This document shows positions 1 to 58,702 of a stretch of DNA of 58,702 nucleotides, one piece after another; position 1 is the first letter of the stretch, and every line of letters begins with the position of its first letter. The DNA lies in contig JAPEUI010000047.1 in NCBI GenBank assembly GCA_026025075.1, positions 62,001-120,702 on the forward strand. Reading direction: 5' to 3'. The position numbers and the translations under genes were made by a program. The notes beneath the pieces were generated by a model, which did not search any database, was not told where the DNA came from, and worked only from the letters and a program-made list of their open reading frames with translations. The stretch comes from Vezdaea acicularis. Lineage: Eukaryota.

Positions 1-28
1 GGGAAAACGTAGATAGTTAAGAGCTTAC

Positions 29-438
29 TCTCCAGATAATCCGCAGCCGACAACAGTTCCAGGCACATCTCAGGTGGGATTTCCATATCTGGAACTTCCA
101 AAGCGTTCATATGCTTGTTCTTGTCCGCATACTTGAAGTATTCCACAACCCACTCCAAGGTCTGGCCACTAAAGACAAACAATGGGTAATTAGCATTACT
201 AGAAATATCGAGCTATTGGAGAAGCAACTTACTTTATTCCCTCGAAGGTGCACCGGCTTTGTACTGCCTCTGAGAAGTTACTTCTAGGATCGATCATACG
301 GCGTATAGTGCCTGAGATGCACGCCTGAGCGCGGGTAACCTTGAACTCCATGCCATCGCTTGAGACAAGAGTAATGATATCTGATTCCTTTGGTTCGCCG
401 TTTGGCAGGCCATTCGAGTGTTCCGTCAGGGGCGCCAT
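29..438 (-). CDS. ELC1: Elongin C (Skp1/POZ family); 3' end lies outside the window
   Basis: ATG at 438; exon 438-233 (ITLVSSDGMEFKVTRAQACISGTIRRMIDP...FSEA); intron 232-169; exon 168-29 (LEWVVEYFKY...MEIPPEMCLELLSAADYL); next intron runs off the window. Confidence 0.9.
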
Positions 439-711
439 AACCGCAGCTATGCGTTTGTTGCAAGTTGAGGGCAACAACAAAGGAAACAAGCAAAGTGGTG
501 AGTGCAAGAAGCTGGGGAGAACTTAAACAGGCAGAAAACTTACCGCCTGCACGAACGGGCTCTCGGCTGATCTCCGGGGATGTGTTTGCTCTTGTTTGAT
601 CTCAGGCGGGCATAAACTTTAGCCCACCAAGTGCCCGCCCATAATCAAGGTCGTGCACTGATCTTCAGAATCTGGGAGCCTCATCTTAAGGTCCCTTCAT
701 CTACGATCAGG

Positions 712-2138
712 ATGAGCCGTTCAATTGAGCAAACCCTCTCGACTCTGCTACCCACACTAAGTTACCCTGTACCTAGCACCCTTATTGACCTTGCATCTTC
801 CCTTCTTGCCCAGTCTCGCCCTATCTCCTTGAAGCCGGATGAGGAGATTGCACGGACTTACGCATGTGCGAATATAGCCTGCGAAAGGTTTGGAGTCCAT
901 TGGTCTTCGAGCTTGGTCTGTTGCTAACTATCATTATAAGGCTTAAGCAGAAGCTCAACCTGCCCAAAATCGAACCGCGACCCCCCTGCCCCCCGTCTAT
1001 ATATAATAAGATGTTCACATATCTCGAAACGATGCTGTCTAAACCGCCTGCGAAGGTCGAAAGACCGCAAAATAAGGCTCTAAAAGACTCGTTACGACTC
1101 GGGCGCTCTAAAGAGCAAGAATTGAGGTCTGCGTCGGAACATACAGGAAGGCCAAATAATGAGACTGAACGAGCCTCCCCGAGCCTACATCGGTCACCCA
1201 ACACGATAGAGCCAGGAGCTACACTCACCAAAAGGAAGAAGGGGCGACCGAGTGGAGCTGATGAGGAAGCAGCCCATCGAGATGACCGATCACCATATAG
1301 CAGAGATACTACACCTAAAGTACACTCCCAAAGGCAAAGAAAACCTCATCCCACGCCCGTACAGGCCCGTCCAAACCCCAAGCCTCGAAAACTCAATGGA
1401 GTCAGCAAGCAGGACCTTGATCAACTGCGGCCATGGGTCGCTCCCACTATACGACACCTCTGCTTTTGGCTCAAAACGCCCGCAGCAGTCCCACATATGC
1501 TCGCCGGAGTGACAACCATTTTGACTCAGCCTCTATGGCTTGATGATGGCACCCAAAAGGTTCCCGAGAAGAAGGACAAGGTACCCGCGCTGATCATAGC
1601 TGTATACTTCTTCGTTGCCACGAGACTCTCAGGCAAGGAAACTACAGGACAAGAGTATACTCGCCAGAAACACGAGGCGCTTGCCTTGATGGAGAACTGG
1701 GAGGTGGGCAGGAGGGAGAGGGGAAAAGTTGTAGAGAAGGATGTGGATGCTTGGTTGAAGGAGATCAGTGCAAAAGGTTGGCTGCAGCGCGAATGGTTCC
1801 AAAATATCAAGTATGGAGGCGGCCTCGAAAAGGAAGAAGACGAAGAAGATCGGTTATCACAAAGTGGTCAAGACTCAGATGGTGGTGATCAAAATGGGCG
1901 GGAGAAGTCGTCGCGGAAAAGGAAAAAGCATAGCGCGGATCAGGAAACCCCTGTTTATGGATTGGGGACAATGGTACGTTACTTTACTAAAGTGGGAGCT
2001 CTCCCGCTGATTATGTTGTAGATGCAAGAGAGTGTCGACTATCTTAGTGAAAGCAAGAGATTTGAATACGAGGCATGGAGAGGAAGGTTGCTTGCCAAGA
2101 TGGATGCAATGGAGAAAGATAATGAGAGAATATCATAA
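712..2138 (+). CDS. ORC6: Origin recognition complex subunit 6
   Basis: N-terminal LIDLASSLLAQSR..LKPDEEIARTYACANIACER, intron, LKQKLNLPKIEPRPPCPP; C-terminal GLGTM/MQESVDYLSE..YEAWR after intron 1974-2021; stop 2136-2138. Confidence 0.9.
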
Positions 2139-2261
2139 AGAAGGGTCGTGGGCTTTTCGGGTCTGGCGCCTTTATTGGGATCCCTTGTGTTTTCGGCATT
2201 TTGTTCAGGAGTAAACGATGGATATACCAAAGGCATATTTCTAGGGTTTTGTATAGTCACA

Positions 2262-3527
2262 TTATCGCCATCGACGATTCTCTTTTTCTTCATTGAAGTC
2301 ACCGCCTCGCCTTTCCCTTTCCACCCTCTCATCAAACTCCCTTTGGGCTTCCTCCTTAGCCAACTGTCGCTCCTCCTCTGATTTAGAGAAGGAGAAGCTA
2401 TCATAAGAAGATTCTTGTTCTGGCTGCTCGGCTGTTGCCCCCCTATTCTTCTGCCACACATTCTCCCTTGGCTTATGCGTGAGAGGTGAGCGCTTCGACG
2501 CGTTTAATGGCTCCCTCGAACCCGCTTGTTGCCGCAGCCGGTCCCACGCAGATCCGCCGGTTACTGGCTCGTTCCCTGCAGTCGGTGACGCACCATCAAA
2601 GCTATCACTGAAATTATCCGATTGGGATGCGGATTCCTGCTTGTTCACACGTGATATGCCAGCTGTAGGGAGCGTCGTTCCTGAGGAAGGCCGGTTCTGC
2701 GATCCTTCTATCCACGTATTCCCGCCTTCATATGCCACTTCGTCGTTCTCATTCTGCGCCAGGTCTTCGAAGTTGCTCAATTCTCTTCTGCCCTGATCAG
2801 ACATACCCGACTCAGCGGCTCTAACGCCGGCTATATACATCCTGAATACATCTCCTGGCCTTCGAGTCTTAGGTACTTCCATTGGAGCATCCGCTTGCCC
2901 TGGCCGACCCCTACTTTCTCTTCGCTCCTTAGCTAGCTTCATTGCATTGTTTTCAGCTTCAACAATCTCTTTTAGTCTTGGGTCTCTCCTATCTCTTGTG
3001 ACAGTTGTTGCTGTTGCGTAACTACCAAAGAAAACATATCCAATACTGGCACCGAGTGAAAGGTAAAAAGAGAGGCGAAGACTATGCCAGCAGAGGCGTG
3101 CCCGAGGGCCTTCGAGAAACGCGAATCTATTCGGGTCGAAGCTCCTTTTTCCAGTGGTTGAGACCAAGGGGAATTTGAAATCCTTCATTGTTGCAAACCA
3201 TTGGTACGCCCCTGCAGCACTACCAATTGCGGGGCCAATCTCCGATGTTCGTAAAAAAGTTGCGGTCGACTGCGCAATGGCAATGTTTTCGTCTTCAAGT
3301 AGTGGTCGATCTACTTGAGAGGTCGCAAATAGAAGTCGTGTCAGGAGCAAGCCCTTAAGAACTTTGGTTGATGTAAAGCGTGGCTTTGGGAGCTCGTCGA
3401 AGTTGATGCTAGGATGGAGAGGTACAGACCCTCCTATGACCCTCTTCACGTATGCGTCCAGTTCTGCCTGCGTTTGGTTACTAGTACCATTATCGGATGC
3501 ACTGCTATTCTCGTTTCCCGCAGCCAT
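2262..3527 (-). CDS. Conserved fungal hypothetical protein with two Gly/aromatic hydrophobic segments and C-terminal SAWDRLR and charged motifs
   Basis: Intronless 421-aa ORF with ATG; segments IGPAIGSAAGAYQWF and FYLSLGASIGYVFFGSYA; C-terminal EEERQLAKEEAQREFDERVERERRG. Confidence 0.8.
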   Translation of the reverse strand: MAAGNENSSASDNGTSNQTQAELDAYVKRVIGGSVPLHPSINFDELPKPRFTSTKVLKGLLLTRLLFATSQVDRPLLEDENIAIAQSTATFLRTSEIGPAIGSAAGAYQWFATMKDFKFPLVSTTGKRSFDPNRFAFLEGPRARLCWHSLRLSFYLSLGASIGYVFFGSYATATTVTRDRRDPRLKEIVEAENNAMKLAKERRESRGRPGQADAPMEVPKTRRPGDVFRMYIAGVRAAESGMSDQGRRELSNFEDLAQNENDEVAYEGGNTWIEGSQNRPSSGTTLPTAGISRVNKQESASQSDNFSDSFDGASPTAGNEPVTGGSAWDRLRQQAGSREPLNASKRSPLTHKPRENVWQKNRGATAEQPEQESSYDSFSFSKSEEERQLAKEEAQREFDERVERERRGGDFNEEKENRRWR

Positions 3528-3948
3528 CTTTGGGGTGTACTCAAGGAGGGATAACTGAGGGTATCTTGATTAATTGCGGCCCGCTGCATTTATTCGATGA
3601 GGTGATGCTACTTGTATGAAGTAGTCCATGTTATGTTATGCTTTTCATTAGATACGGTCTGATGGTCAGCGGCTGCATGACTTTCGAAAGACATGTTATT
3701 CTCCGAAACAAGGCCAGAGATCTGACGTCGGTAGCTCGCATCAAACCGCTTGCGCTTCCCCGGTTAGCTCGGGGCTTTCGTTCCGAGATGGCACTGGAGC
3801 CTTCGGATTTCCCTCACTTCATTATCGGCCGTTTTCTTCCTTACCATCACCATTACCACTAAACTCGATCGCTCTCTTGAACAAAGTGTTGAATTTTTCT
3901 GTTAGTGCAGGATTCGAGACACTCGAAGGTCCAGTCCGTTAGGTAAAG

Positions 3949-4992
3949 ATGACACCATCTCTGCGGTTCCTGCGGATACCACGACCTAGGGTGAGTTCAT
4001 AATCTAGCACCTTCGGATCAGACAATGTTCTAACTTGAATAATTTAGACGTTCTTATATCTTATGTCCTTACGCACGGGGACTGAGCTCATTACACTTAC
4101 GGTACTAATAAATAAAATATCCGGCGTCTACGGCCTTCTAGCGCTCCTTACTGGTCTCGAGCTTTCACCGCTCCAATTAAGCATGTACATCTATAGCTGC
4201 CTTGCTCTGATATTGACAGCATTCCTTGCTCCTCATATTCGGAAACAATCGCCTCTACAATGCCTGGCACTAGCATGGTTTTATATCATTGATTCTGTTA
4301 TCAATGCCACATACACAGCCGCTTTCAGCGTCACTTGGTTCTTAGTCCTTAGTCAGCATCATTCCGCAATGCTCGGGAATACTGGGCCAGGAGGGCAAAC
4401 CATGGATGACCTTGCTGGATTTACGTCGCCCGAATTTAATGTCTCTCGAGTCGATGTGGTGGCTACGCCCGGTGCAGAACTGACAGGGGGACAAGACGCG
4501 GTTGCTGTTGGGCAGCCAGGAAACCTAACGACATCTCTGGGTGCCCCTAGCCTTGGGCACGGCATGCTGCAGGTTGAGGGTCTACCCAGTCTAATGATCA
4601 TTCTGGGCCTTTGGGCTATCCGCATTTATTTCATCCTGATTGTGATGGCTTATGCGCGAGGTGTATTGCGCATGCATATGTATACCGCTTCAGCGACACG
4701 ACTCTATACCGATTCGGGGACCGATGCGGGTGCTACAGCCAACCCTTTTGCGGCTGATGCAGAAGAGGGCCAAGGATGGAAGGGTAAACTTGGCCGGGTA
4801 ATGGTGAAGATTGGCCAGAGTTACTGGTTAGGCACTGAGGAAGATAACAGTTGGGCTAGAGGCATGGGTGGAAAGTTCAGGAAAAGCAATGATGCTGAGC
4901 CCACTGGTCCGGTAGAACGAGAAAGGAGACGTAGAAGCGGGACAGGGCCACCTCCACCTCCACAGCCTCTGAGGGTGCAGGAGTTAAGGTAA
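3949..4992 (+). CDS. KEI1: Inositol phosphorylceramide synthase regulatory subunit Kei1 (DUF1753)
   Basis: Exon MTPSLRFLRIPRPR, intron 3991-4047, then TFLYLMSLRTGTELITLTVLINKISGVYGLLALLTG; about 4 transmembrane segments. Confidence 0.85.
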
Positions 4993-5326
4993 ACCCGTTG
5001 GAGCACCTCTTGTGAAAAAACATATGCGATGAAATGGTATATTGAAGCGGAAGTAATTATATGGAGAGCGTTGTTCGTTATGCCGACCAGACGGGCGTTT
5101 GGGATCCGTGTAAAGCATCGGAGGACAGGTGTACGCTCGTTCTAAATTATTATTGATAGAGCTAATAAGTATATTTATTGACTGAGCATATGCAACGTTC
5201 CCGCTCAAACCCAACGCCCTGCAAAAACTCTAGGCCCGCTGGGTGTAATGACGGGGTATGCTGGTATTAGACCCTCTACAACTACAGCTTCAACACCAAT
5301 TTACAGTTTGACTATTCTCGATATTT

Positions 5327-6204
<878 letters not shown>

Positions 6205-6496
6205 CTTGACGGGGATTCTTGAGAGTGGTTCTCAATTACTCTGAGAGAGAAACCCTGAGAGAATGCGCCGTGTATCCAGATTCTTGCGGCGTGGCTGTTT
6301 GTTCAGGAGCGCGGCGCATCTCTAACTGCCCTTTTCGGATCTTGGCCGACTCGGGAATTTCTATTCGCTGAAAGCTTCTTAGTCATCAACTCAAGATTAT
6401 TTTTCCCACCCAAGATTTCCCTCCACCTAATTAGCGACAGATGGGCTATGACCTTTGGCAAAGAAGCTTACACGAACCGTGTTAAATGTAAAATAC

Positions 6497-7934
6497 ATGG
6501 CGGCAATATCCGGAGCGCCTAGGCAATTCAAGCAGCCTTCAAGAAAAGGTAAGAAGGCCTGGAGGAAAAATGTCGACGTTACGGAAGTGCAGGACGGCTT
6601 GGAAGTCGTCAGGCAGGAGGTGATATCAGGGTATGAATTACTGCAATTGATGCCGCGTACGTTATTTTGGGGAGATCCATGTTAAATCTATGATTTAGTG
6701 GGGTTATTGCGGAAAAGCAGTCGGAAGACCTCTTCACTGTCGATACTACCGCCTCAGAAAGCATTCAGAACAGCTATCTCAAAAAGCACAAACCACTTAA
6801 AGCTGATCAAATCCTCGCTCAGCGCTCTTTCATTCCCGCCGTCAGCACGCGTAAGCGACCTGGCGGTCCAAATACTACAGACGGTATCCTCGAGCCGCGG
6901 ACGAAGAAGCGAAAAGGAATAAGTCATAATGAATTGCAGCGACTACGTGACATTGCGCTTGGTGGTAGGCTGTCCGTCAAGACTCTTGTCGAGGAATCTG
7001 GGCCTCCCGATCACGATCCATGGGAAGAGAACGAATTGGTAGCAAATGCTTACCAGGACCCCCAATTCTCATTTCTTGAACCTCCAAAACCAATACGGGA
7101 ACCAACGACTTTGAAGCGGTCTCCAATCTCACTAGCGGTGAATGGCAAGCCAATTCCAGCTGTTGAAAAACCAGTAAGAGGTGCTAGCTACAACCCAGAT
7201 TATATTGACTACGTCACGTTACTGGAAGAAGAGGGTGAGAAAGCAGTCGAGGCGGAGAAAAAGCGCATTGCCCAACTAGAGGCCGAGAAAGCTCTAATTG
7301 CACGCCAAGAAGCGGCAGCTGAAGAGATGGAGAAAGACGCCTTGGTAGAGGGAGAAGATGAAGAGAGTGCGTGGGAAGGTCTTTCAGAACCGGAGAGCCA
7401 GGGAGAATGGTTGAATCGCAAGCGATCAGAGAGAAAGAGCCAGACTCAGAGGAATAAGATCAAACGGCGGAAGGTAGCAGAGAGGAAAGCTATCGAAGAA
7501 ATGAATAATAAGGCTCGAAAGGCAGAATTAACGAGGATAAAGGAATATGCGGCCGCCGCACGAGAAAAAGAAATGGCCCAATTAGCCTTGGCTTCGGAAA
7601 AAAGCTCTGACGAGGAAGAGGGAGATGCTAAATTGTTGAGACGGAGAAAATTTGGTAAAGCACCGTGAGTTTATTCTTCTTTCTAGCATTCTTAAACCCT
7701 TTTACTGACAGGTCATCGAGTCTCCCGGAGCCTCCACTAGAACTCGTCTTACCCGACGAACTGCGGGATTCCTTACGTTTATTGAAGCCGGAGGGCAATC
7801 TGCTGAAAGAAAGGTTTCGAAGCATATTGGTCAGAGGCAAAATGGAGACTAGACGGCCGATCGTTCAAGCGAAGAAGAGGAAACAAGAGGCCACAGAAAA
7901 ATGGACCTATAAGGATTGGACCTTGAGAGGGTAA
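6497..7934 (+). CDS. NOP53: Ribosome biogenesis protein Nop53/GLTSCR2
   Basis: QPSRKGKKAWRKNVD, LFTVDT motif, GASYNP, LELVLPDELRDSLRLLKPEGNLLKERFRS, EKWTYKDW; two introns. Confidence 0.92.
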
Positions 7935-8515
7935 ATCTACAAATAGCTAGCGAAGCAAGTGGTACCACGAATATGGTATAAGAAAGGTCCTAGCGTCATA
8001 CAACGTAGGCAGTATTCAGATTTGACCAGCAAACTCCCTTGTGAATGTGAGGTTGTCACGTATCTGTTGCGTTGCCAGAAATATGACACACGGGCACCAT
8101 ACTTTACATGCAAGTCTCTTGATAGCACTGAACCGTGCCTAATCCTCATGACAGACGCCTTCGAGTGACATCATAGGTAACATAAACAAGGAGAGCAGCT
8201 TATTTGTGAGCAAAATTGATCAACGGCCCTGCTAAATGGCCAACTCTTAGTCTCCAGCTGCTGCAGGCAATCAATAAGATGGATAACTTGTATTGAATCC
8301 CAGTTCACCTCGAAACTCCGAAGAAGTGGTAGAGGGTAGGGGCTTTCCATGTTCTTTTTGGAAATAGAGTTAGCGTTAGGAACAACAATGCCCCGAATAC
8401 AGGACGCAGGGAGTCATGTGCCATTAATTAGTCATGTACTTTCAAACTCAGTCTTAGGCGAAGAATGGTGCTTGATACCATGTATAAGGCAATGTACAAT
8501 TTGGCCTCTTCTTTG

Positions 8516-10299
8516 TTACTTCTTTGAAAAGAAACTTGCGATGCCCCCAGGAGCAGGCTTGCCGCTACTTTTCTTGCTTTTCCCTGACACAGCAGAAGAT
8601 ATTGGCAATTTCTTTGGCTTAGGGGGCTCAGGTTCATCTTCCGAAAACGATTCCCAGACTGCCTCTTCACGGGTAACTAGAAAATCACGTTAATTGCATC
8701 TTCTAAATGATGATACCGGACAATTCTTACCCAAGTAACCCTCCTCGTCTCTTATAGTATTCTTCTTCATGACCCGTCTTTTCCCTCTTCTCCTCCCGCC
8801 AGAAACAACGATTGAAGGTGCCAACTCCTTAGCCACATCTGGTTTAGTAGTCGGCGACTCTTCTTCTTGTTCCACTCTATCTGCATCTTCCATGGCCTCA
8901 TCTGCGTAGTGTCAATGGCAACGACCTCTGTATTTTCGAGACAGTTCCAGCATCAGCTTACCAAGGTCTCCCATCATTTTCCTCAACTTTTCTTGTTCCT
9001 CTAATTTGTGCTTTCGAGCTTCCTCCTGTTCTTTTCTCGAAACCTCAGACTCAGCTGGAATAAAAGTATCATCATCATCGTCTTCGTCCTCAGACATAAG
9101 TTTGCTCCCTCCTTGCGTTTATTAGTCTAGCTCGCCAAATGTGATGTAGGATGGGTTACCGTCCAAGGAGTTATCTGCAGCAAGTGATCCTGACGCCGTC
9201 GAATCATCTGTTCCTTCTCGTTTGAGCTTTGGCTTCGATTTAGCAAACGACTTGAAGATGTCTGAGGAGTCTCTTTTCATAGATGAGGTTTTAGGCGCTG
9301 AAGTGCGTCTATTTATTTGAGCCGTTGGTTTGGTCAATGCCGCCTTATGCGCTTCATTCCCAAGCTTGTTTTCTGTTGCGTCAAGGCTCTTGCGTGCCAG
9401 GGAAGAGCTTGCCGACGACGCCTGTTGAAGTGGTGCAGTAGCGGTAGCAGTGGCAAGAGTTTGTGGCTTACGCCTAGATCGTCGCTATCATAAAGTCAGC
9501 GTAAGAAGGGTGTTAAGAGAGTATAGCAACTGACCCTAACATTAGCATTTTGAATGATTCCGTATGTCTTTCCGATCTCAAGAGGGTCCTCGTTCGAGTG
9601 GTTCAGCGACATCTCTCGGTTACACGTGGTGAGAAGTTGAAGGTCCTGAAGCTGTTAGCAGAGACAATTCTTAGTGGTTGAGTGAACTACTTTGATAGAA
9701 TTAGGACCAAGGCTGTAGATATGGATGGAGCTGATACTCTCATACAGACGCTTAGCCTCTGAGAATCAATTAGCGAAACTGGTAAGTAGCTCTCTCCATT
9801 CTTTCTAAAGAGTACCGCACTTTCCAGGTCCTCTTCTCTGACTATGGTAACTGATCTTCGAGGTATCACTTCGTCGCCAGGATCCTCCTGCTGTGAACTG
9901 CTGCTCACAAAGGGGCTGCTCTGCATGATCTCATCCTCTCCATCTTTTCCCACATCGCTATGGGTGCCATTGGTATCCAGTTGCCAGCGAACCCCGCACA
10001 GGAGGTAGGTCGCATGAACAGAGGCAGGTTTCATAGCATTTTGATGTTGATGAAACTCGAATAGTATTCTAGGACAGTAACATTCAGCTTCTTGATCATT
10101 ATTTCAGTCTAAATTGTATACGACTAACTCCTTTGCAAGGTTGACGTGTATTTTCAGAGCTCTACTTAGCAGACGGTATGTAACCTGCAGATCCCTGGCT
10201 TTAGCAGCGCAATCTAGTGGCTAACGTCTCGAGGCTGCTCACAAGTTTTCCATCGTTCAAGACATTTATACCGAGGTATTCTGCATAATTTGATAACAT
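8516..10299 (-). CDS. POL32: DNA polymerase delta subunit 3 (Pol32/Cdc27)
   Basis: Multi-exon; VTYRLLSRALKIHVNLAK, VHATYLLCG, GRRRGKRRVMKKNTIRDEEGYL; C-terminal IASFFSKK PIP-like box. Confidence 0.9.
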
Positions 10300-10385
10300 T
10301 ATTGAAAACAAGAGCAAAATTCCCCTTTGTTGTCTAATTGTAGTTATACCGGAGTGCTATTGATTTTGCTCAATTTAGCGGGGAG

Positions 10386-10422
10386 ACGCGATCCTCTGCT
10401 GAACCGAAAATCATTTACGCGT
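10386..10422. promoter_or_regulatory. MluI cell-cycle box (ACGCGT) plus an ACGCGA variant in the POL32/RAD18 divergent promoter
   Basis: ACGCGT at 10417-10422 and ACGCGA at 10386-10391 in the 260-bp gap between the two start codons. Confidence 0.6.
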
Positions 10423-10559
10423 ATTAGTCAGCCGCGGCGCGCTACACATGCGACTCTTGGCGGATAAGACGTACAACAACGATTGAATCGCTCTCCTTTT
10501 TAGAACCCTTTGGTTCTGCAAAGTATACAGGAGGATGTTCTTGGGTCTGTAACTTTAAA

Positions 10560-11985
10560 ATGGCGCAAACTCTCGAAGTCAGCGACTCAACAGACTGGCT
10601 ATCAACTCCACTTTCTAATTTCGCCTCTGTTGAGTCTTTACTAAGGTGTCAGGTGTGCAAAGACTTCTACACAACTCCTATGATCACTTCTTGCTTGCAT
10701 ACATTCTGCTCTTTATGTATTCGAAAATGTTTGTCCGTGGATGGAAGATGCCCTACATGTCGAAACCAAGAGAACGAGAAGGACCTTCGGAGAAATGATT
10801 CTGTACTCGAAGTAGTTGAAGCTTTCCAGAGCGCGAGAGCTCCGGCTTTGACATTTGCTAGGCAGAAACTCGTGGCGGTTGCCCCTGCACCTCGGGGATC
10901 GAAACGGAAACGTGGGGATGCTGAGCTTGAGGCTGCCGATGGTGAGCCCAGCAGCCAAGGAGCCATTACAAGATCAAGAAGTCGGCATTCGGCTTCAAAG
11001 TCTCAAATTCAAGCGGAAGAGACTTTCATAGAAGACAGTCCCACAGATGAGGACTATCGACCTGGTATTCTCAGTTGAAATCTACTCTACCTCGTACTGA
11101 TTGCTCATAGATCCTTCCATGGTTCCCTGTCCCGTCTGCCATAGACTGATGAAGATCGAAGCGGTGGAACCCCATCTCGATAAATGCATGGCACCAAGTG
11201 ATGATTCTCCAATCAAGTCCCCTCCGAAGTAAGGGCGCCCTCCTTTAGGTCTGAGTCCCCCACTCACATAAGCCAGGACTTCTCCTCCTTTCGGTTCAAG
11301 TTCAAGGAACCCAAGGGAGGCCCAGAACCCTCCACCAAACCGACTACCTAAGCTTAGTTACGGAATTCTGAAAGAGAGAGACCTTCGCAGAAAGCTGCAA
11401 GAATTACGTATACCAGCTGGTGGTTCGCGGGTAATGTTAGAAAAGCGTCATACTGAATGGGTCAACCTCGTTAACTCTAATTGCGATGCACCTAAACCGC
11501 GCTCACGAAAGGACCTACTCCACGAGCTCGACACCTGGGAGCGATCCCAAGGCGGTGGTATCTCTTCGCTGCAGAGTTCCACGCGACAAGGGGGGACTAT
11601 TGCCGCTAAAGATTTTGATCAGAAGACGTATTCCACAGATCATGACAACGACTTCAAAAACTTAATTGAAGCAGCAAAAAGGAAGAAAGCTCCCCCGAAA
11701 AAGACAGATGTTTATTCAACAAGTGAAGAGAGAAGCGTAGAGGGCGAGAGCTGTCCTGTACAAACGCCTCAATTGAATGGATTTTCTTCAAAAGTACCGA
11801 CTAACGGAGTCTCGGACAAAACAAGTGAGGAACAAGCTGTTATCTTTGGTGGTATTGAAGACAACCCTCCTATGTCGAGTAATCTGCCACCCCGATCACA
11901 GATAAAGTCAAATCTTCCATTGTTAATCTCCTCATCACCTCAAGCCGCAGCTGCTGAGTTGAACGATCCTATCATTGATGAATAA
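10560..11985 (+). CDS. RAD18: Postreplication repair E3 ubiquitin ligase Rad18
   Basis: RING CQVCKDFYTTPMITSCLHTFCSLCIRKCLSVDGRCPTC; UBZ CPVC...HLDKC; SAP domain LPKLSYGILKERDLRRKL...EKRHTEWVNLVNSNCDA. Confidence 0.93.
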
Positions 11986-12129
11986 GAAATTTCGAAAACT
12001 TAGCGCAGACTCGAGATATCTTTGACATTAGCTAGGCTGTAGGAATAGCAAAAACTGGCGTATTGTCCATATCTTCAGCAATGAAAGAGTATCTCGCTGC
12101 TATTGGAACAAAGTGTATTGTATTAATGC

Positions 12130-13766
12130 TTAGGACCCTGGTAAGTTAGCTTCTGCAATGCGGTCATGTCTTTGTTCTGACTCTGCCCATCTTGCCGGTT
12201 CATCCAAAGACATTTTTTCCAGGCCTTTCAGGGTCGCCTCCACATCGTGCTGAGGTGTGTTTGTCTTCTCTCCAGCCTGATCGAGTTTCTTTCTTACAGC
12301 TTCGGCTTCCATCCGTTCAATCTTTTCCTGTTCTTCTCTCTCCAGTGCTTTCAGTTCTTCGTCTACCTCTGCTTCATCGACCACGACTCCACCCGTGACG
12401 CCTTCTGAAATAACCCCTGCTACCTCTTCAACTGTCCCCGTCTCCTCCCTCAGGTCATCCATCAGATTATGGACTCTTTCCACCCCACCAACCTGTTTAT
12501 TCAATCCGCGGAGTATGTTTGCACTCGCCTCCATGACCCTTATCACCTCAACTTGATCCGCAGCTTGTGTAATACTGACATATACTTCTTCAAGTTGTGC
12601 CAAAGTATTGGAGCGACCTGTTAGCGCGGTTACAGCAATCTTTCTACGGGTGAGTGTGGCAAGAGCAGAGGGCTTGTTTTTAGATTCGACTGCCTTGCGA
12701 GCTGTAGCAGAGAGCTGTTCAACCTGAGATGCAAGAACTGAGACCTGAGCGTTAAGAGACTTTATAAGAGTTTTTAGGGATGCGATGGTAATGTCTTCGG
12801 TCGTGATAGGCTCAGTTTGTTTCTCAGGGGCTTTGAACTTGATTATCTAAGATGCATAAGCCTTTGAACGATTGTATGATGTTCGGGCTAACAGCTTCAC
12901 TCACATGTCCATCATACGATATTTCTCTCTTGTCCCTCCTTAAATATGTGATCAAAACCTCGACATCCATACTAGACAACAGCTTGCTTTCGTCTATCGT
13001 GTTTTTAAACTCTTCTGTAAACATTTCCTTCGTAAAAATGCGCTCTGTAGGATTCGTCAAGTTCCTGGCTCGCTGTATGACCCTGATTGCCGCATTCTGT
13101 TAAGCCAGATAGGCTTTTAACCTTATTGCCACATACTAGTATTGAAGGATGCATACCTCAACATTCTTAAGTACCACGAAATTCTCTGCCTTATATGCAT
13201 TGATTTCGCTTGTTGTTATGCGCAGCTGCCTCAATCCCCATTGCATTAAATCCCATGGTGTAATCACCCAGCTAGAGCTTTTCATACTCTTAGTAGCCGT
13301 CAGAAAGTCCTTGAGCGTGACCAAATCTTTATTTGCGATAGCTTCACTCTACAATTGGATGTTAATATTAGCCTCAGTCATATATAGCTCTTACGCCTAT
13401 CCTCTTCGCTATACTTACGAAGACTACGCCTAGCGCTAGCGGTCTGCTCCATTGCCTTGTCTCAAGTTGTCTCAGAAGCTCCTCTCCGGATTGTAGGACC
13501 AAGAGATGATTTCCTGGCAATAGCCCATGCTGGGTCGCATCTTCAAGCGCGGTGCGCCATGCTGTGATGTTTGCCGTGTACCCGTCGGGGTTGATAGTTT
13601 TCTGGAGGCGGAAGTCAGAGTACAAGGATGGAAGACGAGCACTACACGGCTTTCATGTTAGCTGAACTTGGACAAGAATTCGCATCCTACGTGCTGAGAG
13701 ACTCTATACGACTTACGTCCGAAATTGGTCGTTGTGATCAAGTATGAAGCGCAATAGCTCACTCAT
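12130..13766 (-). CDS. CHM7: CHMP7/Chm7-like ESCRT-II/III hybrid (Snf7 family)
   Basis: N-terminal RLPSLYSDF...NPDGYTANITAW winged-helix region; C-terminal Snf7 helices (QAADQVEVIRVMEAS...GGVERV...VDEAEVDEEL); four introns. Confidence 0.85.
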
Positions 13767-14156
13767 AGTGTGGCGAGGGAATGAGGATTGTTATTCATGG
13801 GCTTGCAGTGGAAGCCGACGATATGACTCGCTTTCTACCTGAACATGGAGCACTGCACCGCAAAGCCTCTCGGTTGGTGAGTGTCCTGCCCCCAAAGCAG
13901 AGTAGTATGGACAGTCACTGCACAAATCTCGATTCTTGTCCCTTTTCAATTATACGATTTGAACTTATTGGCTTAGAGATATGCTCGAAAGACTCCTATT
14001 TGAGGCAATGAGGCTCCAGTTGACTAAATGATAACGACTTGCCACCCTATGTTGTTACACGATTATTGAAGATCAACCACACTTCCTAATACTATTGATC
14101 CTCTTCGAGACTCTACTTGAAATAGGTGATATGAGCACAAGACTCAAGCGACATTG

Positions 14157-14916
14157 CTAGGGTGAAAGCCGATCAATCTTCCAAGAGCCCGACTCTCCAT
14201 CCTGTTCCGCTCTTGAATATCGGAATCGGTCGTGCAACCTGCTTTCTCTCCCTTGCCAGAACTCAATAATCTCGGGAATGACTCTTAGTCCACCCCAGAA
14301 GCCAGGAACTGGTATCTTTTCCTGACCTTCAAATCTCGTCTCCACTTCTTGGACTCTTTTCTCGAGCTCCTCTCTGCTTTCTAAGACTTGGGTCTGAGGA
14401 GATGCCCATGCCCCTATCCTTGAGCTTCTTAGCCTCATGTCGTAATAGATCTGGCTTTCCTCGTCTTTTAGTCGTTCCACAGCTCCTTCCACTCTCACTT
14501 GGCGTTCAAGCTCCTGCCACCAGAACGTTAAGGAGGCGTATGGATTACTCTCTATATCTTTCGCTTTCCTGCTAGTGCCCCAATTTGAGTATATCACAAA
14601 CCCGCGATCATCTAGCTCCTTGAGGTAGACCATTCGCCCGGAAACCTTACCGGAAGGTAAAGATGCCGTTGAAAGGGTTGTCGCCTCTGGCAGGACTACG
14701 GAGGAAGATTGGGCATGGGAGAACCAGACATGAAATTGTTTGAAAGGGTCAGGATCGAGCTGCAAACGTTCGAGAGAACCCTTAGTATATTGGTCGGCTT
14801 GGTGGGAGGTCCCATGAGCGGCCGGCGCGACTAGAAGTAAAACCTTAGCGGGGTAGAAGGATGATGGAGAGGTGCATATATCTACAGATGTATTTTGAGG
14901 AGGGAGCAGACGCCAT
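14157..14916 (-). CDS. PDX3: Pyridoxamine 5'-phosphate oxidase
   Basis: RMVYLKELDDRGFVIYSN, RQVRVEG, EFWQGRESRLHDRF, RLSP; start exon MASAPSSKYI and intron 14885-14831. Confidence 0.92.
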
Positions 14917-15158
14917 GAGCGAGTAACGGAAGCGGAGAAGTGACAGAGGACGCATAAGCCAACTATTATACACGAGTGTAAAAAGGGTAGTAACCTAGAA
15001 CGTGATATAGGCGTTGCATGGTAAGGTTTCAACGATGATGGACATGGTGCAGGTTGACTCGCGTAGATTCGCGAGCTTCACTCGCTTTTGGCGCTTTACT
15101 TTCCCTCAAACGTGACTATAAATGCTAGCTTCACCTCTACACCTTTCCTCCGCACACA

Positions 15159-16929
15159 ATGGTCAATCCAACGTGGACCTTCCGTCTGTTTACGGTTACT
15201 TTGCTTTTCATATTTAAAGCATTACTGTGCTCTTCCGTAGAGGCAGTGAGTGGAGATGCCTTGAAGAAGCAGGCCGAGCTTGAGAAGCTCTTTTGTCCTG
15301 ACTACAAGCACTACTCTGTCAACCAACAGTATGAGCACGAGCAATTACCTACAGAAAATCCACTGACGTAGATTTTCCAGTCGTCCCTTTAGTGAAGGCA
15401 AATTAAAGCTACCATTCCAACGCCCAGCCCCACAGTGTCGAACGTTTAAGTCGACATCTGTAGAGAAAGTCATAGACGACATTACGTCTCGCATGACAGA
15501 TCCTGACCTAGCACGCCTTTTTGAGAACGCGTTTCCAAATACTTTGGATACTACTGTACGTTGGCACATTACTGGAGGTGAGTCCAAGGTTGGCAAAACG
15601 CAAAAATTTCTCCAGAGCTTCATAGACCAAGGAAGATGGGAGGGTCCTCAAAGCTTTATCGTCACCGGGGACATCAACGCTGAATGGCTACGAGACTCGA
15701 CAAATCAGCTGGCACAGTATCAAGCTCTCGCTAAGAGTGACAAGAATCTTGAAACATTAATTCATGGAGCAATCAATACACAGGCAGAATACGTCATTCA
15801 GTCACCCTACTGCAATGCCTTCCAGCCTCCTCCACCTAGCAAACTGCCGCACACATCAAACAGACAAGATGATTTCGTGCATCCAGCGTACGAGCCTCTT
15901 TTTGTCTTCGAATGCAAGTGGGAGCTAGATTCTTTAGCGCACTTCCTTGGTCTCACAAACCAGTTCTATAGCAGCACTGGTTCAACTGCGTTCTTGAACA
16001 ACAGATGGTACCTTGCCCTGGAAACTCTCATATCCGTCCTGGACATGCAGTCAGAACCCACTTTTGATCCAGATACCAAACAATACCAGCAAAACGAATA
16101 CACCTGGCGTCGCGCGACAACTACTGGTACTGAAACCCTTAACTTGAATGGCATCGGCAACCCGCTCGCCAACGGTACTGGCCTTATCCGCAGTGCATTT
16201 CGCCCAAGTGATGACGCTACCATCCTTGGCTTCCTCATTCCATCCAACGCCATGATGGCTGTTGAGCTGCGCCGGACTGCGTCAATGCTTTCTATAGTAG
16301 GTAAAGCCGCGCTTTCGAAGAAGCTCCAGCGCCGTAGCGAGGAGATTGAACGTGGTATATGGGATCATGGTGTTGTGCAACACAAGCGATATGGCTCTGT
16401 TTTCGCCTTTGAGGTTGATGGATACGGCTCCTCTATTCTCATGGACGACGCAAACCTACCGTCGCTTCTCTCACTTCCACTTTTGGGGTTTGTTGAGGCA
16501 AGCGATAAGACATACCTGAATACCCGAAGGATGATCCTAGAAAAACAGGGAAACCCCTATTTCCTACAGGGCAAGGCGTTCAGTGGAATTGGCGGTCCGC
16601 ACGTGGGGCTACAGCATGCATGGCCCATGAGTCTGTTAGTGAGGGCAATGACGAGCGAAGACGATAGAGAGATTATGGATATGGTCAACTTGGTACTAAA
16701 CTCAAGTCAATTGGGTCTAGTGCATGAGAGCGTCTACGTGAATCGAGTGAACGATTTCACCCGTAAGTTCCAGTTCGACAGTTGCCTAATTTCGTACATT
16801 TACTGACTGTAAACAGGAAGCTGGTTCGCTTGGGCAAACTCTGTCTTTGCACAAACAATTCTAGATATTGCTAAACGAAAGCCCCATCTAATATTTGGGA
16901 AAGGTGCAGAGCCATACATCATATCTTAG
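15159..16929 (+). CDS. Secreted glycoside hydrolase family 125 (DUF1237; exo-alpha-1,6-mannosidase-like)
   Basis: Signal peptide; FENAFPNTLDTT, ITGDI-type motif (IVTGDINAEWLRDS), ECKWELDSL, SAFRPSDDA, MDDANLPSLL, WPMS, SWFAWANS; two introns. Confidence 0.92.
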
Positions 16930-17242
16930 TCGTCCACTTCACAGTCATTTGTATAATGGCATCCTTCTCTGCGCTGAATTACAGCTGTCTGTGCAGTAAC
17001 TCTTTCAGACGCTTATCTAGTTGATGTCAGAATAATCTTTGACGTCACTAAATGCCAAATCGAGGTGTCCGAGCTTTGATGTGGCATACAACCGGTATCA
17101 GGCAAACTATCTAGCTCTCAAAATCTAGGGCTGATGGCTACTTTACTCCTGCGCCCCTGCGTACCCGCCTGTCCTGCGCGCGTCCAAGAATTCTTCTCGC
17201 AGAGCTCCCAAGCAAAGGATTTGTGTCATAAATCTATCACTT

Positions 17243-17259
17243 GGGGGGGGGGGGGGGGG
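17243..17259 (+). repeat. Poly(G)17 homopolymer
   Basis: 17 consecutive G in intergenic DNA. Confidence 0.9.
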
Positions 17260-18784
17260 AACGATTCGCGACAACGGAGACAACTTCGCAGCATTCACAG
17301 GGTCATTACTGTATAGTTTCTAGCTTGAAAACCTCTTATCGCTCGATCATCATCTCTCCTCATTGCATAGAGGGTAAGACATCACTATCTCAGGCACAGG
17401 CCACAGATGGCTCCCAAATAGATCATACAGGCTTTGGGGTTACACCACTTGGGCCCGGCGACCCGTACAAGTCTCTCAAAAGCCGCCTCAGATTCTAGGT
17501 CATAGGTCGATCCCGCTACATGAGTGTTGCCTTCTCTTTCGAGACCTCCATGTTGGCTAAGCAAGGTCTTGGTGTTTTTACACTTAAGAACGACGCCAAG
17601 GCAAAGCTAGATGTGGGTGAATCGAGCTATTATACTGAAACTTGTTGGTTACCGAGCTATCTTTTCATGCCTTACTCAGAAGTCTCTTGCTCTAAGCTCC
17701 TAAGGATTGAGCGAGATCTCATTGACCTGTAGATAAGAACGAAATTATTAAGCTTACCAGGAGCAAGCTTTGTCAAGGAGGAACGAGTATGGTAATAGTA
17801 TACTCAAGCTCCTCAGTTCACACACCTCCGGTATGACAGAATGCTGTCTTACTCCCTTATACAAGTAATTCACTTTTCCGCCTCCCAAAAGAAACCTTGA
17901 CTTCTTTGCCAAGCCCTTGCATGGGAACATCCGGGCTGGCGACTCTCATCAGCTCGGCATACAAGAAGTCCATAGTGAAGACGATTAATATGAGTAAATC
18001 TTCTATATTACAGAAGTGTGTCAAGAAGAGGACTTGGTCAATCATTTAAGATCATTGTGAACAGAACCGCGAAGGAAAAGTGGACTGCTAGAAGATTGGC
18101 TCCTGAAACTTCTGATCATAAAGAGATGACAAGAGCTTATTCACGCTTCGGCTTCAGCAACTCATCAACAAAACATTTCCTGGACTGTGGTCCCTGCCCG
18201 TGAGAAAGAAGGGAGGAATAACTCTGATTCCCAACACAGTTGATTGAAGCCTTCCTCGTATATGCGAATAGATTGTTGGGGCCCAACTACTTGTATAAAA
18301 GGCGGCATACGCATCAAGTCACTAAGTTTAACAGGAGGCAGGAGGCAGGAGGCTAGAGATGGAGTGCTCGTGTCCGCCATTTCTTTGTCTTCCAAGTCCC
18401 TAGCACCATCACGCGAAATAGCTATGATTGAGTAAAGCATGAGAAGTGTCTACTTTCGTGAGTGGAAGGGAGGGATTGGAGAGGGATGGGGGAGAACTAT
18501 CAGGTTAGCTTAAAAGCATACGAGGAAGATGGACCTTGATAGATAACAATACATTTTGTCAAAAAAAAATAAGTAATAAGCTGCTAGTAATATAACACTT
18601 TGCTGCTCTCGAAACCGACGCCTTCGCTCAGACAGCAAGTAAATACTCCCATGATACTGTAGTGTACAAATTTTCAATGTTCAGCAACGTAGGCTTATAC
18701 ACACCCCCAATACAGTATTCACAACTCATCAAACTCTCTCTCTAGATCTCACAACTGATGGCACCTGCGATGCCCTCCCCTACC

Positions 18785-20723
18785 TTATTTGCCCACTCGT
18801 TCGATTCTCTGCAAACTCGAGCTCCGTTCGGGCGCCAGCGTGTAAGCGGGAGCGACAGCATTGGTTCCGTGCTCGTGTTCGTTGGCAGGTAGGGGAAAAG
18901 GCCAGGGCCGTTCCTCGCCTCCATCCTCGCTCACGATTACAGGCGGGTGGCGGATGACCGTTTCCGTCCGATCAAAGCCCTCAGCCGTGCGATACGTGAC
19001 CGAGCTCTCGACATAGGGCTCTCGTGGTGGCGCGGGGAGAGGTTTGGGTGCACCTTTGTCCGACGCGGTCTCGACTACACGGAAGTGGTCGGTGCGGCCA
19101 GGGATGGAGGAGATGGGGACTTCGGCCAAGTTGCCGTTGGAGTCGGGGATATAGTGTCTGGTGGGGCGGACTTCGACGTCGACGATGGGTTGCAGGTGGT
19201 GGAAGTAGGTGTGTGTGTGGATGTCACGGTGGATCTCTTCGGTTCGGATTTCGTGGACGGTTGGCTGCACGGTTTCGTGCGTGACGGCTTGAGGGTGGTT
19301 AGGATATTTCTTTTGAAAGAGGGGGTGAGGGGAGCTTACCAGGTGCTTGTGTGGTATGCGTATCTGTGTGCACGGAGTTTTTGAGGTCTACAATGCCATC
19401 CAGGGATTGTTTCTCCGCTGTGAGCTCGTTGTACTTGTGATTTGGATCCCGTGCAGTATTTTCGTTGCGGTGTCTGATAGGCAAGGACCCTGCAATTGGC
19501 GCTGGGACTCTGCTGGAAGTTGATTTCGCAGCCACGGGGCTTCTTTGAGAGGGCGCACTAGGCACCCTAGGCGTGTTGTTGTTCCCATGTACCGCGTGAA
19601 TAGGATCGACACTACCTTCCAGCGACGGTCTGGTGATAGCAAGTGCTTTGTGCAGAGACTCCAGCTCTTGGGCATGTTTCTCATGCCGGCGCTGGGTTGC
19701 CAAAGATGCAGCAACAGGAGGTGGATTTCTGCCTATACCAGCTCTAGTCGTTGAGCCTATGTTCGGTTGAGAAATTGATCTCTCGTCTTGACCGTTGCTC
19801 TCCAAACTATTCCTTCCTAATGGTTTTCGAGAGATAGAGAACATGCGTTGCGGTGTTCCATCAGACCCGGTACTCGAGCGGATGGGGTCCTTTGGAGGAG
19901 TCTGAGGTCCATCTTCGAGGTCGTACATCCCTGCATGCGAGAACTGTGGTACGGCTCTTACATGACTTCGTCTCCCGGTTGGTGAGTCTTGTGGACCGCC
20001 TAGTGGCCCATCGTAACCTTGGATGTCCAAGCTGCTTCGGGAAGACCCTAGGTTACTTAGTGAAGCCGCCTCTCGCTCTGCTGCAATATTACGATCGGCC
20101 ACATCTTCGCTATACACAGTCGCTACGTATGAGTATGAGCTTGACCTCATGTCGCGAGATGAGATTGATGAAACTTCATCTTTAGACCCATTCCGACGAT
20201 CAAAGTCTTGTTGATATTCTCCACCACGCGTGTACAGTGGAACTCTTGCTGGTACGCCCGGATCGTAATGCTTCCTTGCTGCATCGACCAGGTCTACGGA
20301 TGCACCGCGCGGTCGATTCTGCAGCGAAGAATGGTCGATACTTCTGGAAGGCTCGCGACCTTGTCTTAATGGAGGTATACCATTTGGCTGAGGTTTAACC
20401 GTGCCATTCCGCGGCTTTTGGAGCTTTCGACTGCCATCGGCACTGGAGTATTCCGCCGTGGGTGGGATTGGACCAGCGATGTCTGACGATGGACCGCGTG
20501 TAGCGTGGTATTGTCGAGGGACGCTCTTGGATCGATTATGAATCGATTGCTTCTGCATTTCCATGGCCATGTTTGGTGGAGGTCGCGTCCCTCGCAATGG
20601 GCGAAGACCCTCTGTTGGAGGGACTCGTGCTCGAGCATCTTCATAGCGTGTTCCACGAACGATTCCGCTGTCGTCATCGGAATGTCTCCTACGCGGAAGC
20701 AGCTTCCTGACTGCAGCCCTCAT
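18785..20723 (-). CDS. Disordered protein with a C-terminal His-rich domain (APAVTHE...IHRDIH...QPIVDVEV) typical of fungal 'allergen'-annotated proteins
   Basis: 474-aa ORF joined via intron 19339-19288 (GTAAGC...CTAAC...AAG) to the 161-aa ORF, giving TQAPAVTHETVQPTVHEIRTEEIHRDIHTH. Confidence 0.8.
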
Positions 20724-22602
20724 TACGGCGGTCGCAATGCGCTCTGGACCCCGAGGGACCCGTGGGTCTTTCTAGCGAAGATTGTTTTAGTTGAGCACAA
20801 TGAGGTCAGAAACGGAACCTGCCGTTAATTGGATCGGTCGCAAACTGAAGAACTCATGGAGGCGTTCTTAACGGCGTGGCGGACTTTAGGGAGACACGTC
20901 GGACCCTTCACGATGTTTCTTTTGCGCGCCACACGGAGGACGTGGAACCAGTTAGGTCATTTTACGGTGGTGGCTGGCTGTCATGGCGAACTGGCTTGCC
21001 GCCTCAATGGTGCTACGCTCATCACGGTAAGCTCGTTTGAGGGCACGCGTGGGGCCGCAAGGGGAGGGCATCGACAAAGCGGCCATTCATTTTGGTAGGG
21101 ATGAATCCTGTGGCCGGACATATCTTCGGGGGCTGAGTTAGCTGGCTAGGAGGACATTGGGAGACTCTACGGCATGATTATGAATTGTCAATGAAGATGA
21201 TGTTTGCTGACCAGCCCCAAAGGGTAAGGCGTTTGACAAACTACCAAACACGCCAAGATATCATCAATCCCAATGCGGCAAGTCAGATCTTCGGTTAAGC
21301 TCGAGGTCTGGAACGTCGGACAGCTCGTTCTGACGACACCGGGATCTTCTGTTGTCGATTTGGTGGCATAAGCCAAGGTCAATTGTATATTTTCCTATCC
21401 TGGCTCTAGGCCCCAGCGCTGGGAATGCCCCGCTTTCCTACCCCTAGGGTCCATGGACGGACCTTTTGGGGATTCTCATTGACCAAGGCTGGCATTAACG
21501 CAATGAGCTCCTTCGACATTCCCGAAACCATAGCGTCATAGGTCGACGTCATTCAACGCCTGAGCTTTCTCGCCTCCCTAGGTCCAGTCGATATAGGGAT
21601 GTTCTTGCATAACACGCATCTATTCTGTAGATGATGAAAGAATGGCTGACGTCGTTACCCGCGTGGAGCGGATATCTTTCCGGCCCAATCCCAAGAGCGC
21701 TTCATAGCTTCACGCCAATTTTTGGGAAGGATGATCCGCCAATTGAACTGCACTCGTACAGCTAGAAGGTGACAAGGAATGCCCGCTTGCTCAGCCTATC
21801 GGGACCTTCTATAGATCTGCCTTTACCATAAACAAGGATCGACGCGCGACGGCGACTCATCGCGCTACCCGTGCAATCATCCTTTCTCTTTCCGTCAAAC
21901 GTCACTAGGATACGTGCAGTATAAATAACTTGGCGAGATCTGAGATGCAATATTCCCTGGACCGTACCAGGGATCTCTCCGGGATACGATCTGATAGCGT
22001 CATGTACGCCGGGGCTAATGGAAGCGAATGGCCGAAAGATGTCATGATTGTCGATGGCAAAACCCCACCATCTATGCTCACCTCCTGCAAGCCACACCCC
22101 ACGGGTGGAAGTTGTCTCCGGACCCAACAGCAATTGGCTGTGGCGGCGTTGGCCTAGTGAAACAGTCCGGATGACAGCAGAGCGTAGGCCCGACTGAGGC
22201 TGGGCGAGGGGGTAAGCGCGGTTGGGAGGAGGAGGAGCGTGTGGGGTTGGCGGGATGAGCATTCCCCCAACCGTTAAGATTGACGTATTGACGAGGTCAT
22301 GGCTTCGACGTAGTTCCCCCCTTTTCTTTGCTATCCATTTCCCGAAACGGGCCGTCTGGGCAAGCATGGGTCGCACGGCAAACGCCGGGGGGGGAGCCCT
22401 GCCACTTCCGTAATAGGAAGAGTGACGAAAGCAATCCCAATTGCCTACGAACCAGTTCTCAGTCTGTAAGAACTACTACTTAAACTGCTCAGCCACCCCG
22501 ATTCTCCATCTCAATCTTGCACATCAATTTGATATCAATACATTCTCATTAATTCGAAGATCAAAACACATTTTCACCTTCACAATCAAATTTATATTCA
22601 CA

Positions 22603-23559
22603 ATGGATAAAGCGAAAGCAGCTGTCTCCGACTTCCTCCACAAGTCTGGAAAGCACGATACCTCTGTTGAGGAGGTCGTTGCCCCAGCTGTCACCAATGA
22701 GAACATCTCAAGGACTCGCCATGAAGAGGCTACCACAGCTATCGATCGCGAGATCCACAAAGACCATCATCACACATCCGTCCTTCCTATCACCGATAAA
22801 GAGGTTCGCCCTGAGCAACATCACCACAGAATGGCTGGTGTCGAGACTAGGCAACATCGCGAAGGCAACGACCGGGACATCCTGGCTGGCGTAGAGGCAG
22901 AGCGTGCTCAGTTCAAGGGTACACGTACTGAAGCCCCTATCAGAGAGACCTCGTCAACTGGAGGTGTTGTTGCGGGTGAACATGTTCATCATCACGTCCA
23001 TGAGGTATTACATTTTACATCTTTTGCACAAACACCTCCTTACTAACATTATTAGACCATTCAACCAGTTGTACAAAAGGAAATCGTCGAGCCAAGCGTC
23101 GTCCATACGACCGTCCCCGTCCACGAAGTCGTTCACAAGGGAGCCACTCATCATTCTTCGAGCACCCTACCCTCAATGACAATGAATGAATTCACCACTC
23201 AAGGTGGAAGTCTTACCGGCCGCGAGGCGCGACATGACGGCTTTGAAGGCGAGCCTAAAGGTCTTGGAGCTGCTGCCGCTGCTGCCGTAAACGGAAATCA
23301 TCACCATCATAACGGTGCTACCGGTACCACTGGCGTTAACCGTGGTACTGATGATTATGAAGGTACTGCATCTGCCGGTCAACGCGACGGCAGAACTGGT
23401 TATGATAATACCCGTACTGACACAGGCGCGACTGGATATGATAGTTCCAATGTTGGCGGAAAGACCGCTGCAACAGGTCCTCACAAGTCTAACTTGATGA
23501 ACAAGTTGGACCCACGAGTTGACAGTGATCGCGACGGAAAGGTTGGAGCTATGGATTAA
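22603..23559 (+). CDS. His-rich 'allergen'-like stress protein with a C-terminal dehydrin-like DPR motif
   Basis: MDKAKAAVSDFLHKSGKHDTSVEEVVAPAV..., HVHHHVHE/TIQPVVQKE across one intron; ends GPHKSNLMNKLDPRVDSDRDG. Confidence 0.88.
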
Positions 23560-23903
23560 GTTTTTTTGATTTCATATACTACCATCATGTACTATAGTTG
23601 TATCATATAAAACGGAGAACAATTGAGATGTTCATGCTACAAACCATGAAACTACCCCTGCATACAAAGTGAACAATTTTTTCTCATAGTACCCTAAGTT
23701 CGGCGGATTTATAATTTGACATTTTAATAATGAAGCGAACGACGCGTCCAAGTACCTAAATCTTCTGTCCACAATACTCATTTGTTCAATTTCAACCCAT
23801 GTACTTGTCGATTCCTCTTTAATCTTTATCGATCCCTAACGATTTCCCTCCATGAACCTGCCCAACTCCTCCCTCCCTTATCCTCCAACCTCCCAGGCAA
23901 ACT

Positions 23904-24965
23904 CTACGTGTCCTCTCCATCCCTCTGCATATTAAGCCACTCCCCTCTCCCCACCTCCGGGCTCCTGAATGAATTCCTCCTCAACGACAAATTAGCCATC
24001 CCATCCGCAGCACACCACTCTGTCGCCGGCGCGACATTCTCTACTGTTGTCGCCAGCTCCATCGGTAGCGGCGTGAGCATTGAAGCCGGCGTGAAGGGTG
24101 GGGCGGCAGCGTTATAGGTCGGGTAATACTGGTTATAAACGCTATTCGTCCACGCGAACTGTTGCTGAAAAGCCATCGGGTCGGTATTCATCTCTTGGTA
24201 AGCTCGAGGTTGCACCAATGTATGCTCTTGTAGCTGTAGGTTATACAGCCCGCAGCTCGATTGGGGAAGCGCAAAGCAGCTCATCTCTAGATGCTGCGGG
24301 GACCATGCAAGCCCGGGTCCGGGGTACTGGCGCGTCGGCTCGAAGGGCTGGAGCTGTGGTATTGGGGCGGAGCCTGGCATTGGCGATGACCACGGCGTCC
24401 ATAGCCCCGCATTGCACGCCTGGCCCTGCCACATGAGAGTTTCGCTCTGAGCGCGACATCCGCGCTCGCGGCTTTGGATCTCCCATGTGATCCGCCCTAG
24501 ACTGTTGAGAATAGCTTTCTCTTGTATTTCGATAGCTTTCAGTTCGTTGGAAGTCTTTTTGATGAGGAGACTTATTTCGTGCCGTTTCTGAGGTGGGCAG
24601 GGGGCTTCTAGGTCGTGGTTCAGGCTGGCGATCTTGCTGTGTAGCAGGCTGGCTTTGGCGTCGGCTTCTTGGAGGGATTGGAGAAGGTAGTCGCGTTCGC
24701 CGTAGGCCGCGTTGGGGGAAAGGTCTGGGTTCGTGAAGATGGGCTCGGGATCTTGTGATGGGTACGATGCGGGATAGAAGGGCATGGGATATTGGACTGG
24801 GCGCTCGGGAGAACTGGAAAGTGTATGTGGGTGGTAGGTTGCGGGGGAAGTGTTGCAGATCATCTTGTTGGAGGCGGACTTTATTGATTTCGAATGGCGC
24901 CGTTTCTTCGACTCTTTGAGGTAAGGGCTCTTTTCCTTAGAACGACGTTCATGTTGATCAGACAT
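23904..24965 (-). CDS. Hypothetical protein with a central coiled coil and Pro/Gln-rich flanks
   Basis: Intronless 353-aa ATG ORF; ERDYLLQSLQ...QEKAILNSLGRITWEIQSRER. Confidence 0.75.
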   Translation of the reverse strand: MSDQHERRSKEKSPYLKESKKRRHSKSIKSASNKMICNTSPATYHPHTLSSSPERPVQYPMPFYPASYPSQDPEPIFTNPDLSPNAAYGERDYLLQSLQEADAKASLLHSKIASLNHDLEAPCPPQKRHEISLLIKKTSNELKAIEIQEKAILNSLGRITWEIQSRERGCRAQSETLMWQGQACNAGLWTPWSSPMPGSAPIPQLQPFEPTRQYPGPGLAWSPQHLEMSCFALPQSSCGLYNLQLQEHTLVQPRAYQEMNTDPMAFQQQFAWTNSVYNQYYPTYNAAAPPFTPASMLTPLPMELATTVENVAPATEWCAADGMANLSLRRNSFRSPEVGRGEWLNMQRDGEDT

Positions 24966-25572
24966 CGAGGGGACTCGTATCGGTCGGGATTGATTGTATG
25001 AGGTTTTCTCTGGGGAAATTCAAAGTTGAGATTCCTATTTTTGATTCGTTTGGGAGGCTTAGCCTATGTATAAGCCCTTGAGAAGCTCACAAGACTTTGG
25101 ATCTTGGGATCCGTGCATAGTTCTAGAAGCAGGGCAAAGGCCTGGGCTCTGGCTCCGATGCACCTGCCCAGACTTCCCACCACGTATGAAAGGCCACGCG
25201 GAGCTACCATGCCTGATAGCGAGCCACATTCCGTGCAGAGACGCTATATCCTTTATGTGTGGAGAGGTCGGTGCAAACTCCGAAAGATTTGGGGCCGAGG
25301 GAAGAGCAAATTGGCGATTGTCAACAAAGAGTCCTAGAAATGGCAAAGAGCTCCGCTGTTGCCGGTCAAAGACCTCAAACGTGTGAAAGAAGATTCTTTG
25401 TATGTGAGCATGAGTACTAGTTCCCAAAACGACTTGAGAGCTCACATAGCCAACGGACGATACCGCCTTCAAGCAGTCGAGATACATATTGTTTGCGATA
25501 GACTTTGGCCGTCCAAAAGGCTAGGCCAGTTTTTGGTTCATGTCCCAAAACTCTTTAATGATGAAAGGCAGT

Positions 25573-26712
25573 TCAGATATGAAATCCATCATGCCTGGGA
25601 GGATCTGCAAATCTCCAAAGACCGGCATCTTCAGCAGCTTTCCGCACACTTGAAACCTCTTGAGCAGTGATTGGTCGGTTGATTTCTTCATAACGCAAGG
25701 GGTACTCTTTAGTCTTCGCGGCGACTCTGTCAGTCTCAACAGATCTCCCTTTCAACGCAGGTTCTAGACTTTGGCCTCTGAATGTAGCACGTGAAGGCTT
25801 TCCCACATGGGCGTCTGGATGATACTGCTCCATGATGTTAACAAAAACATCCGTCGACAAGTTGCTCGCAAGCCAACGCATGATTTCCTGCCCTTCACCT
25901 TCCTTGCCCGGCATGACCAGATGCCTGACTAACACACCTTTCTTTGCTATTCCATCCGGCGTAAAGCATAAATCTCCAACCTGCGCATGCATGGCCTTAA
26001 TACTGTCAATCGCCGCCCCGGTATAGTTATCTGCCTTCAGCAGTCTCTTTGACGTAGAGTCTTTCCAAACTTTGAAGTCGGGGAGATAGATGTCGATCAA
26101 ACCATCCAAGAGCTCCAATGACGCGAGAGAATCGTATGAGGAGCTATTGTAGATAATGGGCAGCCTCAGCCCCAGCTCCCGTGCATGGAGAATAGACAAC
26201 ACGACTTGCGGCACGACATGCTCCGGCGTAATGAGATTGATATTATGAACCCTGCCAACATCCTGTAGCTTCACGTACCACTCCGCTAGTTCCTCAGGTG
26301 TAAGATCGAAACCTTTTCGTTGGTGGGCGATATCGTGATTTTGGCAGAAGACGCATCTAAGGTTGCAGCCAGAGAAGAAAACGGAGCCAGATCCATTGTG
26401 GCCCTGGATACAAGGTTCTTCGCCGAAGTGAGGCGCGATCACATTGACCTTGACGGTCTCTGCTCCTATCAAGCACGTGCCCGTTTTCTCATAGCGATTC
26501 ACACCGCAGAGCCTGGGGCAGAGGTTACAATTCCGTAAATGGGCGTAAGCAGCAGATCTTTTGTCGGCTGCGTCGAGCGATGAGATGATATGGTATCGCG
26601 GGATGTAGTCATCTAGAAGGAATGGAGGGGCAAGATGCAATCTTCTAGATCCGCAGCATCTAGAGCGCGTCCCAAATCCCCATTGATTTTTCAATGTGCG
26701 TAATGGCAACAT
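25573..26712 (-). CDS. PflX-family radical SAM protein (pyruvate formate-lyase activating enzyme-like)
   Basis: CxxxCxxC (CNLRCVFC), CNLCPRLCGVNR, HFGEEPCIQG, DIYLPDFK, VLVRHLVMPG; intronless 379 aa; Arg-rich N-terminus. Confidence 0.9.
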   Translation of the reverse strand: MLPLRTLKNQWGFGTRSRCCGSRRLHLAPPFLLDDYIPRYHIISSLDAADKRSAAYAHLRNCNLCPRLCGVNRYEKTGTCLIGAETVKVNVIAPHFGEEPCIQGHNGSGSVFFSGCNLRCVFCQNHDIAHQRKGFDLTPEELAEWYVKLQDVGRVHNINLITPEHVVPQVVLSILHARELGLRLPIIYNSSSYDSLASLELLDGLIDIYLPDFKVWKDSTSKRLLKADNYTGAAIDSIKAMHAQVGDLCFTPDGIAKKGVLVRHLVMPGKEGEGQEIMRWLASNLSTDVFVNIMEQYHPDAHVGKPSRATFRGQSLEPALKGRSVETDRVAAKTKEYPLRYEEINRPITAQEVSSVRKAAEDAGLWRFADPPRHDGFHI

Positions 26713-27212
26713 GAAGATTCCGTCAACGTTGGAAATATCGCAGATGCCGGCTCGTCATTCTTTAGCAGCACAGTCATACGGCACATTGGGTAGGATAATC
26801 GAATTGGCTTAGCCAGCGCTGCGTTGCCTCGATAATGCATGCACTATATTCCGCCCAGCCACGAGCAACGTATCAATCCGCCGCACCCATACTCGATTGA
26901 GTTGGTACTACAGGTAACATATCAGACCCAGCTAGGCTCAAGTTCTCAGAAGGTAAAAATAATTCTAGCAAGCTTCGATTACATTATATATCTCCTCGAG
27001 GCCATGAATCTGTTCCCAGTGTTCGCGCAACATGCATGTGTGAAATCTAATAATCTGCAAATGAGTGGCCAACAAAGATGTTACCATGCAAGTATGAATG
27101 TATTTTATGGTGAGCACAAAGCTTAGCCATCGATGACCAACAGAAATCACAAGACTCGAAATGCAGCCACATTCTAAAATCACATCTCCGCAAATTGCTT
27201 AACTGGCCTCTG

Positions 27213-30200
27213 CTATACACCTAAGTATTTATGAATCCATGCAATCACAGCATCAACAAGTTGCTGGAAGCTATCTTGATCCATCTGAGGTCCTTGTTCA
27301 GAGATAGAACTCGCTGAGCTGGGCGTTGTCGTAGGAGTAAGAGGGGTAGGCATTGTCGAAAGCGATACACCTGAGATTGAAGCTAAGAGCGACTCGACCA
27401 AAGTTGCCAAGCTATAAGTTGCCTTATCGTTGGCTAAGGTTGAGGTAGGGTCCACTTTCTCCCAGCTCTTTATGAAGGCAGTTGTGTTGTCGTCCGCTTC
27501 GGTTGAACTCAATGCCTCTTTCTTATCAGTGGTAAACGAAGGTGAAGACTTCTTGTCACCCGGCAAATCTGGAATAGAACTGGTTTTATTGTCTGGTAAA
27601 GTTGAGCTAACAGTTGCCTTGAGATCGACAGCGGTTGGTGTAGAAGTATCTTTATTACTAGATACGCTTGAGTAAGATGTCGGTTTGTCATTGTATGCAG
27701 CAGAGCTGGAAGTTTTTTCGGGATCCAAAGTGGCTAAAGTGGATTTCTTTTGGTCATCTTGCTGGCTTGAGCGAGAAGTTGACTTATCGCTAAGCTTAAT
27801 AGAGCTAATGGTCTCTTCAAGGCCAAGGGTGGCTGAAGTAGAGGTCTTTTTGTCGTTGAGGATGTCCGTGGTACTCTCCTGTTTATCTACAGTAGATACA
27901 ATAGGATCCTTTGTATTATCAAAGGTAGCCGATACAGTGCCCTTCAAATCGTATCGTGTAGTTGCGGTGGACCCTGAGTCCGGCAGCCTGGTAAAAACAA
28001 CGTCAACTTTCTTTGGTCCACTTGCCTTTGCGCCCCTGTTTGAGGGTAGCAAAACTCCCGACCCTTTACTGGGTGTCAAGAGAGAAACAGAAAGGTATCT
28101 TGACGCATTTGGGAACAGCCCGAGGCCAACGCTCTCTAAAACCGAGGAATTGAAACCTGAGGCGGTCTCTGAAGCACTGGATGTGGAGTTCAGATAGTGG
28201 CCGAACGTGGATGATGTAAAGTTTAAGGATGGGGAAGCAGTAGAGCCTGACATGCTGACGGTAGAAGATGAAGATAACCCCAATGTCCTTGTAGATATTG
28301 TAGTAGACGATGACTTTGCCGAGGTGGTTACAGGAGACTCATTCAGAGCATCTGCTTTTATAATATCGGCCGCCTAGAGTAGATATATGTCAGCACCTCT
28401 CCCCAATAACTTGGAAGGAGCTGGATTCGACCTTCTCCGCAACGGCATATACCGGTGCCTGCATATGAGCAGCAGGAATGAGCGGGAAGACACCCGCGTC
28501 GACTACTCTCAAATTTTGCATTCCATACACCCTCAAATGGGGGTCTACAACCCCGCCTAGATCTTGTGGAAGCATAGCACATGTGCCACTAGGGTGAAAC
28601 TCCGTCCGAATTCCATTTTTGATCGTATCAACGAGAGAATTATCATCGGCATCAACTGTAGGGACGAACTGTGCTGGCTCCAACTCAGACATCTCAGGCG
28701 TAGCTAGAATTTCTCGATTAAACCTGAGGGCCTCGACAAGAATCTGAATATCAATTGGATTGGAACCCCATCGAGGGTCTATCGCTGGAGGTTGGAAAGG
28801 GTCGGATGATGTGATATGACACGTACCCCTTGAGAAAGGGTGCATGATTGACACAGTCAAGCTGCCTACATTGTTGTTTATGATCTCGTAGGCGGCAGAG
28901 GTAGCCGATCCAAGTAACTTAATGAGTATATTTTTCTGCGCGGTAAAGCCGCTAAGAACCGTGGGATCAACGTCAGCAACAAGGTATGTACTTGGATCCT
29001 GGTTGGTAACACTCGTGATTACGTCGGCAGCGCGACTTGAGATAGCTGTGAGTGCGGGAAAAGCTAGACCATTCGGCGAGCCAGCCGTCCATGGCCCTAT
29101 TTTAAAATAAGCAGAAGTTGATCGCCTCAGCGGGACAGCTTACCAGTCTTGTCATTATAGTACTCTTCCCTAGCCTGTTCGTTGAGCACCGGGTTAGTAG
29201 AGAGGTCAGCCGGGGAATGAGTGACGTTGTTGTCTTGAAGTGTTAACATCTTGAGTCAATTCGGATCTGGGACAGAACTTACAAGGATAAAAGGTTCCGA
29301 CCAGGTAGTGGTCTTGCAAGTTACTGCCGACCCCGGGCAAGTCCACTGCCACTGGGATCTGATACTGATTGAGTAATGAGCTGGGTCCAATGCCAGACAG
29401 TTGGAGAAGCTGGGCCGAGTGAAGAGAGCCGCATGCAACAATAACTTCACGGGAGCAAGATATTGTCTGTCGTATGCTCGAGGAGTCGGCAGCAAACTAG
29501 ATCTTTTAGTGCTATCAGAAAAAGAGGCAGAATTACTCACTTCCACTCCATTAGCTCGGAGGCCATTTAGGTAGTCCCGAGCATGCAATGCTGGTGGCGG
29601 TGTTCCCGAGTTTTCGCCAAAAATTGGCTGGCCACTGCCCGCACTGCCCTCTCCATTCTCGGTACCTCTAGTAGTGGGAGCACTTGTGATGGGATTTGCA
29701 CTATGGCCGTCAATGAGGATACGGGTGCATTGTTGACCAGTCATGACATGGAAATTAGGGCGTCCAATGTACGGGTCATAATAACCCCTTCTAGCATCTG
29801 AACGTGTTTGGTTGTTTGGGTCCAAGTCCGTTGGCACAAAGCTTGCTCCAGCAGTTGTCCCATCATTTGGGTCGTACGCGGTTGGCACACCAAGTCGATT
29901 AAGCGCCGAAAAGAAGTTTACTGTATTTCAAGTTAGCTAGAGGAGCTTGTTTCATTGAAGAGCAGGGTGGAGTTGACTTGATTGGCTATAGAAATACTTC
30001 GGGTAGCTGACGTGGATTGGGCCGTCGTATCCATGAACAGAAGGGTCTCCGAAGATAGAATACTCATTTCCGATCTCTTGTGAGAAGTCTGCGTTATAAG
30101 TTTCACTCTATGTCACTATGATGAGCTTGATCCGCAAACATACAGACGCGAGAGATGATTACCTTTTTGAAATATGGAAGTAAACTTGACCAGCTCCATC

Positions 30201-30737
30201 CAGGGTTGCCAAGAGTCTCCCATGCGTCGTAGTCTTGCTGTCCCCCTCGATTCCAACACATAGCGTTGAGGATGCTACCACCACCAAGGACCTTTCCTTG
30301 GGGCATCGGTCTCACCGCTCCGTCAAGATAGCTTTGTGGTTCAGTAGTAAGCTTCCAATCGTACTGGCTACCAATGTCACTTCCGACAAATTGTGGAACT
30401 TGGATAAATTCCTCATAATGGTCTCTAGAAACGATTGTCAGAAGTGGCATATGTACTGTCGTCTGAAGAGCGAAACTCACGGATCACCGGCTTCGATTAC
30501 GAGTACATTGACTGAGAGTGTCAGTCAAGCACTAGCTCTCACGTTGTCTTGTGACTTACTATTTGGATCTTCTGATAACCTCATCCCTACAACGAGGCCA
30601 CTGATTCCTCCGCCACAAATAACATAATCGTAAGATTCAGCTAAAGGAGCGTTGAGGTCACGGCCCTCTATATGCCTGGTCCACACAGAGCCGATGAGAC
30701 ATGTCAACATCCATAGGGTTAATGAAATCTTGACCAT
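27213..30737 (-). CDS. Secreted GMC (AA3) oxidoreductase with a long Ser/Thr-rich C-terminal extension
   Basis: Signal peptide, YDYVICGGGISGLV, GKVLGGGSILNAM, TEFHPSGTCAM, LRVVDAG, YAVAEK/AADIIK (intron 28431-28374) continuing in frame into the 356-aa S/T-rich ORF. Confidence 0.88.
27459..27854 (-). repeat. Degenerate 33-nt (11-aa) coding tandem repeat with 99-nt higher-order period
   Basis: DKKTSTSATLG/LEETISSIKLS/DKSTSRSSQQD/DQKKSTLATLD/PEKTSSSAAYN/DKPTSYSSVSS/NKDTSTPTAVD/LKATVSSTLPD/NKTSSIPDLPG/DKKSSPSFTTD/KKEALSSTEAD/DNTTAFIKSWE. Confidence 0.65.
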
Positions 30738-32028
30738 TGTGGCCAGCAGTGACTATAGTACGCTCGGGAACGTCTTGGTTGAAATCCAAACTCAAGGGAA
30801 AGCTGTGACAACAGCGTGATCTGAGGGCCTTGGGGCAAAACCTCAAAACAATACAGACGGCAGATTGGCTAAGGAAAAGAAAACGAGGGGAGTTGCTCAG
30901 CCACCCAGATGAGGGTCGAAAGAGAGTTGTTCGATGGCGGGCACTGAAAGGAAGAACGGAACAATTTTGAGGATGGATGTGTGCAAAGCCTGTATGGCCA
31001 GGTGACATAGCTGGACGGGTTGCTATGGTCGCTCAGGTGAGTACTAATCGGGTAATTGCGCTTGCTATCAAGGCACAGGAAAGGTAGGAACTCGAAGTGG
31101 CAGGAGCCGAAAACCCAATGAAGAAAGCTGCATCTTCATTGACTACCAAAACTGGAAATCACTCGCGCAAATACAATGAGATCATGCTATAGACCTAGAT
31201 CGCTTCAGAGGGAAGTCTTGAGCCTTGCAATGTAGCAGAGCATGGCATTCAAGTGTGTATAGGTTTCGTGGTGGGGATCCACATCCATCAGAACGAGTCT
31301 GTATCGGTAGCAGCACTTCAAAATTTACAGAGGCGAGATATGAGGGGATTCACGGGAAGGATGAGTTAATCTTGCGCGAAGATGCGATAATAATCCACGG
31401 TAACCAAGCAGTCAACATGTAAGTCATTTTAAAATCCGAGTGGGGAAATCTGGCTGATGTCGAAAACGCTGAAATCCCAAAAGGGGGGCCAATTCTGGCT
31501 ACCGTAGCTCGATTTGCTATTTCTAGTGAACCTCGGGTCAGTTCTTTACATCAAATAAAGCTTGAAAGCCAGAATAGTGAATAATTGATACAAGAGAAAG
31601 AGTTTGAATTGCACTAACCAAAGAATGAGAATTACTCTAAGGAGATTCCATTGAAAGTGATCGTTCCTCTTGTATTCGTCAATCAGCGAGTGCTCAAATT
31701 GCTTTGCCTCTCTCCACCAACTGAGCAGTACAATCCTCCCAGACATACTGGAGCGACACTATTATCGACAATAGTGGGTATGACGAAGCGCTTTATAATG
31801 CAGCTCTGTCAATAGTGAGTTTTATGATGCATTGCTTACATTCCGCAAAATCCTACGCCAGGTATATCGCATGCACTCCTAAACGCCCAGACCGTTCCCC
31901 CAGCTCACACGCTTGGAAGCTTGCAATCAAAAAGCGAGGATATCATACAGATACGGCTCTAAGTTCCATAGCCAAGCCCTTTCTCCTTCCATAATCGTAA
32001 TCGTGATCTCGTAAAGTCAAGAGGTCTC

Positions 32029-33391
32029 CTAGTCGATCAACAACTTCTTCGTCTTGCCAACCATGGTCATGCCTAGCACATGCAACGAGTTGGGATCTTC
32101 AGGTCGTACTATCGTCCGTGCGGGTAGCATTGGGTTTTCAGCATTAATGTGTGCAGCATCCTTCGCGGCGGTTTCGATAGCATCCATTTCTTCTTTGCAA
32201 CCTGTATGGTCTAAAGGACAGACGGTAATTGACTTTCGAAGGAGAATGTCTCTTGCAGAACTCAAATGTGCCTTCAAGATTCAACACGTTAGCAAGGCGA
32301 CGCCTACCTGAAACTTCGCGCCTTACCTTGACAGTAAGAAAGTAATCAATCTTGTAGAGTGAGCCAACTGTGGTGAATCCTGAGACAGAATACATTGGGA
32401 AAGCCGGCTTTCCCCTAGGAATCACTCCGTCTGAATCTCGTAGATCTTTCGCGGGGAAAACTAAGCCTAGATTGGTGAAATAGCCAGCGTCCGGCATCCT
32501 CAGTCCTACTTCTTGTGTTTGTTTCGCTAATTTGTTGACTTTCTTCGTGGGTTCGTCACCTTCCGGGTTATATGTAATTTCTTCCTCTATGCCGATGACT
32601 ATTTTCTGTATCGTGACCCTTTTCGCCTTTGACATCCAATCTGGATTCGGTGATAGCTTTATATATATGCTTACTGGATCTAGGGGGCCATATGACCACC
32701 TTGGCAACGAGATTCCTAGGGTTACAAGATGATCTGTTACTCGCTCTGCTGTTTCGGGTCGGTTAAACATTCCAAAGGTTGACAGAGTATCGTATCTTGA
32801 TATTGGAACCGGGAAAGCGTGTTTCCTTTGCTCTTGATTACCTTGCTGGACCATCACCACTAGTTCATAGTATGTTTCTGCTGTTCGTGATGGCAGCTGT
32901 AATGAAGCTGGAGGTACCCTCCTCGCGGTCTCCTCGCCACCTCTGCCGAAAGGTATGAAGAGAACGAATGGTAAGTCCATCGAGAAGACAGTTTCGTATT
33001 CCTTTCCATTCGGGCTTCGGTATAACAGCATCTCCTTGCCGACAATGTCTGATATTTCCTTCCTGGGCGCCGCAAGGTGCTTTCTCGTGAGTGACTCGGC
33101 CGCAGGGTGTATCGTCTCCCTACGGACGAGGGATATAGTGATGAGAGATATAGCGACGGGTTGTGAGAAGCCAGCTGCTGGCCGCACTTCGACTTTTCCT
33201 TCTATCCGGGGCTGAAGGAGCCTTGTGCGTTAGCAGTTGTCTGGAGGATATATTCTTACAAAGTTACGGATGATGCAATCCAAGCACGCGAAAGCTCTGA
33301 GGGGAAAGCTCACCAGTGTTGCAGATATGCCAGGGTATCCGACCAAATAGTTGCTATTTGGTGGCCCCGACACCCGGACGAAAGCCGTCAT
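32029..33391 (-). CDS. Arrestin-fold protein
   Basis: MTAFVRVSGPPNSNYLVGYPGISAT exon; PPASLQLPSRTAETYYEL, YDTLSTFGMF, FTTVGSLYKIDYFLTVK/AHLSSARDI; two coding introns. Confidence 0.78.
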
Positions 33392-33999
33392 CTTCGCTCA
33401 ACTCTCGACTTTACTGCGCAGAACCTATTGGGGGTGAGCGAGGGCGAACATGGCGTAGCAAAGAGCGTACTTACTATTGCCCAGCCAGCTTCGAGGTCAA
33501 GAGCCACGAGAGCTCCCCTCTCAAGCTAAGAAGCTAGACCTCGTTATCCGATGTTTGATGAAGCGAGGCTACGGGTTTCTAGTGTGGGGATGGATCCAAG
33601 ACCTCGTGGGATATCGATGTCTGGTATAGATGGGGTAGGGCGTAACGTTCGATGAGCCTTGGATAAACAAGGAAATGGTTCCGTGAAGATGCCGATCACT
33701 GATCAAGTGGCATAAAGCGATCTGACAGTGTCGAATGTGAGGACGCGCACAACCTTGAGGTCTGGACCCACAAGCATTGGTCGAGTACAAGTGGGACCGA
33801 ACTTGCGCACTGCAGAGTGCACTCCAAAGCTTCAGCCCACCGAACGTCCGGGATTCCGCAACCGAGACCAGCAAGGCTACGTAGTCAAGCGTTCTGATCT
33901 CTGGAGGTTTAACCACATCCCTGCTTTTCGCTGTATCGCGAGAATCTTCAACAAACCTTTGCTGTGTAGCGTACTTGATCAGGAGGATATCAATTCGAG

Positions 34000-34632
34000 A
34001 TGTCAGTCACGGTATACGATCGTTTATTCCTAGTTTTTGAGGCGTTGAAATCTGACCAAGTGCGGGAACAGCTTCACACTTCGCTTGGCGATATTCGAGT
34101 GGAAATCTTCTGTGAAAGCGTCCCAAAGACTGCGGAGGTACGAACATCCGTATCTCCATGCGGTTTTCGCCATCCCCCGATTCACCATAGATGACGCCCA
34201 TATATGTCTAACTGCCAGTTCTAGAATTTTCTCGCCCTCTGCGCTTCTGGATATTACGACAAAACTACATTCCATCGCAACGTTGCCGGTTTCATCATTC
34301 AGGGAGGGGATCCTACTGGCAAAGGCAAAGGGGGACAATCCATTTATGGGCAGAATTTCGAGGATGAAATAAAGCCTGGACTACGGCACTTTGAACGTGG
34401 AACATTGAGCATGGCTAATCGAGGGCCTGATACGAATGCGAGTCAATTCTTTATAACCTACGCCGCGGCCCCACACTTAGACGGCAAGAACACGATCTTT
34501 GGCAAGGTTTTAGAGGGATCAGATACTACATTAGAAAAGATGGAGGCTGTGGAGGTCGACAAGAAATATCGACCAAAGGAGCCAATCTTTCTTAACGCCA
34601 CTACTATCCATGCAAATCCTTTAGCTGATTGA
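34000..34632 (+). CDS. CYP10: Peptidyl-prolyl cis-trans isomerase-like 3 (cyclophilin)
   Basis: MSVT/LHTSLGDIRVEIFCESVPKTAE/NFLALCASGYY...FHRNVAGFIIQGGDP...SMANRGPDTNASQFFITY...TIHANPLAD. Confidence 0.92.
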
Positions 34633-34673
34633 CAAACATATCGACACAAACTGTTCCCTCAAATTCATGATGA

Positions 34674-36282
34674 TTAGCCCCCACCTCCAGTAGCTGGCGC
34701 TGCATCTTGCTCCGACGAATAGGTCTCGGTCTTCATATCGTTCAGCCCCAGCTCTTCCTCTTCCTCTTCGGTTCGGTCGTAGTCTTCAATTACTAGTTGA
34801 GGATCTGCATCCGGCGCGCAAAGATTTTGGACGTAGCTTGAGGCCATAGGGTCCTCTAGGATTATCGTGAAGTACCTTTTGACCTTAATTGCCTCATCCA
34901 TACCAGCGAAGAACTTGTTCCAGGTCATCTTCGACTCAGGCACAAGCGAATCGCCCCCCACGGCTTCATCAGCATCCGTATCAAAGATCTGGGAATGAAG
35001 ATCGTCACGAACTTGCGTCAATAGGCCTTCAACTGTTGTGAAGCGGCCACCAAGGGTCCCTGAGCTTACATGCAGACCGACTTCAGGACAAGAAAGGACA
35101 CATGACTCGGATTTGAGGATGTCGCGGCTGAGGTCCTCGGCTTTCTCTACTTTTAAAGTGATTCGCCGTCCTTTTGATGGAACTGCGCCTCCAGTCTTTA
35201 CCTCATTACTCTTATCTAGGTATGTTTATTAGCAGAGATGTCGTTATTACTCCTTGTGTCCCATTACTCACATCCACAGTGGTCGCACACTGTGCTCATA
35301 ATCACAACCTCCCTAAAATGCGGTATCTCCACCATTTTCATGTGCGTCATACCAGATCTCGTACAGCCAGGGCAACTAGCAGGAAATGAGTAAACTTCGT
35401 CCGGGACAATATCTGATTGCCAGGCCTTGTCTTCGATACTCCTCTGGAGTTGCGGCACAACGGCCTTAGCGGCCTGCTCAGATTCATCCTTGTTCGTATT
35501 GCTGAGTGACAGCGCCTCATTTTGTGCGGCAGTTCGTGCATAGTCAGTACGGACCCACTCCAATTGATTATTTTGCGGCGATGGCTCAATCCAGGAGTTG
35601 CCGGCAGGATCGTCGATAGAGAAATGGAATGGAAACTTCTTGCCACTGAGAATTTCATGCGCCTGAGCAAGTAGAGATTCCATTTTTTCGTACACTTCCG
35701 GTTGAAGACTCTTCCGTGCCGGCTGTCCAAACTCAAGGTCTTCCACAGCCATACTCAGAAGCCCTTCCACATTTGTCATCTGGCCCCGACCAGCGGGTAT
35801 CTCAAGGCCTAGCTCTTCAAATGTTGCGACCCCTGTGTCACTCTTCACGACCTGTCTTGAGAGATCCTTCTTACGGGATAACTTAAGGCTATATCTGGAT
35901 CCGCGCTCTTGTATTTCACCGGCAGACTGAACTTCGGAGTTCTTGAAGTAGCAATGCGGGCAGTAGAACGACATGATAACGATCTCGCGAAAGAAGGGTA
36001 TCCGGGTTAAGAGGAGTCTAGTGATGCCCTGTTGATTTTCAGAGTTAGCGTTGGTGTGGCGTATTGCGGAGCTTGAATGCATCTTACGTCTTTACCACAG
36101 TTCATGCAAAGACTTTCAATCTCGTCCACGGGCATTGGCTCCGAGGGTTCTTTGCTCAAGCTTACGCCCGCTACTGCCGAAGACCCTTCCAGGGCATCAC
36201 TTTGGGTTGTTTTCATCCCTTCTACCTGCTTTCCCACATCTTCGAACAAAGTCGCGCTTGTGGCGACAGAGTCGTGGGCCAT
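34674..36282 (-). CDS. ZPR1: Zinc finger protein Zpr1
   Basis: IESLCMNC, TRLLLTRIPFFREIVIMSFYCPHC, DDPAGNSWI, CPGC...IPHFREVVIMSTVCDHCG, LEDPMASSYVQ, ELGLNDMKTE. Confidence 0.95.
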
Positions 36283-36567
36283 GATGAATTAAGGTTTATC
36301 GAAGTTATGCCGAGACTGTGAACGAGTCAACATGGGGTAACACTTCTCATTTAGGCATAACATGAGCCTTAAGCATTCTAGTCAATCGGCTATACAGGCG
36401 GCTCGTCGCTGGCTATGGCAGATGGGACTGATTACTTGCCAAAAAAAAACTTCATGGCTGATGTCTGGTGGGGCAGCGAAAGGTCTCGCTAAATTAGAGG
36501 CTCCGCCGAGGGGCAAATTTCAGGGTCCAAGAAAGCTCGGCGTCAGTCTCTTTATTTACCTAGAGTT

Positions 36568-37152
36568 TTAAGAATTGTTAGATTCTTTCATGAAATCCAT
36601 AAGGTCTAGGTGAAAGTCCGTGTTGGCAGCAGCGTTTGCTACTCTTCGGCCCGCGAGGATCGCCTGCAGATTCCCATGCTTCCGTGCTCTAGCTCTCGGC
36701 TTCTTGGATCCGTTCATAGCAAGTTGATTGGATATCGCTTTTTGGGTAGAATCATGAGCTTTTCGCCCTAGACCTTTAGTCGAAGGCGCCCGAGGCCGGT
36801 GTGCTTTGGGTGGTATACCAATAGATTGTTGAGTCTGCTGACAGCAGCGGGAGCATTGGCGAACGATCGACGAGCTTTGATTTCGCCCACGGGATATTGG
36901 TGTGGATTGCTGCACTCCTTTCCCAGGCTGTACTATTTTTGATAGCGTAGAAGTCCAGCCTGGGATCAAAACACTGCCACATGCGCTGCAGATCAAATGC
37001 CGGTTGACCAAACCGTGTTCTTGTCTCAGCTCCGAAGTTAAGTTGCTATAGCTTGATAGTAGATGGGCTGAAGTCGCCGGAGCGACTCTGAGCAAAGAGC
37101 TTGCCGACAGAGACAGAAAGTTCTTTCGAAGATCCAGTTCCTTATCTGACAT
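36568..37152 (-). CDS. RNase P/MRP Rpr2/Rpp21/Snm1-family zinc-ribbon protein
   Basis: N-terminal FL..SASSL motif, CSACGSVLIPG and CSRC cysteine pairs, basic C-terminus ending LDLMDFMK; alternative upstream ATG at 37212. Confidence 0.75.
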   Translation of the reverse strand: MSDKELDLRKNFLSLSASSLLRVAPATSAHLLSSYSNLTSELRQEHGLVNRHLICSACGSVLIPGWTSTLSKIVQPGKGVQQSTPISRGRNQSSSIVRQCSRCCQQTQQSIGIPPKAHRPRAPSTKGLGRKAHDSTQKAISNQLAMNGSKKPRARARKHGNLQAILAGRRVANAAANTDFHLDLMDFMKESNNS

Positions 37153-37414
37153 GCTGAATGATTTGCGATATTGATTATAGCATCCTGGTTGAGTGAGCGC
37201 AAAGGCTTGCATACATTTGCGGCGTGAAGTGAAATGCGAAGGATGTGTCTACCGAAGCGAGCTCTCTTTGCGGCTTCCGCTGATCTCATTTTTTGCATCT
37301 CCAGCACATTCGTTGCAAAGCTTTTGCTTTGGGACGATTTCCTTACTATAATGATTTAATCAGTGATAGCCAACCAGTCTTTTTCCATGGTTCTCGACTG
37401 CACCCAAGGTCGCT

Positions 37415-39133
37415 ATGAGTACCTTGATTGAGCAAAGAGGGGTTCGGGTAGCTTTTGAGGGATGCGTAAGTTGGCTGTCATACATCATATCGTTGGTTGG
37501 TATTGATCTATACCCCTAGGGTCATGGAACGCTCAATGCCATATATGCATCGATAGAGAAATCCTGCGCTGAGAAGGGGTGGGCAAAAGTAGACCTTCTG
37601 GTCATAGGGGGAGATTTCCAGGTATGATCTACAATGTCACAACAATTTATTAGTGCTCTAATATCTACATATTAGGCGGTACGAAATGCAAGAGACCTAA
37701 ACTGCATATCTATGCCAGCGAAATACCGTGAAATTGGCGATTTCCATGACTATTACAGCGGGGCGCGAACAGCACCTTACCCTACCATATTCATTGGTGG
37801 TAACCATGAAGCCAGCAATTACCTCTGGGAATTATATTACGGCGGATGGGTTGCGCCAAATATCTACTACATGGGTGCAGCAAATGTTATCAGGTTTGGC
37901 CCGCTTCGCATTGTGGGGATGTCAGGCATATGGAAAGGTTACAACTATAAAAAGCCTCATCATGAAAGGCTTCCTTACAGTAACGACGACATCAAGTCAA
38001 TATACCACATTCGGGAACTCGACGTTCGCAAGCTGCTTCAGATAAGGACGCAAACAGATATCGGTATCAGCCACGATTGGCCAAGAGCTATCGAATGGCA
38101 TGGTGATCATCGAACCTTGTTCAGAAAAAAGGATATGTTCGAAAGTGAATCTAAAGCGGGAACTCTGGGAAGTGCTGCTGCAAAGTATGTGATGGAACGG
38201 TTGAGGCCAGCATGGTGGTTTGCAGCTCACATGCACATTAAGTTCTCCGCTGTCGTCACTCACGAACAGAATCCCGCTGCGGCTCTGCACCCGATCCATC
38301 CCAATGGATCCACCGAAGGAGACGTGAAGCGTGTGCAAAATGACGAGGAAATCGACTTGGACTTAGATATGGAAGACGGTCCACCAGTTGCTACAACTGA
38401 TGACGCTCATACCAACCCGAGTGGTTCTGGTGTCCCCAACTCTGGTGGGGGTGTAGTACCGGAGTCAATTAGATCCCAGCTCCCTGCGTCTTTCCAACAT
38501 ATTTCAACGCCTCCAGACAAGCAGCCGGATCCTATGCCGCGTGCTATAAAAAATAGAACTACAAGATTTCTTGCGTTGGACAAATGCCTCCCACATCGAC
38601 AATTCCTGCAGTTACTGGAACTAGGCCCTATCTCGGATGTTGCTGGCTCTGCCGTAGCCTCGGAAATTAATGGGTACACCCTAAGATACGACAAGGAATG
38701 GCTCGCGATCACACGTGTTTTTGCTCATGATCTGCACCTGGGTGATGCGAGTGCCCACACACCAAGAGATATGGGCAACCAACATTACGGGTTGCTGATC
38801 GAGCAGGAGGAGAATTGGGTTGAGGAGCACCTTGTTGCCTCTGGGAAGATGGACATCCCCATAAACTTCGAGCAGACCGCACCCACCTATGACCCTAGTG
38901 CGGGCGACCATGATCCGCAGCTACCTGCAGAATACAACAATCCTCAAACCATTGCTTTTTGCTCTCTCCTCGAAATTCCTAATAAGTTCTATGCAACTGA
39001 CGAGGAAAAAGCACAAAGGATGAAGAACGGGCCACCTCCCGAGTCTATCAGATCGTCTAACTTCAACAACCATAGAGGCGGCCGCAGAGGTAGAGGGGGC
39101 AGTAGAAGTACGAGAAGAGGGGGTCGGTGGTGA
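37415..39133 (+). CDS. DBR1: RNA lariat debranching enzyme
   Basis: VAFEGC/GHGTL, GGDFQ/AVRN, IGGNHEASNY, ISHDWP, AAHMH, FLALDKCLP; two 5' introns. Confidence 0.95.
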
Positions 39134-40888
39134 TCATACGAAGCTATCTCTCAGGAGATGTTGCTAAGAAGCTGGCGATCGACGGTCTTGAACCAGCCCT
39201 TACGCATAGGGTGCGCCTGTTCACCAGAGCACGAGCAAACAGTCGTAAGTGAACCCTCGTCATCATGTTCTCTAGGAATGGTAATGAATTAAGCGCAGAC
39301 CAGTTCTAGCCCCATGCGAACTCCCGTGTGTCCATTGTGTCCAGCGCGTTGCCGTGCACTATTTTTGCACAAACGATCTGCGCATCCTTCTCACTCGTGG
39401 GAATGGCGTCGTGTAATACGGTATATGTCTATCTGTCGCATGTGTGCAGGGTAGCCCTGAGCTTCCCGTGGTAGCAGGCCAGTGAAACTATTGATAGTGG
39501 TGGGGGAACACTACCCCTCCAGGAGGCTTGCAAGCCACGCCAAGCCGCGTCAAGCCCTCTACGTCAGAGGCTCGTGAAAATCTCCGGCGAACGCGACACA
39601 GCCATTGCACACGCAACGAGAGGCGCGCTTCTGAAGCATACGATAGCGACGATCGTCTCTCGGTCGAGCAGGAGGTGCATCCGCGAATTTGTTTCGGCAA
39701 GCAAGCCAAGAACCGATCCGATCCGTCTCTTCCAGACGTCAAATCTCGAAATAGCGGCCTGGTCTCGCCTTTGACCGGCGGTCGCCGAGTGCAATTGGTG
39801 CAAACACTGGCGAACAAGCTCCAGCGGCGCGAAAAGAAGCACGTAGATCGCTCCATGCGGTTTACGCAAGCAGAGATCGGCGACGCTGTTGAGACATGGA
39901 CACCGTCCAGATCTCCATCCGCGCCACAGTAACGCTCTGGCTCGCGATAACCTCGCCATCCCTGACTCACTGGCCCTATTCCACGCGGCAGAGCAGGCAG
40001 CAGGGCAAGAGCCCTTTGACCAGACCGCAGCTTCGAATCAGGATGGATTCCTAAGCGAGGGAAGACTCGACGGGACGTGTCCCCAAGTCCTGCTGCGAAG
40101 ATGCCGATCGGGAAGGTTTACGCCCGTGCATTCCTCCTCCAAAGTCCGCCAGAGATGGAGGTCTGACGAACTGGCGCCCTCCCGTTTGCGATGATTGTAT
40201 TACGGTGCTCCGGACGCCCTGCTAAAGTCGGCAACGCAGAATTGATCTGGCAGCATTCTCCGGCCGCAAGCCGTTGGCAGGCAATATTGCACAATTTGTG
40301 CCCATATTATGCATTGAGCATTCCCTCGGTGCAAGATGCCGCCACTTTGTGCCGTCGGCGTTTCATGGCCGCGTCTGCAGCTGCACGCGGCCTCTCTCTC
40401 GCCGGTGGCTAGCGCCCTCTCTAGCGATCGCCGTTTCCGTCCGCGCCCGAGGCCCCAGCACGACGGACCCTGAGTCGATAATCGTGCAGCCGGTGGCTTG
40501 TCCGCCCCGCCCGACGTCTGGCACCCTGCAAGCGTCCCACGAGTCGAGAATAGAGAAGCAGGTCCCATGCCATCCAGGCCTGACTAGAAACGGCCGCTAC
40601 TTAATTCCCCTCCATTCCCCCTCCTCCCTCTCCATTCTTCCTAATTCCGTTTTATGCTCGCAGATTTTATATATCCCCTGATCATCGCGCGACTTTTCTT
40701 TATCTTCATCCGTCAGGATTCAGGGTCGACTATTACATTGATCTTATCGTGCCCGATCTAGATCGGTGGCGATATTCGCATCCTTCCCCCGAGCAACAAG
40801 AGGCTTGGACCACCCCAATCGGCAAGCTATCTATATCCTTCACAACAACCCCAAACACGATTTGCCTTGTCAATCAACCTCGAGCATC

Positions 40889-41152
40889 ATGACGAAGTCC
40901 CTTTTCACAGAACACCTTGACCCTCAAGGCGCGCCCACCTCAGGAGCCAACGTCAGCCTCGAAGACATCCTCGAAGAGACCAGGCGCAACAGCTTCACAT
41001 CTCCGACACGAGATTCCTCATCTTCTGGCGACGAAAGTCACGACTCGAGGCGCACGTCCCAAGAAAGCATTAGCACCAGCAACTCGGATAAGACCACCTC
41101 ACGCCTAAAGCGGATCAGACGCATCGCAATGGGTGGCGACAAGCCAAAATGA
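40889..41152 (+). CDS. Small (87-aa) Ser-rich hypothetical protein
   Basis: ATG in ATCATG context; MTKSLFTEHLDPQGAPTSGANVSLEDILEETRRNS...; pyrimidine-rich leader and TTTATATA upstream (~40667). Confidence 0.6.
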   Translation: MTKSLFTEHLDPQGAPTSGANVSLEDILEETRRNSFTSPTRDSSSSGDESHDSRRTSQESISTSNSDKTTSRLKRIRRIAMGGDKPK

Positions 41153-41878
41153 GGAGACGCCGGAAATAGGGACACGAAGTCGAAGATACAACGATAGCAC
41201 GGGAGTTATGGGCGTTAGAAAAATGATACCTTGCCACCACTGCGATAATACATTGCTTCGTACACCAAAAGTCTTGCATTCGCCATGTCGTTACCAAAAG
41301 TCGCATTGCCGGACGCCTCCCTTCTCGCGCGATACCACGATAGTCGCGGGATACCACATTCTACATAATTAAGCGGTGGGACCAAGGTCACGCCCTCGTC
41401 TTTGCTTGCGCCTCTCCGTTAGTCTAGGCCCAGGCCCCAGCTAATGCGACACCCACAAACATCACGAAGGCGGTACGGAATCGGGCGTTGTTGGTCATGT
41501 TCTGCGCTGAAAGTAGGCACTGGACAGGTGGGGCAAACACCGCCATCCCAAAGGAGCTTAGGGTGCCAATAATACGGGGGTCTTAGACGGAAAAGAGGGA
41601 CAGTCACAATAGATAGACGGAATTATCCAATCGAAAGTCCCTTTTTTGTGAAAACTTATGGCTCCTTACGATGCGCTTGCGACTTAGTCGTCTTCGATGT
41701 TGTGTTTGTGGTAATGGGGAGTCGGTAGTATTGTAGGTTATATGAGCAAGGGCGGTGTCCATTAATAGATTCCTGCGCAAAACAATACTTCAACATCATT
41801 CCTTCCGACTTATCTACCCAAATAGTCAAAGCGCAGTGCAATAATAAGAGAGAGCAAGCCAAAAAAGAATGAACATGT

Positions 41879-41991
41879 TGAGAGGAGTGGGGATCGAACC
41901 CACGCGGTTTCCCAATACGGATCACAAGTACAACCTGCGTAACAGGTGCAAATGCCTAAACGTATCGCCATAACCACTCGGCCATCCTCCC
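41879..41991 (-). tRNA. tRNA-Leu(TAG) with 34-nt intron
   Basis: Acceptor GGGAGGA/TCCTCTC+A; D arm TGGCCGAGTGGTTATGGC; anticodon stem ATACG/CGTAT with TT-TAG-G; variable arm; T arm GTGGG-TTCGATC-CCCAC; T6 Pol III terminator at 41861-41866. Confidence 0.95.
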
Positions 41992-42189
41992 GGTTTGATT
42001 CTGGTTTGAAGGCTTAAATATATCTATATAACTCAACCTGTCAGGCAGATCGATGTTTTGCTACTATGAGGGTGTTTGCACCACCCCCACTGCCGCATCC
42101 TCCAAGAGGAACGTCTGCTGCTAGAGAAACTCACTTCATGACATACACTATCTAACCTCCTCCCCCAACTCCACACGCAAGGCCTCAGG

Positions 42190-43108
42190 ATGCTAGCCCT
42201 AGCCTTAACCGCAGACCTGACCGGGTACCTTCCTGTTTCCTCCTACCTATGCGCGGAAACTTTAGGTTCATATTTGGCTGACTTACTTTGTTTACTTGAA
42301 GAGTTACGGACCTCCGCCCACTTGACAGCGAGGAGAATAATTACTTTTATACGTTTAAAGTGCAGTGTACTTCCTGCCGCGAGGTTCATGCGAATTGGGT
42401 TAGTGTTAGTAGGTTTGTACGTTTGCCCCCTTTCCCTTGTGCTAGAAGATATAGTGCGGGGTATGGTGGGGTGAGTTTCGGGGGAAGACCAGGGGGACTG
42501 AGGGGGGTTGGAGGAATGGATTAGGGTGATCGAGAAGGTTTGGAGATACACCGTTAACTGTACGCGTGCGCCAGGAGTCGAATGAACTACAAGGAAGCAG
42601 GGGTGAAGCGAACTTCGTATGGAGATGCAAGAATTGTAAGGTACATACGATCCCCGCATCCCTCCCCGCAGCCGCCACGAGGGGTAGAGGGGCCCGTCTG
42701 AGAGAGTAACAGAGGCTAATGCGAAGAGTGCCACTAGAGAGAGTCCTCAGCGCAGATCAAAACCCCACCGACGCCCTATAAACAGAAAAGTCCCCCCACG
42801 AGGCAGAACGTGATTGAGTTCGATTGTAGGGGACTTGAGTTTGTGGAGTTTAGGCCGGATGTGAGTTTCTATCTGCGCGCTGCTTCCTTGGGACACAGAG
42901 ACGGCGGAGGGCGCCGGAAAGGGAGCGGAGATCACAAGGATGTGGTGGCTGACATCGAAGCTAGGGAGAGTGGCTTGCGACGGGCTTGGAATCGAATACG
43001 CAGTTTACGGCCATAGAGCTGGGAGAAGGGGAATGGTTTGATTATGACGAGAAGGCGAGTGAGGAGGTCAGCATCAAGGATTTGAAATGGGAGATTAGGA
43101 GAGCGTGA
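42190..43108 (+). CDS. DUF866/UPF0587 CXXC zinc-binding protein (C1orf123/CZIB homolog)
   Basis: Five exons: MLALALTADLTG, FKVQCTSCREVH, GSRGEANFVWRCKNCK, IEFDCRGLEFVEFRPD, GEWFDYDEK...EVSIKDLKWEI. Confidence 0.9.
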
Positions 43109-43505
43109 GGTTTGGAGAGAGTGGTGGGGTTAGAAGTTTTTTTTGTCTTTGGGGAAAGCATTTTATAGATTCATAGTACCGTCCGCAAGATGAAGCATGT
43201 ATTCCACTTGCTGTTTTGTGAATAACCGTGTCCCAGCTCTAGCACCCGGGGACACACGGGCGCAACTTCCAGATTGCATGGTACAAAATCACCAAAAACA
43301 TATGCTCTAAATAAGCCTTAGAGAAAAATTATGTTGTAGCCTCAAAAGAAGTTTGAGATTTTTAAAAGGGTCTTCTGAATTCAGTCTATTCAACCAAAGC
43401 AGACCTCTGCACCACAACGCTTCGACCGCTTGCCGCACAAAAATCCTGGGACCTGGCCGATCACAGCAACCACCTTCCTCCACGACCTCCAAACCTCCAG
43501 CTGCA

Positions 43506-43994
43506 ATGAGTGTGCGTCTTACCGTCCCGTACATTACCCCAACTGCTAATATGCGACCTAGTTCGTGCCCATAAACCCCCGACCGCTCCTACAATCCCTG
43601 TAAGTACATCTCTTACCCTTCCCCAACCCACCTATTCACCTTTTTAACCCAAGCTGATCGCTGGTGCTGGTGATAACTAGAGTCAACGAGGAGGTCATCA
43701 TACGTCTCAAATGGGGGCAGACGGAGTATCATGGTCGGCTGGTCAGCGTGGACAGTTATATGAATGTGCAGCTGGATGGCGCGGAGGAGTATATCGATCA
43801 TAAGAAGACGAGTGGCTTGGGGCAGGTGCTGATTAGGTATGCGTCTTACCTTACTCCAGCATGGTTGAAGCGCTGTGGGTAACAGAGGTTGTGGAGTATA
43901 AGGGCGTACGGCTAATTGGTGGGTGCTGGATAGGTGTAATAATGTTTTGTGGATACAAGGGAAAACTAAGAAGGACACGGAAATGGACGGGTAG
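43506..43994 (+). CDS. SMX3: Small nuclear ribonucleoprotein SmF
   Basis: [46 protein letters not shown]...[13 protein letters not shown]. Confidence 0.93.
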
Positions 43995-44141
43995 GGGGAG
44001 AGCTGGTTAGCGGGCCAGGAAGAAGAGGACTGGATAGGGAGACCAGATCAATAGCGTTATTGGGTCATACCAAAAGTCACATGTGTCCATCAAGTATTGA
44101 ACGAGGTTCTGCAAACATACACTCAAGAGCGTATATATTGT

Positions 44142-47100
44142 TCACTCTATCTCTTCTATGACGGGTCTACGTTTACTGTCAGGATCAGGATCCGCCAGGC
44201 GTCTTGCCAGCACGTCCTCAGCGCGCTCTATTGAGGGCCCAGAAGCCGCATTGTCTGGTAGCCCTGTCAGATAACCTATGTGCCGTGCCTCTAGTGCATT
44301 GATTACGCTTGCGGCGTGTCCTCTAACAAGCTCATCGCCATCCGTATCATAGACCCAACCCAAGACTCTCAGAACAGCCTCAAGATTCTCTCCGGCAAGC
44401 CCAAAGCTTAGCTTCTTCCCCCTTTCAGCAGCCCCATCGAGCGCCGTGATGAGACTGTTAATCAGCAGCACTGCGGCTCGCCTGAGAATCTCCGTTCCGG
44501 GCTGTGACTCTAGTGTCAAGACTGACATCGCCAGATCTACGCCGGAATTCACCCTGGCGGGACCTATGCCTACGACATTCGTCTCCACAGCTTTGCCAAA
44601 GATGAGTAGCGCAGATGCGCGTATTCGTATATCTTCCTCCCCATCACGCCCTTCCCAGCCTTCCACAATCTTCAAGATCTCGTCCGCCCGCTGATCTTCC
44701 TCCTCCTCTTCATCCTCGTACAGATTCGGAACTTCGCCGCCCCATGCCTTGGCCGCTTCTTCGTTCTTGTTCGCTATAGTCTCGAGTCTCCTTCGCTTGT
44801 CTGCTTCCTCCTTAGGTCGTTTACCCCAACGCCCAGCTATGGAGAGACAGCCCTCCCCTATCCATCTGGCTGCGTCGCCGACGAGTAAGTCCCCCAGCTT
44901 TTCAACGACGCGAAGGAGCGTTTCGCCGATTCGAAGGCGCTGATCCAGCTGCATTCGCTCTTCGCGGTCTGCGTAGCTTTCTACGATGTGCTTGATCACT
45001 GTTTGCGGGTGGATGACGGCGAGTTCACCTAATGTCGTGATGGTGCTTAGGTACACGTAGTCCTCTGAGTCTTGCAGCATGCTGATGAGGAGAATGGTGG
45101 TAGAGGGGATGTCAAGGATAGGTGAGTGTGCTTTGATCAGACTCGTGAGTAAGGAGAGACCTTGGCCGCGTACAGGGGGAAGCTCGTCCATTAGGTAGTT
45201 TTGCGCGAGTGTGTAGGTTTTGCGGTCTTGACGGAGGGGGTCGGGCTCTGGCGCAGTAGGCTTTGCGGAGGAGAATGGAGCCGTGATAGTAATGTTAAGG
45301 AGGGCGGAGAGATTAGAGGCGGTTGTTGTCAGCGTTGGGGGGGCTGGAGCAGGGAGTTGAGAGATTCGTGTTAGAGATGATTGTATTGACTTGAGGGCTT
45401 TGTCCTGGCTCGGTGATGGGAGATAATCTTCTGACGTAAGGAGATTACTGAGGAGACTGAGGGCAATCGAAACAATTTCTTGGCGCTCATTTGCATGTTC
45501 TGATGTCTCATCACTCGGCACTTGCTCATCATGGCTGACAATGCTCCGTAGAGATGAGTGTAAGTCCATGGCTTTCTTTGCTTCATGTGCTTTGAGCTCC
45601 TCATCCTCATGACAGAAGTTGCTCAGGATCTGCTCGATTAGCTCGAGTAGCAAAGACGAATAGCTGGCAATTTTGTCCTTCATGAGATCCAACATGTTCT
45701 GGATGAGCTTGATATTAGCTATTTTCCCAAGCATAACTTGCTCATTCATAGCCGTGTCAGACGCTTCGAGAGCTTTAGGAGTCTCTGAGGACGGCTGAGC
45801 TCCTAGTAGCCAACTCTTGCTTATTGAAAGAAACACTTCACCAAGTTCGTGATCAAGTATGAGATCACCTCGTAGAAGCTTCATATATTCCTTCGCGCGT
45901 AGGTCGATATCGGAGACGCGCTCCATAAAGGTAGATGCATTTCCAACTAGATTGCTTCGACGTCGGACTTCTATACCCCCAGCACCCCCAGGAGCAAAGA
46001 CCCAGCCTCGTCGCCCATCGAAGAGCAAGTTCTGCCCTATTTTGATCATTTGCTCAGGGCCAGCAACCATCTTAAAGAACATGCGGATCAGATTGGATAC
46101 TCGTGAATACCACTTAGACTGCCTTCGCTTGGCAGAGTAGCAGAGGAGAGCCCAAAGAGGAAGGTAAAGGGGGGCGAGGAATCTCTTGGTCAAATTTGGG
46201 TTGGGGTGGGATGATAGTAAGATGTCAAGCCTGCTAATTGCCGTGTCAAGTTCAGTCTCTGACACAAGGCTGTTGAATGGGCTTTGCACCTGGTTGATAG
46301 GGGCTAACATTTCCGGATTTCCAAGGCTAGGATCAATATTGCTCAGGATCGGCTTTGCAAAGAGCTTCCAGCCGACCCCATCTGGCTTGCCATAGACTTT
46401 TTTACCAAGTATACCAGTACCAATAATGTATCCAGCAGCTTTGGCAATTTCAGGACCTGCCGATCCGTCTAGCAAGCTTAAGAGCTGCGTACTCAAGTCT
46501 GTAAACCAAATATCAGGCGCCATAGACCTTGGGACAGAGGAAAAAAGTCTTGAGGCAAGGTTTAGAGCTTTCATCGGTGTTACATCTTCTTTAGATGGGG
46601 TTGGTATCATATTTTGATCATAGCTGCGAATTGCGAAATATCGTACTGTATCACGGACACCATTGGGGCGAAGAGGTAATAGAGATAGTGTCTCTGTAAG
46701 ACGTTCTCGCAGCCAAGCTGGCGCCTCTGGATGTAGCAATTCTGTAAGGTTATAGAACAGCTGGGAAGTCGACGAACTTAAACGAAAACTTGTCAGCTTC
46801 TCTGCGTTGAGACGTAATCGTAATCGCAAGTGCACAGCAATTGAAGACTGTACCTTGAAAGTATATCCGAGAGCATTGGCAGAGATGAATTACACTCCAC
46901 GTATCCGGCATATGTAGGGTTCGCTCCAATTTCACAAAGGATGGCAATACGATCTGCAAAGGTGCGCTCCTGGATATCTTTCTCTAAACTCTGAACGCCG
47001 CCATGACCTTCTAAGGCTCCGAGATCATCTAGGTATTGAAAAAGTAATATTCTCTTCTCGTTGGAGCTAAGCTGGCTATCCCTCTCCGACCATTTTAGCT

Positions 47101-47525
47101 GAGAAACTGATCTAGTGCGCTTCTCTTTGGGAACGCCTACTCCATCTGACAAGCAAGGGTAGACCCCTTCTAGGAGAATGATGTCCAGTAGCAAGAACGC
47201 TGTAGGCGAGATAGTAGGGTTATGCGGCTGCCCCAGCTTAGAAACATCCCCCTTAAGGACAGCGTAGCGGACATCTCTCAGTAGAGCGATGGTATGGCTA
47301 ACGATCGCCACTCTAGCATTTGTACCTTCTTGCAACTGCGCAGTCGAGTTTAACCCCCCACGCAGACGATCAAGAACAGGCAACGCTCTAGAAGCTCGAT
47401 CCTTCTCTGCAATTTGTTGTCAGTTCGGAACATCGTAGAATCAAAATATGGAGTTCACTCTGTAGAGGAGCCAGATATGTCCGAGCAGCCGCTAGAGCTT
47501 GAGGAAGAGTTGGATGATTTTCCAT
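44142..47525 (-). CDS. RTP1: RNA polymerase II assembly factor Rtp1/TANGO6 (ARM/HEAT repeat)
   Basis: LEGVYPCLSDGVGVP, LPLRPNGVR, DELPPVRGQGL, LQDSEDYVYLS, LDQRLRIGE; start exon 47525-47459 and intron 47458-47407. Confidence 0.85.
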
Positions 47526-47706
47526 ACTCATCTGATGTCAGGTTGAATTGGGATATCGATACGGACTGATCAACCTCAACTAATCTCCTAAAAGTTACAT
47601 GACTGCAATGACCATGAAAATACCGCTTTAAATGATAGATAAAAAAAGGTGACTTCTCGCTCTGTTTCGAAAACTTGTCACATGCCGCCGTGACCAAAGC
47701 CGTTAA

Positions 47707-47740
47707 GCGACGCGGTGGGTCGCGTGTGTTCGCGTCGAGG
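47707..47740. promoter_or_regulatory. Three CGCG cores at exact 10-bp spacing (MCB/SCB-like)
   Basis: ACGCGG, TCGCGT and TCGCGT with CGCG starting at 47711, 47721 and 47731, between the RTP1 start and the candidate telomerase RNA. Confidence 0.45.
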
Positions 47741-47959
47741 TGATCTTCCCCTTCCTAGGCCTTCAAATTGCCTCTTCCACCAAATTTCTCTAATGACCCA
47801 GTGGAATTCAGCATGAAGTCAATGGAAAGACACATCTTCAAGCCCACTATCAACTGTACCCTGGTCCAATCGTCAGCTGACTTTGGCCAATCCAAACCTG
47901 TCAATCCTTGGCCTGCATTCTCTCCATCACTTGGAACATAGAGTGGTTTTACATATCAC

Positions 47960-50342
47960 GCACGTCACCTTCCCCATAGTTCTCCGAGTCTGATTCCCTA
48001 TCCGTTGGATGGTAGGCCCTTAGGCCCTTCAAGAGACTGCCAAGCTCCCGTTATTGCTGCACTTCGAGCCTCATAGCACGGTCTCATATGCTGTAGTGGA
48101 ACGCTGGAGTGTACCTTTCACGGTACCGGCCTTCAAGTCAAATGAGGAGGATGAAGCTCGGAACTTAACCCTAAGTATTCGTTGGTTGTCTTTTTTATTC
48201 GAAAGACGAGTTTCACGGTATAGTTGTCAATGACCTGAATAGGAATCTGGCGTCTCTTGTATCTGCTGTAAAGGCAGATATGATGCGTCTCCAGAGGACG
48301 AAAGGGGAGTTCGACGTCCAGAGTCCTTCGGACATTGAAATATGTGTTTTCCATGCGCCAATAAGGTAAATGTCTCACGAGAGACTGCGCGTCGGGCTCA
48401 CTTGCTGGACACCATACTCTGATCATCTACATGGTTGTTTGGGGATGCTTTGAGTGCTAAGAGACTTGATGGAGAGAGCAGGTGGCAAACATCGCATACC
48501 TCTTCTTGTGGATTATGTTCAGCACTCGCGCGCAGCCTTTCGTTCGGAGCACCGACACTATCATTGAGCCCTATCTTTGATCCAATATTCCAATTCAATT
48601 GGGTCAGGTTCCACGCAAGGGTCCATGCATCACGATCAAGGGCCACCTGTTGAAAGTTGTTCAAGGCACCAAATGCTCAGTTCGATTGTCGAGGGGTCTT
48701 TGAAGCATGAGCGCGAAGACCATCCCTCTTCTGGGATATTACCTACATACGGATCGCTCTACACAGACTTTCACTTCATATTTGTAATGAAGCTAGTCAT
48801 TCACGACTCGCTCGCTGTGATGACGTTATGCTATAATAGCAGACGGCTAGCGAAGTCGTCATTGCCACAAACTGAAAGTCTGTGTAGAGGCCTGGTCACT
48901 GTGTCGGATCTTCTATTAAGACGTCAGAGCAATGGTGTCTCGTCAGCTCCGAATGCTTGATTGACTCCTCGAATCGATGAGAGAGCTGGCATGATGTTAT
49001 TGGCGCTTACAACAGATCCCATGTTCAGGCATAAAACCTCTCCCTTGTTTCGTGGATTCGCTGATTCAAGGATTTGTTGGGATAGGATATGGCTTAGTCT
49101 AGCTGTTGGTGGAAGGTTCGACGATCGGCAGGCGAGAGTGATTTAGATGTCCGTCCGACCAGCTTTGCTTCCTTAAAAGCAGAGCCCCTTACTCTCCAAC
49201 CACCATCCTTAGTCACCCCGCCTCTAGCGTAAAGGGCTCTCCAAACCTATTCCACAGCACCCGCTAATGGAATAGCTCTCTCACTGAGAGTGGGACCTCG
49301 ATCAGCCGTTTCAATCACCTCCTCTTGTGTTCAGCATTAGATTTGACGGTGAACGCCAACATTACAGTCTCCTGGCGTTGTGCCATCAGACACCTCCTCC
49401 TTTACGGAGATGGAAGCGGTTTTTGTTGATGTATTTTGTCCGCTTATCACCTGCCCTCCAAGCAAATGACCCTCCTCATAATAGCGGTGGAGATGCGTTG
49501 GAGAGGAAACAAAGACTATCTCTGAGGGTAGTGCAATCACAAACCGAGAGAGGCATTTAGGCATTAGGCTGTTCCAGACGCGGATTGAATCGGATTAAAG
49601 AGATGACGCTCCACGACGCGAGTGCCAGTATGGGTTTTGGCACGTCTGGTAACGACCTCTCTAAGGAATATGCGGTTCTGTTGGTGGCCGTTTCTCCTGT
49701 TTCTACCTACGCACCTCTCAAAGCCAGGAATGGATTGATGGCATCATCAGCTGCCTTATCTAGTCTCAAATCTCTGCTCGTCTGTGGTGTTCACGATCAG
49801 GCTTCATACAAACCGCTCAGCTTCGCAAAACCCCGGCATCGTGGTAAATTCTCCTCCGAATGACTCAGTCTGGCTCCTTGGCTTGCGCGCCCTTGGGAAA
49901 TTCTGTTTTAGCATTGAAGACGAGAGTACAGGACCTTTCTCGCGTAAGGCTCAGGGTTTTGTACCCGTCTGTTCGCTCGGATCCATTGCGAAGCAAATTC
50001 TCCCTGGAAGATAGGAACGTGCATTGTCGAAAGCTAGATGAGTTCTAGTGGGGTCGGCGGCCCAAGCAGTAGCAGCAAGGTCTTGTCTTAGCGCACTTTG
50101 GATGGGTTCATGTGGAGTGTCTGAGTGAAGGAGAGCAAGATGGTGTTGACACAAGAGGAGGCGACGTTGCTCTGAGTAGGTCAGCTGGGAAATGCGGGAG
50201 CGTCCTGCAAGCAGAGGATAAGAAGGCTTAGTTGAAAGGGCAAGATCGTATGCTAGTATACCTTGGTGGGGAAGTGTGGAGGGAGCCGAGGAGGCTCGGG
50301 CTGTGCTCTGCTATAGCAGAGAACAGCCCTATCTTGTTTTTT
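47960..50342 (+). ncRNA. TER: Candidate telomerase RNA (TER), ~2.4 kb; 5' end approximate
   Basis: Template TAACCCTAA 48166-48174; boundary helix 48063-48074/48151-48162; perfect helices 48757-48773/48873-48889 (17 bp) and 49318-49330/50149-50161 (13 bp); terminal hairpin 50298-50329, U-tract, then GTGAGC...GCTAAT...CAG; no credible ORF. Confidence 0.75.
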
Positions 50343-50853
50343 GTGAGCACCCTAATGTTCGCTGGAAAGGTCATGCTAATAGCTTGTTTACTGGCAGGGG
50401 CTAGCTTGCGGAGGCTGGACTGACATCGATGACTAGTGTTATGGAGCATTGAGCTCAATCCCCACCGAGTACTAGCGTGATTCACTAGACGATACGATAT
50501 GCAGGACTTTTGGGTTGCTGAACTTCTTGGGCCAATTGCCATACTTTTTTTTACAAAACTACATTGCACTTAGTAGGCTTGTGCGTTGATCGTTTTACCG
50601 AATTGAAGGGCTGGTCTAAGCGTAAACCTCCCAATACTAGTTAGCGTCGTAGTTCCTGCGTCACTGCAGATTAAGCGAAACTTATTTTCTCCACACTTCC
50701 TGGAACGAGCATGAGCAAGGATCTTTTCATGTGGGGCCGCCACCAGGAGCGTTCCTTTTAGTTGCATCTACCTCCAATAGTGCCTGCTTTATCAACTTCT
50801 TCATCAATTGCGTATCCTGATATGGTATTTCTTTTAGATATCCTGACCTGAAG

Positions 50854-53800
50854 ATGGCTCATCCGCAAACTCCAATGGCTCTTGCCCCTCCAGTAGAGCG
50901 AATGATGTTTGACGGCTATGCCGAGCGGCCTCCAGATCTACCCGAAATAGCGGATGACGAACAATTTTCATCTATCGTGAGCAAGCTTTCATCGTAAGTA
51001 GTATCCTCATATAAGTATGCTCTCATCACATCTACTTAGTCCGTCTTTCCTCCAGGTGCATCATTGATGCAATCGATGGGCCCCACACTTTTGAGCAGAT
51101 GCGGACATCACACGAGGGGCGCGAGCTGAGACTATTGGTCTCCCACCTCTCCGCGAACGTCAGACATCCTGCGATCGTCAATGCTATACTGTGCGTTAAA
51201 TGAACTCTACCAGAGTTCAGTTCAATTCACACTGACATGATCATCTTGTAAGAGCTCTGAAATGGCACTTTGCCTCGCTCGAACCAGACGACCGCGGTCT
51301 GAATCAGACAAGAGGACATGCATGCGAAATCGTGGCCTGGCGGTTTTTAGCCCACCTTTCTGAGTCTGACATCATTAACTATTTGCTATATGAATTGCCA
51401 GGACCATCAGCAAACTCTGACGAGCCAAGAGACGTGGAGAATGGTCATTCAGTGTTGCATGAATCTTCTTTACCGGAGGTCCATGAAGGAACTCCTCTGA
51501 TTCCAAGCCCTCACATCTCTGTGTACCAAAGGCATAACCGGTCTAAATCCTCTCTGAGCCATACTTTTCAGGCTCGAGTGGAGCGAACGCTCTCTTCTAG
51601 CTTGGAGGAAGATCCCATGGCAATTTTCATTGGGCTGAATGGCCTGGAAGTTGCGGCAGTAGCGGACGCTAAAAGCTTTCTCGGCCAACGCAAGGTACAG
51701 GAAGTGCTGAACGGGATCTGGAAAGGAGACATTGTCTTCTGGGAGACACTATCCCGGAACTCGAGAAAGAAGGCCCATTTCTACAATAAGCGGTTGGTCC
51801 TGACAAGTTTCTCGCCCAGCTCAATACTGAAAGCTTTCTAGGAAAGCCGATCCTTACTGTCGGCTGAGAGTACCTAAGTACCAAAAGGTCTTCGAGGCGC
51901 TGTTCTTCGCTTCATTTTTAGCACTATACTATGCAGTATTGGTGGAGCGAAATCCTCGCCATGTCACTCCTACTGAGATACTATTATATATCTGGATCGC
52001 GGCATTTGCATACGACGAGTTGAGCGAGTTCAGAGATGCAGGTACTTTGTTTTATTCAACGGACTTTTGGAGCTCTTGGGATCTTGGGATTATTGGAATT
52101 GGGGTAGCATTTTTTGTGGCTCGTAAGTGAAATCCGTCCGCTGCTGGGGTTTCCCAAAATGCGGGATAGAGAGTGCTCGTTCTAGTGTTGTTGCCTGAGA
52201 GTAGGCAAATTGCTGACATGTGCTGCTTGAAGGGCTGATCGGACTAATCAAGATGGATGACAATATCATTGATACAGCTTTCGATATATTGTCACTCGAA
52301 GCACTTTTCCTTGTTCCACGGTCAGTACCTTCTATCCTTTGCAAAGATAAGAGGACTGTTGACGCGCTACTAGTATATGCTCTTTATTGAGCTTACATCC
52401 ATATTTCGGAACGCTGGTTCGTATCAAACTGTAGTATCCAGAGTCAATTATGCTGACTCTCAATTCTCATGAAGATCCCGTGTTTGAGAGAGATGGTAAG
52501 ATCCCTATTTTCTGAATTAGCCCGCTACATGGGAAATATCGCAGAGCTCACCTCGAGTCCACAGTGGAACGATATACTGACCTTATTTAGACGAAGGACT
52601 TTGTCAAATTCCTTGGAGTTGTAGTTATCCTCTATCTGGGTAGGTAGAATCTCAGTCCATTGATCCGGGCCCTATCCTGGGTCGTAAATCCTCTCCTTTC
52701 GAACACTCCAGGCTGGGGAATTTTTGTATAAGTATTGGGCTGATTAGAGATCACGATTGCCGCAGGTTTTCTTACCACTTTTACCTTGCTAGCAAGAGAA
52801 AAGTTCACGCCAAGCGAAATGTCTTGGATCTTGATCAAGGTCTTCTTTGGGTACGGCCCCCCATAATTGTCAAGAGCAAATGAGTCTAATTAGCAACCTC
52901 TGATTAGCTCGAGTTATCTTGGATTTGTAAGTCTCCATTCATGGTTGTATTGTCAGTTGATGCAAGCATTAACAACGATTCATAGGACGTTATGCGCGAG
53001 GTACTATTCTAGCAATCGCGCCTTGAAAATATGAGCTGACTTTGCCATATCAAGATATCCCCGTATCTCGGGCCACCTGTGATGGTGAGACGATTCAAGT
53101 GTTTCAAAAGCGAATGCCCTGACGTGGTGGCTTGCAGCTTGTGTTTGTGTGTTTGACACAGATTCTACTCGTGACGTCCCTCATCAGTCTTCTAAGCAAC
53201 AGCCTGACTAAGGTACGTAAATCTTTATTTATCATCGCCGTACACCGTTAGGTCGTTTCAGGAATGCTGAAACAGACGCGATATGCAGGTGATGGATCAT
53301 GCAAGGTATGTGCCCGATCGGGGTATGCGGAGGTGGGAACTGAATTCACCATGCTGACGGGGCAACAATAGGGAAGAATATCTATTTATTTTTAGCGTCT
53401 ACATTTTAGAGGTGAGCCGCGACCCAATGACAGGCTGCGCTATCGCCAAGCGGGATCGATGCTGCACCTCCGATTGGTGAATGCGCGCATGAGCCGATTG
53501 TCCCCAGGCCCCACGACCCAGATATCACGCCACCCGTCAAGCCCTCCCCACTGACAGCGCTCTACCGCCTAGGCATCCACGTCGAATCGACTGACCTACT
53601 TTTATCCTCCGCTGGTACGTCTTCGGCCCTACCCTTCGATTGGGTCTCGCTCCGGCGGGGAGCATCTCTGTAGGGCACCTGATCGCATGAACTGACTGTC
53701 GCAGAACCTGCTCCCATTGGTGTTTCTGCGCCCGCTCCGGCTTTTCGTCCCGGCGGAGAAATTACGTCATGCGCGGATCGTGCTGCTCAAGGTGACCCAT

Positions 53801-54172
53801 TGCGGCTACCTGGGTGCCATCATGGCCTTCGAAACCGTCAGCAATCGCCTGGCGCCTAAGTCGGATGGGAACAAGGCTGGGACGTGGGCCGAAGAGACAA
53901 TGGACTCTCGTCAGTCAAGGGATCACGCCAGTTCACAGCGTCGGCGGCCGGCGTTGGATGGGCGTGCGTCGCTTAGCAAGACTGGGCAAGAGGGGCATCA
54001 AGAGCCGAATGCGCACGCGAAAGGCAGGCACGGCAGGAAGGGGAAGGAGGCCGAGAAGAATGAGGAAAGAGGCAAAGCCGATGCGAGCGAGTTGCACGAG
54101 TTGATCGCCCGGCTCAGTCAGCAGGTCGACGAACTGAGGGATGTCGTCGCGGAGCAGCGCCGCCGTTTGTAA
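50854..54172 (+). CDS. YVC1: TRP-family vacuolar cation channel (Yvc1-like)
   Basis: TRGHACEIVAWRFL, LEVAAVADAKSFL, IWKGDIVFW, RLRVPKYQK, EALFLVPR, LIKVFFG/SSYLGF, LISLLSNSL; about 16 introns. Confidence 0.85.
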
Positions 54173-55891
54173 GGAAAGCCACGGCGGCCGCGATACCGAT
54201 AGAGAGAAGGCAGGCTTGAGGCTAGAGCAGGCCTGCAGCCGGAGCGAAGTCACCCATCACATCCGTCACAACCTTCAATTTCGCGGAGGGGCCGACCGAC
54301 GCCAGACAAGCCTCGTTGTTTCAGACGTCCATGACAAATGCAGCAGCTCCCGTCAGGGCCCGTCAGGGTTCACCGTGCGTCTATTCACGGCCGCTGCGTC
54401 TAAATCGGTAAACAGGGAGTAGGCCCTGGCCTGGCGTGCTGAGGCCGTCTTCGTCGCGGTTACGCGGGAGGGTCGTCGCGCGAGGAGAATTGCGCAGCTG
54501 GGACGCATGAGCGCGCTTACAGGCGATCCGTGCAGATCCCACGTTGGCACGCCCTTGCTCGGTCTCGTCACGATATGGCCGGAGGAAGGCCGACCGCGGT
54601 TCTGCGTGCAGTGCTCGCAGGCCCTCTCTCCGTTGAAACCGCGACTTACGCGGGCGCCGCCGCGGGTTCCTAAACATAACTCGGGTCTCGCGTGCGACGG
54701 TCTCACTAGCGTCAGCCCATGATGTTTCAGGTTTCGGGGTGTTGGGTCGGGTTCAGGACCGCTCGGTCCAGTCACCGCCCGCCGCTCCGCACCCTGTCCC
54801 GCCCGCGAACCTCTGGCTCGCGGACGGCCCGTGAGTGCTGCTCGAATAAGCATCAGCCATGGTCCAGCCACCGTCGCAACCGCCAACATCGCGACTGCCG
54901 TATCCTCTCGCAACGGCCCTTCCTAAATCGGGGTCGCGCGCGATGGTCGGCAGCCCGTGCGAGGGCCAGCAGCCGCATGGAGGCCTCTGCGCGGGGGCAC
55001 TGGAGCCGGCGACCACGACGACGCAGCATCGCACAGCAGCTGCGCGGTTGGTAGAAACGGCGACGCAGCAACGGTAATAACGAATGGGCGAACGAAAGCA
55101 CGACGAATGTCGAGGATCCAACAGGCCGGCGCACGAGCAGCAGGGCCGGTTCTTCCAAATCGCCGACGCCGTTGGGGGGAGGGGGGACGGTGGGCGATCG
55201 CCCGCAGAGATGGCCGCTCATTTGGCCGGTGTGGCCGACCACGGTGCGGGCAGGGGTGCGTCACAGACGAGGGTGGCCCATTCGCCCACGGCCCGCAAGG
55301 CACTCTCCTCCCCCGTCCCCCCTCGTCCCCCCTCGTCCCCCCTCCACCCTTACACATCACGACAAACCAGCGCCATCCGCACTCTCCACCACCCCCTCGT
55401 CTCCCACCGTTCCACCCCCTCCCGCCCTAGCCCACGCTCGGCATTAGCGGGCCTGCAATCGGGTTGCATGTTGGTAAAGGTAGTAATTGCGGACATCTAA
55501 CACCGAACTGCATCATGGCGGCCGGTTATCGATTTCGAGGAGCTCTATTTGATCGATGCGCGCCGCACCATCATCGGCGCATTTCTCGTCTCCATCCCAC
55601 ACCGCGCGCGCCGTCCGCCTTTCTCCCAGGATCCGATATTTATACATACCCTTTGATCTCCCTGCTCCGCCACTGCATTTCAATCCCCATCTCAATCTGC
55701 CTCGGTCTCTCCTCCCTCCCCCCTTCTCCACCTGCTCGTTGCGACTCGCGACTCCCCCTCCAGACCAGGGTGCGGCCGTCTCGAGTCAGACCTGTTTCGC
55801 CGCCTGTTGGCTTCTCCATTCGCTAACAACCAACACCTGCCCCCGGATTCGGACCTCAGCCCTTTAAGGCGAACTTGGACCACTCGGTGCC

Positions 55892-57342
55892 ATGACTTCT
55901 GCAAACGCCCTCGCAATGTCGGCTGGTCAGCAGCACCAGCACCAGCACCAGCACCAGCAACAGCAGCAGAAGGATTCGCGGACGCCATTCTCGTACAATC
56001 CGCCTTACGCTTCTCCACGTCCATCGGAGTCCGTGGTACTCTTACAACACTCGGAGCAGGGGCTCGATGTCTATGACAATTCCATGCCCACGGCGGCCAA
56101 TGCGAGCATCGCCGCATCCGCAGTGCCTGCCGTGTGGTCGCGGCAGGACTATTTAGACCTCGTCTCATCTGGTCCACCTCCCGATATCTTCTCGGCCGCA
56201 TTCGATCCGTTCGCCACCCTCGAGTCTAGCAATCAATTCTTGTATCCGGAAGCGCGGACATCCTCGACCGTCCCCGAGCTATCATCTTCCCCCACTCCAT
56301 CAGTCAGCCGATCTTGCCGGTCATCCATCTCCCGCAGTCCATCCGAATCATTCTCCCTGCAAGCCCCGCCTGAAGCCTTTGCGCCCAAGGTCAAGATGGA
56401 GGACGGACAGGATTACTATATGCCCGATGCTTCCATGCTCAGCGGCGCCGGCCCCGAGGTATATCTCTACTCCACGTCGGGGGATGTCCAGCCGGTGGCG
56501 ACGTACGGGTCGGTCGCCAACCAATCCTACCCGCCCTCCGAGTATGGATACCAGATCAGCGAACGCTCCTCTTATGAGGACCTCGAGAGCGGAGAGACCA
56601 GCCCAGGAAAGATCACGAATGCTGAGCGCACCCGGAGCAAGGCAAAACGCAATGCCACCACGAGGGAGAATGCGAATCATGAATGCCATATCTGTGGCAA
56701 GCTCTTTGCACGGAGTTACAACTATAAAGCCCATATGGAGACGCACGATCCGACACGGGAACATCCGCATGTGTGCATGGTGAAGAACTGCGGCAAGAAG
56801 TTTGTGCGTAAGACGGATCTTCTGAGGCATCATTCAAGTGTATGTCCCTTGTAAAGCTCATAGATTGCATGTATTCAAAAGTCTGACTTTTACCACACAG
56901 GTCCATGAAAAACAACGCAATTACCAGTGCCACCTGTGCGGGAACCTCTTTGCCCGGAAAGACACGCTCCGAAGGTAATTGTTGCCCACTTGGTTCCAAT
57001 TGAAATTTTACTGACAACCGTCGCAGACACACCGAAGACGGTTGCTCCAAGCGCTTTGAGATTGCCACAACAGGCTACGTTCCGGCCACGGAGCCCGCCT
57101 ACCCCACGACGCAGTCCGCCTACTCCACGACGCAGCCATACAGCACCACCGCGTACGGAGTCTCCTCCCCGCTGATGCAACCGTCCCCCTACGCCATCCG
57201 CGGCGTCCTTCCCCAGCAGCAGCAGCAGCAGCAGCAACAACAGATGAGCCCTCTCCCGCCACCCAGCTCTTCCGCCGCACCGTCGGGTGTGCTTCCCTCC
57301 ATATCGCAGGTTTACCCCAATTACAACCCGCGCCCGTATTAA
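55892..57342 (+). CDS. C2H2 zinc-finger transcription factor (3 fingers)
   Basis: CHICGKLFARSYNYKAHMETH, CMVKNCGKKFVRKTDLLRHHSS/VH, CHLCGNLFARKDTLR/RHTEDGC; two introns; stop 57340-57342. Confidence 0.9.
55928..55969 (+). repeat. (CAGCAC)n/(CAG)n coding microsatellite encoding QQHQHQHQHQQQQQ
   Basis: cagcagcaccagcaccagcaccagcaccagcaacagcagcag. Confidence 0.85.
57214..57243 (+). repeat. (CAG)n polyglutamine tract in the last exon of the C2H2 gene
   Basis: CAG x7, CAA CAA CAG. Confidence 0.85.
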
Positions 57343-58330
57343 AGCATCTCGCGCGCCAAGCTGCTACAACAAAAATAAAATCCACCTGTCCTTTCCGTTC
57401 CAAGCGATACGAGCATTTTCACGGCCATAGCATAGAAGCCTTTTTGGGTATGTGTGTACGTGGGTCAACTCGGGGTGTGAGTGGTGTTTCCGGCGTCACG
57501 ACTGGGTGCTTGGGTTATGGACCTGGGGTCGGCGCTCCTTCTTTTTTCCATTTTTATCGCCTCGTTTCGTTCTTCGTCTGTTGTTTCTTCTTCTTTGGTT
57601 TAAATCAGGGCTTGGCGGGTTGCGCGGACGCGCAAGGGGGAGGTGATTCGCAATACACGGATGTTCGTATCAACACGTTTTTTTCTTCTTGGCGGGTGTA
57701 GGGCCGTGGCGGGGGCAAGGGGCAGGTGTGGGACAGGCGGCGGGCGGCGAGCGTGCATTTTCTGCATCTGGGGACCGAGCCTGGGGCGTGGCCGGGGGCT
57801 GGACGTACTAGGGATTGTGTTTTTTGGAAAGGGAAGGAGAGGGGGGGGTGGGGGGGTGGTGGGGATAGACGTATCAACTGTACTCGTAGCTTCCAAAAGT
57901 CTTCCTCTTTCTCGGGCAATAGCCATGTCAGGTGTGAAATCCGACTCGTTGGTACAGGGGAGAGGAGAGAGAGGAAGAGGGAAGGACGAGGATGGCAGCG
58001 CGGGAAAGCTTGGCTTAGCTACTGTGGCAGAGAATAGGGAATACCGCACTTCCATCCATTCAGACCATACCATCCATACCATCCACCATCCACCAAACCC
58101 GGACCAGGCTGACTCGCAGCCAACATGTCCCCACCCAGCACCAGCCGCACACCTATCCAACACCCAGCCCAGCCCAGCTCATCTCTCGGTCGCGGGGGGT
58201 GATGTGACCTATCAGCAGCGCGCAGACCTTTGTCGTCGTCGACTGAGATGGTGGGGTGGGGTGCGGTGCGGTGGATGGTTGGATCGGACGGTCCGTTATT
58301 CTTCTTTCTTCACGCTCTGGAGGAGGGATT

Positions 58331-58568
58331 GAGGGGGGGGGGGGCGGTTCTGCACGTTGTTCATGGATTGTGAGGGAAGACGGGGGGGGGGGATGATTGG
58401 TTGGTTCGGGTCTCTTTCTCTTTCTCTGTTTACCGTGTTTGGGTCATACTTGCTCGTGTCTTGTATACGGTGTTTCCTCTGTATGGAGGACGCGGTGTTT
58501 GTCGTATCTTCCTCTCCTGGCACGCATGTATACGGGGTTATGGGGGGGGGGGGGGGGGGAGGGGGGGG
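58331..58568 (+). repeat. Cluster of long poly(G) tracts
   Basis: G runs near 58333-58344, 58382-58392, 58542-58559 (G18) and 58561-58568. Confidence 0.85.
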
Positions 58569-58702
58569 AAGAACGGGGGCAACCCCCACCAACACTCTTT
58601 TCTTCTCGGCGGATAGGGCAGGGCGAGCCAAGGCATACGGAGCATGGTATGGTCAGGTCGAGAAGGGAGAGGGACTGTGGCGGGTGAAGGTGAGTGCGAG
58701 TG

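Follow-up and report, generated by a model that had tools for sequence, protein, structure and literature searches.

A very probable Pezizomycotina-type telomerase RNA gene beside RTP1 in Vezdaea acicularis, with a G-first intron-like element at its predicted 3' end

Telomerase RNAs (TERs) of the Pezizomycotina have been described by Qi et al. (2013; NAR 41:450), who present 73 of them, the largest given there as 2425 nt, and who report for N. crassa the same template, 5'-UAACCCUAA-3', as the one discussed below. For N. crassa, a copy carrying a marked template has been expressed and its effect read in the telomere sequence (Qi et al., 2013). In Aspergillus, the TER 3' end is reported to be made by splicing that stops after its first step at an A-first site (Kuprys et al., 2013, Kannan et al., 2015). 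According to Kannan et al. (2015), the A at the intron start blocks the second splicing step in a construct derived from A. niger, and an A-to-G change in the Aspergillus-derived construct lowered telomerase function; the same account has the mature 3' end of S. pombe TER1 freed after the first splicing step. For A. oryzae TER, a CRCGDCGCG element, similar to the motifs reported here, is placed 39-48 nt upstream of the 5' end (Kuprys et al., 2013), and in vertebrate TER the junction adenosine is described as needed for TERT binding (Podlevsky and Chen, 2016).

The stretch of DNA analysed here (the window, 58.7 kb) contains a gap of about 3.3 kb between the start codon of RTP1 (47531, - strand) and that of YVC1 (50857). 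A sequence-only reading had described this gap as free of credible ORFs and had proposed in it an unannotated + strand TER gene, transcribed divergently from RTP1. The longest ATG ORF within the gap is indeed 111 aa, five of five gap ORFs tested gave no Pfam match at E <= 0.1, and RTP1 lies on the - strand with the RNA elements on the + strand; every sequence feature that the reading named was found where it had been placed, and the proposal itself is borne out by homology and covariation of the core elements. The upstream neighbour (44142-47531) was assigned to RTP1 from its Pfam domains (RTP1_C1, 8.9e-30; RTP1_C2, 1.9e-11) and an N-terminal ORF, and the downstream gene to YVC1 from LHD_TRPY1 and YVC1_C. 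We are highly confident, from the sequence comparisons below, that the locus is a single-exon Pezizomycotina-type TER gene of about 2.4-2.6 kb on the + strand, its predicted promoter region head-to-head with RTP1. Judged by these comparisons, the gene belongs without much peculiarity to an RNA family that is already known and that standard annotation overlooks; its single unusual detail is at the predicted 3' end. The family order of closing helix, boundary helix, template, pseudoknot and three-way junction is kept on the + strand, to which all RNA features given below belong.

A scan of the whole window with Rfam at gathering thresholds returned a single tRNA and nothing else. The Ascomycota telomerase RNA model (RF02462, Telomerase_Asco) gave two sub-threshold + strand matches, one at 47959-48500 to model positions 209-773 (22.0 bits, E 7.4e-5) and the other at 49416-49520 to positions 1285-1381 (29.4 bits, E 2.7e-6, falling to 23.8 bits, E 1.6e-5, on a shorter searched stretch). 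In this covariance-model check, which the sequence-only reading had suggested, the two matches are collinear, but both stay under the gathering threshold of 30 bits, which is a detection cut-off and not a biological feature. As relatives we used 115 metagenomic stretches fetched with a 17-nt template pattern taken from the window, and because of this origin the template itself is no independent evidence. Beyond these 17 nt, alignment to the window was found only at 47950-48520 and 49236-49551, about 900 nt in all, with best blastn E values of 1.4e-35 and 2.7e-31; the former belongs to the match of 47951-48514 with L059, at 63.8% identity. The RF02462 threshold was reached by nine of the 20 related loci tested. 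Two of these nine cover the whole model and a third covers positions 124-1858; five pass through the same local pseudoknot match only, and the sixth passing locus, L002, matches positions 208-1695. Relative to the RF02462 seed the window is distant, with only local matches of 22-29 bits, compared with the 1213 bits of locus L034. Of 40 related loci, 16 have an RTP1 homologue head-to-head on their upstream side, encoded on the other strand; these include all three that match the whole or nearly the whole model. In the literature collection searched, no paper contains both 'telomerase RNA' and 'RTP1'. A FastTree of the core places the window beside L075, inside a group of L059, L017, L027 and L008, a placement that is not relied on here.

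The predicted template (48166-48174) comprises 1.5 repeats and would specify TTAGGG. As had been noticed earlier, the 9-mer TAACCCTAA at this position has no second copy on either strand of the window; the RF02462 consensus UCGGAACUUAACCCUAAGUAU is matched exactly, and the 21 nt around the template are identical to the consensus. No tandem TTAGGG occurs in the window. A conserved block (48175-48520) follows the template on its 3' side, delimited by blastn to the metagenomic relatives and by the 5' Rfam match. Immediately 5' of the template, the Rfam consensus structure and the minimum-free-energy fold both place a boundary helix, with the 5' strand AGUucuCCGAG at 47979-47989, an exact match to the RF02462 consensus AGUUCUCCGA, and the 3' strand CUCGGaACU at 48157-48165, abutting the template; the fold of 47975-48176 pairs 47983-88 with 48157-62. 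The sequence-only reading had built its boundary helix from TTCGAGCCTCAT (48063-74) and ATGAAGCTCGGA (48151-62). These strands are present and can form 11 of 12 pairs, including a G-U pair, in a helix that would stop 3 nt short of the 9-mer, but this is not the family helix, and 48063-74 was rejected as the 5' strand since both structures use 47979-89 instead.

The core is enclosed by a long-range helix between GCACgucACC (47960-47969) and GGUaGUGC (49527-49534), the latter to the 3' side of the pseudoknot, as identified from the RF02462 consensus structure and covariation. Among 21 rows of the alignment, the six innermost of its seven pairs are formed in 20-21 and the outermost (47960-49534) in 18, with both-sided changes at three pairs. 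Position 47963-49531 is CG in 10 rows, GC in 6, AT in 2, TA in 1 and TG in 1, and 47967-49529 is GC in 12 and AT in 9; this count leaves out five rows (L003, L030, L045, L051, L056) whose 3' segment has no pseudoknot A-run. It had earlier been suggested that CCTATCC (47997-48003) and GGATAGG (49080-86) could close the core. Both motifs exist, but the core is closed by the covarying helix just described, and the proposed pairing was rejected; GGATAGG lies within a stretch that blastn aligns to no relative. The variable middle region also contains a long hairpin arm (48757-48889; 20-nt arms 48757-76 and 48870-89, 95% complementary), and this stretch likewise gave no blastn alignment to any relative.

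The pseudoknot (49414-49520) was located by the RF02462 match and by covariation of PK1 and PK2, and it consists of PK1 (AAGCGG 49414-19 with CCGCUU 49440-45), a U5 tract (49420-24), PK2 (GAUGUaUUUUGU 49428-39 with ACAAAGACuAUC 49509-20) and a PK2.1 insert (49446-49508). It has two U-rich strands and one A-rich strand, and by analogy with the family the U5 tract would take the triple-helix role. In an alignment of 30 rows, the PK1 and PK2 pairs are kept in 22-30 of the rows and the window conforms; 49415-49444 in PK1 is CG in 15 rows, AT in 11, GT in 2 and TA in 1, and 49434-49514 in PK2 is TA in 13, CG in 9 and TG in 4.

About 400 nt downstream of the pseudoknot core we found a CR4/5-like three-way junction (49924-49976), composed of P5 (49924-31 with 49969-76), P6 (49932-37 with 49946-52), a junction A (49953) and P6.1 (GGGU 49954-57, loop UUUGU 49958-62, ACCC 49963-66). 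It was recovered with a covariance model, R1, built from 22 metagenomic relatives with the window left out. Across both strands of the window R1 gave one match, at 49912-49983 (53.7 bits, E 2.2e-14), the next best reaching 9.8 bits; the window ranks 37th of 52 among the R1 matches in relatives. Pairing holds in 90.7% of the cells of the junction alignment and in 74.6% after shuffling, 12 of 18 pairs show both-sided changes, and the covariation score was reached by none of 500 shuffles. The junction A is invariant in all 41 distinct rows, window included. The window keeps four of four P6.1 pairs, with both-sided changes at three, and its P6.1 stem sequence is unique among the 41 rows. It is because of this change on both sides of the stem that a fuzzy search for the junction motif over 47000-51000 (<=6 substitutions in 22 nt) found nothing; RF02462 over 49521-50500 gave no match. 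A hairpin near 50035-50049 (CUAGA-UGAGU-UCUAG), considered as a candidate junction, was rejected, as R1 gives no score there. Altogether, covariation in related loci, a check that the sequence-only reading had itself proposed, is seen in the closing helix, PK1, PK2 and the junction, and the window conforms to it in each.

Upstream of the core, a cluster of promoter-like motifs (47677-47736) resembling those of related loci would be common to RTP1 and the RNA gene: GTCACATG at 47677-84, GACGCG at 47709-14, GTCGCGT at 47719-25 and CGCGTC at 47731-36. Among 37 distinct related loci, 27 have GACGCG or CGCGTC in the bin 401-500 nt ahead of the template pattern, and the other 100-nt bins in which such a motif occurs at all have it in 1-7 loci each. 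The CGCG motifs of the window lie about 430-490 nt upstream of its template, the same distance as in these 27 relatives, and the cluster may act as a promoter. In L034, RF02462 position 1 precedes the template pattern by 403 nt and follows the last CGCG motif by 24 nt. By analogy, the transcript of the window probably starts near 47.76-47.79 kb, within about 20 nt either way. This is some 190 nt upstream of 47960, where the earlier start had been set; that position is instead the start of the closing helix. With the 3' end at the U-tract described below, we predict a mature RNA of about 2.4-2.6 kb (47770-50342), some five times the length of vertebrate telomerase RNA.

In the 3' domain, a MAFFT alignment of tails shows two motifs, UGGGGAAGU (50267-75) and GCCGAGGAGG (50285-94), that the window has in common with nearer relatives; an nhmmer profile of seven relatives has its only window match here, a weak one (50265-50305, E 0.099, 6.5 bits). 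Two terminal hairpins (50283-97 and 50298-50329, together 50283-50329), recognised from the fold and a palindrome, precede a U6 tract, cuugUUUUUUg (50337-42). The fold of 50255-50345 has -36.6 kcal/mol and a z of -2.58, with 3 of 200 shuffles as stable. The U6 tract lines up with the U-tracts found ahead of the 5' splice site of relatives. It may constitute a protein-bound Sm/Lsm-type site, and the mature 3' end likely falls in or at this tract, in agreement with the end at 50342 given by the earlier reading. Directly downstream lies an intron-like 3'-processing element (50343-50397), defined by a composite pattern and by alignment with relatives, with a 5' splice site GUGAGC (50343-48), a branch site GCUAAU (50375-80) and a 3' splice site CAG (50395-97); the branch point lies an ordinary 18 nt from the 3' splice site. 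In the MAFFT alignment the element corresponds to AUAAGU...CUGAC...GGCAG|G of the relatives, and an nhmmer profile of 15 relatives again gave a single, weak match in the window (50318-50380, E 0.69). The U-tract and the three splicing signals all lie downstream of the junction, and intron position 1 is G rather than A (G50343). In the tails of relatives, 28 of 32 are A-first (AUAAGU-type) and the other four have no recognised A-first site. Three other candidate processing sites were rejected: AUGAGU at 50038, which has neither U-tract nor branch site; GUAGGU near 50177, which has no branch site; and AUAAGA at 50218, with GCUAGU 28 nt on, which lacks both a U-tract and a YAG and has G as its branch nucleotide, and which would leave the conserved UGGGGAAGU motif downstream.

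These elements suggest how the RNA would work. The template would direct synthesis of TTAGGG repeats, the helix abutting its 5' side would stop reverse transcription there, and the long-range helix would close the template-pseudoknot core, in which the H-type pseudoknot, with its U-rich and A-rich strands, matches the triple-helix element of the family. The CR4/5-like junction, with its 4-bp P6.1 and invariant adenosine, would be the second TERT-binding element, as in Pezizomycotina TERs. The primary transcript would continue past the U6 tract into the intron-like element, and the spliceosome would cut at 50342|50343, freeing the 5' exon as mature TER, which would end in or at the U-tract with Sm/Lsm proteins bound.

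Taken alone, the 9-mer is not significant, being present at least once in 22 of 100 dinucleotide shuffles, and the helices first proposed around it are not conserved, as would be expected of a chance telomere-like string in an intergenic region, a UTR or an unrelated long non-coding RNA. The 5' core, pseudoknot and junction, however, follow one another in the right order on one strand, with E values of 7.4e-5, 2.7e-6 and 2.2e-14, and the ~900 alignable nucleotides are shared with telomerase RNA loci, so that this explanation is effectively refuted. It is also very unlikely that the working gene lies elsewhere in the genome and that the locus is a pseudogene or paralogue of it, either non-functional or secondary. 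The G-first 5' splice site, unlike that of most relatives, and the singular P6.1 stem could be read in that way, but all core helices are intact: pairing holds in the closing helix and in both PK1 and PK2, and the changes are compensatory rather than disruptive, P6.1 included. The head-to-head synteny with RTP1 and the promoter motifs of the orthologues have been kept as well.

The 3' end leaves more room for another explanation, in which the TER gene is genuine but 50343-50397 is an ordinary intron, either of a longer precursor or of the YVC1 5' UTR, and the 3' end is made otherwise. GUGAGC...GCUAAU...CAG has everything that a short fungal intron needs, the YVC1 start codon follows after 460 nt, and homology in the 3' region is weak, as the two nhmmer E values show. 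We nevertheless regard this as rather unlikely, since UGGGGAAGU, hairpins, U-tract, 5' splice site, branch site and GGCAG|G follow the order seen in nearer relatives, and the distance from junction to splice site is 360 nt in the window and 315-335 nt in L017, L066, L007 and L055. The full series from U-tract to YAG, by way of 5' splice site and branch site, moreover has a single occurrence on the two strands of the window, and Markov simulations of 49984-50700 contained it in 12 of 5000 cases, a frequency to be read with the pattern having been chosen after the site was seen. It is tempting to speculate that this lineage replaced the A-first, 'first step only' site with a canonical GU site (GUGAGC...GCUAAU...CAG), a tentative suggestion that we hold possible but doubtful. 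Were it true, either the precursor would be fully spliced, with telomerase tolerating or using an RNA finished in another way, or a feature not described so far would stall the spliceosome after the first step, one that is neither A1 nor the S. pombe-type arrangement of branch site and distance. The G-first-like GUGCGA that follows a pyrimidine tract in L008, together with the lack of any A-first site in its three clade-mates, hints that the trait may be common to the whole subclade.

For annotation, these results place the very probable TER gene of this fungus, missed by Rfam at its curated thresholds, and supply coordinates for telomere work. In a region in which the complete Rfam model gave nothing, the small R1 junction model found its target at E 2e-14, which offers a practical route to divergent TERs, and the head-to-head RTP1 neighbourhood and the CGCG motifs about 430-490 nt upstream of the template are usable anchors for finding them. 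The G-first 3' element mirrors the A-to-G mutation described as impairing telomerase in the Aspergillus-derived construct (Kannan et al., 2015), which makes it an inexpensive test case for the uncoupling of spliceosomal cleavage from exon ligation.

Compared with N. crassa and other Pezizomycotina TERs as described by Qi et al. (2013), the window shares the identical template, the boundary helix, the core-enclosing helix, the PK1/PK2/PK2.1 pseudoknot, a P5/P6/P6.1 junction with short P6 and 4-bp P6.1 and a predicted size in the 2-2.4 kb class. It differs from these descriptions in its P6.1 stem, GGGU/ACCC in place of AAGC/GCUU, and its junction goes undetected by the Pezizomycotina model RF02462; the predicted RNA, at about 2.4-2.6 kb, would equal or exceed the 2425 nt given for the largest of them. 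With Aspergillus TERs, as presented by Kuprys et al. (2013) and Kannan et al. (2015), it has in common a U-rich Sm-like tract with a 5' splice site directly behind it, then, about 26-36 nt on, a GCUAAY branch site and after that a YAG, and a CGCG-type upstream promoter element, whereas intron position 1 is G (GUGAGC) against AUA(A/C)GU. The predicted Sm site beside a G-first 5' splice site recalls S. pombe TER1, but S. pombe depends on a strong branch site together with a 3' splice site far from the branch point (Kannan et al., 2015), in contrast to the ordinary spacing here, and the window sequence contains no obvious block to the second step. Likenesses extend to vertebrate TER, in the account of Podlevsky and Chen (2016), through the TTAGGG-type template, the pseudoknot with U-rich and A-rich strands, the P6.1 with 4-bp stem and 5-nt loop and the junction adenosine, in contrast to a 3' end that in the window is predicted to be formed by a spliceosome-type signal.

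We identify, in the gap between RTP1 and the TRP channel gene YVC1, a telomerase RNA gene that belongs to the known Pezizomycotina type, an identification already proposed in the sequence-only reading and borne out here by Rfam matches, relatives, a conserved junction and covarying core helices. All sequence features listed in that reading were found at their coordinates. Both neighbours are supported by Pfam, and the gap between the start codons of RTP1 (47531, - strand) and YVC1 (50857) measures about 3.3 kb, its longest ATG ORF having 111 aa and a Pfam search of five ORFs from the gap giving no match. The putative template 9-mer, TAACCCTAA, is the single copy in the window as claimed (48166-74, + strand); at least one copy occurs in 22 of 100 dinucleotide shuffles, and by itself the single copy is unremarkable.

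A whole-window Rfam scan at curated thresholds returned nothing but a tRNA. When shorter stretches were searched with E-value thresholds, the Ascomycota telomerase RNA family RF02462 appeared twice, both matches on the + strand and both below the 30-bit gathering threshold. The match at 49416-49520 (model positions 1285-1381) scores 29.4 bits (E 2.7e-6) and falls to 23.8 bits when the search is limited to 421 nt, and the match at 47959-48500 (model 209-773) scores 22.0 bits (E 7.4e-5), with the consensus UCGGAACUUAACCCUAAGUAU reproduced exactly in the window, as is AGUUCUCCGA upstream. RF02462 gave no match in 49521-50500. A tRNA gene lies at 41879-41991 (- strand; RF00005, 44.9 bits), its 113 nt leaving room for an intron.

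Relatives were collected from metagenome contigs by searching for a 17-nt pattern covering the template, which gave at least 115 stretches, and flanking sequence was taken for 80 of these. Alignment of the window to the relatives extends far past the pattern in two blocks only, 47950-48520 and 49236-49551, with 60-68% identity to the best relatives and E down to 1.4e-35 and 2.7e-31, respectively. Nine of the 20 related loci tested reach the RF02462 threshold. Of these, L034 and L011 match the model over its full length, L068 matches positions 124-1858 and L002 positions 208-1695, and the remaining five match the pseudoknot only, like the window. These Rfam results identify the fetched loci as telomerase RNA loci, the window resembling the more divergent of them.

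Core segments were anchored by blastn and then aligned with MAFFT. The closing helix, 47960-69/49527-34, comprises seven pairs, each present in 18-21 of the 21 alignment rows and six of them in 20-21 (five rows without the A-run were left out). It covaries, the pair 47963-49531 being CG in 10 rows, GC in 6, AT in 2, TA in 1 and TG in 1, and 47967-49529 GC in 12 and AT in 9. The + strand pseudoknot covaries over 30 rows both in PK1 (AAGCGG, 49414-19, with CCGCUU, 49440-45) and in PK2 (49428-39 with 49509-20), and includes a U5 tract at 49420-24. In the RF02462 structure line, AGU..CCGA pairs with UCGG.ACU directly adjoining the template, and an outer helix that begins at 47959 has its other strand on the 3' side of the pseudoknot. 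Two helices of the sequence-only reading, as well as its 5' boundary, need correction. The 11/12-bp boundary helix that it proposed uses the 3' strand of the family helix but takes its 5' strand from inside the arm; the family boundary helix is formed by both the RF02462 structure and the minimum-free-energy fold of 47975-48176, whose energy is not unusual (z -1.13). The suggested CCTATCC/GGATAGG closure is unsupported: GGATAGG lies in a stretch to which no relative aligns, and the closure that is conserved lies at another site. In the middle of the RNA, which is not conserved, a 20-nt inverted repeat (48757-48776/48870-48889) with 95% complementarity forms a long arm. In addition, TTACTCTCCAAC (49189-49200) is complementary over 12 nt to GTTGGAGAGGAA (49497-49508), 296 nt apart, a possible alternative pairing whose 3' arm overlaps the PK2.1 strand.

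The P6/P6.1 motif was located in 31 loci, guided by the Rfam structure of L034. When the window was searched for this motif with as many as six substitutions permitted, no match was found, because three of the four window P6.1 pairs have changed on both sides. We built a covariance model, R1, from a multiple alignment of 22 distinct junction segments with P5, P6 and P6.1 written in. With filters off, R1 gave one match on both strands of the whole window, at 49912-49983 (+ strand; 53.7 bits, E 2.2e-14), with a runner-up score of 9.8 bits. Across the 80 loci and the window it found 52 sites, including 20 loci absent from its training, and the window ranked 37. Paired cells make up 90.7% of the junction alignment versus 74.6% when shuffled, both-sided changes occur at 12 of 18 pairs and none of 500 shuffles reached the covariation score, although the alignment was fitted to R1, so that these figures somewhat favour the structure. 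The window P6.1, GGGU-UUUGU-ACCC versus the common AAGC-UUCGU-GCUU, retains all four pairs with three altered on both sides. The adenosine between P6 and P6.1, described in a review as needed for TERT binding (Podlevsky and Chen, 2016), is A in 41 of 41 distinct rows, window included.

The predicted gene (47770-50342, + strand) lies head-to-head with RTP1 (44142-47531, - strand). We compared 40 related loci that have a junction match and 1300 nt or more of upstream sequence. In 16 of them (L002, L011, L025, L027, L031, L033, L034, L037, L052, L058, L063, L068, L069, L070, L073 and L079), RTP1 has an upstream homologue on the opposite strand, which corresponds to 15 of 36 distinct loci and includes all three that match the whole or nearly whole RF02462 model; none was found upstream at E <= 1e-5 in the other 24. 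Loci with this arrangement are spread over very different branches of the family. Among the papers searched, none mentions 'RTP1' together with 'telomerase RNA'. Between the two genes, at 47677-47736, CACATG and CGCG-type (MluI-box-like) motifs are clustered; this cluster may be a bidirectional promoter that serves both genes, perhaps one of cell-cycle type. In the window, the template pattern is preceded by GACGCG, GTCGCGT and CGCGTC at distances of 451-429 nt. Of 37 distinct related loci, 27 have GACGCG or CGCGTC between -500 and -401 (other motif-holding bins, 1-7 loci each). The Rfam model begins 24 nt past the last CGCG-type motif in L034, and a similar element is reported 39-48 nt upstream of the mapped Aspergillus oryzae 5' end (Kuprys, 2013); from these spacings we infer an RNA 5' end near 47.76-47.79 kb, upstream of the 47960 boundary first proposed.

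At the 3' end, 32 distinct tails of relatives, each of at least 250 nt, were compared, that of L046 being judged by eye. In 28 of these, an A-first 5' splice site (AUAAGU, AUGAGU or AUAGGU) comes after a tract rich in U or in pyrimidines, and a branch site lies 14-53 nt further along; no recognised A-first site was found within 450-500 nt after the junction in L008, L020, L039 and L043. Common to this clade is a GGCGACAU motif some 90-100 nt past the junction. In L008, a pyrimidine tract precedes a G-first-like GUGCGA, and GCUGAC follows 46 nt later. The window carries, 360 nt past the junction (315-335 nt to the splice site in the nearer relatives L017, L066, L007 and L055), cuugUUUUUU directly followed by GUGAGC, then 26 nt, GCUAAU and CAG (50337-50397). 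The tail alignment matches this element to those of the relatives, together with the common upstream motifs UGGGGAAGU and GCCGAGGAGG. The composite signal, a pattern picked after the site had been seen, occurs once in the window, counting both strands; of 5000 simulated tails, 12 contain it. Profiles built from the 3' ends of relatives match at the predicted places only, weakly (E 0.69 and 0.099), and two stable hairpins lie upstream of the U-tract. On this evidence we have moderate confidence in a 3' end at 50337-42. An AUAAGA with GCUAGU 28 nt later (50218-50257) resembles a decayed A-first signal; it has no U-tract, branch A or YAG and is probably due to chance.

The predicted 5' splice site, GUGAGC (50343-50348), is G-first, in contrast to 28 of the 32 relatives' tails, and this G at intron position 1 is the sole real departure from the family. 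In an Aspergillus niger-derived construct, which has A at that position, the A is reported to be needed to restrict splicing to the first step, and an A-to-G change shortened telomeres (Kannan, 2015). The Neurospora crassa RNA, as outlined by Qi (2013), comprises a template, a boundary element, two core-enclosing helices, PK1/PK2/PK2.1 and a P5/P6/P6.1 junction. The RNA predicted in the window has the same architecture, with one core-enclosing helix identified, and an identical template.

Follow-up and report, generated by a model that had tools for sequence, protein, structure and literature searches.

The + strand of Vezdaea acicularis DNA at approximately 47.75–50.34 kb of the window, i.e., the whole 58,702-base stretch analyzed here, is a telomerase RNA (TER) gene. 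It runs directly into an intron that, judged by its sequence and spacing, is orthologous to the AUAAGU-type terminal intron of other TERs, the donor having been replaced by GUGAGC. The spliceosomal TER 3'-end cassette as such is already known; the donor is what sets this one apart. We consider it somewhat more likely than not that the cassette serves as the 3'-end maturation module of the RNA, with the mature end produced by the first step of splicing and ligation held back.

The TER assignment follows from a template, a pseudoknot, and a three-way junction that lie on the + strand in this order upstream of the terminal cassette (Table 1). No open reading frame longer than 127 aa is present in the 47.9–50.85 kb region. 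The metagenomic loci L001/L006 and L005 carry the same 18-nt template context as the window, base for base, and L003 departs from it at one base. The pseudoknot is matched by the Rfam model with a score of 29.4 bits (E 3.4e-6; model positions 1285–1381 of 1858); this match is local and falls just below the gathering score of 30 bits. In the three-way junction, named according to the P5/P6/P6.1 nomenclature as given in Qi 2013, P5 pairs 49928–31 with 49969–72, P6 pairs 49932–37 with 49946–52, and P6.1 consists of GGGU (49954–57), the loop UUUGU, and ACCC (49963–66). The alignment of the window with L006, L004, and L008 supports 14 pairs in this junction, 6 of them compensatory, including two in P6.1. 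Rfam searches of the 5' part of the gene returned no relevant match, and those of the 3' part (49520–50450 and 50255–50345) returned miRNA and snoRNA hairpin matches at chance level, far under the gathering scores.

Table 1. Features of the TER gene and its surroundings (positions in the window)
Feature	Positions	Strand	Basis or remark
CG-rich cluster AGCGACGCG ... CGCGTCGAG, then pyrimidine-rich stretch	47706..47739	+	Possible promoter/start region
Conserved block GCACGTCnCCTnCCCCAnAGTTCTCCGA	47960..47988	+	BLAST, 89% across 28 nt to L001 and L006
Template TAACCCTAA	48166..48174	+	1.5 repeats complementary to TTAGGG; inside conserved context CGGAACTTAACCCTAAGT
Pseudoknot / triple-helix region	49416..49520	+	Rfam RF02462 (Telomerase_Asco) match
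Three-way junction	49928..49972	+	RNAalifold with compensatory pairs
Small second hairpin GAGCC-GAGGA-GGCUC	50283..50297	+	In minimum-free-energy and centroid folds
Terminal hairpin GGGCTGT-G-CTCTGC-TATA-GCAGAG-A-ACAGCCC	50298..50329	+	Folding and comparison
Single-stranded U-rich tail UAUCUUGUUUUUU	50330..50342	+	Sm/LSm-like site, predicted mature 3' end
Terminal intron, 55 nt	50343..50397	+	Donor GUGAGC 50343–48, acceptor CAG 50395–97
Candidate exon 2 of TER precursor, with termination region; promoter/5' UTR space of next gene	50398..50853	+	
YVC1/TRPY1-like channel gene start	50854..52130, running past 52130	+	Outside RNA module; ORF pieces match Pfam LHD_TRPY1 (E 1.6e-7) and YVC1_C (E 7.5e-10)

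The comparison rests on a metagenome scan with a pseudoknot pattern, which retrieved eight TER loci, all distant from the window; the same pattern had 0 matches in assembled genome contigs. BLAST alignments between the window and these loci cover the template and the pseudoknot, plus the 28-nt 5' block in L001/L006. Three of the eight loci extend to the 3' end, and since L001 and L006 are the same, they amount to two independent comparators, both distant. The other five stop short of the 3' cassette, including L003, the nearest by pseudoknot; L008 ends within its terminal hairpin. The host represents a deep, unsampled lineage of Pezizomycotina.

The cassettes of L006 and L004 are composed of a stable hairpin, a U-rich tail, an AUAAGU donor, UGCUAA, and an AG. 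The tail is 13 nt long in the window and in L004 and 14 nt in L006, and the branch A lies 36, 37, and 38 nt from the donor in the window, L006, and L004, respectively. The 3' strand of the terminal hairpin, GAGAACAGCCC, resembles GAGGGCAGCCC in L006, GAGGCGGUCC in L004, and the Rfam consensus GGGAGGACAACCCC, and the acceptor context GGCAG/GGGC (the slash here and below marks a splice junction) is common to the window and L004. L006 is a full-length match to RF02462 (676.8 bits), in which the model ends at base 3540, one base ahead of ATAAGT, and this base corresponds to the predicted 3' end in the window; L004 has no Rfam match at the gathering level. The recurrence of the same module with the same spacing in two metagenomic TERs thus identifies the window cassette as the orthologous terminal intron.

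Within the cassette, the hairpin, the U-tract, GTGAGC, TGCTAAT, the AG, and the CAG all lie where the initial annotation had placed them. The two hairpins together fold with an energy of -33.5 kcal/mol (z -3.52 for 50270–50342 and z -4.13 for 50273–50342), and for each of these two intervals none of 200 shuffled sequences was equally stable. The tail, 13 unpaired nucleotides in this fold, includes the previously noted tract ATCTTGTTTTTT (50331–50342). The description of the latter as Sm-site-like holds loosely, in the sense of the Aspergillus tract, given as CGGC3-5U7-12 in Kuprys 2013 (PMC3603654), but GUUUUUUGU does not conform to a strict AU5-6GR. The donor directly abuts the tail (CAGCCC-UAUCUUGUUUUUU/GUGAGC), and is followed by the branch site UGCUAAU (50374–80; branch A 50379, 36 nt from the donor), which is similar to GCUAAC, and by the CAG acceptor 18 nt past the branch A.

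This arrangement is unique within the window. The composite pattern T5-GTRNGN-N15-45-CTRAY-N6-30-YAG has a single match on both strands of the 58,702 bases, namely, the terminal cassette, against 0.04 expected by chance and at least one match in 3 of 100 shuffles. Among 13 donor-like hexamers [AG]T[AG][ACT]GN in 49980–50860, only GTGAGC at 50343 follows a U-rich 12-mer (9/12 T; at most 5/12 for the other 12). ATA[AC]GT is absent from the + strand in 43,706–51,010, and hence this region contains no A-first AUA(A/C)GU donor. A 7-bp stem that could hide the donor (GUGAGCA/UGUUCGC) appeared in the minimum-free-energy fold and was dropped, as the stretch folds no better than shuffled sequences; the intron fold as a whole is not unusual (z 0.00; 90 of 200 shuffles fold equally well).

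The cassette had initially been annotated as a variant spliceosomal 3'-end signal in which an AG close to the branch point stalls the second step. The first part stands, in that the cassette is situated at the 3' end of a TER and corresponds to those of two other TERs in each of its parts, spacing included, except that GUGAGC stands in place of AUAAGU. The proposed stall is without support. A UAG does occur directly 3' of the branch A (AG at 50381–50382, its G 3 nt past the branch A), but an ordinary CAG is available 18 nt from the branch A, and AGs so near a branch point are bypassed in splicing. A probable coding intron elsewhere in the window (15329–15380) likewise has an AG 4–5 nt past the branch A; the intron at 7665–7720, considered as another example, was dropped because its CAG may be the acceptor. 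In 15 picked intron-like candidates from the window the branch-to-acceptor distance ranges from 10 to 21 nt, so that 18 nt falls in the upper part of, and inside, the local range, and GTGAGC is in keeping with the local donors (GTGAGT, GTAAGC, GTAAGA, and others). The terminal intron looks ordinary for its genome. None of three published blocks to the second step is evident in it: position +1 is G, and with a canonical GU donor the known ligation block by A at +1 cannot operate; position +3 is G rather than the C of GUCAGU, the donor type of Schizosaccharomyces cryophilus and S. octosporus; and UGCUAAU differs at two positions from UACUAAC, the canonical U2 site (the U2 of the host may itself differ).

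The Neurospora-type TER terminal intron reportedly carries an AUA(A/C)GU donor. The window intron shares with the Aspergillus/Neurospora type its place in the RNA, the C-rich hairpin strand, the U-rich Sm-like tail, the donor right after this tail, a GCUAA-type branch site about 37 nt further on, and an AG acceptor. It differs from AUAAGU at positions +1, +3, and +6 and thereby lacks the defining ligation-blocking A at +1. The known filamentous-fungal TERs are all described as matured by spliceosomal cleavage in the accounts of Podlevsky & Chen 2016, Kannan 2015 (PMC4299874), and Kuprys 2013 (PMC3603654). In the A. niger TER intron, the A1-to-G mutant is described as mainly spliced, with the cleaved form reduced more than 10-fold and telomerase activity almost nil (Kannan 2015, PMC4299874), and a natural G1 hence predicts full splicing, barring compensation. 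Our literature search, of limited coverage, brought up no case of G at +1 in a TER intron of a filamentous fungus.

In contrast, S. pombe TER1 is described as having a canonical GU donor that overlaps the Sm site and still yields cleavage only, the second step being slowed by a branch site perfectly complementary to U2 and by a long branch-to-acceptor distance (Kannan 2015, PMC4299874). The window intron resembles it in the canonical G at +1 and in the U-tract that runs into the donor (GUUUUUU/GUGAGC), and cleavage would have to rest on kinetics and discard, as in S. pombe. It differs in that UGCUAAU is not fully complementary to the canonical U2 site and the branch-to-acceptor distance, 18 nt, lies inside the local range. 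As the window lineage belongs to Pezizomycotina and not to that of S. pombe, the origin of such a mechanism would be independent. The TER1 introns of S. cryophilus and S. octosporus, for which a GUCAGU donor with hyperstabilized U6 pairing is described (Kannan 2015, PMC4299874), are likewise GU-type terminal introns with the remaining features like those of ordinary introns. However, the window donor has no C at +3, by inspection pairs less with the ACAGAG box of U6, and touches the U-tract, whereas theirs is located 14–27 nt downstream. Finally, Cervenak 2019 (PMC6746865) presents putative donors and branch motifs downstream of the Sm site in TERs of the Yarrowia clade. Those S. pombe-like GU donors, as described there, were also predicted by sequence alone, but they occur in Saccharomycotina, with a degenerate branch motif and variable spacing, and are predictions only.

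Under the reading we favor, transcription by RNA polymerase II would continue beyond the terminal hairpin and U-rich tail and enter the 55-nt intron, and a spliceosome would assemble on GUGAGC and UGCUAAU. The first catalytic step would release the body of the TER, with 50342 as its last base and ...UUGUUUUUU-3'OH as its terminus, and the hairpin together with Sm/LSm binding would then shield the new end. Release after this step would presumably be kinetic and partial and, as in S. pombe, involve a discard pathway, while some of the RNA would be spliced completely as a by-product; the release would depend on a feature invisible in the sequence and not on the branch-proximal AG. More tentatively, with slightly less than even confidence, we propose that the lineage swapped an A-first AUAAGU for an ordinary GU donor and still ends its TER by the first step alone, which would add, by independent evolution, a fourth way to uncouple the two steps. 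Its determinant would be neither A at +1, nor C at +3 with U6 hyperstabilization, nor long spacing combined with a perfect branch site; it might, for instance, lie in the release of the 5' exon, capped by the hairpin and bound by Sm/LSm.

The main alternative, which we regard as unlikely while giving it real weight, is that this is an ordinary, fully spliced intron of the TER precursor, and that the 3' end arises otherwise. The end could be formed by exonucleolytic trimming of a polyadenylated precursor, spliced or unspliced, as far as the hairpin and a U-tract covered by protein, or it could lie within exon 2, e.g., near the T8 run at 50545–50552; neither AATAAA nor ATTAAA is found in 50398–50853. 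The canonical GU donor is consistent with full splicing, as are the length, branch site, and spacing, ordinary for the genome, and the described conversion of cleavage into splicing by A1-to-G in the Aspergillus intron (Kannan 2015, PMC4299874); the strong hairpin immediately upstream could, for its part, stop a 3' exonuclease. On the other hand, full splicing would leave the U-tract internal, whereas its junction with the donor after a 13–14-nt tail, as in TERs of the AUAAGU type, is sensible only if the cut at the donor makes the end, and 49980–50860 contains no second cassette of U-tract plus donor downstream. Moreover, a GU donor is no obstacle to cleavage in S. pombe, as reported in Kannan 2015 (PMC4299874).

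The other explanations fare worse than first-step cleavage at 50343. It is very improbable that the true donor is the A-first AUAAGA at 50218–50223, used with the same branch site (50379), which would render the hairpins and the U-tract intronic. Its context GAGG/AUAAG is like GGAGG/AUAAGU of L006, within a 9-nt match GAGGATAAG to that locus, and A at +6 is common locally (GTAAGA, GTATGA); yet this context is missing from L004, the preceding 12-mer has 1/12 T, no U-rich or Sm-like tract exists in the 180 nt upstream, the first CTRAY branch motif does not occur before 50352, and the conserved spacings between hairpin, tail, and donor and between donor and branch site fit 50343, not 50218. There is similarly little to recommend reading the intron as part of the channel mRNA, in a long 5' UTR of the YVC1-like gene downstream: the strand is the same and the acceptor is 456 nt ahead of the ATG at 50854, but such a 5' UTR would begin inside the TER and include the six upstream ATGs present in 50398–50853, and the spacing and flanks of the intron are orthologous to those of TER terminal introns whose downstream sequence differs. 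That the hairpin came to lie by chance next to a T-run and splice-like motifs, without any function, is the least credible explanation. Although every motif is short and the Rfam hits to the hairpin are chance-level miRNA matches, the expectation of 0.04 composite matches per window, the hairpin z of -3.5 to -4.1, and the agreement of position, strand, and internal spacings with other TERs argue against it.

The published rule for filamentous fungi, as formulated in Kannan 2015 (PMC4299874), is that A at intron position 1 halts the spliceosome after the first cut, and here a natural G occupies this position in the orthologous intron of an otherwise intact, conserved TER. Either some feature restrains ligation, and the locus would offer a clean natural system for studying the uncoupling of the two steps and the discard pathway, or the lineage altered its way of finishing telomerase RNA. 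In fungal classes not yet sampled, searches keyed to AUAAGU will miss the 3' ends of TERs.

At the opposite end of the gene, approximately 180–205 nt separate the conserved block from the template downstream of it, in L006 as in the window. In L006, the Rfam-defined 5' end (1769) is 198 nt ahead of this block, directly past GCGCGTCTCCGCG. By analogy with this position relative to the shared block, the TER 5' end may be at approximately 47,750–47,765, and the CG-rich cluster is possibly the promoter or start region. The cluster contains two matches, with 1 mismatch each, to the Aspergillus motif CRCGDCGCG as given in Kuprys 2013 (PMC3603654); matches of this type occur across the window at chance frequency (47 observed vs. 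43.8 expected). As a separate observation, a Logan contig (P0001) contains a 97%-identical RTP1 protein.

The 3.3 kb between an RTP1/TANGO6-type gene and a YVC1/TRPY1-like channel gene contain no open reading frame longer than 127 aa and bear, on the forward strand, the hallmarks of a telomerase RNA (TER): a template, a pseudoknot, and a three-way junction. The match to the Rfam Telomerase_Asco model (RF02462) is local, covers the pseudoknot, and lies just below the gathering score of 30. In the three-way junction, whose helices are named after Qi (2013), 6 of 14 pairs show compensatory changes between the window and three TER loci from metagenome contigs (L006, L004, and L008); P6.1 is GGGU/ACCC in the window vs. 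AAGU/GCUU in the compared loci. A conserved 5' block and a CG-rich cluster suggest, by analogy, a TER start near 47.75 kb. If the 5' end placed by analogy with L006 is right, the RNA would be about 2.6 kb long (47,750–50,342, forward strand), exceeding the Aspergillus and Neurospora TERs, which at roughly 2 kb are described among the longest known.

Features of the telomerase RNA locus and its 3' cassette (window positions)
Feature	Position	Strand	Basis or remark
RTP1/TANGO6-type gene	44,142–47,383	-	upstream neighbor of TER
CG-rich cluster	47706–47739	+	resembles Aspergillus promoter motif CRCGDCGCG
Conserved 5' block, 28 nt with L001/L006	47960–47988	+	equal distance from template in L001/L006; candidate promoter or 5' TER element
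TER template TAACCCTAA	48166	+	18-nt context same in three metagenomic TER loci
TER pseudoknot	49416–49520	+	Rfam Telomerase_Asco, 29.4 bits, E 3.4e-6
TER three-way junction (P5/P6/P6.1)	49928–49972	+	covariation vs. L006, L004, L008
Small hairpin	50283–50297	+	sequence inspection
32-nt hairpin	50298–50329	+	sequence inspection
Tail UAUCUUGUUUUUU	50330–50342	+	sequence inspection
Donor GTGAGC	50343–50348	+	sequence inspection
Branch site TGCTAAT (branch A 50379)	50374–50380	+	sequence inspection
AG immediately after branch site	50381–82	+	sequence inspection
Acceptor CAG	50395–50397	+	sequence inspection
YVC1/TRPY1-like channel gene	start 50854	+	downstream neighbor of TER

The source of the window is a filamentous ascomycete from a poorly sampled, class-level lineage of Pezizomycotina, one whose TER has probably not been studied before. 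Its RTP1 protein is at most 41–42% identical to those of named fungi (Candelina, Glutinoglossum, Teloschistes) and 31–35% identical to those of Sordariomycetes, Eurotiomycetes, and Dothideomycetes, and a quick tree places it within Pezizomycotina as a long branch of a polytomy that is not resolved. A 97%-identical copy is present in a Logan contig.

Every element of the 3' cassette reported in the initial annotation was found in place. The intron is 55 nt long, with 18 nt between branch A and acceptor. The hairpins have a predicted stability of -33.5 kcal/mol, well beyond that of shuffled sequences (z -3.5 and -4.1; none of 200 shuffles matched it in either test). A composite pattern of T5, GTRNGN, CTRAY, and YAG at natural spacings, searched on both strands, has a single match in the window, which is the cassette (0.04 expected; a match in 3 of 100 shuffled controls).

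Comparators came from a pseudoknot-pattern scan of metagenome contigs, which yielded eight loci, all distant from the window TER, with BLAST alignment confined to the template and pseudoknot. The 3' end is reached in three of the eight (L001, L006, and L004), the other five falling short, and since L001 equals L006 over the compared stretches, there are two independent comparators. L006 and L001 are each full-length RF02462 matches (676.8 bits), and the model stops at L006 base 3540, one base 5' of ATAAGT. L004 has no Rfam match at the gathering level and possesses the pseudoknot pattern, the three-way junction, and the cassette. The distance from pseudoknot to 3' end is 926 nt in the window, 540 in L006, and 818 in L004.

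Terminal cassettes of the window and two metagenomic TER loci
Locus	Tail after stable hairpin (nt)	Donor	Branch site	Donor to branch A (nt)	Branch A to acceptor AG (nt)
Window	13	GUGAGC	UGCUAAU	36	18
L004	13	AUAAGU	UGCUAAA	38	13
L006	14	AUAAGU	UGCUAAC	37	9

The hairpin has a similar 3' strand in the window (GAGAACAGCCC), L006 (GAGGGCAGCCC), L004 (GAGGCGGUCC), and the Rfam consensus (GGGAGGACAACCCC). The acceptor context GGCAG/GGGC, which takes in the first bases of exon 2, is common to the window (50,390–50,402) and L004 (2555–2606), and L008, which stops within the terminal hairpin, differs from L004 by a compensatory change (CCUC/GAGG vs. CUUC/GAAG). Based on these similarities, the window intron is very probably orthologous to the terminal introns of other TERs. 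The module is present in two distant TERs, both of which have AUAAGU in place of the GUGAGC donor. Identity of the acceptor context between such diverged TERs is odd if the acceptor of AUAAGU-type introns is supposedly never used.

The window and comparator modules agree with the published Aspergillus layout, i.e., CGGC3-5U7-12 followed by AUAAGU (A. nidulans has AUACGU) and then GCUAACU (Kuprys, 2013, PMC3603654; Kannan, 2015, PMC4299874), whereas the window donor lacks the A+1 that defines the Aspergillus/Neurospora type. The sole likeness to the S. pombe type is a GU donor touching the U-tract. Reviews ascribe a "distinct" (A-first) donor to filamentous-fungal TERs; the literature searched, outside which falls the survey of Qi (2015), yielded no G-first donor in this group, and a prior description is possible. 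ATA[AC]GT is absent from the forward strand of 43,706–51,010, and among 13 donor-like hexamers in 49,980–50,860 a U-rich stretch precedes one, GTGAGC at 50343. The A-first hexamer AUAAGA at 50218, in a context resembling GGAGG/AUAAGU of L006, is most improbable as the true donor: it has neither a preceding U-tract nor a branch motif of its own, and its use would violate the conserved spacings.

On balance, we favor the reading in which this orthologous intron undergoes first-step cleavage at 50342/50343, which would leave a U-tailed, hairpin-capped mature 3' end. The argument is architectural: the U-tract touches the donor at the same spacing as in AUAAGU-type TERs, and after full splicing it would be internal with no obvious role. 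In S. pombe, cleavage alone can result even with a GU donor that overlaps the Sm site (Kannan, 2015, PMC4299874). The experimental result that counts against cleavage is the A1-to-G change in the A. niger TER intron, which led to full splicing and dead telomerase (ibid.); hence the main rival, possible although less probable, is ordinary splicing of the intron, in which case the end would come from trimming as far as the hairpin or would lie within exon 2. That the intron belongs to the 5' UTR of the channel mRNA is very unlikely, as the transcript would start inside TER and carry six upstream ATGs, and the intron has orthologs in TERs elsewhere.

Does the intron bear a visible block to exon ligation? 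A screen of the window for short introns restoring long reading frames gave 30 candidates, compared with five in a reversed-sequence control. The 15 most intron-like were chosen by eye; the 15 dropped had odd donors (e.g., GTTTGG, GTCTGT, and GTCAGC), were located within continuous ORFs, or represented one intron with different ends. Because the donors of the chosen introns include GTAAGT, GTGAGT, GTAAGA, GTATGA, GTAAGC, and GTAAGG (+6 base: T 8, A 5, G 1, C 1) and their branch-to-acceptor distances are 10–21 nt, GTGAGC and the 18-nt spacing are ordinary for this window. The branch site UGCUAAU is not a perfect complement of the canonical U2 site, the determinant that matters in S. pombe, and the donor lacks the C at +3 by which S. 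cryophilus and S. octosporus hyperstabilize pairing with U6 (Kannan, 2015, PMC4299874). Judged from its sequence, the terminal intron does not look stalled. The initial suggestion that the AG adjoining the branch site stalls the second step is unsupported. The probable coding intron 15329–15380 has an AG 4–5 nt after its branch A. AGs very near the branch point are bypassed in splicing. Intron 7665–7720, considered as a second such example, was ambiguous and set aside.

The predicted fold of the intron is no more stable than those of shuffled sequences (z 0.00). In its minimum-free-energy fold (50,343–50,362), the donor GUGAGCA and UGUUCGC, 6 nt downstream, form a 7-bp stem that includes two G-U pairs; this stem, statistically not distinct, could in principle modulate donor use.

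Elsewhere in the window, a tRNA gene scoring 44.9 bits in Rfam (41,879–41,991, reverse strand) carries an insertion of 37 nt, presumably a tRNA intron, where the model has its anticodon-loop region. The G+C content is 0.57–0.64 in 54,001–58,000 vs. about 0.46–0.53 in the rest of the window.
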